IMG/VR virus record: IMGVR_UViG_3300012933_000298
Location: 1 to 26,231 of that record
Source of the DNA: a virus
Taxonomy: Duplodnaviria; Caudoviricetes
Length of the DNA stretch: 26,231 nucleotides
Direction: 5' to 3' (one strand)
A model generated the notes under the pieces. The model was not told the DNA's origin. It did no database searches and saw only the letters and a list, made by a program, of their open reading frames with translations. Positions 1 through 26,231 of this stretch are shown here, piece by piece (positions within the stretch are counted from its first letter, which is position 1; each line of letters begins with the position of its first letter). The translations under genes were made by a program, and so were the position numbers.

Positions 1-412
1 ACAGTTTTGTAACAGTGATTCGGCAACCAGGCACGGGGTAAGTGTCCGAGGTCACACCAGTCCACCGCTTGCGAGCCAAGACATTCACCACCAAGGCATC
101 ATCCGCCCACAAACCAGCATGAGTCAAAGCATCCTCAACACCGCGAATAAGTTTCGATAGATCGGGAGTGCCAGCAGGATAAAGCGCCCACTTAGAGGAC
201 TTGGGCTTTTGGATATAGAAGGTGACCTCAAGCTGTAGAGGTTCAGCGATAGGCTCACCCATCTCTAAGCGCATCATCTCATGCTTGGCTGCTAGAGATA
301 CCGCAGAGCGCCATGCTGGGAGATACTTGCTCGCCTCATAAAAGCGCCCTCCTCGCCCAGGGCTTTTTGAGCCTTGAGGAGAAGGGCGGCCTTCAACAAG
401 AAATGAGATCAA
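1..412 (-). CDS. rusA: RusA-like Holliday junction resolvase (3' end at the window edge)
   Basis: Manual translation, absent from the ORF track. A TTG at 412 overlaps the SSB stop (TTGA). Protein reads ISFLVEGRPSPQGSK...PDLSKLIRGVEDALTHAGLWADDALVV...PGCRITVTKL, with the RusA PDxxKLxRxxxDAL and WxDD motifs. Confidence 0.85.
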   Translation of the reverse strand, partial: MISFLVEGRPSPQGSKSPGRGGRFYEASKYLPAWRSAVSLAAKHEMMRLEMGEPIAEPLQLEVTFYIQKPKSSKWALYPAGTPDLSKLIRGVEDALTHAGLWADDALVVNVLARKRWTGVTSDTYPVPGCRITVTKL

Positions 413-762
413 AAAGGCATCTCATCGATGATTTGGGTTGCCGACTGAACCGGCTGAGGGGTGTTGTTGCTAGGGGTGAAAACAGTGCCATTGATAGACA
501 CCTTCACCGACTGACCAGGGTTGCCATCGCGATCCAGCTTCACCGAACCATCAGCATTAGTCCACTTGTCAATGGTCGCAGATAGAGAGCCAGAGAAAGT
601 GCCTTCAGCGCCCTCGCGGAAACTCACAGGGTTCTCAAACCAAGCGGTGTAGCGGCGAGTGATAGTTGCCCCATCCTTGCCCTTAGCGAACTCGGTAACC
701 TCAACACCCTTATCCTGAAAGAACAAGCGAGTGGCAGTGCCGGTGACTTCGATGCGAGCCAT
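409..762 (-). CDS. ssb: Single-stranded DNA-binding protein
   Basis: 117 aa beta-rich OB-fold-like pattern, a Pro/Gln linker and an acidic C-terminal tail DEMPF; next to RusA. Confidence 0.75.
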   Translation of the reverse strand: MARIEVTGTATRLFFQDKGVEVTEFAKGKDGATITRRYTAWFENPVSFREGAEGTFSGSLSATIDKWTNADGSVKLDRDGNPGQSVKVSINGTVFTPSNNTPQPVQSATQIIDEMPF

Positions 763-878
763 TAGAAGCCCCCCTTGATGATTGGGCCAGTAGGCAGATT
801 GCGAGCCTTCTTAGCCTTTCGAGCTGCCGCCTTCGCCTTATGAGTAGGCCACAAGATGCGGTTAGATGATTGTGCCAT
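762..878 (-). CDS. Small basic protein, 38 aa (MAQSSNRILWPTHKAKAAARKAKKARNLPTGPIIKGGF)
   Basis: Manual translation. SD GAAAGGGAAA upstream, and the stop overlaps the SSB start (TAATG). Confidence 0.7.
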   Translation of the reverse strand: MAQSSNRILWPTHKAKAAARKAKKARNLPTGPIIKGGF

Positions 879-899
879 TAGTTTCCCTTTCTAAGAGAG

Positions 900-1175
900 T
901 CATTGTGTATCACTGGAGAGATGGCTCAACTCACAGCAATCAGTATGGTTACAAGATCGCAACCCAATTAAAGGATGCCCATTAACCAGCGGATTGTCAA
1001 ATTGGTCAAACTCAGTCCCAGGCAAACAAGGCTTCCTGTGACCATAACTAATCGACTTAGCTGGGCGAGCTCGGCAAGAAACACAAAGCAAATCAGTCCG
1101 CTTGCGCTTGTCAGGGGAAACCACCCAAGCCAAACCACAGCGCACACACCTCGCCTTGTCCTCAAACCAATCCAC
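900..1175 (-). CDS. Zinc-binding protein with two CxxC motifs and a C-terminal CNHTDC..H motif resembling an HNH zinc-binding loop
   Basis: CVRC, CVSC and RSCNHTDCCELSH motifs. GTG start lies 6 nt after the extended -10 TGCTAAGGT, so probably leaderless. Confidence 0.6.
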   Translation of the reverse strand: MDWFEDKARCVRCGLAWVVSPDKRKRTDLLCVSCRARPAKSISYGHRKPCLPGTEFDQFDNPLVNGHPLIGLRSCNHTDCCELSHLSSDTQ

Positions 1176-1544
1176 AACTAAACCTTAGCAAAGTATCTTT
1201 AGCAATACCAGCCCAGCCAGAAGGCTCTCGAGGGAAGAGAATGGCTTAAGAATCAGACCACTCTCAAAAACCCAGCCATATAGGACTGTCGGGATTTGTT
1301 CATGGGTGAGGTCTTGCGATGCTCACAGTCTGCGCCAGAATAAACAGTTACAAGGCAACCAGGCAGACTCTATTGGAAGCACCGCTTATTCTCTGCTGTT
1401 CTCTCAACAGCTTTGCCCCGATCTACCGCTTCACCTATTTGCAGGGCGCGCGATATCGGCAGCCTCTAAAGCTCGATAACCGGCAGGGTGAGTGTCGGGA
1501 AGTTGACTTAGTGTCAGGCTAACAGGCGCTGCCCTCTGACAACC

Positions 1545-1553
1545 TGCTACACT
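1545..1553 (+). promoter_or_regulatory. Extended -10 promoter (TGCTACACT) for a short plus-strand antisense RNA
   Basis: TGn-TAnnnT consensus, followed about 30 nt later by a plus-strand terminator. Confidence 0.5.
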
Positions 1554-1559
1554 TAGAGA

Positions 1560-1620
1560 TGTCGGTTCTAAGTGTTTACAGGACTCCCCCAGTTGAATGG
1601 CTGGGGGATTTCTCTTTATT
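1560..1620 (+). ncRNA. Putative ~60-nt antisense RNA to the 5' end of the long RNA
   Basis: Bounded by the promoter at 1545-1553 and the hairpin at 1585-1608 with its T-rich tail. Confidence 0.4.
1585..1620 (+). terminator. Intrinsic terminator, plus strand
   Basis: TCCCCCAGTT-GAAT-GGCTGGGGGA (two G-U pairs valid on the plus strand) followed by TTTCTCTTTATT. Confidence 0.6.
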
Positions 1621-1631
1621 AAGTTGGCTCT

Positions 1632-1640
1632 ACTATAGCA
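1632..1640 (-). promoter_or_regulatory. Extended -10 promoter (TGCTATAGT) pointing into the non-coding region
   Basis: Near-consensus TGnTATAGT just downstream of the methyltransferase stop, with no ORF following for about 450 nt. Confidence 0.6.
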
Positions 1641-1648
1641 CCCTGTTT

Positions 1649-1679
1649 TTATCCACAGGATTCAACAGAGTTGTCCACA
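1649..1679 (+). promoter_or_regulatory. DnaA boxes
   Basis: TTATCCACA (1649-1657, canonical) and TTGTCCACA (1671-1679, actinobacterial consensus), same orientation and 22 bp apart, with a degenerate GATTCAACA between them. Confidence 0.65.
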
Positions 1680-2521
1680 AGCAGATCAGAACCCTCAAGC
1701 AGAATCCGCAAGGCCAGTTCAGCCTGTTGAGGAACAACACCATTACCGCAAGCCTTCAGCTGCTCATTGCGAGTCAGCCCAATCTCAGGGTCACAAATCC
1801 AGCCTTCAGGCAAGCCCATCATCCACTCAGTGAACCAGGGTGACAGCCGGTGAGCGCCCTCTTTGCCATCTGGCAGGGTTGGTGCAGGGGCAGGGCGATT
1901 CATAACCACTTCCCAGCGCCTAATGGCTGGCTCGAACTTGCCCCAGTTGGTCGAGTCTAAGACTTCAGTATTTAGAGGCTTGGTATTGCGATCGAACTGA
2001 CTAGGGCCGCCGGTGTTCTTAGCATCCTGAGTTGTTACAGTAGGCAGCAGGTCATTGACTACTGTTTCGCGGATATTGGCATAGCCGCCAGGTGTGCGCT
2101 CTTTGCTCTCGGCAATCTTCTCAGCACTTCTAGCTGGCAAGTGATCCATGGTGTTCGGGGTAGGCATCAAGCGAAGCACCTCGATGTCGAGGCTAGGGCC
2201 ATGACCATTGCCATTGCCATGCTTAGACTTCATCTTGTCAGTCCACTCATCCCACTGCTCGACAGTCTTGCCGCGCCCCATGTCATTGACTGCTGGAGTC
2301 GGCAACCCTTGTGGCAGTGATGAAAACTCGGAATCGGCTGTGAGGTGCGCCGGCATCGGAAGCGCGAACACTTGTCCATTTCGCATCATACCCGAGGTCT
2401 GCCAGGCTTCCGAGAACAGCTCCCAATGCTCGCAAAGAAGGCTCGCCATTGGCTTCTCCCATACACCACGGGCAGGATTCCAAATCTGAATGGGCTGTTG
2501 CGCTAAGTAGGCCTCGGACAT
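1649..2521 (-). CDS. C5-cytosine DNA methyltransferase, second subunit (target-recognition modules plus motifs IX and X)
   Basis: Three (L/M)PT(P/V)..D modules, then RLSPWFTEWMMGLPEGW and LKACGNGVVPQ. Start uncertain (TTG 2527 or ATG 2521); overlaps the first subunit in another frame. Confidence 0.8.
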   Translation of the reverse strand: MSEAYLAQQPIQIWNPARGVWEKPMASLLCEHWELFSEAWQTSGMMRNGQVFALPMPAHLTADSEFSSLPQGLPTPAVNDMGRGKTVEQWDEWTDKMKSKHGNGNGHGPSLDIEVLRLMPTPNTMDHLPARSAEKIAESKERTPGGYANIRETVVNDLLPTVTTQDAKNTGGPSQFDRNTKPLNTEVLDSTNWGKFEPAIRRWEVVMNRPAPAPTLPDGKEGAHRLSPWFTEWMMGLPEGWICDPEIGLTRNEQLKACGNGVVPQQAELALRILLEGSDLLVDNSVESCG

Positions 2522-2855
2522 TTTCAATAACCACCAATCTTGGATTTAGTTCTTCGATAGCTCTGGCAAACTCAATCCAAAGCCCTGATCTTGTTCCCTC
2601 TTTCAGACCTGCTCGCTTACCAGCAAGGCTCAAGTCTTGGCAGGGGAAGCCACCTGTGAGGATGTCTACTGATTCGACTTGGGTGAAGTCCACCAGACTG
2701 ACATCGCGATAATTTGGAACACCTGGAAAGTGCTTCTCAAGAATCTTGGAGGGCGCGGCATCCCATTCGCAATGCCAGACCACCTCTGCGCCAGTGACAT
2801 TGGCAACCGCATTGTCCAGACCGCCATAGCCACTGAAGAGTGAACCGATTTTCAT
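2283..2855 (-). CDS. C5-cytosine DNA methyltransferase, catalytic subunit (motifs I-VIII)
   Basis: SLFSGYGG (motif I), GGFPCQDLS (IV), IENV (VI), PHSRFRVF (VIII). ATG 2855 has SD GAAAGGGAAAA. Confidence 0.92.
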   Translation of the reverse strand: MKIGSLFSGYGGLDNAVANVTGAEVVWHCEWDAAPSKILEKHFPGVPNYRDVSLVDFTQVESVDILTGGFPCQDLSLAGKRAGLKEGTRSGLWIEFARAIEELNPRLVVIENVRGLLSATAHSDLESCPWCMGEANGEPSLRALGAVLGSLADLGYDAKWTSVRASDAGAPHSRFRVFITATRVADSSSQ

Positions 2856-2880
2856 TGTCTTTTCCCTTTCGACAAGAACT

Positions 2881-2935
2881 AATGTAGCACAGTTACACAG
2901 CAAGATTGACAGAATGAATAAAGAAATGCTAAATT
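2881..2935. promoter_or_regulatory. Divergent promoters in an AT-rich spacer
   Basis: Minus strand: TGCTACATT (2889-2881) before the methyltransferase. Plus strand: TTGACA (2906-2911), 18 nt, then TAAATT (2930-2935) with an extended TG. Confidence 0.6.
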
Positions 2936-2963
2936 AGACTTAGGAAATCGAAATTAGCCTAAT

Positions 2964-3000
2964 AAACACCCCCTGAAACCTAAGTAAGGGGGTTTTTATT
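2964..3000. terminator. Probably bidirectional intrinsic terminator after the HNH gene
   Basis: ACCCCCT (2968-2974) / AGGGGGT (2987-2993) stem, 12-nt loop, T-rich on both sides. Confidence 0.7.
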
Positions 3001-3328
3001 TATCCGAAAGATAAGCACTTCGCTCAAAGAAGTCATCTAGCAGATACCAGCGACCCTCTGTTGCATACCAAACAGGCTCAAAATCAGGGTCTTGCCAGCG
3101 GTCAATCTTCCAACCATTCTGGCGCGCATAGTCAGCCATCTCAGCATCCGATTCAATGCGGCTGTTTAGATCTGAGCAGAGAACAATGATGTTGCTCGGG
3201 CGGTCTAACAGCTTCGATCCGCCCATGCCTCGCCCAGCGCGGTGCTGTGGACTTAGGCGCTCGGTTTCGCCACAGTGGATGCATGACCCATCTCGGCGCA
3301 GGAACTTAGCCCAAGTTTTCTGATTCAT
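2996..3328 (-). CDS. HNH-type endonuclease-like protein
   Basis: RRDGSCIHCG...QHRAGRGMGGS...SNIIVLCSDLN...GW motifs. ATG 3328 has a GGAGG SD; the 3421 start in the track overlaps another gene. Confidence 0.75.
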   Translation of the reverse strand: MNQKTWAKFLRRDGSCIHCGETERLSPQHRAGRGMGGSKLLDRPSNIIVLCSDLNSRIESDAEMADYARQNGWKIDRWQDPDFEPVWYATEGRWYLLDDFFERSAYLSDK

Positions 3329-3455
3329 TCCAGTCATCCTCCTGCAACTCCATAAACTGCATCTCAATCCAGAACAGCACAGTAAACCAAAAGCCGGTGG
3401 TGAAGGCCGCGACAAGGGCAATCAGCGACAGCATCCACAAAAGCAACACAATCAT
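3306..3455 (-). CDS. Small membrane protein, 49 aa (MIVLLLWMLSLIALVAAFTTGFWFTVLFWIEMQFMELQEDDWNESENLG)
   Basis: Manual translation. ATGA overlap with the upstream stop; hydrophobic N-terminus and acidic tail. Confidence 0.65.
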   Translation of the reverse strand: MIVLLLWMLSLIALVAAFTTGFWFTVLFWIEMQFMELQEDDWNESENLG

Positions 3456-3796
3456 CCTGCCCTCCCAAGGGTTTTGATTTCAGTTTCAATCATTCTGGCA
3501 GCGGTCTGGGTGGACATCTGCGCCAACTCCAACTGCTTCAGCTTGGTTTTAACTCGGTTATAGGTTGCCTTTGCTAGGTCTGCCTCTAATCGGGCATCAG
3601 CGGCTTGTAGGCGCGAGATGGCGGTGCGGTCAGCCACTGTTCCCTGAGCATTTATGAAAGCCAACTGTAGGGTTTTCTCATAGTGGTTTTCCGCATCAGC
3701 AAGTTTGACCTCGGAGTCATACAGCACCCCGAGGCCTTTCGCCATTTCAGTTTGTATGTCTTGGAGGCTCTGGATTACTTGGCTTGGAGTATTCAT
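3452..3796 (-). CDS. Helical coiled-coil protein, possibly a recombination mediator
   Basis: 114 aa with a heptad pattern, inside the recombination operon; function inferred from context only. Confidence 0.6.
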   Translation of the reverse strand: MNTPSQVIQSLQDIQTEMAKGLGVLYDSEVKLADAENHYEKTLQLAFINAQGTVADRTAISRLQAADARLEADLAKATYNRVKTKLKQLELAQMSTQTAARMIETEIKTLGRAG

Positions 3797-3947
3797 CTCG
3801 CTCGAACCTTAGTGCGCGGTCAAAGAGGTCAGGCTTGAGAGCATCGGCAGAGTTGAGTTGCCCATCAGCAAGATGCTCACTGTGCAATTCCTTTAGTTCC
3901 CTGAGCGATGCCCACAGAATCGCTCTGTCCACCGGCAGCATTGCCAT
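3747..3947 (-). CDS. Hypothetical protein
   Basis: Fills the 3797-3876 gap in a compact operon and has an amphipathic helix, but overlaps both neighbours. Confidence 0.45.
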   Translation of the reverse strand: MAMLPVDRAILWASLRELKELHSEHLADGQLNSADALKPDLFDRALRFERDEYSKPSNPEPPRHTN

Positions 3948-4491
3948 AAGCCTTGATCCTTTCTAGGATTTCGCCTGGCACTCTAGCCGCGACCGCTTGA
4001 CTGTATAGTTTGCGGAGGTCATCCACCGCATAAGTCAATGCTAACTGTTCAGCCTCGCCAGCCCAATCTCTGGTCGCTTCATAGCTGAAAGAGTCAGGGT
4101 CAGGTTCATCGGTTGGCAGGGCGAGAACTTGAAGCAAGAAGGTGCGAAGAGCCACAGACATTGCCTTAGCGGTTGCCTTGTCACCCGAGTCGAAAGCCTC
4201 AGCAGAAACCGAGCCAACAATCGGGTCACCATCCAGCCCATAAATACCGAACTGCACAATCAGGTGAACCACATTGACAGTCGAACCCTTAGCAGTGAGG
4301 GCGGTTGAATGGTTTGCCTCTTTGATTTCTGGCAGGATAAAACCGCCAGCCGATCGCAGAGCAGGGCCAACCTTGTTGACCACAGCATCAATGCCTCGGA
4401 AGTTGAAGCCCTGAGCAGAGTTGCGGTCGCGCTTTGCAACCCCCTGCACCGACTCCATGACAGCCAGAATGACCTCGCGAGCATTAGCCAT
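3877..4491 (-). CDS. ERF-family single-strand annealing protein
   Basis: GFNFRGIDAV...EAFDSGDKATAKAMSVALRTFLLQVLALPTDEPDPD motif; downstream of the exonuclease. Confidence 0.88.
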   Translation of the reverse strand: MANAREVILAVMESVQGVAKRDRNSAQGFNFRGIDAVVNKVGPALRSAGGFILPEIKEANHSTALTAKGSTVNVVHLIVQFGIYGLDGDPIVGSVSAEAFDSGDKATAKAMSVALRTFLLQVLALPTDEPDPDSFSYEATRDWAGEAEQLALTYAVDDLRKLYSQAVAARVPGEILERIKAYGNAAGGQSDSVGIAQGTKGIAQ

Positions 4492-4682
4492 TAGTTCGCA
4501 CCCTTCTCAATGACAGCCTCATCCGAATAGATAGTGGCTGACAGTCCAGCAATCTGAATCCAGAAGACATCAGGCTTGTCGCGGACATCACCGACAGCGG
4601 TAACAACACCCTGGACACCAGTGATGCCATAGCGAGCGGTGTGGATTGACACAAAGACCAAATCCCCTAGCAGAATATTCAT
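4491..4682 (-). CDS. Hypothetical protein, 63 aa, small beta-barrel-like
   Basis: SD GAAAGGGAAA, and start/stop overlaps with both neighbours. Confidence 0.7.
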   Translation of the reverse strand: MNILLGDLVFVSIHTARYGITGVQGVVTAVGDVRDKPDVFWIQIAGLSATIYSDEAVIEKGAN

Positions 4683-5590
4683 TTGTTTCCCTTTCCCTTT
4701 TCAACTGTGACATAGGGCGCACCTGCGCCGCGCTGTTGCCTCTTAGCAACAACAAACTTCTCGCCATCCACCTCAATGAAAGCAGTCCTAGCCTTGCCCA
4801 TCTGATCAAGAGTTCGGCTCTTGAGTTCGGTCAGGGTGACTGTCAGCTCATCAATCTGTGTAGCGATGTTCACTAAATCTATACCAAGCAACTCGGCAAT
4901 TTCAACTTCACTGCCATCAATCTCAGGGTTCACCTTGCGCTGGGCTTCGAGAGTAGAGGTCGCACCATCAAACTCTGGTGGGCGCAACTCAAGCACTCGG
5001 CGGTGGAAATCCTCGACCTTCTCGCTGATATAGTCAGCCTCGAACTGGTCAAAGACAATCGGAAACTCCATATAACTAGAGCCAGCAAGCGCGGCGATAA
5101 AGCCCTGCTTGAAGCCAGTGACATTGAAGTAGTGAAAGACCTGCGCGCGGTAGCCAATAGGTGGCTCACCGCCCCAGTAGTCGCGACTGAACTTGATTTC
5201 GACAATGCCCCACTCGCCTGTGTCGCGGTGCTTGTAAACCGCATCCATGTTGGCATGAAGGTAAGGCTTGCTTGCGCTGGCATAAGTGCCGACAGTAAAC
5301 ACCTCAAGCTCTGGGTGTTCCTCAGCAAAGATTTCCAAGATAGGTGACTCGAGTTTTGTTCCCAAGCGCATAGACATAGAAGGCTCAACCTTGTCATCTA
5401 TCTGGCCTGTTGCCTTATAGTAGCGAGCCAGTGGGCTTTCCCAAGGCGAGAAGCCACAGATAGCTGCCACCTGTGAGCCGCCGATTGCGCCTGGCTGGTT
5501 GCGAAGTTCATGCCAACCGGCTGATCCATTCTCAAAATCGCCAAGCAGGACAGCATCCCCGAGGGTCTGAGCAGTTAGGTGTTCAATCAT
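4679..5590 (-). CDS. YqaJ / lambda-exonuclease-like recombination nuclease
   Basis: WHELR...IGGSQVAAICG.SPW...GTKLE...ANMD...VEIK...YRAQV motifs. ATG 5590 follows SD GAAAGGGG. Confidence 0.9.
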   Translation of the reverse strand: MIEHLTAQTLGDAVLLGDFENGSAGWHELRNQPGAIGGSQVAAICGFSPWESPLARYYKATGQIDDKVEPSMSMRLGTKLESPILEIFAEEHPELEVFTVGTYASASKPYLHANMDAVYKHRDTGEWGIVEIKFSRDYWGGEPPIGYRAQVFHYFNVTGFKQGFIAALAGSSYMEFPIVFDQFEADYISEKVEDFHRRVLELRPPEFDGATSTLEAQRKVNPEIDGSEVEIAELLGIDLVNIATQIDELTVTLTELKSRTLDQMGKARTAFIEVDGEKFVVAKRQQRGAGAPYVTVEKGKGNK

Positions 5591-5667
5591 TAGTTCCCCT
5601 TTCACTCATAGGCTAAGGGATGCCTCGGACATTTGGCAAATAGCCAGAAAGAAACTAACCTGAAGTA

Positions 5668-5961
5668 ATGATGCCATTTGCCTTCAGCGACAAAGACCAA
5701 GAGCGAGCCTACCTTGAGCTGATGGTTGCCATTCAGAAGAATGATGGTGTCGAGTGCGCCCAGTTTCCAGACATCTTCTTCCCGAATGACTGGGAAACCG
5801 GCACAAGGGCTGATGACCTGTTAGCAAAGACAGTTTGTAACCGATGCCCTGTCAAGATGCTTTGCCTCGAGTATGCGCTGATTGCGGAAGATGAGCAAGG
5901 CACTTGGGGAGGTCTCACCGCTTTCGAGCGCAGACAGTTGAGAAGCCTAAGTAAGCGCTAA
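5668..5961 (+). CDS. whiB: WhiB-family Fe-S transcription factor
   Basis: C...DIFFP...CNRCPV...CLEYAL...GTWGGLT..ER, with four Cys and the GxWGG motif. Confidence 0.93.
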   Translation: MMPFAFSDKDQERAYLELMVAIQKNDGVECAQFPDIFFPNDWETGTRADDLLAKTVCNRCPVKMLCLEYALIAEDEQGTWGGLTAFERRQLRSLSKR

Positions 5962-6287
5962 GGCTTTAGTTCCTCGTCATCATCTGAACCAAAGTCATCC
6001 CAGTCAACCTCAGTCATCTGAGAAGTAGCAACCGCTTCCTTGACTTCCTTGTTGTCCTGCTTGGCAACCGCAGCGCGGAAACCCTTTTCGATATCTTCGT
6101 GGCTGATATTGGCATCCCAAGCCAACTGCACACCAAGATAAATGATGATGCCTGAGAACACAGTTGCGACACCAATGATGCCACCCATGAACCAGCCGAC
6201 AGTAGCCGAGCCAGCAGCCATGCCAGGGATGAAAGCAAAAGCGATCACACCGATTGAGCGGATAAGAACTTCTTTGACCTTTTTCAT
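5958..6287 (-). CDS. Holin-like membrane protein
   Basis: Two hydrophobic segments and an acidic tail, directly after the endolysin. ATG 6287 follows AAGGA. Confidence 0.55.
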   Translation of the reverse strand: MKKVKEVLIRSIGVIAFAFIPGMAAGSATVGWFMGGIIGVATVFSGIIIYLGVQLAWDANISHEDIEKGFRAAVAKQDNKEVKEAVATSQMTEVDWDDFGSDDDEELKP

Positions 6288-6288
6288 T

Positions 6289-6801
6289 TTATTCCTTACA
6301 GGCGCAGGTCGCGCAGTGCTTGACTGAGGCAGGGGTGACAGTTGTCGCATCCGCTTGGGCAGGTGCTTTTTTTTCGGCAGCAATCATCTTCACTAGGAAG
6401 GTGTGAGGGTCATAGACCTTGCCCGAGATTCCACCGCCGCTAGTTAGCGAGAGAGTGAAGTGCAGGTGGACACCTGAAGAGGCTGAACCTGAAGTGCCAG
6501 CGCCACCGACCGACTGACCAGACTTGACCGCTGTGCCAACCTTCAGCGGTGACTGCTTGTCCATGTGGCAGTAAATGAAGAACCACTTGCCAACCTGAAT
6601 CTCAACAACCCAGCCAAGGACATCCGACCACTTGTTTAGGGTGACCTTGCCATCGCCCACAGCCTTCAGCGGTGTGCCAGCTTTGAAGCCATTGTAATCA
6701 CAGCCTCGGTGTGGCCCTAGACCCATAGCCTTGCGCTGAGGCGAGTGCGACCCGAAAGGGTCAGCAACCTTCGGAAATGGTAAGCGCCAGTTGTAAGTCA
6801 T
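6289..6801 (-). CDS. Endolysin, M23 peptidase
   Basis: HRGCD, YCH and HLH zinc motifs; short tail ending CATCAC. Confidence 0.88.
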   Translation of the reverse strand: MTYNWRLPFPKVADPFGSHSPQRKAMGLGPHRGCDYNGFKAGTPLKAVGDGKVTLNKWSDVLGWVVEIQVGKWFFIYCHMDKQSPLKVGTAVKSGQSVGGAGTSGSASSGVHLHFTLSLTSGGGISGKVYDPHTFLVKMIAAEKKAPAQADATTVTPASVKHCATCACKE

Positions 6802-6825
6802 ACCCCTATTCTACCAATCAGCCTG

Positions 6826-7002
6826 TTAGCGCTTTTTGGCAGGGGCAAGCCAGATGAGGATGGCGGCAATGGTGGCATAGCCAACAATGGTCTTAGCCTC
6901 GCCCTCCAAGAGAACCCAAGCGATGAACAAACCAACCAGGGTGAACACCTGTGCTTTGAACTCAGCCCAGAAATCCGCAAGGGCATCCAGTATCTTCTTC
7001 AT
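6826..7002 (-). CDS. Small two-TM membrane protein, 58 aa (MKKILDALADFWAEFKAQVFTLVGLFIAWVLLEGEAKTIVGYATIAAILIWLAPAKKR)
   Basis: Manual translation. SD AAGGAG; fills the gap better than the 6798..6986 ORF in the track. Confidence 0.75.
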   Translation of the reverse strand: MKKILDALADFWAEFKAQVFTLVGLFIAWVLLEGEAKTIVGYATIAAILIWLAPAKKR

Positions 7003-7004
7003 TT

Positions 7005-8390
7005 CTATCTCCTTAGTAAAGCAACCGAAGCCATCTGACCGACAATGACTGTTCCAACAACAACCCTTTGACCGCGCTCTCGCTCGGCAGGGCTAATGTC
7101 CGCACCAATATTTCCGACAGCATTGAAGGTGTCCATGACCGCGCCAGCGACATTGCCCAGCAAAGGGATGGCGGCTAGTTCGGCTGGCAGTTCAGGGTCA
7201 TCGGCTTCAGCAACAACTGCTAGAGCTTCGAGTGCTTGCTCATAGGCTGGTGATCCTTGTTCGGCGGTTGCTAGAACAGCAAAGGCTTCTTGAGTGATTA
7301 CCGCTTGTTGAACTGGGCTGATGGTTTCAGGGTCAACAGTTTTGAGGTCTAGTTTTATTTCTGGCTGTGGCGGTTTAGGGGCTTCGACTGGTGGTTCAGG
7401 TGCGACTGTCGGCTTTGGCTCTGGTGTGGCTTCAGGGGTCGGCTGAGGGGCTGGTGGAGTAGGTTCTGGGGTTGGCGGTGCTGGCTCAGGAGTAGGCTCT
7501 GGCTCGGGTGCAGGTTCAGGCTCAGGCTCAGGCAATGGGATAGGCTGGGGTTGCGGTGCAGGTTCAACAACAGGAGGGGCAACAACAGGTGGCACAACAG
7601 GAATTGGGGCGGGCTCTGGCTGACTCACTGGCGGCTGGACTGGGGCTTCTGGCTCTGTGCTTGGTGCTGGGGATGGTGTGGTGGACTCCACTGGTGATGG
7701 CTCTGGGCTTTGCGGTGTTTCGGTTGGGGCTGGCTGTCCTGTTCCTGAAACTAGATTCACTCTCAAAACCTTGACAACACCGCCACAAGGATCACCGAAC
7801 ACCCCATTGTCGGCAGACACCTCAAAGGTGTTAGACCCGAGATAGGTTGCCAGAACAGCGCTGACATCAGCGCCACAAGTCGCATCATTCGGTGCGCCAT
7901 ACCAGCCAGTAACAGCAGTAAAGACTTCCCCTGCTGGGGCAGTAGCCGAAAAGAGCTGACCTTCCCAAGTGCCAGTTTCAACCACCGGCTCAGTCACAAT
8001 CGGGGCAGAAAAGATTGGGCCATACCAGCCACCCCAGAAGCCCTCATCCTTGCCAGTAGCCTGAATAAGAACCTCGCCTGAAACAACAGTCTGGATAGTG
8101 ACAACCTCAATGCTGTTGCCATCCCAGCGCTCGCCATTGATAGTCAGCGACCAGGTGTCAGGGATGGGGTTGCAAGTGCCGATGCAGTTAGCAATGGTGT
8201 TGTTGACTGTAATGGTCAGGGTTGAGTTATCTGCGACCTGTAAGACTTGAGAAGCTGTGCCACCGCGCCAGTCAAACTGCACCGAACCATTGTTCAGATT
8301 GCCCGAAGTTGTATCCCAAGCATAAGCCGGTTGCGCCAAGAATAAAGGGGCGAAGGCTAGAACAAGCGCAAGACCAAACCGCGCTCGCAT
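7005..8390 (-). CDS. Secreted or surface protein with a SUEL-type (galactose/rhamnose-binding) lectin-like domain and a Pro/Glu-rich stalk
   Basis: Signal peptide ending AYA, ADNGVFGDPCGGVVKVLRV motif, long PEP/PTP linker and hydrophobic C-terminus ending RR. Confidence 0.65.
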   Translation of the reverse strand: MRARFGLALVLAFAPLFLAQPAYAWDTTSGNLNNGSVQFDWRGGTASQVLQVADNSTLTITVNNTIANCIGTCNPIPDTWSLTINGERWDGNSIEVVTIQTVVSGEVLIQATGKDEGFWGGWYGPIFSAPIVTEPVVETGTWEGQLFSATAPAGEVFTAVTGWYGAPNDATCGADVSAVLATYLGSNTFEVSADNGVFGDPCGGVVKVLRVNLVSGTGQPAPTETPQSPEPSPVESTTPSPAPSTEPEAPVQPPVSQPEPAPIPVVPPVVAPPVVEPAPQPQPIPLPEPEPEPAPEPEPTPEPAPPTPEPTPPAPQPTPEATPEPKPTVAPEPPVEAPKPPQPEIKLDLKTVDPETISPVQQAVITQEAFAVLATAEQGSPAYEQALEALAVVAEADDPELPAELAAIPLLGNVAGAVMDTFNAVGNIGADISPAERERGQRVVVGTVIVGQMASVALLRR

Positions 8391-8392
8391 AA

Positions 8393-8620
8393 CTAAGCCC
8401 CGATGAGTTTGCTGAGGATGCCGCCAAGAACACCAGCGATGCCGACAATGCCAACAATCATCCAGCGAAACTGCTCAAGGGTTCTAATGCGCTTCTCATG
8501 ATCGTCAATGTTGCGAAGCGACCACTCGATATGGTTAGGCAAGCGCTCATTGAGGATGGTGACCTCGCGGATAAGTTCCTGCGCCCATTGTGGCACTTGC
8601 TCAGGGGTTTGCTCAGGCAT
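8393..8620 (-). CDS. Small coiled-coil protein with a C-terminal TM helix (lysis region)
   Basis: DHEKRIRTLEQFRW followed by a hydrophobic helix. Start at ATG 8620 or TTG 8626. Confidence 0.7.
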   Translation of the reverse strand: MPEQTPEQVPQWAQELIREVTILNERLPNHIEWSLRNIDDHEKRIRTLEQFRWMIVGIVGIAGVLGGILSKLIGA

Positions 8621-8669
8621 CAGCAATCTTTCTGGGGGTCAGGTTGCGTAGGCCTTTGGAACTATTTTA

Positions 8670-8903
8670 TCAGGCGGTTAGAGCAGCAATCTCAGCATCG
8701 CTTAGACCTAGCGCACCGAGCTTAGAGATAGCCGAAGCCTTAGCGGTAGCCTTAGCTTCTGCTTCAGCATCCTGGATAGCCTTGGCTTCCGCATAAGCGG
8801 CAGCATCGGCTTCGCGCTGTGCGATCTCCTCAGCGGTCAGAGGAACAACAGTCTGTTCACCTGTGCTGCAGTCAACCACAATTTTCTGTAATACTTCAGT
8901 CAT
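8670..8903 (-). CDS. Hypothetical tail-fibre-associated protein
   Basis: 77 aa, Ala-rich helix; follows the fibre-like genes. Confidence 0.75.
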   Translation of the reverse strand: MTEVLQKIVVDCSTGEQTVVPLTAEEIAQREADAAAYAEAKAIQDAEAEAKATAKASAISKLGALGLSDAEIAALTA

Positions 8904-8920
8904 TTGTTTCTTCTTTCTAG

Positions 8921-9445
8921 TTAGGAAACTGTTACTCCGCCTGATGAACCCTTAGTGATTCCATACAGGGTGGCAGATGAGTATTCGGCACAAGTTCCAT
9001 TGTTCATATGGAAGGTCAATTGGTTAATGGCAGTTGTCTGTGACCACAGCCCTGCCGCCATAAAAGCGAAAGCGGTTGTTCCATTGTTCTCAGCCATACT
9101 GTCTGCGCTTGCGGACTTGTAAGTTGAGCCAGCATAGTTAGGAACATAGAGAGTGCCATTGCCGAAAGTGTTTGCTGTGTAAGTGCTTACAGGGAAGGTT
9201 ATGTCTACACCTCCAGTTTCAGCATATGAAGCACCGCTGCCTGTGCCTGTGCCATACAACACTCGGGTAGTGAAGTTTCCGCTTGTGTTGTTAAATCTGA
9301 ACTCACCGCTGACATCTGTGCCAGTTGAGTTGCGGATACTAAAGACACACATAAGGTCTGTGAAGGTGGCTGGGATGCTGCTGAACCCAAAACTTGCTGC
9401 GCCACCCGAACCAACCGTGACGGTCTCGATTTTTGTTATAGCCAT
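8921..9445 (-). CDS. Tail-fibre-like virion protein, paralog 3
   Basis: G/S/T-rich; shares SIPAT..DL, RFN, W..T.AI and LYGI motifs with its neighbours. Confidence 0.7.
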   Translation of the reverse strand: MAITKIETVTVGSGGAASFGFSSIPATFTDLMCVFSIRNSTGTDVSGEFRFNNTSGNFTTRVLYGTGTGSGASYAETGGVDITFPVSTYTANTFGNGTLYVPNYAGSTYKSASADSMAENNGTTAFAFMAAGLWSQTTAINQLTFHMNNGTCAEYSSATLYGITKGSSGGVTVS

Positions 9446-9937
9446 TTATGCGCTCACAATTCCATAGAGGGCGAAAGATGTTCCAGCCAACCAAGTAGAG
9501 GACTCGGCAATAACCTGAATCGAAGTGATTGCAGAAGTCGAAGCCCACCGCCCAGCCAAAGCAACAGTTCTAGTATCAGGCGCATCACCGCGACTCAGGG
9601 TTGTTTTGTGCTTGTCGGTTTGGGCATAATCCATAATGTCAATCTTGACAACCGCTTGACCACCGCTCGGGGTATAAAGCCCTGTATAAAGCGAACTCTG
9701 ATTTGACTCCGCACCTGAGATTGCTGATGAGCCTGTTCCAACCATCTGAACATTGTTGTAATTGCCACCAGTATCAGAGTTGAAGCGCAAGTAACTCAAG
9801 CCATTGCCATTGCTAGTGATGCCGCCTGTTACAACCAAGCGAAGGTCGCGGTAGGTCGCAGGGATAGAGGCGAAAGTAACTGAGGCCTGAGCCGAGCCGA
9901 GTGTGAGGTTTGCAAGTGCAACCATTGCAGAAGTCAT
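9446..9937 (-). CDS. Tail-fibre-like virion protein, paralog 2
   Basis: TLGSAQASVTFASIPATYRDL...RFNSDT...WASTSAITSI...LYGI. Confidence 0.7.
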   Translation of the reverse strand: MTSAMVALANLTLGSAQASVTFASIPATYRDLRLVVTGGITSNGNGLSYLRFNSDTGGNYNNVQMVGTGSSAISGAESNQSSLYTGLYTPSGGQAVVKIDIMDYAQTDKHKTTLSRGDAPDTRTVALAGRWASTSAITSIQVIAESSTWLAGTSFALYGIVSA

Positions 9938-9951
9938 AAGTTATCCCCTTC

Positions 9952-10506
9952 TTATTTCAGGCCATAGAGAGAAAAGCGCGAGCCAGCAAGTATGTTCGCA
10001 CCAGTTAGAAGAGTAATTGAAGTGACCGCAGCCGTAGACATCCAAACAGAAGAACCAAGCAAGATATAGTTGCTACCCGATAGCATCCTGGCAGTCTTGT
10101 ATTTTGAAGTGCTACTAAAATCAAGCAAATCCCAAACACCAGCACCATAAGCGCCAGAGGTTGCATTGTTCGCATAGGTGAACATCACATAACCAGACCC
10201 AGATGTTTCACCAAAAGTTGAGCCAGATTGCACCGCTGAACCAGTTCCAAAAAGGTAATGGCTATTATAACTTGATGGCGAAGTGTCACCGTTAATTCGG
10301 TATCTGATTTCTTCATTCGCGGCAGTGCTAGAAGTTCTAGTTGTCATTCTAATTTGCAAATGCTTATAAGCAGCAGCCACAGTATTTAGGCTGGAGAAAG
10401 TAACCGAGGCACTATTTGAACCAAGAACAGTAGTGCTAATCAGTTCATAATCAGAAGCGGCTGGCGCACCAGCCGAGAAACTATTGAACCAAAGAGAACC
10501 CAGCAA
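9952..10506 (-). CDS. Tail-fibre-like virion protein, paralog 1
   Basis: VLGSNSASVTFSS...YKHLQIR...RINGDT...WMSTAAVTSI...FSLYGLK; TTG start. Confidence 0.7.
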   Translation of the reverse strand: MLGSLWFNSFSAGAPAASDYELISTTVLGSNSASVTFSSLNTVAAAYKHLQIRMTTRTSSTAANEEIRYRINGDTSPSSYNSHYLFGTGSAVQSGSTFGETSGSGYVMFTYANNATSGAYGAGVWDLLDFSSTSKYKTARMLSGSNYILLGSSVWMSTAAVTSITLLTGANILAGSRFSLYGLK

Positions 10507-10905
10507 CTAACTAACCTGCCCGATAATCCTGTAAGCATTAGTGTCCACATACCAGACAGAAGCACCAGTGTATTGAGTGCCAAGAGTAAAAGTGCCAGCA
10601 GTGCGAGCAGTGCCATTAGCCGCAGCAGCGATGCCAGAACCAAACACTAGGGTCACGGTGCCACCATCACGGAAGACATCGAAGCGGTCATTGATAGCCA
10701 TACCAGCAGCAGTGCCAATGGTAACCACCGAAGCGGTTGCATTGGTGAAGCGAATGGTTTTCCAAGCATCAGCCGATCCGACAGTGTAAGCGGTAGCGGT
10801 TGAAGCTGTGCCGAGGAAAGCACCAGTCTGGGTGACCAGGCTGTTCATGTCGGAAGCCGACAGAACATCCGCAGCACTCCAAGTCTTTTTGCCAACAAAT
10901 GCCAT
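10507..10905 (-). CDS. Minor tail / fibre-attachment protein
   Basis: N-terminus KTWSAADVLSASDMNS, A/G/T-rich, SD AAGGAG. Confidence 0.7.
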   Translation of the reverse strand: MAFVGKKTWSAADVLSASDMNSLVTQTGAFLGTASTATAYTVGSADAWKTIRFTNATASVVTIGTAAGMAINDRFDVFRDGGTVTLVFGSGIAAAANGTARTAGTFTLGTQYTGASVWYVDTNAYRIIGQVS

Positions 10906-10916
10906 AATTAATCTCC

Positions 10917-12143
10917 TTAGCCGAGTGGCCCTGTGTCTAGTCTACCAAAAACAGTGTCATCAAGAATAAATGGCACATAGTCGAGGGTCGAGAATCCGAG
11001 TGTTACCGAGTGGCGGTTGACATCGGCTGAGTGGCTGATGCTGATAACTTCCGCATACTTCTGGATGGCTGGGGCAATATTGTTCGGGGTGAACTTGATA
11101 TTGCACAGTTGCCCCATTTCAATGCCCAAGATTTGGTTGGCTTCGGCGGTGCTGATTTGTCCGAGGTCAATGGTAACCGCTTCAAAGCGAAACTCTGGGT
11201 TCTGATACTGGGTGACCAGGTGGCTTGCCAAATAGTCCACATCCGCAGAGTTAGCCATGAGCAGGTCTGTGCGAGTGTAGGTCTGGATTCCATACAAGCC
11301 TTGGCTGTCTAGCCCATTGGCGATTGCTGTGCCAGCAGAAGGGATTACAGAGCCGATAACAGTCTGGTTGTAGAGAAGCTCTGAACCATAAACAACTTGC
11401 ATCCCTGTGTATTTGATGCCTGTGCCATCATCGGCTAGGTTGATTGCGCTCGATCCGACAGGGCGCACCGCATTAGCATCATCGAAAACTAACCTGCCAG
11501 ACTTGTCAATGAACAAGCGACCTGATTCGGTGGTTTCGATAATCTGCAAATAGTTGAGGACATTGGCATCAACCGCTTGGACATCTGCCCCGAGCAGGAC
11601 TGTTCCTGTGTCAATCATTCGGTCTGCGGTTGGCCAGAGGACATCGCTAGAGTCAAGGATTGCTTCAATGCGAGCGCCTGGCAACTGGCTGGTTGCTGTG
11701 CCACCCGACAGGGTTTGGTTGGCTAGTTTCGCGAAGCCATCAGAAGCCGACACAGAAGCGGTGCTATCGCCTTGCGGTGCATAGTCTAAGTTCCAGTCAT
11801 CAATCAGACCGGTGTATTGGCGGACACCATTAGAGCTGATGCGGATTTCTCGCTTAGGGATAACCTGCCCGAAGTAAGGGCTGGCAGCATAGGTTGGGTC
11901 GAAGGCGCGGTCATTGTTGTTGAAAACAATCTGGCATTGACCTGCTTGGTAGTTGTCCAACTGGCGCGACTTGCCTCGCTTGATGCTGAACCCTCGAACT
12001 CGGCTGGTGACATCATAGAATATCACACCGCTCAAGACATAGGTGGTGTTATCTAGTGCGCCCTTTACGGGGTCATCAAGAGTGAAGAAGTTACCGACCG
12101 AAGCCGGAAGGTCGAAGCCTAGCTCTACTAGTTCAGTTGTCAT
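10917..12143 (-). CDS. Minor tail (tail tip / hub) protein
   Basis: Follows tape measure; IKRGKSR..D...G...NNDRAFDP and GRLFIDKSG motifs; F.LDD...G.LD occurs at both ends. Confidence 0.8.
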   Translation of the reverse strand: MTTELVELGFDLPASVGNFFTLDDPVKGALDNTTYVLSGVIFYDVTSRVRGFSIKRGKSRQLDNYQAGQCQIVFNNNDRAFDPTYAASPYFGQVIPKREIRISSNGVRQYTGLIDDWNLDYAPQGDSTASVSASDGFAKLANQTLSGGTATSQLPGARIEAILDSSDVLWPTADRMIDTGTVLLGADVQAVDANVLNYLQIIETTESGRLFIDKSGRLVFDDANAVRPVGSSAINLADDGTGIKYTGMQVVYGSELLYNQTVIGSVIPSAGTAIANGLDSQGLYGIQTYTRTDLLMANSADVDYLASHLVTQYQNPEFRFEAVTIDLGQISTAEANQILGIEMGQLCNIKFTPNNIAPAIQKYAEVISISHSADVNRHSVTLGFSTLDYVPFILDDTVFGRLDTGPLG

Positions 12144-14449
12144 CAGATAGCCAGCACTCTGCTAAGACCATTGGTTAGCCCCTGCTTGTTTGCGGTCATC
12201 AAAGCATTAGTCACAAGGCTAGGCAGGGTTGCCTGGTCGGTGATGGTGTTGGCATTGATGGTGACATTGTAGGTGGCAGCAAGGCGCTTCTCATAGGAGT
12301 CTGGTGAGCGCACAGGGTCAATGCCGCCGATGCTTTCTAGCCAAGTTGCATATGACTGTGGCGAGCGCTTCGGGTCAGGTCGGCTTGTCAGGTCTAGCGA
12401 GCGCTGGGCGCTCATGCTAGTGGTTGCCATGGTGCTAAGGGTTGAACCCATCGCCGCGCCTAGGGAAGCCTTGAACTGTGAAGTGAACAGTGAAGCCATA
12501 GCGGTTGCGGTGTCAATGAGCTTCTGATCATCTGAGCGCAAACCATCAATGAATGAGTTGGTGATATCTTCACCAAGCGCATAAAGGATTGGGGTTGAAG
12601 TCGCGGCAATGTCCGAGCCAGCCTTTTCCAACTCGCCAAACAAACCATTGAGTTCCTTGACCGCACCAGCACCACCGGCAATGATGGCTTCGGCAGTAGC
12701 ATTGCCAGCCTCAGCACCACCCTCAACAATCTGCTTGAACAGGTTGCCATTTAGACCGAGGCTCTTCAGCTTGGTTAGGTTGGCAGCGAAGGTCTTAGTC
12801 TTGTCCACCAGTTTCTTGAAACTGTCAGCAAGGCCGCCAGAAACAACCTCGTCAAAGGTCTGGCTAGTAGTGAGCGCAATGCCATTGACCATGCGAGTCA
12901 CAGACTTAGTGACCTGCTTGGTTTGAGTTTCAAGCATCGAGTTGATATTCAGCGACCCCATCACTCCAGAGGTCACCGACTGGGCAATGCTGATCTTCTT
13001 CGCTAGGACATCGCGCTGTTTAGCAATGCCCTGCAGTAGCACCTTCTCGCGGTCAGCATAAGCATTGAGGGAAGCCAGCGCCTTAGCGCCAATCATTCCA
13101 TTCTCAAAAGCCTCATTAGCCGCTTGCTTGATATTGTCAAAGGCTTCAACCGCTTGCTGTTCAAACTCGCCCAGCGCTGGTGATGGCTTGAAGGCTGCTT
13201 GGAAATCCTTAGCAGTCTGAACAAAGCTCTTGTTGAAATCTTCAATCGAAGCCTTGAGTGAATCATAGGCTTGGCGAGCTTCATCCGCTGCTTGCTTCAA
13301 AGCAGCCAGCATCGCCTCGCGAGCCTTATCAATCGGCTTGGTTTTCTTAGTCTTTGTGGTTGTGTCACCACCCATAGGGTCAACTAGGCTCGGGTCAAGT
13401 TTGAACTCTTTGAGGGTGTCAACACTAGAGGCAAGGCTTTCAACCTTTGTGTCAATGCTGCCAATCATTGCATCGGTAAGAACAAAGGCGGCAGCACCTG
13501 TCGCGGCAGCAGTTCCACCGAGGACTAGGGCTTGTTGCCAACTCTTAGCGCTAGTGACTGCCTTAGTAATATACTCACCAATGGCTGTTGCCTTGATGAC
13601 CGCATAGATGCCCTTGGCAACCGCAAAGACAGTTCCCATAGCCTTCGCCCACAAAGCAACACCGGCAACAGTCTTGACAAGCCAAGTGTTATCCAGAAGC
13701 CAAGAAACAAAGCGACCGACATTCTCAGCAACCACACCAAAGATTTGAGCAATCTTCGCAATCTGCGCCTGTCCAGGAGGCGAAGCCAACCAGTCTGCAA
13801 AGTCATTCAGCATCGGCATCAGATAGACACCAATGGATTCTTGCAACTCCCCGATGATGATGTTCATTCGCTGGAATGGGTCATTGTTGGCAGCGGTTTC
13901 TGCCATGCCACCGAACTGCTTTTCTAGTTCGCCAAGTGGATCTTTAGCATTTTTCAGGCTAGGGATAAGTTTGAGAAGAGAGGTGGTTGAACCGCCGATG
14001 GCTTTACCCAAAGCAAGCGACACAGAGCCGAGGTCTTTTCCTGTGCCAGCAGCGACATCCAAAGCAAGGCTGGTTGCAGCGGTAGCCTGACCAATGTCGG
14101 AAGTCGAGCGCAACAAGGTGGCAAAGGCGGGGCGGATCTCATCATCAGCAACCGAAGCCATCAGTTGCATTTCCTTGATGGATTGCTCTACTGCTGCAGT
14201 CTGCGCATCAGTCGCGCCAACAGTATTCTTCAACTGGTTAGCAAGGATCGCCTGGCTCTTGCTGTCCTCAACCGCAGCCTTAGCCGAAGCCTTCAGACCT
14301 GTAGTGATAGCAGCCAAACCAACAGCAACACCAGCGGTTGCTAGGATGCCCTTGAGTGAACCGCCGAGTTTGCCAAACTCTTTCTGTGCATCCTTGATGC
14401 CCTTGTTATCAAATACCGCTTTTAGAGGTAAGAGGATAGAGGTAGCCAT
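12143..14449 (-). CDS. Tape measure protein
   Basis: 768 aa, Ala/Gly/Leu-rich and helical; position in the tail module. Confidence 0.9.
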   Translation of the reverse strand: MATSILLPLKAVFDNKGIKDAQKEFGKLGGSLKGILATAGVAVGLAAITTGLKASAKAAVEDSKSQAILANQLKNTVGATDAQTAAVEQSIKEMQLMASVADDEIRPAFATLLRSTSDIGQATAATSLALDVAAGTGKDLGSVSLALGKAIGGSTTSLLKLIPSLKNAKDPLGELEKQFGGMAETAANNDPFQRMNIIIGELQESIGVYLMPMLNDFADWLASPPGQAQIAKIAQIFGVVAENVGRFVSWLLDNTWLVKTVAGVALWAKAMGTVFAVAKGIYAVIKATAIGEYITKAVTSAKSWQQALVLGGTAAATGAAAFVLTDAMIGSIDTKVESLASSVDTLKEFKLDPSLVDPMGGDTTTKTKKTKPIDKAREAMLAALKQAADEARQAYDSLKASIEDFNKSFVQTAKDFQAAFKPSPALGEFEQQAVEAFDNIKQAANEAFENGMIGAKALASLNAYADREKVLLQGIAKQRDVLAKKISIAQSVTSGVMGSLNINSMLETQTKQVTKSVTRMVNGIALTTSQTFDEVVSGGLADSFKKLVDKTKTFAANLTKLKSLGLNGNLFKQIVEGGAEAGNATAEAIIAGGAGAVKELNGLFGELEKAGSDIAATSTPILYALGEDITNSFIDGLRSDDQKLIDTATAMASLFTSQFKASLGAAMGSTLSTMATTSMSAQRSLDLTSRPDPKRSPQSYATWLESIGGIDPVRSPDSYEKRLAATYNVTINANTITDQATLPSLVTNALMTANKQGLTNGLSRVLAI

Positions 14450-15081
14450 TAAATGCCTTTCGAGTTGATGCGAGTGAAAGCATCGCGCAAAATCTTTTCG
14501 ATGGCTTCGCGAGCTGCAGGAATTGACTTCTCAGCGGCTGGCCATATAAAGCGAGAAGCCGAGCCACCAATCTTTTCTTCAATACCGCGGAACTGACCAT
14601 TGACCTTGTGACGGCGAGTGCCACCCTTGTAAGAATATTCCCGAGTGTAACCCGAACCCTTGTAACCGGCATTGCGGTAGCGACCCGAGCGCCCACCCAT
14701 GTCGGCAAGAGTAACTGCAGGGTTGCCGACCTTGACTCGCACAAGGCTAGTGGTGTTAGAGCGACCCGACTCCGAGGTGCGGAACTGAGGCTTGACATCC
14801 ATTAGCTTGTGAGAGCGACCCTTAGCATCAATGGCATTGTTCCAGTTCAGGCGCGCACCTGGTCGAAGCATACCGCTGTTAGGGGTTACCGAACCGATGG
14901 CACTTTTCACCGCGCTGACAGTCGGGGCAGCAACCGCTTTGGCATCTCGCAGTAGCTGAGTGCGAAGCATCGGATCAATCTCTTTGAGTCGGCGCTGAAG
15001 GTTGCGCACATCGGTGACAGATAGGTTGCTCGCCTGACTACTCCCGAAGGTAGCGATTTGGAATTGCAGCAGACTGGCCAT
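14449..15081 (-). CDS. Basic tail-completion (HK97 gp10-like) protein
   Basis: Arg/Lys-rich with a C-terminal RFIWPAAE motif; leaderless start. Confidence 0.6.
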   Translation of the reverse strand: MASLLQFQIATFGSSQASNLSVTDVRNLQRRLKEIDPMLRTQLLRDAKAVAAPTVSAVKSAIGSVTPNSGMLRPGARLNWNNAIDAKGRSHKLMDVKPQFRTSESGRSNTTSLVRVKVGNPAVTLADMGGRSGRYRNAGYKGSGYTREYSYKGGTRRHKVNGQFRGIEEKIGGSASRFIWPAAEKSIPAAREAIEKILRDAFTRINSKGI

Positions 15082-15098
15082 GCTTCTATTCTACCGCT
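15077..15098 (-). repeat. Leaderless promoter repeat, copy 1 (AGCGGTAGAATAGAAGCATGGC)
   Basis: 21/22 identical to 17607-17628; TAGAAT -10 lies 6 nt before the ATG. Confidence 0.75.
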
Positions 15099-15121
15099 CG
15101 AAGAAATCTTTATTTATTTGC

Positions 15122-15149
15122 TTGCTTGCTATGAAACTTGTGCTACAGT
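15122..15149 (+). promoter_or_regulatory. Promoter of the plus-strand moron
   Basis: TTGCTT, 16 nt, then TACAGT with an extended TG, and an AT-rich upstream tract. Confidence 0.6.
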
Positions 15150-15191
15150 TTCTTTATCAGCACCACAAACTGAAAACAAAGGGAGAACAAA

Positions 15192-15713
15192 ATGCAGACC
15201 ATTTACACCACCGACATCCTAGACAAGCCAGCCATTCACAGAAGCGGCGAGGATTTTGTTATCTATCAGCCGACCGCCCCATTCCTAGACTCGCATGGTC
15301 TAGTGGTTGCCCAGCTAATTCAATACACAGATGGCGAACTAGAAACCACCTCATACTATTCGCGAGGCTGGGCTTACTGGAACTTCTTAGACATCGAGGG
15401 TGACAACTTCGAGATTGCTAATGAAGCAATGGACACAGAGCGCTACCTATTCGGTGACATCGACATGACCATCTCATTTGCCAGTGAAACAGTCGAGCAG
15501 ATTGCCACCGACACAATCCCACACAGCAACCCATACTGGCAGATGCTAGTCCTTCGCCTCGCCTATGGTCAGATTACCAATGGCAAAGAGTTCAATGACA
15601 TCCTTGCCAACTCAAGCCACACCCCCGAGCAGATTCAGCGGATGCTAGACCTAGCCGCCGGTGCGATCCTGCAAGGAACAGAGTTGCGACTCACAGGACT
15701 CAAAACAATCTAG
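15192..15713 (+). CDS. Acidic hypothetical protein (moron)
   Basis: 173 aa with its own promoter, SD AAAGGGAG and terminator; opposite strand to the tail operon. Confidence 0.8.
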   Translation: MQTIYTTDILDKPAIHRSGEDFVIYQPTAPFLDSHGLVVAQLIQYTDGELETTSYYSRGWAYWNFLDIEGDNFEIANEAMDTERYLFGDIDMTISFASETVEQIATDTIPHSNPYWQMLVLRLAYGQITNGKEFNDILANSSHTPEQIQRMLDLAAGAILQGTELRLTGLKTI

Positions 15714-15717
15714 ACAG

Positions 15718-15754
15718 AAGAAAACCCCCCGAGATAATCAGGGGGTTTTCTTTT
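15718..15754. terminator. Bidirectional intrinsic terminator
   Basis: AAGAAAACCCCC / GGGGGTTTTCTT 12-bp inverted repeat between convergent genes. Confidence 0.88.
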
Positions 15755-16150
15755 AGCCTCTGGGCAGGTTACGGCTAACCAAGTATCTGCCCATTGTCCA
15801 AAGCATCCGCTCACTCTCCTGCATAAGCACTTGAGGGGCGATGCCTGTTTCACAAGCAAGGCTGGCGATAAACCAATGAGCAGAACTATCGCCAAGCCCG
15901 ACTATTTTGGGGAAGACTCAGGCCCTACCGAAGCGACATCCGCCAACCAAGCATCGAACTCTTTGCTGGTCAGTTTCTGTCGGCTCAGAGAAGTCCAGGC
16001 AAGCCAGACTAGGTGAGTGAACTTCATTTCAGACTCGAGCTTAGTAACACTCAAGTTGAACTTGTCCTCGAAAGCAACAAGATCAGGGGCGGTCGCAGAA
16101 ACTTCCTGCGACTCACCAGACACAAACTCAATGCGCAGGTTAATCTTCAT
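15753..16150 (-). CDS. Tail assembly chaperone, long form (gpGT) via programmed -1 frameshift
   Basis: Slippery C CCA AAA (15911-15905) just before the TAG. The -1 frame reads IVGLGDSSAHWFIASLACETGIAPQVLMQESERMLWTMGRYLVSRNLPRG and stops at the terminator. Confidence 0.8.
15902..16150 (-). CDS. Tail assembly chaperone, short form (gpG)
   Basis: 82 aa directly after the major tail gene, ending at the slippery site. Confidence 0.82.
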   Translation of the reverse strand: MKINLRIEFVSGESQEVSATAPDLVAFEDKFNLSVTKLESEMKFTHLVWLAWTSLSRQKLTSKEFDAWLADVASVGPESSPK

Positions 16151-16170
16151 GAGTTAGAGTCTAGCCCTGA

Positions 16171-16578
16171 TTAGGCAGTTGCGCGAGTTACAGTGCCAGA
16201 AGTTGGCCAAGTAACCGAAAGGGTTGCTAGGTCACCAACTGATGAAGCGAAAGGCTGGTATGAGTTGCACAGCGCAATTGCGGTGTAGCTCGGGTTGGTG
16301 CTGCTCACCGATGAGGAAGTCGGGGTGATGACAACAGTTGCCGCAGTGTTGAACAGTGGGAACAGGGTTGCATCAACCGCACCAGCACCGAAGTCCTGGT
16401 TGAAGTTTAGGGTGATTGAACCAGACTTCAGACCGCCAGTGACGGTGCGCCACTCTCCGCCGAAGGTGGTGGTGTCAACCTCATCAGCCGAAAGGCTTAG
16501 GTCAACAGAGGTAAGCGATGACGAAAGGTTAGTGCCATTGACAGTCACCTTGTAATCAGTAGCAACAAACTTTGCCAT
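16171..16578 (-). CDS. Major tail (tube) protein
   Basis: 135 aa, S/T-rich; DTTTFG...GLKSGSITL...VGDLAT.SVTWP pattern; SD AGGAG. Confidence 0.82.
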   Translation of the reverse strand: MAKFVATDYKVTVNGTNLSSSLTSVDLSLSADEVDTTTFGGEWRTVTGGLKSGSITLNFNQDFGAGAVDATLFPLFNTAATVVITPTSSSVSSTNPSYTAIALCNSYQPFASSVGDLATLSVTWPTSGTVTRATA

Positions 16579-16592
16579 TGTATTTCTCCTAG

Positions 16593-17009
16593 TTAGTTAG
16601 CCTGGACAACTAAGTCAAACTCAGCAGCCAAGTAGGTATTTTCCGCTATGGTAATTGATCCATAGTTTCTCATGCCGGTCACTGTGCAGTCATAAGCATT
16701 TCCGCTCAGTGTCCTATCTGATTCTACCGCAACCTTGATAGATGCCGACCCTGTTGGGGAACAGTAAGCATCTAGGCTTGCTTGCGAAGTGCGCTCAGAT
16801 ACGCGCCCAACAACCACAGTGACTGTGAAGTTGTAAGTATTTAGACCGCCAGTAGAGAAGCTCTTGTGATAGTCAACAGTGCTTGGGGCAATGATGGCAT
16901 AAGGCGGATTCACATTGTCAGGAATAAAGCCGGTGCTTGAGGTGCGAAGCCCTGAGATAGTTCCGAGGTTGGTTGCTATCCCTGTGCGAAGTGAAGCAAT
17001 CGAAGCCAT
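16593..17009 (-). CDS. Tail terminator / completion protein
   Basis: Position before the tail tube; SIKVAVESDRTLSG motif. Confidence 0.65.
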   Translation of the reverse strand: MASIASLRTGIATNLGTISGLRTSSTGFIPDNVNPPYAIIAPSTVDYHKSFSTGGLNTYNFTVTVVVGRVSERTSQASLDAYCSPTGSASIKVAVESDRTLSGNAYDCTVTGMRNYGSITIAENTYLAAEFDLVVQAN

Positions 17010-17611
17010 TAGGCAAACTTCACAATCTTGTATGGGTCAACCAACTGGGCAACATCTGGGTCTAGCTTTGAGCCGACTCGCATGAAGCCGAGGTCTGGGC
17101 TGGATAAGACACCAAGCGGTGAGTCTAGGCGCTTGAAGATTCGGCTTGCCTGAATGATACAGGCTTGCTTGATGGCGATAGGGATGGCAGCCCAACCCCA
17201 AACACCAGTGACCTTGACTAAGCCCTCGCCATTTAGGAAAGGGAAGGTGTAGTCCTGGATTGCTCGCAGACCATTGTAAGGAACAGCCAACCCATCAACT
17301 CGGCCATTCAAAGGCAGAAGCTCATAATCGGTGGTTGCCCAAATGGTGTCATAAGAACCATCTGCTGAGAAGTCGGTGGCAACTTCGGTGATGCTGGTCG
17401 CATCATCAATCTGGCAAACAAAGTCATTGTCGGCTGCGAAGTAGCGAGCGGTCGCTGATCCTTGGGTGTAGAAAGAGCGCGCGGTGTAAGCATCTAGAAG
17501 GCGGCTGGCGGATTCAATAGCCATCTCAAGCAGTGAGTCATCAATGGTGTCAGTGATGCGCAGGGCAGCCTTTACCTCTGCAAGGGTTGAGTAACCATTT
17601 GTAATCGCCAT
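17009..17611 (-). CDS. Head-tail connector (gp6/gp15-like adaptor)
   Basis: YSTLAEVKAALRI.D..DD.LL...IESASR..D...R and WGW.AIP..IKQAC motifs. Confidence 0.82.
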   Translation of the reverse strand: MAITNGYSTLAEVKAALRITDTIDDSLLEMAIESASRLLDAYTARSFYTQGSATARYFAADNDFVCQIDDATSITEVATDFSADGSYDTIWATTDYELLPLNGRVDGLAVPYNGLRAIQDYTFPFLNGEGLVKVTGVWGWAAIPIAIKQACIIQASRIFKRLDSPLGVLSSPDLGFMRVGSKLDPDVAQLVDPYKIVKFA

Positions 17612-17628
17612 GCTTCTATTCTATCGCT
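17607..17628 (-). repeat. Leaderless promoter repeat, copy 2 (AGCGATAGAATAGAAGCATGGC)
   Basis: Matches 15077-15098; its TAG is also the stop codon of the upstream gene. Confidence 0.75.
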
Positions 17629-18055
17629 TGGCTAGTCTTGCCTTTATCTCGGTGCTAGAGATGCCAGCGGTGTAAGGAATATAAACAAGCCCGATGCCGC
17701 GCTCATCCAACCAGTCTTGGTCAAAGCCCATCTGGGTGTAGTAGTCGCGCCTTGCCCAGTCCGAACCAATCACAATCAGATCAGGCTTGACATACTCAAT
17801 GGCTGGCTTGCTATCTGCGCCACCGACATTAGGGATAACCTCATCAACCCATTTCAAGTGCATCAGTGCGGCAGCTCGCTCGGCATAATTCATGACTAGC
17901 CCCTTGCCCTTATAGGCGAGGATAAACTCATCAGTATTTAGAGCAACAGTTACCTTGCCATCTGGCCCTGCCAGTTCTCGGCACTTCTTCAGGAAGTCAC
18001 CATGCGCCCAGTGGAGGAGGTCAAAAGAACCGCCAGTATACACAGTTAATCCCAT
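17621..18055 (-). CDS. Cytidylyltransferase (TagD-like, HxGH family)
   Basis: YTGGSFDLLHWAH, ALNTDEF, ER, VIGSDW and YTAGISST motifs. Confidence 0.88.
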   Translation of the reverse strand: MGLTVYTGGSFDLLHWAHGDFLKKCRELAGPDGKVTVALNTDEFILAYKGKGLVMNYAERAAALMHLKWVDEVIPNVGGADSKPAIEYVKPDLIVIGSDWARRDYYTQMGFDQDWLDERGIGLVYIPYTAGISSTEIKARLAKR

Positions 18056-18699
18056 CGGTTTGCCCTTCTAGTCTTGAGAGTCCAGCCGCCTTGACTGAAA
18101 TCACCTTCGGCTTGCTTGTCATCGAACAGGCGCATATTCGCCCCGAAACTGCGATGGTTCATTTCCTGATAACCGCTGTTTAGGGTTGAGCTGTTGTCAT
18201 GATGAACAACCGCATCAATGGTTTTGATAGGCACACCATGGTGGCGCACTCGGCGCTCAAGGTCATTGTCATCATAGTAAAGCGGATAAAAGCGCTCATC
18301 ATAAAGCCCCACCTTGTCCACCATGCCCTCACCGAAAACAACCGCAGACCAGGCGGTGTTGATCTGCAGGAAGTTCAGAGCCTGAGTGTCCACCTCGGCG
18401 GCAATCTTCTCCAAAGCACCAGCCTCAAAATAGGCATCATCATTCACCAGAAGCCAGTAGGGGGCATAAGGGGTTGCCTTGATAATCAGATTCCAAGCGC
18501 CGACCAAACCCAGCCCAAAGGGCATCCTGAGAGTCCACAGGTGTTTAACAGAATCGGGCTTCTTAGGGGTGTAGCCGACCGAGCCAAGACCCGAGTTGTC
18601 AATGATGACCAGATGCTCGACAGGGTAATCAATCGAAGCAAGCAAGCGGTCAGCAAGGTCAAACCGCTTCAAGGTGCAGAAGCCGAGAACAGGAATCAT
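18046..18699 (-). CDS. Glycosyltransferase family 2
   Basis: VIIDN, AWN, LVNDD and GLYDERFYPLYYDDND motifs. Confidence 0.85.
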   Translation of the reverse strand: MIPVLGFCTLKRFDLADRLLASIDYPVEHLVIIDNSGLGSVGYTPKKPDSVKHLWTLRMPFGLGLVGAWNLIIKATPYAPYWLLVNDDAYFEAGALEKIAAEVDTQALNFLQINTAWSAVVFGEGMVDKVGLYDERFYPLYYDDNDLERRVRHHGVPIKTIDAVVHHDNSSTLNSGYQEMNHRSFGANMRLFDDKQAEGDFSQGGWTLKTRRANRWD

Positions 18700-19883
18700 T
18701 TGTTTAGCAAGCGACCGATAACCGGAAGCCAGTGCTTCTGCCAGACAGTTTCGACATCGAACTGTTTAGCGAAATCAACCGCAACCTGGCTAGTGCCTCG
18801 CTCGGCTTGGTAAGCCTCCTCAAGCGCATTGACAATCGAAGGAACTAGGGGAACTTGCCAGATAGCATTTTGCCCAGCATCCCACATAGGCTGCCCCTCA
18901 ACCATCCAAGAATCCTCACCCAGAAGGTCAGGGGTTGCACCCCAGCTAGAACCAATCACCCGAGTGCCACAAGCCTGAGCCTCGATGGTAGGGATACCAA
19001 AGCCCTCACCATAGGAAGGCGCAAGTAAGACATCCATCGCGCTGTAAAGACCAGCCAAGGTTTGCTGGCTCATGCCATAGCGGTAATCCACAAAAGGCGG
19101 AAACATGACAGCCTCTTTAGGAATCCCAAAAGCCTGAAGCATAGGAATCAACTGCCAACCGCCCTGAGTTCCCAGCGGATCGGTGTGCATATACAAGACA
19201 GCATCAGGGTGCTTCTGGCGGAAGATAGAGAAAGCCAGCAAGTTCTCGCTGAAAGCCTTGCGGTGAATCAACCCCGAAGCCTTATTAGCCGAAACCATCC
19301 CCACAACAAACTCATCCTTCAAGCCCATATAGTCGCGAGCAGGTTGCCCCTCAATGGTTGCAGTCGGCTTGTAAATCTTGGTGTCAATGCCATGAGGAAC
19401 ATACTCGCACTCAATGCCCTTAGCTTCCATCTGGCGAACACCATTCGGGGCCATAGCAATCGGGGTGACATGGCTCTGCCTTAGAAAAGCCTCAACCTTT
19501 GGAGGCATAGAAACATGGTCAAGCGGAGTCCACCAACCCATATTGATTTTCTCCCACTGCTTACCCTGAATCACCCAGCAGTCATAAAGACCGATAAGGG
19601 CATCAGGCAAGTTAGGGTGCTGGGCTTTGAAATGAGCATGGTGCATAGGGCCGACATCATTCGAGTAGGCTTCAGAACCGCGAGGGTAATGAGGGATGCT
19701 ACCGAACTTAGTCTGATAGGTGCTTAGGTTACCCTCAAGCCCATAGTTGGAAAGAGCCGCCACCTTAGCGCCATCGCGCTTCAAGCGGTCAACAAGGTAA
19801 CCAGCTTGTTGCCCATAACCTGTCGGCTGATCAGGCGAGTTAGACCAGACAGAAATAACACCATTGATTTTTGCTTTGCTCAT
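18696..19883 (-). CDS. Glycosyltransferase family 4 (GT-B)
   Basis: TGYG, VPHGID and PSYGEGFGIPTIEAQACG (EX7E) motifs. Confidence 0.9.
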   Translation of the reverse strand: MSKAKINGVISVWSNSPDQPTGYGQQAGYLVDRLKRDGAKVAALSNYGLEGNLSTYQTKFGSIPHYPRGSEAYSNDVGPMHHAHFKAQHPNLPDALIGLYDCWVIQGKQWEKINMGWWTPLDHVSMPPKVEAFLRQSHVTPIAMAPNGVRQMEAKGIECEYVPHGIDTKIYKPTATIEGQPARDYMGLKDEFVVGMVSANKASGLIHRKAFSENLLAFSIFRQKHPDAVLYMHTDPLGTQGGWQLIPMLQAFGIPKEAVMFPPFVDYRYGMSQQTLAGLYSAMDVLLAPSYGEGFGIPTIEAQACGTRVIGSSWGATPDLLGEDSWMVEGQPMWDAGQNAIWQVPLVPSIVNALEEAYQAERGTSQVAVDFAKQFDVETVWQKHWLPVIGRLLNK

Positions 19884-19924
19884 TTATTCCCTTTCATCCC
19901 TTACACTCTAGCAAAGTATCAGGG

Positions 19925-19967
19925 TAAGAGGAAACCCCCCGATGCCTACGCACACCGAGGGGCTTCC
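19925..19967 (-). terminator. Intrinsic terminator after the major capsid gene
   Basis: Minus-strand GGAAGCCCC...GGGGTTTCC stem with G-U pairs, followed by TCTT. Confidence 0.7.
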
Positions 19968-19990
19968 AGTCATACCCGAGGGTTGGCTTC

Positions 19991-21142
19991 TTACGAAGCG
20001 CCGCCCTTGAAATACTTGATTGATGAGGCATGGGTTAGGCCACCATCGATGCGAGTCAGACCGCGGTAGTAAACCGAGTCAGTGTTGAAGCCATATTCTG
20101 ATGACTGGTCAACACGGATTCCACCTGCGACTCGAACCTTAAATGCACTTAGATCACCAAAAACAATGCTCTTTGCGCCAGTAGCGACAGCAGCCAAGTT
20201 TGGGTTCTCGAAGGTGCGGTAACCAAGAAGGGTAGCAGCCTGACCAGGAACAGCAGAGTCAGTCCAGATATAGTTTCCAGCGCCATCCTTCATCTTACGA
20301 GCCGCAGCGATTGCGGTGGTAGACATCTGGAAACCAGCTGAAGGAAGCAGACGAAGTGAACCATCGATTGAATAAACAAGGTCGATTAGGTTCTCATAGG
20401 TTGCAGCGCCTGATACACCAGTGCCACCAGTTACAGCTGAACCAGCAGCAGCAACTAGGTTAGTGGTTAGAGCAGAGTTGGTCTGTAGACCGATTGCGCG
20501 ACCGAGTTCGCCGGCAATATAGTCTGAAATGTTGAAACCTGCATCGCTGACAAGCTCCTGAGCGATTTGCACCATCGCCCCGTACTTGTAAGCTGACAAG
20601 GTGAGGCTGGCAAATGTCGGGTTACTTTCGGTAATCGCTGAACCTGCTGCAACTGAACCTGCTGATGAAATGGCTGTTACTGTCGGGATTACAAGGTTCT
20701 CACCGCTGGCGGTGTTGAATACCTCAGAGGTCGAAAGCATAGGCCCGATTAGGGAAGCCACCTCGAACACTCTGTTGTAAAAACTCGCGCCCACAGTGTT
20801 CGAGCTAGGAACTAGCGCGGCACGGGTTTCGCGGTTGAACTCATGTCCGCGAACTTCACCGCGAGCGATTGCGCGAAGCAAGTCTGCATCGGTTGAGGTT
20901 GCAGCGGTTGCAGGTGCGAATGAAGCAGCAGCCTCAGTTGCCTGAGATGCGCGCTCTTCGATGCGCTGTGCGGTTGCGATTGAAGCATCGCGCTGTGCGA
21001 TGTCTGCCTCTAGGCGCTCAATCTTCTGGATTTCTTCGGCTGATAGTCCGCGCTTCTCGCCATCCGCAAAGTCAATAACTTCGCGCATCTGGGCAACAAG
21101 GTTTGAGCGAACTTCTGCCTGGTTCTTGATGAACTCTGACAT
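19991..21142 (-). CDS. Major capsid protein, HK97 family, with an N-terminal coiled-coil (delta-like) domain
   Basis: 383 aa; ITESNPTF...YKYG...ELVSD...MKDGAGNYIW...FGDLS...RIDG motifs. Confidence 0.95.
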   Translation of the reverse strand: MSEFIKNQAEVRSNLVAQMREVIDFADGEKRGLSAEEIQKIERLEADIAQRDASIATAQRIEERASQATEAAASFAPATAATSTDADLLRAIARGEVRGHEFNRETRAALVPSSNTVGASFYNRVFEVASLIGPMLSTSEVFNTASGENLVIPTVTAISSAGSVAAGSAITESNPTFASLTLSAYKYGAMVQIAQELVSDAGFNISDYIAGELGRAIGLQTNSALTTNLVAAAGSAVTGGTGVSGAATYENLIDLVYSIDGSLRLLPSAGFQMSTTAIAAARKMKDGAGNYIWTDSAVPGQAATLLGYRTFENPNLAAVATGAKSIVFGDLSAFKVRVAGGIRVDQSSEYGFNTDSVYYRGLTRIDGGLTHASSIKYFKGGAS

Positions 21143-21178
21143 AGTTGTTTCCTTTGTTAAATTGATTTAGGGGATTCT

Positions 21179-21220
21179 GCCGAGGAACTCTGAACAGACA
21201 CAGGCCGAGGAACTCAGAAC
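21179..21220 (-). repeat. Tandem 17-nt repeat in the capsid mRNA leader
   Basis: GCCGAGGAACTCTGAAC (21179-21195) and GCCGAGGAACTCAGAAC (21204-21220); TAGAAT -10 at 21234-21229. Confidence 0.85.
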
Positions 21221-21261
21221 CTAGTTATATTCTACAAGGTTGCTACACAGTCGCTTAAGGT

Positions 21262-21303
21262 AAAGGAAAACCCCCCGAGCGAAAGGGAAAAACTCTCGGG
21301 GGG
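21262..21303 (-). terminator. Intrinsic terminator between the protease operon and capsid
   Basis: CCCCCCGAG / CTCGGGGGG 9-bp stem, 15-nt loop, followed by TTTTCCTTT on the minus strand. Confidence 0.8.
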
Positions 21304-21321
21304 CGAACTCGCAAATAGGGG

Positions 21322-21477
21322 TTAGCGAGTTTCCTTCACAGCAGTAATGCGCACTTCTTTGGGCGCACTGCTGGAGTTTAGTAGGTCAATCAGTTCCTTG
21401 ACAGCGCCCACTTCTGGATCGCCAGCAACTTCCTTGATGACTTCGATTGCGGTTTTGATATCTGCTGGGGTAGCCAT
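21322..21477 (-). CDS. Small protein, 51 aa (MATPADIKTAIEVIKEVAGDPEVGAVKELIDLLNSSSAPKEVRITAVKETR)
   Basis: Manual translation. TAATG coupling to the protease stop; ends before the terminator. Confidence 0.75.
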   Translation of the reverse strand: MATPADIKTAIEVIKEVAGDPEVGAVKELIDLLNSSSAPKEVRITAVKETR

Positions 21478-23033
21478 TAGTTTCCAATCTCGGCAAGCGC
21501 GAGCTTTGCCTTATAGAGAGCAGTGATGTCACCTTCGGTTTCTTTAACTTCTGGCTCTTCTGTCTTAGTTAGTTTACCAATAACCGCACCGATTAGTGCG
21601 CCCTGCTCTGGGTCTAGTTCTTCGCCTGACTCAATCTTCAGCAAGGCTTCAGCAAGTAGGTCGGCTGAGATGGTGTCTACTGCTCGGACTGCGATAGTGC
21701 CAGAGGTTTGCTCATATGCTGGGGTGGACACAATGCTTGCCTCGAAAAGGTCAACATCTTCTAAGTAGCGAGTGCCACCATCCTGTGACCAAGAGTCCTT
21801 CTTGACTGCGAATCCAAAAGACATTGCATCGATTGTGCCAATTTTGATGAGAGTCGCAATATCGCGCCCGAGATTTGTGTCAGGCAAGGTCGCGGTGACT
21901 CGCAGGCCAATCTCATCTTCAACCATCTGAAGCGAACCATTGCGAGTTGAGGCTAGAGGGTTTGAGGTGTCATGATTCCACAGAAGCATCATGCGAGAGC
22001 GCGACTGAAGTGAGCGCTTGAAAGCACCAGGCTTGACAATCTCAGTGAAAGGTAGTGGGAGGCTTGGCTGACCAAAGACTGCCGCATAACCGGTGAAGGT
22101 GCGACCATCGCCCTCAGCTCGCAACTCGACATGGTTAGTGCGAACCTCGCGACCGCCAATAGCGCGACCCTCAACAGTGCCTTCAAGTTTTGCCTTGATT
22201 GAATAGGCAACCTTAAGCCACTTAGCGCGAGCCTCATCCATTACTAGATCAGTCATAGTGCCTCTCTCTTCTTCCCTAATTCTAGCAACAACCGATTCAG
22301 CAAATGCTAGGGTGCGCTCTGCTGCTCGCTTCGATGGCCCTGAACCCCAAAGCAAATGGGCAACAACACCAGGCGAAGGGTAGTTCTCAGAAGAAGGGTC
22401 AGCATCTGGGCTGTCAAGGTCTACAAGGTGGCGAGCAATCCAAGCGGCAATGCGAACCCACTTGTCATCGCTAATCTCACCCTCAGCCATCGCTCGGGCT
22501 TCGCTGATAGTGCGCTCAACAACACCATCACCAGCAAGTCCCTCAGCATAGTATTCAAGTCCGCGCCGAGCTGCTGCTCGCATATAAGCCGGTGCGCCCT
22601 CATTGATTGCGCGAACCTGCTCAAGGATTGGCTCAGGCTGGTCGGTTTCGATTTCCTCGAACTTCTCAGCAATCATCTCAGGGCGAGCAATCTTCTCGAG
22701 CTTCAAGACATTCATGATAAGGAACTTATCGGTGGCAGTGAAAATGCCATCCTCTTCCTCATACAGTTTTAGAACAGCCATCTGCCCCTTGGTCATCTCG
22801 ACCTCTGCAAGAATCTCAGGGTCAAAGACATTCCAAGAAACATAATCACCAGGCTGGAGGGAATCTACCGCAGCGCGCTCGCCAACAAACTCCTCATCGG
22901 TGTTGATGCTCACCGCAACAGCCTGATCAATCGCTGACTGTTTGGTGTCATGGCAACCTAGCACAGCGCCAGCCTCATCCTCAACAGCCCAACCTGAACA
23001 GTCTGGATTTTCTTTGGTAATGAAATATGGCAT
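21477..23033 (-). CDS. HK97-type prohead protease with a long multi-domain N-terminal extension
   Basis: C-terminal FTGYAAVF...E.VKPGAF...LWNHD...MSFGF...LFEASIVSTPAY motifs; about 300 extra N-terminal residues. Confidence 0.9.
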   Translation of the reverse strand: MPYFITKENPDCSGWAVEDEAGAVLGCHDTKQSAIDQAVAVSINTDEEFVGERAAVDSLQPGDYVSWNVFDPEILAEVEMTKGQMAVLKLYEEEDGIFTATDKFLIMNVLKLEKIARPEMIAEKFEEIETDQPEPILEQVRAINEGAPAYMRAAARRGLEYYAEGLAGDGVVERTISEARAMAEGEISDDKWVRIAAWIARHLVDLDSPDADPSSENYPSPGVVAHLLWGSGPSKRAAERTLAFAESVVARIREEERGTMTDLVMDEARAKWLKVAYSIKAKLEGTVEGRAIGGREVRTNHVELRAEGDGRTFTGYAAVFGQPSLPLPFTEIVKPGAFKRSLQSRSRMMLLWNHDTSNPLASTRNGSLQMVEDEIGLRVTATLPDTNLGRDIATLIKIGTIDAMSFGFAVKKDSWSQDGGTRYLEDVDLFEASIVSTPAYEQTSGTIAVRAVDTISADLLAEALLKIESGEELDPEQGALIGAVIGKLTKTEEPEVKETEGDITALYKAKLALAEIGN

Positions 23034-23297
23034 TTAGTTATCCCATCTGAGCCAAGATACGGCATGGTTTTCTGTGTCGGAAACAATCCAAAGGCTTTGC
23101 AAAGGTGGCACAAGGATTTGCACAGTTTGACCTGCGCTGAGTTTCATGCCATTGGCGAGAGTCACATTCGGGCCACCAATCAGCAACTTGGTTGTATTGC
23201 TGTCATTCTGAATAATCAGATTCTGGTAGTTGTTACTAAGCCCATCAATTTGCTGGGCGGTAGTGCCGACAGTCATCTGCCCCGAAGTGATAGCCAT
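23034..23297 (-). CDS. Small beta-rich hypothetical virion protein
   Basis: 87 aa, coupled to portal (TAATG) and abutting the protease gene. Confidence 0.7.
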   Translation of the reverse strand: MAITSGQMTVGTTAQQIDGLSNNYQNLIIQNDSNTTKLLIGGPNVTLANGMKLSAGQTVQILVPPLQSLWIVSDTENHAVSWLRWDN

Positions 23298-24640
23298 TAG
23301 ACCCCATAAACCGATGCAGGGTTCTCAGGGTCAATGGTGTTGACCGCTTGCAACTGGGTCGAAGGCACACCGCTGTGGGCGATCGGTGCGATACCGAAAG
23401 CCTTGAGCGCATCCTCTGGGTTGAAGCCAACCTGAATCAAAGCCTTGACCATCTCAATCTTTCCTTGCTGTTCTGGCAAGTTAGAAGCCGATAGGTTGAC
23501 ATTGGCTAGTGGCACTCGGTAAACATCGCCACCATCAACAGGTGTCATGTCCTCGATGCGGCGCACATCATTGATGCTCATGAAGCCAGACTGCAAGCCG
23601 GTCGCATAGCCGGTGATTCGGCTGTTGAAGTCACCGCGAAGTAGACCATCCACATTGAACTTGATAAAGGCTTGCTCAGGCAACAGGCGAGAGTAAGACC
23701 ATTCGAGCTTCTCGATATAAGGGCGCAGGGTGTGCTGAACAAACTGAATAGCCGACTGCTCAACTGATGAGTAACTCTGTGAGCCAGGCACATCCAAGAA
23801 GTGCAGAGGAATATTGAACAGGCGAGCAACCTCTTCGACAAAGAATCGGCGCGACTCAATGAACTGGCTCTGATCATTCTGAACCGACATATCCTTGACA
23901 GTTGCACCGCCAGAAAGAACCGCAGCGCGACCAGACTTGCGCCAACCACCATGGCGGTTAGACATCGAATCCGACAACTGGCGAGCCTGATCAGGAGTGA
24001 TATTGCCAGGCACTTCAACAACCATCGAACCAGAAACACCTTGACCAAAGAAGGTCGCGGCGAAGTCTTGCAGGGCAATGCCCAAACCGAGGGCTTCGCG
24101 CAAGCGGTCAACTCGGCTCATGCCAACAATCGCGCCAGGCTCAAGCAGGTCAGTTAGGTGCATAACCTCATCGCTGGTCAGCACCTTCTCTTCGCCCTCA
24201 TAGTGGAACAGTTTGCGCCCGATAGCAGAGCGAGTCACTTCCATTTTTTGAGGGTCAAGAGCTACAAGGTTGACAACATCACCGCGGTTGTTGCGGAAGA
24301 TTCGGACATAAGCATTGCCCCAGATAAGCAAAGACACAAGCACTTGCTGGTAGTGAGCAGAGCGAGTCTGGTCAACATCAGGCTGATCAACCCAAGAAGG
24401 GCGAGGGCGGTAAGGCTTGCGGTTACCATCAATGCGCTGGTAAGCATCCACAGGCAAAGTCGAAATGGTGTCCGAGATTAGGCTGACCGCACTAAAGACA
24501 GGGATGAGGCTAAATGCTGTTTTGGCATTGACCATGGTGTTTGAGTTGTTGCCCAAGACAACATCACCACCCATGCCCCAAACAGTTTGGAATGAAATGG
24601 CGCGATCTTCGCGCTTGAACCTATCAAAGAAGTTTGCCAT
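23297..24640 (-). CDS. Portal protein, HK97 family
   Basis: VFSAVSLISDTISTLP, LLIWGNAY, QFIESR...EVARLFNIP, LLRGD and SINDVRRIED motifs. Confidence 0.95.
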   Translation of the reverse strand: MANFFDRFKREDRAISFQTVWGMGGDVVLGNNSNTMVNAKTAFSLIPVFSAVSLISDTISTLPVDAYQRIDGNRKPYRPRPSWVDQPDVDQTRSAHYQQVLVSLLIWGNAYVRIFRNNRGDVVNLVALDPQKMEVTRSAIGRKLFHYEGEEKVLTSDEVMHLTDLLEPGAIVGMSRVDRLREALGLGIALQDFAATFFGQGVSGSMVVEVPGNITPDQARQLSDSMSNRHGGWRKSGRAAVLSGGATVKDMSVQNDQSQFIESRRFFVEEVARLFNIPLHFLDVPGSQSYSSVEQSAIQFVQHTLRPYIEKLEWSYSRLLPEQAFIKFNVDGLLRGDFNSRITGYATGLQSGFMSINDVRRIEDMTPVDGGDVYRVPLANVNLSASNLPEQQGKIEMVKALIQVGFNPEDALKAFGIAPIAHSGVPSTQLQAVNTIDPENPASVYGV

Positions 24641-24650
24641 CTATACCTGC

Positions 24651-26180
24651 CTAAAAGAAAAACTGCGGAACAATCTCCTCTTCCATTCTAGCCGAAGCCC
24701 TATCATAAGCCATCATCAAAGCAATAGCATTGTCAACCTTGAGTTTAGGTTGCTTGTAATCCTTGGTTATTCGCCCACCGCGAGGGTCAATCTTTAGGAT
24801 GCAGTTGTCAATATGCCGAGCAAGTGCAGGGTCACCATCATGGATAATCTTGCCAGTCATGATGCCATCCATCAGCTTCGAGGTTGCTGGCACAGTTCGC
24901 TCAGGTGAGTTGCGAAACATCACCACAGGGATGCCGGACTCTTGCCACAGCAACAACTCATCAAACCAATAGGAAGGGTCACAGGCCATCTCTCGCATCC
25001 GAGGGAACTCGGTGTGAAACTTCATCAGCCAGGCGGTCACCTCATCTTTGCTAACTCTCCAAGAGTCATCATCAATAGCGAAGTTCTTTTCCCAAGAGGC
25101 AACTCGCTTCACTCGGTAAGGCTCGCCCTCGGCTTGAGGCAGGGCAACCGCAACCACAGAAGTAGAGTCACCAGACCAAGAACCATCGAAGCCCAGCACA
25201 TACTCGGTGTCAGGGGTTAGTTCCCAATCCTCAGACAGCGCATCCCAAGCACCGGCTGGCAACCAAGCCATCTTGCTGTTTACCCATTGATTCAGTCGCT
25301 TAGTGCGGAACTCAGCCTCGGGGGTTCGGCGCACAGCAGAAGCAAAGTCCTCTTCCGAAACTAGATCACCGAAACCAGGATTGCAGGATGCCCAAGTTTC
25401 AGGTAATCGGTGGTCGGCATCCTCATCGGCTTCCCACCAAGCCATGAAGAAGGAAGGGTCAACCACTTCACCCGAAGCGACCTGCTTGCCATACTGGTAA
25501 AGGCTGTAAGCAATAGAGTCTTGCCCTGTTGAATCGGTGCGAGTTCCAGCGGTAGTCACACAATAGAGCTGCCCAAGTTTGCCTCGGTTACCCATAGCCA
25601 GCGAGAACACATCAAACAGCGCTCTGTCCTTGTGAGCATGGAGTTCGTCAATGATGACACAGCTGGGGTTATAACCTTCTTTAGAGTAAGCCTCAGCAGA
25701 AACAACCTTCATCACATTGCCAGAACTAGGCACAAACACAGAGTCCTTATAGACATTGCATAGTTCGCCCAGTTCGGAATCCACAATCATGCGCTTGCAC
25801 TCTTCAAAGATGATTCGAGCCTGTTCCTTTTCAGCCGCAGCGATAATGATTTCAGCACCATTCACACCCTCAGCAAACAGCTTGAAGATGGCAACCGAAG
25901 CAGAAGCCCAGGCGCTCTTGCCCGACTTGCGCGGCATCCCGACCAAGACTGTCCTGAAGTTCAGGTCACCATTCTCATCCCGAGCATAAACAGCCCGAGT
26001 TAGTTCCTTCTGCCAGTCGCGGAAAACCAGAGTCTGACCGCGAGAGCCAGCGATGCCATCCTTACCAATCGAACCAAACAACTCAGCAAAGTCAACAGCC
26101 AAGTCACCATCGCCCCTAGCCGAATCCGCAGGGTCAACAGGAGTCAGCCACTTAGGCGGCCATGCTTTAGTTGCGGTCAT
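24651..26180 (-). CDS. terL: Terminase large subunit
   Basis: Walker A MPRKSGKS, Walker B VIIDELH, TTAG, and nuclease GFDGS and KVD motifs. Confidence 0.96.
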   Translation of the reverse strand: MTATKAWPPKWLTPVDPADSARGDGDLAVDFAELFGSIGKDGIAGSRGQTLVFRDWQKELTRAVYARDENGDLNFRTVLVGMPRKSGKSAWASASVAIFKLFAEGVNGAEIIIAAAEKEQARIIFEECKRMIVDSELGELCNVYKDSVFVPSSGNVMKVVSAEAYSKEGYNPSCVIIDELHAHKDRALFDVFSLAMGNRGKLGQLYCVTTAGTRTDSTGQDSIAYSLYQYGKQVASGEVVDPSFFMAWWEADEDADHRLPETWASCNPGFGDLVSEEDFASAVRRTPEAEFRTKRLNQWVNSKMAWLPAGAWDALSEDWELTPDTEYVLGFDGSWSGDSTSVVAVALPQAEGEPYRVKRVASWEKNFAIDDDSWRVSKDEVTAWLMKFHTEFPRMREMACDPSYWFDELLLWQESGIPVVMFRNSPERTVPATSKLMDGIMTGKIIHDGDPALARHIDNCILKIDPRGGRITKDYKQPKLKVDNAIALMMAYDRASARMEEEIVPQFFF

Positions 26181-26231
26181 TCTTCTTCGCTAGTAACTCT
26201 TCAAGTTTGGTCTTAGTCTTAGCCGACACCA
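26167..26231 (-). CDS. Probable terminase small subunit, C-terminal fragment
   Basis: ...VSAKTKTKLEELLAKKNDRN* overlaps the terL start; identity inferred from position. Confidence 0.55.
   Translation of the reverse strand, partial: VSAKTKTKLEELLAKKNDRN

Follow-up and report, generated by a model that had tools for sequence, protein, structure and literature searches.

A pseudoknotted non-coding cassette in place of Rep and DnaB in small freshwater actinophages: a probable RNA-based origin and likely distant relative of the cluster A mycobacteriophage origins

Introduction

How does a small tailed phage begin DNA synthesis when its genome holds no recognisable replication gene? The question is raised by a 26,231-nt contig (IMG/VR record IMGVR_UViG_3300012933_000298; Duplodnaviria, Caudoviricetes), called the window here, which is an entire virus contig rated 84% complete. 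An earlier note on this DNA, made from the letters alone, had pointed to a gap between a methyltransferase ORF (1649–2527) and a Cys/His-rich ORF (900–1175), at the place where a replication gene would normally sit, and had proposed that it holds an RNA-primed replicon resembling RNAII/RNAI of ColE1. According to the accessible text of PMC5043065, ColE1 replicates with no initiator protein, using a long structured RNA and a short antisense RNA to its 5′ end. A second precedent comes from cluster A mycobacteriophages, in which ~600-bp, ORF-independent transcribed regions by parABS support plasmid replication (PMC7157519, Wetzel 2020). In the main text of that paper, RNA origins are proven for RedRock, Alma, Gladiator, LadyBird and Et2Brutus; they act in the prophage only, and deletion phages grow lytically. 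In the literature that we searched, mostly without subscription papers, RNA origins in tailed phages occur only in Wetzel 2020 and in papers mentioning it.

Results

The gap and its genome

The gap is real: within 1178–1648, no start-codon ORF of at least 45 aa lies on the minus strand, which is the strand of the operon, and no open frame in or across the gap has a PHROG match. Upstream of it lies the DNA methyltransferase ORF (minus strand), which is exchangeable among relatives, and directly downstream the small Cys/His-rich ORF (minus strand), which forms the cassette boundary in element-bearing and Rep-bearing phages alike. Among the flanking genes named earlier, the C5 methyltransferase and RusA hold, but the 'SSB' and 'zinc finger' labels, for which PHROG and Pfam gave no match, derive from position and sequence features. 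The C5 methyltransferase is split across two overlapping reading frames (1649–2840), and the same split is seen in many relatives (L035, L039, L041, L049, L053, L075). Elsewhere in the window, a 173-aa plus-strand ORF with no PHROG family (15192–15713) lies within the minus-strand tail gene block, and one cytidylyltransferase-like and two glycosyltransferase-like genes lie between the capsid and head–tail genes (17621–19883), with homologues in most related genomes. Recombination genes (RecE-like, Erf) are present; no tRNA or tmRNA was found. The window encodes WhiB, from which the host is likely a member of the Actinomycetota, and, as no prophage copy of the element was found, it is known at this level only.

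Searches of the window for a phrog_270 initiator, DnaB, Pol A and integrase were negative, which agrees with the earlier statement that no initiator, helicase or polymerase is recognisable there. To the caveat that such genes might lie elsewhere, two facts apply: the window is the whole contig, and in ten element genomes that are at least 90% complete, likewise no initiator, DnaB, Pol A or integrase was seen. Among 30 element-bearing virus records (10 at least 90% complete, three with terminal repeats), neither phrog_270 nor phrog_19 was found (0/30); phrog_270 was found in 13/13 Rep-type controls, and HTH_36 in 0/26 element records versus 13/14 Rep-type records. Pol A and tyrosine integrase were found in 0/10 near-complete element genomes, Prim-Pol in 0/5 element genomes and ParA (PF01656) in 0/5 complete ones. 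We clustered the ORFs of at least 90 aa from eight near-complete genomes into 128 clusters and, setting aside 28 that had been identified before or were judged structural, searched the 100 remaining representatives against PHROGs; no initiator, primase, helicase, polymerase or member of a ParA/ParB family was among them. Many of the scanned ORFs have no family at all; for this reason, and because ORFs <90 aa and 28/128 clusters were left out, an unrecognised protein initiator is possible.

A family of structured elements

The gap contains a conserved core of ~340 nt (1201–1545, minus strand), a candidate origin or primer RNA, with homologues in 37 other phage records at identities that fall to ~45%. 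The resulting family of 38 records, window included, was reached with added pattern scans, in which chance accounted for 7/15 metagenome loci and for 10/12 and 4/7 new loci in two later scans; 8/8 candidate loci from GTDB were judged chance and rejected. Pairwise identity goes down to about 42% (29 elements measured), and the window's element is 84–88% identical to that of L007. Outside the family, blastn of the elements of the window, L049 and L060 found nothing real in cultured phages, and blastn of the window had no match among 72,556 plasmids. The Rfam comparison proposed earlier returned no family at the gathering threshold in the window and ten related loci, and three sub-threshold matches (E 4–9) were dismissed as chance. 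Contigs over the core occur in four RNA runs (run labels X1, X2, X7 and X9, not to be confused with the repeat copies below), one 346-nt contig in X9 corresponding to 1214–1557. We do not count these contigs, which carry neither strand nor ends, as evidence of expression, because the runs were chosen by the window stretch, structural genes appear at like depth, and the X7 contig extends beyond both ends of the core.

The family, its fold and an RNA cassette in place of a lytic initiator are new to the searched literature, mostly without subscription papers. The accessible part of PMC10690425 refers to 29–151-nt candidates from IMG/VR in its supplements, and these may include pieces of this element.

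A double pseudoknot supported by covariation

The 'wall-to-wall hairpins' described earlier are a modest signal in one sequence (z −2.3 for the minus strand and −0.8 for the plus strand against shuffles) but a strong one with covariation. Across 25 aligned cores, the 39 named pairs are 89.7% paired, two-sided changes number 211 versus 67 in shuffled alignments and the covariation score is 0.58 versus at most 0.09 in slid controls, where the helices were derived from the same sequences and relatedness inflates the shuffle tests. These compensatory changes support a structure conserved in relatives, with several helices and a double pseudoknot.

Read along the minus strand, the core comprises a P1/P1b hairpin with an internal loop (1512–1541) and the hairpins P3 and P4 with the loop consensus GTYAGAG (1456–1498), the part most like the mycobacteriophage origins. 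At its centre is a double pseudoknot (1328–1392), in which P5 pairs 1384–1392 with 1337–1345, Pa lies inside P5 and pairs 1374–1380 with 1355–1361, and Pb, carrying a bulged C, pairs 1362–1368 with 1328–1336 and crosses both. Under a fixed rule, applied to a set that included eight elements outside the alignment, Pb forms 7/7 pairs in 32/33 elements and Pa at least 6/7 in 30/33 (control 10%). A last hairpin (1237–1265) lies between the two copies of a direct repeat.

Promoters, antisense leader and DnaA boxes

The leftward extended −10 promoter of the presumptive long RNA (TG-C-TATAGT, 1640–1632, minus strand) is in place, and identity with L007 starts at this motif; a consensus scan requiring a −35 found 0 promoters. 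In the opposite direction, an antisense extended −10 (TG-C-TACACT, 1545–1553, plus strand), whose offset to the A-tract is conserved, precedes a predicted terminator of GC hairpin and T-run (1585–1620, plus strand; stem 1585–1608), which is the A-tract and hairpin in the leader of the long RNA. Together they predict an antisense RNA of ~60 nt (1560–1620, plus strand) complementary to the leader. The motifs of the opposing promoter and terminator are thus present as the earlier note had them, the terminator being statistically weak alone (2 found versus 1.7 expected in shuffles). The antisense control module that it drew from them fares less evenly: the leader recurs in some relatives, three of 35 elements by script and by eye also L001, L003, L013, L022 and L060, but many family members are without it. 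With a −10 hexamer immediately ahead of the core in 20/35 elements, the leader with its antisense promoter and terminator is a module that the family can do without.

Leaders of the same make, with a promoter, an A-tract hairpin and a second hairpin, were also seen before Rep genes (L044 ~2240–2357, L070 ~1390–1498 and L077 ~990–1108), each with an antisense −10 seen by eye, which suggests that the replication slot has a portable module for antisense control. In L001 (2492–2620), as in L003, L013 and L022, leader and core are separated by a basic ORF of 42 aa, with a shorter variant in L008; in L001 the stop codon of this ORF and the core's −10 hexamer overlap, and the ORF has no match in cultured phages.

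The two DnaA boxes noted earlier are real and exact, but they are not part of the conserved element. TTGTCCACA (1671–1679) falls within the 3′-terminal part of the methyltransferase ORF and is not conserved in the family, and TTATCCACA (1649–1657) covers the leftward promoter's −35 region and may modulate this promoter; they are the only exact TTRTCCACA matches in the whole 26 kb. We rejected DnaA boxes as an origin component, the exact pair occurring in the window only, with a degenerate cluster in L021 and none in L007. In the window (1649–1679, methyltransferase) and in L021 (~1185–1220, Mom-like), the cluster sits at the 3′ end of unrelated genes and just before the same promoter.

Whether the fold acts as RNA is a separate matter, as covariation cannot separate RNA from single-stranded DNA, a caveat that applies equally to the plasmid motifs in the accessible text of PMC5737381. 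The structure could form in single-stranded DNA, as a single-strand origin or primosome assembly site with the RNA incidental, and the RecE-like and Erf recombination genes could expose such DNA. Against this stand a −10 hexamer 8–24 nt before the core in 20/35 elements (~20% by chance), the conservation of the antisense promoter and, in the main text of PMC7157519, transcription of the related mycobacteriophage origins on the same strand; we consider this reading very improbable.

A direct repeat flanks the last hairpin

The upstream copy X1 (1269–1278, minus strand) follows a conserved AGTCC and is family-specific; the downstream copy X2 (1210–1219, minus strand) follows a conserved CCCTC..GAGCC and marks the predicted neighbourhood of the RNA–DNA hybrid and start site. 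A direct repeat of 5–9 nt lies either side of the last hairpin in 25/25 aligned elements, and an exact run of at least 5 nt is present in 31/33 elements, one row (L036) being mis-registered. The repeat differs between subfamilies and matches within each (1/362,880 permutations for nine representatives), and an exact RNA complement of it within the core was found in none of the nine. Through the direct repeat, the RNA may be able to pair with template DNA again. Transitions in near-repeats are mostly upstream G or T versus downstream A or C (22 versus 4 in distinct rows), and 18/22 family-position events are in the wobble direction, the direction that would be tolerated if the upstream X1 of the RNA pairs with the downstream template strand; this is suggestive only, because one inherited G/A position supplies many events. 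In the 3′ part of the origins of Steamy (L163) and Phlei (L161), a short direct repeat around the last hairpin was seen by eye, with upstream T versus downstream C, the same wobble direction as in the freshwater elements.

The element and Rep/DnaB exclude each other in one slot

A relative whose downstream ORF is 96% identical to that of the window carries a replication initiator in the same place (phrog_9474, E 8e-36). We fetched 57 viral loci, some of them near-copies, by alignment of this downstream 'zinc-finger' ORF, and found the element in 24/57, a Rep initiator and/or DnaB in 33/57 and both in 0/57. An element homologue occupies the ORF-free gap at the slot in 21/57; in L080 and L082 it lies elsewhere in the locus (untrained matches, E 2e-22 and 2e-55), and in L081 it was predicted and then located further along the genome. 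The other 33 loci have no significant element-profile match within the locus, ~7 kb having been checked in most Rep-type records; a PHROG initiator is present in 32 of them and a DnaB helicase in 16, and the locus of L078 is cut, with DnaB only seen. An ORF of ~130 aa after Rep, without a family match, may be a helicase loader.

The exchange has occurred repeatedly. On a 48-row tree of concatenated Zn-finger, HNH and phrog_1389 sequences, from which 20 loci without a marker were left out, the element and Rep states need seven parsimony changes, at least four of them forced by starred branches. Flanks of an element locus (L060) and a Rep locus (L066) are 95–98% identical over most of their length, and between the window and L028 similarity picks up again at the downstream start codon. 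In L080, L082, L128, L136, L141 and L142 the element precedes other genes, and it is therefore not tied to one downstream ORF.

These placements bear on the reading in which the element has no part in initiation and is a small RNA or a regulatory leader, with replication by recombination or by an unrecognised small protein. That many ORFs have no family and that the element lies inside an operon would fit it; the strict exclusion with Rep over at least four switches and the six loci with other downstream genes do not, and we judge it quite unlikely. A different reading keeps the RNA origin but sees in it more than a simple primer: the pseudoknot would be a scaffold or catalyst that opens DNA, recruits the helicase of the host or carries out its own 3′-end processing. 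It draws on the replacement of Rep plus DnaB in 16/33 sister loci and on a double pseudoknot that, constant bulged C included, is more ornate than priming seems to need; yet 17/33 Rep-type sisters have no DnaB in the slot, which makes the use of a host helicase plausible anyway, and there is no Rfam ribozyme match. The helix order, we take it, differs from that of group I and HDV-type cores. We rate this reading as unlikely. The mutual exclusion with Rep/DnaB and the likeness to the proven mycobacteriophage RNA origins lend strong support to the idea that an RNA-based origin substitutes for the initiator gene.

Likeness to cluster A RNA origins

Like the cluster A origins, the element is an ORF-free, Rep-less cassette that is exchangeable with a rep gene. 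The order of parts is common to both: an A-tract/GC-hairpin leader, an antisense extended −10, P3, P4, a double pseudoknot with bulged C and a pyrimidine-rich 3′ end. The offset from the antisense TGnTAnnnT to the A-tract is 63–70 in 6/7 mycobacteriophage origins and 65–68 in the window, L007 and L021; 17 nt of P4 are identical between RedRock and L001. The mycobacteriophage origins have the same pseudoknot topology, with covarying P5 and Pa and a nearly invariant Pb.

Searches with nhmmer and blastn found no match between the element and the mycobacteriophage origins. A model (R1) built from P3–P4 of the freshwater elements only gave one match per genome in Alma, Gladiator and LadyBird, in each case inside the proven origin and on the right strand (E 0.1–0.7), and no genome-wide match in RedRock and none in ColE1. 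Run unfiltered over 83 kb, it placed 7/8 origin loci directly below the true member (E 0.06–1.1) and missed Ebony; the mycobacteriophage origins being mutually related, the R1 matches come close to one observation. The reciprocal model (R2) had a P4-only match in 5/21 element genomes, missed the window and gave five off-target matches, two with E <0.01. A descriptor, tuned on both families and loosened after its first version missed most freshwater elements, found the element alone in 8/10 element genomes, the origin in 4/4 mycobacteriophages with two extra sites in RedRock, and nothing in four Rep genomes or ColE1. The model E-values are each weak, and these results make distant homology of the element and the cluster A RNA origins probable rather than membership proven.

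The two differ in setting. Cluster A origins adjoin parABS, whereas the element genomes are without ParA (PF01656, 0/5), and the element occupies the slot of the lambda O-like initiator. The latter serve the prophage only, and Alma carries Pol A, whereas in the element phages no integrase or polymerase was found. Many members of the element family are also without the antisense leader, unlike cluster A origins. Two further genomes were noted in passing. The 90-kb Gordonia phage Daredevil (L159), which is not a cluster A parABS phage, has a mycobacteriophage-type RNA origin at 2500–2950 that follows an HNH gene close to the terminase; the 5 kb shown carry no parAB annotation. Ebony (L160, A11 type) has the common antisense leader, and its P3–P4 are absent by model and descriptor; it may represent a second, more distant RNA-origin class.

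ColE1 and other known systems

The scheme of ColE1 fits the element in outline: no element-encoded initiator was found, there is a candidate long RNA, and a short antisense to its 5′ end is predicted. The dimensions differ, with a core of ~340 nt (~420 with leader) versus 550 nt in ColE1, a predicted antisense of ~60 nt with one hairpin versus ~110 nt, and DnaA boxes upstream of the promoter in the window versus one downstream of the origin in ColE1. ColE1-family identity was rejected, as RF00106 (RNAI) was absent from the element though the control matched ColE1, and nhmmer, R1 and the descriptor were negative. A true RNAII/RNAI replicon captured by a phage would share this logic of no Rep, a long RNA and a short antisense to its 5′ end, and in ColE1 an AGTCC, a hairpin and a GAGCC were likewise seen by eye, in this order, immediately ahead of the origin; set against the negative searches and the absence of a blastn match among 72,556 plasmids, capture is extremely improbable. 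Of the earlier proposal, the RNA-based origin in place of a replication gene is strongly supported by the exclusion in the slot and the likeness to mycobacteriophage origins, but the kinship with ColE1 is not.

ARRPOF, GEBRO, PAGEV and HEARO are Rfam families. The element resembles the first three as a structured RNA of their size range (220–350 nt) tied to replication by context, and differs from them in having no Rfam match, in its hosts and in residing in a tailed phage rather than a plasmid (PMC5737381, accessible text). Like the ctRNA of pGA1 (RF00236), it has a predicted short antisense RNA with a GC-hairpin end upstream of a replication element; the RF00236 match itself (14.5 bits versus a 45-bit threshold, E 4.3, terminator hairpin only) is at chance level and was rejected.

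Discussion

A pseudoknotted non-coding cassette replaces Rep/DnaB in small freshwater actinophages, and we consider it likely to be an RNA-based origin related to those of cluster A. At lytic origins of T4 and T7, a transcript primes DNA synthesis; these phages encode their own replisome and are not known to need a large folded RNA. The element would resemble them in the transcript priming proposed here and differ in its large folded RNA.

ColE1 anchors its hybrid with a G-tract. The steps from transcription to helicase loading are proposed by analogy, being taken from the ColE1 scheme in the accessible text of PMC5043065, which calls the trigger of the persistent hybrid speculative even for ColE1. 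Host RNA polymerase would transcribe the element leftward from the −10 at 1640–1632, and the RNA would fold such that the last hairpin sets X1 beside X2. X1 could then pair with the template DNA strand at X2 and nucleate an R-loop. The RNA 3′ end, generated by a host RNase H cut or in some other way, would serve host Pol I as primer, and helicase loading would fall, as in ColE1, to the restart primosome of the host. For the window's subtype, we propose that primer output is adjusted by the ~60-nt antisense RNA together with the two DnaA boxes.

Given that searches for integrase, ParA and polymerase were negative, lytic replication would have to depend on the element, which appears to be the sole initiation module; the window's subtype may have a plasmid-like carrier state controlled by the antisense RNA. 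A more far-reaching version, which we offer tentatively and hold to be possible rather than likely, is that of a self-guided RNA initiator: X1 guides invasion at X2, the element is the sole lytic initiation device and swaps with protein initiator/helicase cassettes, and the same fold, recurring in mycobacteriophage prophage origins, unites all of them in a single widespread RNA-origin family of actinobacteria that is separate from ColE1.

The main text of PMC7157519 contains neither 'pseudoknot' nor 'secondary structure' (0 occurrences each) and gives no structural model; if the proposal is right, the element offers one for the mycobacteriophage RNA origins, with a double pseudoknot, an antisense module and a direct-repeat anchor. 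Its covarying repeat makes the question of the persistent-hybrid trigger testable by paired mutations, and new Rep-free vectors for actinobacteria are a possible yield. If true, the proposal would explain how DNA synthesis starts in many 30–37 kb freshwater actinophages without recognisable replication genes, and RNA and protein initiators would be exchangeable cassettes in one slot.

Follow-up and report, generated by a model that had tools for sequence, protein, structure and literature searches.

Replication of ColE1 plasmids is initiator-free and proceeds through a long folded transcript, RNA II. According to the accessible text of two accounts, this RNA forms a lasting hybrid, aided by a stretch of rG and a stretch of dC in the template, and RNase H and Pol I then make the primer (PMC4412123, PMC5043065). 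Protein-free replication is also described in mycobacteriophages. As far as the available part of the report goes, regions of about 600 bp that lie upstream of parA and are transcribed opposite to it suffice for this process (Wetzel et al. 2020, PMC7157519). That part of the report contains no structure or mechanism for these non-RepA origins, and they are lacking from Rfam as well. A literature search, with most subscription journals outside its scope, found no description of their structure or of the RNA element presented here.

Other structured RNAs offer more distant comparisons. GOLLD and ROOL are multi-stem pseudoknotted phage RNAs, as is the element, but they are larger, and the element is set apart by its strict tie to genomes that lack an initiator. 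The ARRPOF, GEBRO and PAGEV motifs of plasmids, 223-349 nt in length, are likewise tied to replication regions, and the region that contains ARRPOF permits replication independent of rep (Weinberg 2017, PMC5737381, in its accessible text). They come from other phyla and from plasmids rather than phages. Viral RNA candidates in the available material of Fremin 2023 are at most 151 nt long. Five motifs of the element are absent from six supplementary files of that study, and fragments of the element may still be catalogued there.

The element studied here is non-coding and has a conserved fold with pseudoknots; in small freshwater phages of actinobacteria it stands where close relatives have the gene cassette for a replication initiator. 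It was examined in a window of 26,231 nt, the whole stretch of DNA analysed, from a virus record that is 84% complete. PHROGs matches identify genes for terminase, portal, HK97-type capsid, WhiB, RecE, Erf, HNH and a split C5 methyltransferase. The nearest cultured terminase, at 50% identity, is that of Pontimonas phage phiPsal1, whose host family is Microbacteriaceae, and the window phage therefore presumably has an actinobacterial host. Against Rfam 15, which includes GOLLD, ROOL, ARRPOF, GEBRO, T-box, introns and riboswitches, the window gives no match at E<=1, and ARAGORN finds no tRNA or tmRNA. The earlier note likewise did not recognise the element as a tRNA, tmRNA, group I/II intron or riboswitch. 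Eight further loci give one sub-threshold Rfam match, which lies outside the core of the element.

The element is placed between the methyltransferase and a 91-aa Cys-rich ORF, which is followed by SSB-like and RusA-like genes (Table 1). PHROGs and Pfam gave no match to the Cys-rich ORF; its top score in an atlas search, 0.87, is a lead only. The gene at 409-762, which we take to encode an SSB, has no match in PHROGs, and Pfam RusA is matched by one representative of the RusA cluster. Gene maps show that the methyltransferase is optional cargo missing from many members. Its two ORFs are in different frames, and the identical split occurs in many related phages. Beyond them, at 2906-3000, lies an A+T-rich gap with a plus-strand sigma-70-like promoter (10/12) and an inverted repeat of 14 nt (2961-2974/2987-3000), possibly a terminator that acts in both directions. 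Elsewhere in the window, a 173-aa ORF (15192-15713, plus strand) sits on the opposite strand within the tail region and has no PHROGs or Pfam match, and a 461-aa protein with a long Pro/Glu-rich stretch (7005-8390, minus strand) has no PHROGs match. Among other element-bearing phages, one carries a SAM synthetase (G017; L215 1-651, L216 18895-19515) and another a Cpn10 and a Mom-family gene (G013; L210 4822-5127 and 2505-3149).

Table 1. Features of the element and its surroundings, in window coordinates, with the parts of the element listed 5' to 3' on the minus strand
Feature	Position	Strand	Details and basis
Split C5 DNA methyltransferase, two overlapping ORFs	1649..2903	-	PHROGs 363 and 1008; directly upstream of element
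Extended -10 promoter-like motif (TGnTAnnnT)	1632..1640	-	Sequence; just upstream, predicted RNA start near 1625
Variable leader, two strong hairpins (1608-1585, 1575-1549)	1543..1612	-	Outside conserved core
P1 hairpin, 1x6 internal loop (A opposite GUUAGN)	1512..1541	-	Two-sided changes in 8/10 pairs; 96-98% paired
Single-stranded linker AAGUCAAC	1502..1509	-	Conserved columns, alignment A7
P2, 7-nt YUNR loop (1492-1486)	1480..1498	-	Two-sided changes in 6/6 pairs
P3, conserved 7-nt loop (G/U)UYAGAG (1470-1464)	1454..1478	-	P2-P3 is the module common to Alma, RedRock and Gladiator origins
P4	1415..1447	-	Loop segment 1435-1431 pairs with P2 loop (kissing pseudoknot)
P5, GAGA-rich 7-nt loop	1395..1411	-	Covariation alignment
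H-type pseudoknot	1327..1392	-	P8 (1392-1382/1347-1337), P7 (1380-1375/1360-1355), P6 (P7 loop 1369-1362/1336-1327)
P9, GNRA tetraloop cap (1317-1314)	1306..1326	-	Two-sided changes in 6/6 stem pairs
Direct repeat copy 1 (CCC-N6-CCU-N3-block C)	1271..1293	-	Sequence comparison
P11, hairpin between repeat copies, 3' strand starts UA(A/G)GCC	1237..1265	-	Self/cross z -8.1, 16/16
Direct repeat copy 2 (CCC-N7-CCU-N2-block C)	1212..1234	-	Predicted site of RNA invasion into DNA
Extended -10 promoter-like motif	1182..1190	-	6 nt before downstream ORF start
91-aa Cys-rich ORF	900..1175	-	Downstream marker of replication slot; occurs in element phages and initiator phages
SSB-like gene	409..762	-	ORF clusters; then RusA-like gene running off window start

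The replication slot that the element fills is that of actinobacterial phages of 30-38 kb, and searches with the neighbouring genes recovered 78 loci. The element is present in 31 of these and a protein initiator in 35, two of which are weak matches (E about 1e-6). DnaB alone is found in three, which are cut contigs. Neither is found in nine, mostly contigs ending before the slot or distant contexts, and no locus has both. When eight loci judged to be the same contigs are dropped, 29 element loci, 33 initiator loci and 8 others are left. Fisher tests on this table give p of about 1e-12, but the value is inflated by kinship and is not relied on. Initiators were verified by PHROGs 270, 9474, 2447 and 8540, and DnaB by PHROG 19. 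Three protein cassettes occupy the slot: an HTH initiator alone, an initiator with a small ORF, and an initiator with DnaB. The small ORF, presumably a G39P-like loader, lacks PHROGs and Pfam matches and resembles the annotated 'replisome organizer' of phiPsal1 (E 1e-9). This cultured relative has 'RepO' and its 'replisome organizer' after the HNH gene, and no match to the CM of the element. When the CM was run against 46 sources from element-free loci, nothing fell below E 0.6, whereas two degenerate positive controls were found at E 1e-14.

The same division is seen across whole records. None of 21 element-bearing records, nine of them at least 90% complete, matches PHROG 270, PHROG 19 or the initiator profile. 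An initiator is matched in seven of eight element-free records, and the eighth has a divergent initiator that is seen in its gene map. DnaB is matched in two of these eight. For seven element and two control genomes, 81 of 221 ORF-cluster representatives were compared to Pfam, and none proved to be a polymerase, primase, helicase, integrase or ParA/B. An unknown initiator could be present among the unannotated small ORFs.

Element and initiator have replaced one another repeatedly. The RusA tree requires six state changes, five of them forced by well-supported branches; the Erf tree requires five (four forced), and a quick RecE tree three (two forced). Between the element locus L067 and the initiator locus L069, identity is 94% across 1833 nt on the upstream side and 98% across 336 nt on the downstream side, and a 131-nt leader is common to L066 and L069. 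Near-identical genomes differ in a cassette that runs from the shared leader to the downstream promoter. Movement of this cassette between genomes, and the HNH gene found upstream in most members, would also fit a mobile or partner RNA of that nuclease (omega/HEARO-like) that inserts into the slot. Yet initiator phages have the same HNH gene, methyltransferases or other cargo often intervene, and the element occurs once per genome and has no Rfam match. Loss of the initiator would moreover be lethal unless the element replaces it, so that such an RNA is hardly probable at all.

The element is probably a cis-acting RNA replication origin, likely ColE1-like in using an R-loop primer, that would dispense with a phage-made initiator protein. 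Four points are established, namely the conserved fold, the 3' repeat, the exclusion of element and initiator in one slot, and the lack of a detectable initiator or helicase; the steps of the mechanism itself are predictions. The earlier note had raised the possibility of a primer. The strict swap with protein initiators favours that suggestion, as do short matches to the mapped mycobacteriophage RNA origins (see below).

The conserved core of the element runs from position 1541 to about 1205 on the minus strand, or about 340 nt. The limits first proposed, 1190-1625, are about 80 nt too long on the 5' side, where positions 1625-1545 form a variable leader. In other members this leader contains other hairpins, a short ORF or nothing. 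In one subgroup the shared leader is separated from the element by a conserved ORF of about 42 aa (L001 2493-2621; similarly in L003 and L071), and in the initiator phages L035 and L069 an unrelated short ORF follows the same leader. Two members (L066 4665-4973, L068 2009-2317) lack a recognisable P1 and linker, yet no initiator is present in the fetched locus; they are natural truncation variants.

Members were found by neighbour-gene searches combined with a profile of the core. One pattern scan of IMG/VR picked out 96 loci, of which four were new members and the rest either known ones or chance matches; two further scans added none. A single GTDB scan gave one match, L226, a contig of 31.7 kb that carries the element and the gene set of these phages and is filed in a Saccharibacteria bin. 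This is probably a mis-binned phage, and Saccharibacteria are probably not its host. Every member found is a phage of the same small freshwater kind, and these phages fall into two groups with differing structural modules. Sequence divergence is considerable: pairwise identity among 23 less-redundant members averages 52%, with a minimum of 38%. Searches with blastn found no match in 72,556 plasmids beyond two E=4 fragments, and nothing useful in 50,697 phages.

Two comparisons of homologs support the fold. The first is a MAFFT alignment of 27 members that was not fitted to any structure. In a model of 62 pairs, 54 show two-sided changes, and 86% of cells are paired compared to 35-43% in slid controls. 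P8 and the kissing contact are excluded from this count because the alignment shifts there. RNAalifold recovers only 26 pairs (model R1) and misses the 3' helices. The second comparison, a self-versus-cross pairing test that tolerates alignment errors, uses 16 members under 75% identity. It supports P1-P9, P11 and the P2-P4 kissing contact, while six control region pairs are not significant. A P10 mini-hairpin at repeat copy 1 gave no covariation signal in this test and was dropped.

In the self-versus-cross test, z within the H-type pseudoknot is -9.7 for P8, -7.7 for P7 and -4.8 for P6, and seven of eight P6 pairs show two-sided changes. The earlier stem 1327-1333/1363-1369 is present and proves to be the crossing stem of this pseudoknot. 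The pairing 1431-1435/1487-1491, read earlier as an enclosing helix, is instead the loop-loop contact between P2 and P4. Its energy is -3.9 kcal/mol within members and -2.6 across them (permutation p 0.00075), and it is better than the row mean in 11 of 16. C-GNRA-G caps P9 in 18 of 27 members, and the P5 loop is presumably T-loop-like. At the base of P2, two columns of alignment A7 (56 and 80; window ~1499 and ~1479) covary strongly in a non-canonical manner, with G-A in 13 and C-U in 12 of 27 members.

A protein-coding reading of the element was rejected. No conserved coding frame was found, no member has an open frame across the whole core on either strand, and 268 of 306 indels are not multiples of three and so break the frame. 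The earlier proposal of a new large phage ncRNA class is supported by homolog covariation, by a bias toward G-U pairs, by loops of the GNRA and T-loop-like kinds and by the absence of any Rfam match. We conclude that the element is a new structured RNA class, while an RNA-primed origin is itself a known kind of system.

Folding energy is a poor guide to this structure. On the minus strand the whole region is more stable than shuffled sequences (z -3.02; no shuffle out of 100 reached its stability), unlike on the plus strand (z -0.66), but z is 0.0 when the conserved core is taken by itself. With windows of 150 nt, the signal falls at 1501-1700 (minus-strand z -3.4 and -3.3), whereas windows starting at 1151-1451 range from -1.4 to +0.6. 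The signal is thus confined to the hairpins at 1608-1543, and the description of some 430 nt as highly structured is true by energy of those two 5' hairpins only, outside the core; for the rest it is homolog covariation that shows the structure to be real. Because the core does no better than shuffles, energy was dropped as the main evidence.

All nine stems listed in the earlier note can be found at their coordinates. Only one of them, 1237-1245/1257-1265, needs G-U pairs on the minus strand, where it has two, against two mismatches on the plus strand. The other eight are fully Watson-Crick and therefore uninformative on strand, although several had been taken as evidence for RNA. The minus-strand polarity itself is confirmed by homologs. 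Over 40 pairs, G-U occupies 105 cells and A-C 32, and folding favours the sense strand over the antisense in 14 of 16 non-redundant members, the other two being ties.

Covariation cannot tell an RNA from single-stranded DNA of the same strand, a point also made for plasmid motifs in the accessible text of PMC5737381. The slot evidence is equally compatible with an origin that acts as DNA, in which transcription or supercoiling frees the non-template strand, and this strand, once folded, attracts host primase or restart proteins of the PriA type. The repeats would then be tandem protein sites, and their joint changes (see below) fit this role. What makes the single-stranded DNA origin unlikely is the presence of GNRA (18/27) and YUNR loops, a kissing contact and an H-type pseudoknot, which we take to be RNA-type features. 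The related mycobacteriophage regions are also transcribed on the same strand, according to the available part of PMC7157519.

The 3' end of the element carries an interrupted direct repeat that flanks P11. The repeat is short and not strongly G-rich. Its sequence varies between phages, yet the two copies match within each phage: among 16 non-redundant members the best 7-mer identity between copies is 6.4 within a phage and 5.5 across phages, a difference equalled in none of 20000 permutations, whereas in four control regions the difference is only 0.1-0.24. Within the RNA, no complement of the repeat was found at a constant place, and an internal RNA partner was rejected for this reason. The repeat keeps identity rather than complementarity, as pairing between RNA and template predicts. 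The repeat, whose copies change together, supplies an RNA segment able to pair with the downstream template strand; the pairing itself is a predicted step.

An RNA primer that makes use of this repeat might operate as follows. Host RNA polymerase would transcribe the element from the upstream extended -10 promoter or by read-through. The RNA would fold as it is made, with the P2-P4 kissing contact and the pseudoknot setting a competent shape. Copy 1 of the RNA, which equals copy 2 of the DNA, would then pair with the template at copy 2 behind the polymerase, with P11 looped out. This pairing could plausibly, if not quite probably, seed a lasting R-loop, which is the part played by the rG/dC stretches in ColE1. 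The hybrid would become a primer near 1210-1190 through the action of host RNase H and Pol I, and the displaced strand would load host helicase and primase with the help of phage SSB. Finally, phage RecE/Erf, RusA and SSB would carry recombination-driven or rolling-circle amplification. We regard the repeat-driven R-loop step as possible, with the balance tilted slightly against it.

The likeness to ColE1 thus lies in the predicted initiator-free replication through a long folded RNA, and in an RNA that repeats, in its upstream part, a DNA site lying further downstream and could thereby pair with the template. The element differs in that its repeat is a variable mixed sequence rather than a G tract, and host phylum and replicon type differ as well. 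No equivalent of RNA I or Rom was identified for the element; the one feature noted in this respect is the YUNR loop in P2.

The same repeat could serve an RNA that acts in trans in place of the initiator, binding a host factor such as DnaA or a helicase and being guided to a DNA site that copy 1 matches. Copy 1 does equal a DNA site, the ornate tertiary fold exceeds what a primer needs, and the element replaces both initiator and loader or helicase. The only matching site seen, however, is 59 nt downstream and within the element, which fits action in cis, and gene maps reveal no partner protein exclusive to element phages. A trans-acting RNA is therefore very unlikely.

Extended -10 motifs occur on both sides of the element. 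The upstream motif is present within 290 nt in nine of 27 members, against 17% expected, and the downstream motif within 70 nt in 19 of 27, against 4.5% expected. From this pattern the downstream operon is predicted to be leaderless and to have its own promoter. Two metatranscriptome runs of one study yield contigs over 1233-1523 at a depth of 4-5, similar to pieces of SSB and recE, which may be DNA; in runs X3 and X4 other relatives are present.

The position of the element, directly upstream of the Cys-ORF/SSB/RusA operon and on the same strand in most members, is also that expected of a cis-regulatory leader of the riboswitch or attenuator type, and a terminator-like hairpin with a U run lies at 1288-1273. 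Such a leader is highly improbable, given that 19 of 27 members have a separate extended -10 motif for the downstream ORF, that a different gene comes next in five loci (L099, L101, L103, L105 and L130), and that initiator phages express the same operon without the element. A leader would also leave the missing initiator unexplained.

Other origin signals were sought near the element. Two perfect DnaA boxes (1649-1657 and 1671-1679, plus strand) lie within the 3' end of the methyltransferase ORF, one of them over the -35 of the predicted upstream promoter. A DnaA-box origin was rejected, as such boxes adjoin the element in one of 27 members, that of the window, and are not conserved. Cumulative GC skew shows no turn at the element in seven complete or near-complete genomes.

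The RNA-origin reading draws further support from the mapped mycobacteriophage origins. Of 12 mycobacteriophage and Gordonia loci searched with a CM built from freshwater members only, 11, among them Alma, RedRock and Gladiator, are matched at one and the same P2-P3 site on the anti-parA strand (best E 0.008). In all 11, P2 has a 7-nt YUNR loop and P3 a GUYAGA loop, at the same 22-nt loop spacing. A P2+P3 descriptor matches these loci, compared to two matches in 934 kb of background, and misses seven of 27 freshwater members. Gladiator scores 9.3 bits on a P2-P3 profile, with one higher score in 1.37 Mb. The twelfth locus, Et2Brutus, scores 30.7 on a four-motif 3' chain, with one higher score in 2.7 million real positions and one in 1.5 Mb of GC-matched random sequence. 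That family, too, carries a short block twice, once on either side of its last hairpin, and by eye both copies are changed in Daredevil and in L244/L260.

These module matches are short, each being about 1 in 1000 by chance, and the descriptor and motif chain were written after the CM matches were seen. The 11 loci form one family and are therefore one event. Whole-element CM and HMM searches of the mycobacteriophage origins are not significant (E 0.008-0.9), and reciprocal nhmmer gives E of at least 3.8, with two background matches ranked higher. The 3' chain is not matched by Gladiator-type origins, nor P2-P3 by Et2Brutus, and the middle domain has a counterpart in neither. Something resembling P1 in the upstream part of the mycobacteriophage origins lacked profile support and was dropped. 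Since the tests are partly post hoc and concern one family each, and full-length scores are not significant, we claim shared modules and a shared way of working rather than membership.

The element and the mycobacteriophage non-RepA origins (Alma, RedRock, Gladiator, LadyBird and Et2Brutus, as described in the available part of the source) are both several-hundred-nucleotide non-coding regions that alternate with a protein initiator among related actinobacteriophages. On the transcribed strand, the element shares the P2-P3 module with the Alma, RedRock and Gladiator type and resembles Et2Brutus in its 3' module, and both kinds of region have a short block repeated around the last hairpin. Both replicons lack a Rep or initiator gene (0/21 element records), and neither region has a required or conserved ORF. 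They differ in that the P1, linker and middle pseudoknot domain of the element are unmatched in mycobacteriophage origins. Those origins also lie beside parABS and maintain plasmid-prophages, whereas element phages have no ParA/B in gene maps or scanned clusters. RNAs of the mycobacteriophage type are also found without parABS beside them, in gaps that lie upstream of terminase (L237 3011-3370, from Gordonia phage Daredevil; L244; L260), and that of Daredevil follows an HNH gene. The element occupies the HNH-SSB-RusA replication slot, and no ParA/B, integrase, polymerase, primase or helicase was found with it; it is therefore likely to be the main origin.

A broader proposal is offered more tentatively, and the probabilities lean against it. 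The element and the mycobacteriophage non-RepA origins may constitute one unrecognised actinobacteriophage superfamily of primer RNAs, built of swappable modules, whose RNA carries its own targeting sequence (copy 1) to invade DNA 59 nt downstream and serves as the only origin in the freshwater phages. If this is true, whole phage lineages would replicate without a phage-encoded initiator, helicase, primase or polymerase.

The findings suggest a likely job for a new ornate phage RNA, which is rare, as most large phage RNAs have no assigned function. They describe an RNA cassette that is interchangeable in nature with several protein initiator cassettes, and for the protein-free origins of mycobacteriophages they provide a structural model, the first of its kind, and a mechanism open to test. 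Plasmids driven by those origins already replicate in M. smegmatis, so that mutations in the predicted hairpins, kissing loop and repeat could be made there without delay. A protein-free origin of 350-450 nt could also become a vector for freshwater hosts of the Microbacteriaceae type.

Follow-up and report, generated by a model that had tools for sequence, protein, structure and literature searches.

Genome and locus

The window analyzed in the current study, i.e. the whole stretch of 26,231 bases, is a complete viral record of a siphophage-like virus with nearly all genes on the minus strand. The structural part runs from terminase, portal, protease and capsid through two glycosyltransferases and the tail genes to an M23-like peptidase, past which lie genes for a RecE-like exonuclease, Erf, HNH, a methyltransferase and RusA. 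The DNA methyltransferase (1649–2855) is covered by two overlapping frames of 190 and about 290 aa, both of which match methyltransferase families. A WhiB gene is found on the plus strand, and the nearest record in the phage collection was Pontimonas phage phiPsal1 (capsid 45.5%), together suggesting an actinobacterial host. In the published account phiPsal1 appears as a 2% contig that was later gone from the culture (PMC6106888). No relatives of the phage were detected among 185,579 bacterial and archaeal genomes. Two freshwater metatranscriptomes, present as contigs only, contained 8% of the words of the window, mostly from relatives.

The packaging operon ends in a conserved 51-aa ORF, and shortly past its stop codon lies a hairpin with the sequence features of an intrinsic terminator, namely a G+C-rich stem (arms 21271–21279 and 21295–21303 in plus-strand numbering) and a U-rich tail (table 1). 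The terminator hairpin with its 15-nt loop, as given in a preliminary description of this DNA, was recovered on the minus strand with stem, loop and U tail. Its fold was predicted at −21.4 kcal/mol, with z-scores against shuffled sequences of −2.7 on the minus and −1.5 on the plus strand. In a 226-nt context, 13 of the 15 loop bases were predicted to be unpaired with a probability of at least 0.95; according to the prediction, an inner G-C pair may close an 11-nt loop within the hairpin. A search of the whole window against Rfam 15 (E up to 5) returned three unrelated weak matches below the gathering threshold and none at the hairpins.

Neither PHROG nor Pfam contained a family matching the 51-aa ORF. 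An extended −10-like motif about 100 nt before this ORF, a possible promoter of a discrete small RNA, is present in just 8 of 38 genomes, where it falls on conserved Lys-Leu codons, and a conserved internal promoter is therefore not supported. Two more small hairpins were noticed at 21308–21380 (minus strand), one spanning the stop codon of the ORF and one within it, and both also occur in several relatives with paired changes. The capsid leader (21179–21220, minus strand) contains a 17-nt motif twice, which relatives keep, with paired changes in it (e.g. GAG..CTC, GCG..CGC, GTG..CAC); these repeats are possibly tandem protein-binding hairpins. A −10-like box also recurs 6–8 nt before an ATG at 6797–6818, 15077–15098 and 17607–17628, where leaderless late transcripts are predicted from the motif.

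Table 1. Features of the hairpins and of the sites predicted to pair with their loops (window coordinates).
Feature	Position	Strand	Basis or details
Terminator-like hairpin behind packaging operon, 9-bp stem and 15-nt loop	21271–21303	−	sequence, fold, conserved in relatives
C/U-rich loop, antisense to GAAAGGG-type RBSs	21280–21294	−	sequence, pairing, statistics
U-rich tail of hairpin, 7 U in 9 nt	21262–21270	−	sequence
51-aa ORF, conserved, last gene of packaging operon	21322–21477	−	39 members in 42 genomes
Predicted −10 box of separate capsid promoter, downstream of hairpin	21229–21235	−	motif and distance kept in relatives
Predicted target: DNA methyltransferase RBS (ATG 2855)	2860–2871	−	12-nt complement, −17.3 kcal/mol
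Predicted target: RBS of 63-aa gene after exonuclease	4686–4695	−	10 nt, −14.8 kcal/mol
Predicted target: RBS of 38-aa gene before putative SSB	882–891	−	10 nt, −14.6 kcal/mol
Predicted target: RBS of RecE-like exonuclease, first early gene	5593–5604	−	7 nt exact, 10 with one G-U, −14.2 kcal/mol
Predicted target: GT4 glycosyltransferase RBS	19887–19895	−	9 nt, −13.9 kcal/mol
Predicted weaker target: RBS of inserted 173-aa gene	15178–15184	+	7 nt, −11.9 kcal/mol
Second terminator-like hairpin, behind capsid; 8-nt loop 19945–19952	19930–19967	−	loop conserved, stem changes
Predicted target of second loop: codons 4–7 of putative tail assembly chaperone	16132–16139	−	8 bp with one G-U
Predicted target of second loop: 25–32 nt upstream of 75-aa gene	8645–8652	−	exact 8-nt complement

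Conservation of the packaging-operon hairpin

Capsid searches yielded several hundred relative loci. An alignment of 45 sequences (MAFFT and RNAalifold) misaligned the 5' stem arm and gave an unusable consensus; hairpins with a stem of at least 8 bp and a U tail were instead counted, anchored at the stop codon with which the small ORF upstream of the capsid gene ends, in 212 loci representing 132 distinct regions. Such a hairpin was present in 117 of these regions, and the 15 regions without one include the nine loci nearest to phiPsal1 as well as some that were recovered by a looser scan. Positions 5–10 of the 49 distinct stems showed five pair types each, a pairing that is partly by construction because stems were picked as hairpins. 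The 53 distinct loops consisted of 85% pyrimidine and contained CUUU or CCUU in 46 cases, and the loop core was kept on changing stems down to about 52% capsid identity.

The hairpin lies 8–27 nt from the stop codon of the ORF and 104–516 nt from the capsid start (128 regions), the latter distance exceeding 200 nt in 11 of the 128 regions owing to insertions. This fixed position near the stop codon, at a variable distance from the capsid gene, indicates that the hairpin belongs to the 3' end of the upstream mRNA, while the conserved −10-like box and leader that follow it suggest that the capsid gene probably has its own promoter. The packaging-operon hairpin is a real, conserved and uncatalogued element.

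Other structures were observed around the same place. In phiPsal1 (L116, 5569–5650) a short tmRNA-like element precedes the capsid promoter (Rfam RF00023, 54.6 bits), and loci L003, L163, L360 and L377 carry similar-looking structured inserts with CCA-like ends between hairpin and promoter; three of these inserts were tested and gave no Rfam match at the gathering threshold, and neither a tRNA nor a tmRNA was detected by ARAGORN in 10 loci. Extra terminator-like hairpins with large C/U-rich loops were seen in G004 (about +15.4 kb from the capsid gene), G013 (+18.8 kb), G008 and G011 (+1.25 kb) and phiPsal1 (+15.9 kb), and these are possible further antisense loops.

Complementarity of the loop to ribosome-binding sites

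The longest complements to the loop among 37 start windows measured 12, 10, 10, 9, 7, 7 and 7 nt, and the four longest are those already named in the preliminary description. Coding-strand complements of at least 8 nt numbered five, at four places, and all were located 3–9 nt before an ATG; four were found on the opposite strand, none of which precedes an ATG, with a TTG lying 14 nt from one of them. Shuffled loops reached four start-window matches of at least 9 nt with P 0.00075. When the CCCUUUC core was fixed and the flanks were randomized, P was 0.010 for total extension and 0.009 for the 12-nt match (37 start windows in each case), and the RBS matches of the loop exceed what the core alone explains (P about 0.01).

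Predicted duplexes ranged from −13.9 to −17.3 kcal/mol at the matched targets, compared to −3.3 to −8.9 kcal/mol at the starts of the packaging operon itself; those at the Erf (−10.7) and capsid (−6.2) genes were weaker. Structural genes had been expected to escape the loop through other Shine-Dalgarno sequences. This applied to 14 late starts (−3.3 to −9.4 kcal/mol), but not to a 163-aa tail-region gene (start 9937), whose GGG-type site is predicted to form a bulged duplex of −14.1 kcal/mol, about that of the exonuclease (−14.2). The idea that the loop is the Shine-Dalgarno remnant of a lost plus-strand gene fails, since no start codon follows it in the window; a frame of at least 30 codons was present behind the loop core in 5 of 76 distinct hairpins, and none in the other 71.

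Early-gene bias in relatives

The comparison covered 40 relative records and phiPsal1, with genes called by our own script, which found 44 of the 54 phiPsal1 genes and placed 36 starts as annotated. Starts were scored and compared using an assumed host anti-Shine-Dalgarno sequence. Seventeen genomes have a U-rich CCCUUU loop; in these, matches of at least 7 nt were present at 75 of 300 early versus 4 of 354 late genes and matches of at least 8 nt at 45 versus 0, and with one genome per clade the 7-nt matches stood at 46 of 175 versus 4 of 229; these are counts from related genomes, not independent trials. The bias toward early genes holds across relatives. Complements of at least 8 nt preceded a start codon in 62 of 75 cases on the coding strand (background 31%) and in 6 of 29 on the other.

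The type of binding site showed a corresponding bias. Ratios of AAGGG to AAGGA/AGGAG sites in the 17 CCCUUU-loop genomes were 97:29 for early and 16:93 for late genes. The early ratio was 30:44 in 10 genomes with a long C run in the loop and 13:23 in 4 genomes whose loop lacks CCC. In phiPsal1, which has no hairpin at the corresponding place, the same GGG/GGA bias was found (early 6:4, late 1:5).

Co-variation of loop and binding sites

Co-variation was analyzed in 33 of the 36 loop-bearing genomes (three under 22 kb were left out), grouped into 17 capsid clades from a quick version of the capsid tree. Loops fitted the start windows of their own genome better than permuted loops did (median p 0.001 for 7 nt and 0.0045 for 8 nt; range 0.001–0.005 over the 17 clades). 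Control windows shifted by −60 and +90 gave p 0.28 and 0.85 for 7 nt, and 0.024 and 0.22 for 8 nt, the −60 window being weakly positive at 8 nt. Permutations within clades were not significant (p 0.19 in 11 genomes, p 0.18 in 6 genomes), 13 of the 33 genomes (about 40%) had no 8-nt start-window match to their own loop, and the own loop was the best among 24 loops in just 5 of the 33. Co-variation of the loop with start regions is thus partial, seen across clades but not within them.

At individual sites, the base after AAGGG was A in 51 of 72 cases with a loop that predicts A, and U in 26 of 39 with one that predicts U; this represents about three independent events, as five of the seven U-type genomes form one clade and G013 splits 2/2/2. 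In several relatives the exonuclease RBS changes with the loop: GGGUA accompanies a loop with UACCC, and in G024 GGGUUAG one with CUAACCC. G015 has GGGAGU in the exonuclease RBS and ACUCCC in the loop, both unlike its five clade-mates, the exonucleases of which are 68–72% identical. In G009 and G028, loops without CCC occur together with exonuclease RBSs without GGG after the A run. A CUC loop (L188) is matched by two GAG-type RBSs, and a five-U loop by a five-A RBS in three similar loci. In the held-out loci L367, L368 and L382 the five-U side matches over 9 nt, and the base after GGG is A where the loop predicted U. Taken together, the clade-level permutation, the changes in exonuclease RBSs and the A/U base argue against a loop that varies independently of the Shine-Dalgarno sequences.

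The divergent loops of G009/L044 and of L184 had no targets at RBSs, and the G028 loop also matched nothing. In the clade of G009, L044, L061, L074 and L371, in which the loop has lost CCC and matches no RBS, the early RBSs are mostly of the GGA type; the loop is here complementary over 8 nt to the late −10 box predicted in these genomes, of which G009 has two copies.

A second hairpin behind the capsid gene

The loop of a second terminator-like hairpin, located behind the capsid gene, measures 8–11 nt across relatives and is kept on a changing stem. One of its predicted targets is a gene of about 83 aa after the tail tube gene, termed the putative tail assembly chaperone from its position only. 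A set of 164 loci gave 67 distinct pairs of loop and gene after short loops had been restored, and 64 after removal of three with a wrong start. The loop can pair over at least 7 bp with codons 3–7 of the putative chaperone gene in 52 of the 64 pairs, and the co-variation was significant with p 0.0003 (41 clades) and p at most 0.0017 (13 clades).

Both sides were found to change together, UGCGUAGG occurring with CCUACGCA and CGCGUAGA with UCUACGCG, and also where the swap changes the protein, from Arg to Gln (UGUAGGUU with AACCUACA) and from Asn to Asp (UGUAGGUC with GACCUACG). The Leu codon at the site is CTA in 55 of 58 cases, versus 21.7% genome-wide. Deviations from the site kept a G-U pair in 19 of 20 that were of transition type; 21 more were of transversion type. 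According to PMC7534054, sRNAs can block initiation within a window of five codons, and the present site falls at its edge.

By genome, the second loop matched the putative chaperone gene in 29 of 38 and a site 25–36 nt before the 68–75-aa gene in 17 of 38; the family of this gene (75 aa, near 8645 in the window) ends in a hydrophobic stretch. The GT4 start is also often matched, the site often lying 40–70 nt downstream of the hairpin, inside the coding region in leaderless versions. The pattern does not extend to the phiPsal1 clade, nor to one clade of the chaperone in which the site is missing. The sequence data for this loop are the strongest evidence that the phage family pairs terminator loops with start regions, and its co-variation is far clearer than that of the packaging-operon loop.

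The hairpin near 2975

The preliminary description had proposed an early-to-late switch for the packaging-operon loop and, adding the loops near 19944 and 2975, a regulatory network of terminator loops. The network idea is strongly supported by the loop near 19944, which finds a partner in the putative chaperone start (52 of 64 pairs), but the targets of this loop are late genes, so that it is no early-to-late switch. The hairpin at 2969–2992 is oriented to the plus strand, as judged by its U tail, and follows a strong promoter match on that strand (2906–2935); promoter and hairpin (2906–2996, plus strand) would give an RNA of about 55 nt. Read on the minus strand, its loop had no RBS-placed complement of at least 7 nt in the window; read on the plus strand, it had one match, in early coding sequence (2509). 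Its membership of the proposed network is not supported, and it looks like a separate small plus-strand RNA.

In G029 (L322, about 4391–4539) the promoter and a 2975-type loop are kept on a stem with compensated changes. Seven nucleotides near the 5' end of the RNA (2938–2944) are complementary to its own loop in the window, though not in G029, and a possible pseudoknot could be formed from this pairing.

Proposed function and alternatives

Comparison of the sequences establishes that the hairpin exists and is conserved past the 51-aa ORF, that its loop is complementary to RBSs with a bias toward early genes, and that the two partly co-vary, from which pairing of the 21271-type loop with RBSs is probable. 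Since the loop is complementary to early RBSs and tends to change with them, the tail of this mRNA likely damps translation elsewhere. We moderately favor the interpretation that the terminator loop of the packaging mRNA is an antisense repressor acting in trans on mostly early, GGG-type RBSs. The hairpin would terminate the packaging-operon mRNA, the capsid gene being served by its own downstream promoter, and the loop would act either as part of the intact mRNA, at its 3' end, or after processing, as part of a 3' fragment. By pairing over Shine-Dalgarno sequence and spacer it would block 30S loading, and early translation would be damped once packaging transcripts accumulate late in infection. 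Structural genes would escape because of AAGGA/AGGAG sites, overlapping starts or leaderless mRNAs. The post-capsid loop probably acts in the same way on the putative tail chaperone, GT4 and the small late gene, limiting low-copy products as capsid mRNA rises.

Pairing could also be real without being a brake on early genes, acting in cis on read-through transcripts (e.g. at the GT4 start) or through decay, stabilization or activation. The short distance between the second loop and its GT4 site, which lies in the coding region in leaderless versions, would suit such an outcome, and the recurrent site 25–36 nt upstream of a start (17 of 38 genomes) could serve activation as well. Most targets of the 21271 loop, however, lie 14–20 kb downstream, past further terminator-like hairpins, and cover the Shine-Dalgarno sequence itself, while the starts of its own operon are unmatched (−3.3 to −8.9 kcal/mol) and 4 of 354 late genes match. 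On the whole we regard such an outcome as unlikely.

According to another explanation, host mRNAs are the main target and the loop serves as an anti-Shine-Dalgarno decoy in host shut-off, early genes being host-like and late genes having evolved away. The CUUUC core is indeed kept where the genome's own early RBSs match poorly (G016–G025, G037, G040), but phage-specific RBS flanks track the loop, and the phage-gene targets of the second loop have no likeness to a Shine-Dalgarno sequence, which makes a decoy rather improbable.

Still less probable is coincidence, with strong AAGGAG sites on highly expressed late genes, weaker GGG sites on early genes and a pyrimidine-rich loop whose likeness to the 16S tail arose by drift or from a leftover RBS of a lost gene on the opposite strand. 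The bias in RBS type in phiPsal1, the loops of G009, G028 and L184 that match nothing and the small number of independent co-variation events would be expected under it. It is contradicted by the loop core, kept on changing stems to about 52% capsid identity and with no reading frame behind it in 71 of 76 hairpins, by the co-variation at clade level, and by the second loop, which points to the use of loop pairing in this phage family.

We give least credence to a DNA site for a phage regulator, i.e. an activator site of the capsid promoter with operator-like sites at early genes and an incidental hairpin: in most genomes a few helical turns separate the loop from the capsid promoter predicted downstream, and a shared protein specificity would likewise make sites co-vary, but insertions part hairpin from promoter in 11 of 128 regions with the hairpin remaining at the stop codon, the motif coincides exactly with the loop and is oriented opposite to the target sites, and deviations at the second-loop site favor G-U pairs.

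Terminator loops are usually treated as inert, and here two of them in one phage family appear to co-evolve with start regions kilobases away, one tracking its target through amino-acid-changing swaps. If the antisense repressor proposed here is functional, mRNA ends would regulate other mRNAs as the phage develops, and each gene would be addressed for control by the variant of its Shine-Dalgarno sequence. A wider reading, which we put forward tentatively and hold to be possible rather than likely, is a post-transcriptional program of these lytic phages without a dedicated regulator gene, in which every major late mRNA carries an antisense guide in its terminator loop. The packaging loop would shut early genes via a private RBS code, the capsid loop would meter chaperone, glycosyltransferase and small late protein against capsid output, and the same principle may also explain the SAS of Cluster K phages.

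Relation to known systems

An exposed C/U-rich loop complementary to the initiation regions of its targets, as found here, is known from several sRNAs. In the description of RepG of Helicobacter pylori (PMC8295292), the terminator loop is rich in C and U and binds, in trans, a run of G in the target leader, much as proposed for the phage loop; RepG is a dedicated intergenic sRNA with one G-repeat target, whereas the phage loop ends a structural operon and matches RBSs of several genes. LhrC of Listeria is reported to cover the Shine-Dalgarno sequence with a C-rich loop and to block initiation, with three redundant sites, and RNAIII, RsaE, SprD and FsrA are named beside it as sRNAs with UCCC loops (PMC4132741). 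OxyS pairs through its terminator loop with the fhlA mRNA, as described in PMC11979758. LhrC and OxyS place a C-rich motif of a terminator or hairpin loop over a Shine-Dalgarno sequence, as proposed for the 21271 loop, but they are host sRNAs with their own promoters and share no sequence family with it (no Rfam match).

The 3'-UTR of the icaR mRNA of Staphylococcus aureus contains, as reported in PMC3868564, an anti-Shine-Dalgarno motif that pairs with its own RBS. Both motifs lie in the 3' part of a protein-coding mRNA, but the phage loop points to other transcription units, and its energies at own-operon starts (−3.3 to −8.9 kcal/mol) and matches at 4 of 354 late genes differ from the cis pairing of icaR. 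The c4 antisense RNA of phages P1 and P7 is a processed small RNA in a temperate-phage immunity circuit, the loops of which pair with phage start regions in trans. It is likewise phage-encoded, and pairing in trans with start regions is also predicted for the present loop; no Rfam match, including C4, was found in the window.

The SAS has been described in Cluster K mycobacteriophages and Cluster EF Microbacterium phages, with its partner unknown in the accounts given there (PMC3203893, PMC7302621, PMC11373665), and its role was still called ill-defined in 2024 (PMC11373665). Like the GGG-type sites, it is a phage-specific type of RBS, conserved past the 16S-pairing core, on non-structural genes, and the loop-matching RBSs of the relatives are also mainly those of non-structural genes. 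The SAS is defined as a near-invariant 13-bp motif in at least 10 copies; the window has five minus-strand GAAAGGG sites with variable flanks, and the motif of this phage differs from the SAS in its length (7–12 nt), variable flanks and copy number (4–10) and in having an identified complementary loop. For RBS motifs peculiar to phages, such as the SAS, a complementary loop is a specific candidate partner open to experiment, and Cluster K phages can be grown on a laboratory host. The literature searched, mostly outside subscription journals, described neither the present hairpins nor any anti-SAS loop.

Pope 2011 mentions a single SAS copy in reverse orientation in K1 phages. In Anaya (NC_042031.1, 59870–59882) and likewise in Angelica (HM152764.1, 58634–58646), this copy was seen to lie between genes as the loop of a long hairpin, where it is antisense to the core of the SAS, and from the sequence such a loop is a candidate regulator of the SAS in cultured phages. 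The hairpin region was found in 135 phage records. The observation covers Anaya, Angelica and loci L350, L351 and L353–L356; among seven genomes with a matching region inspected, the anti-SAS loop was present in four, variant in one and absent in two. SgtBeansprout and Shaobing retain it on changed stems, Ekdilam has a variant of it, and SirPhilip and Chris lack it. In ZoeJ, the reverse SAS copy precedes a leftward start codon.
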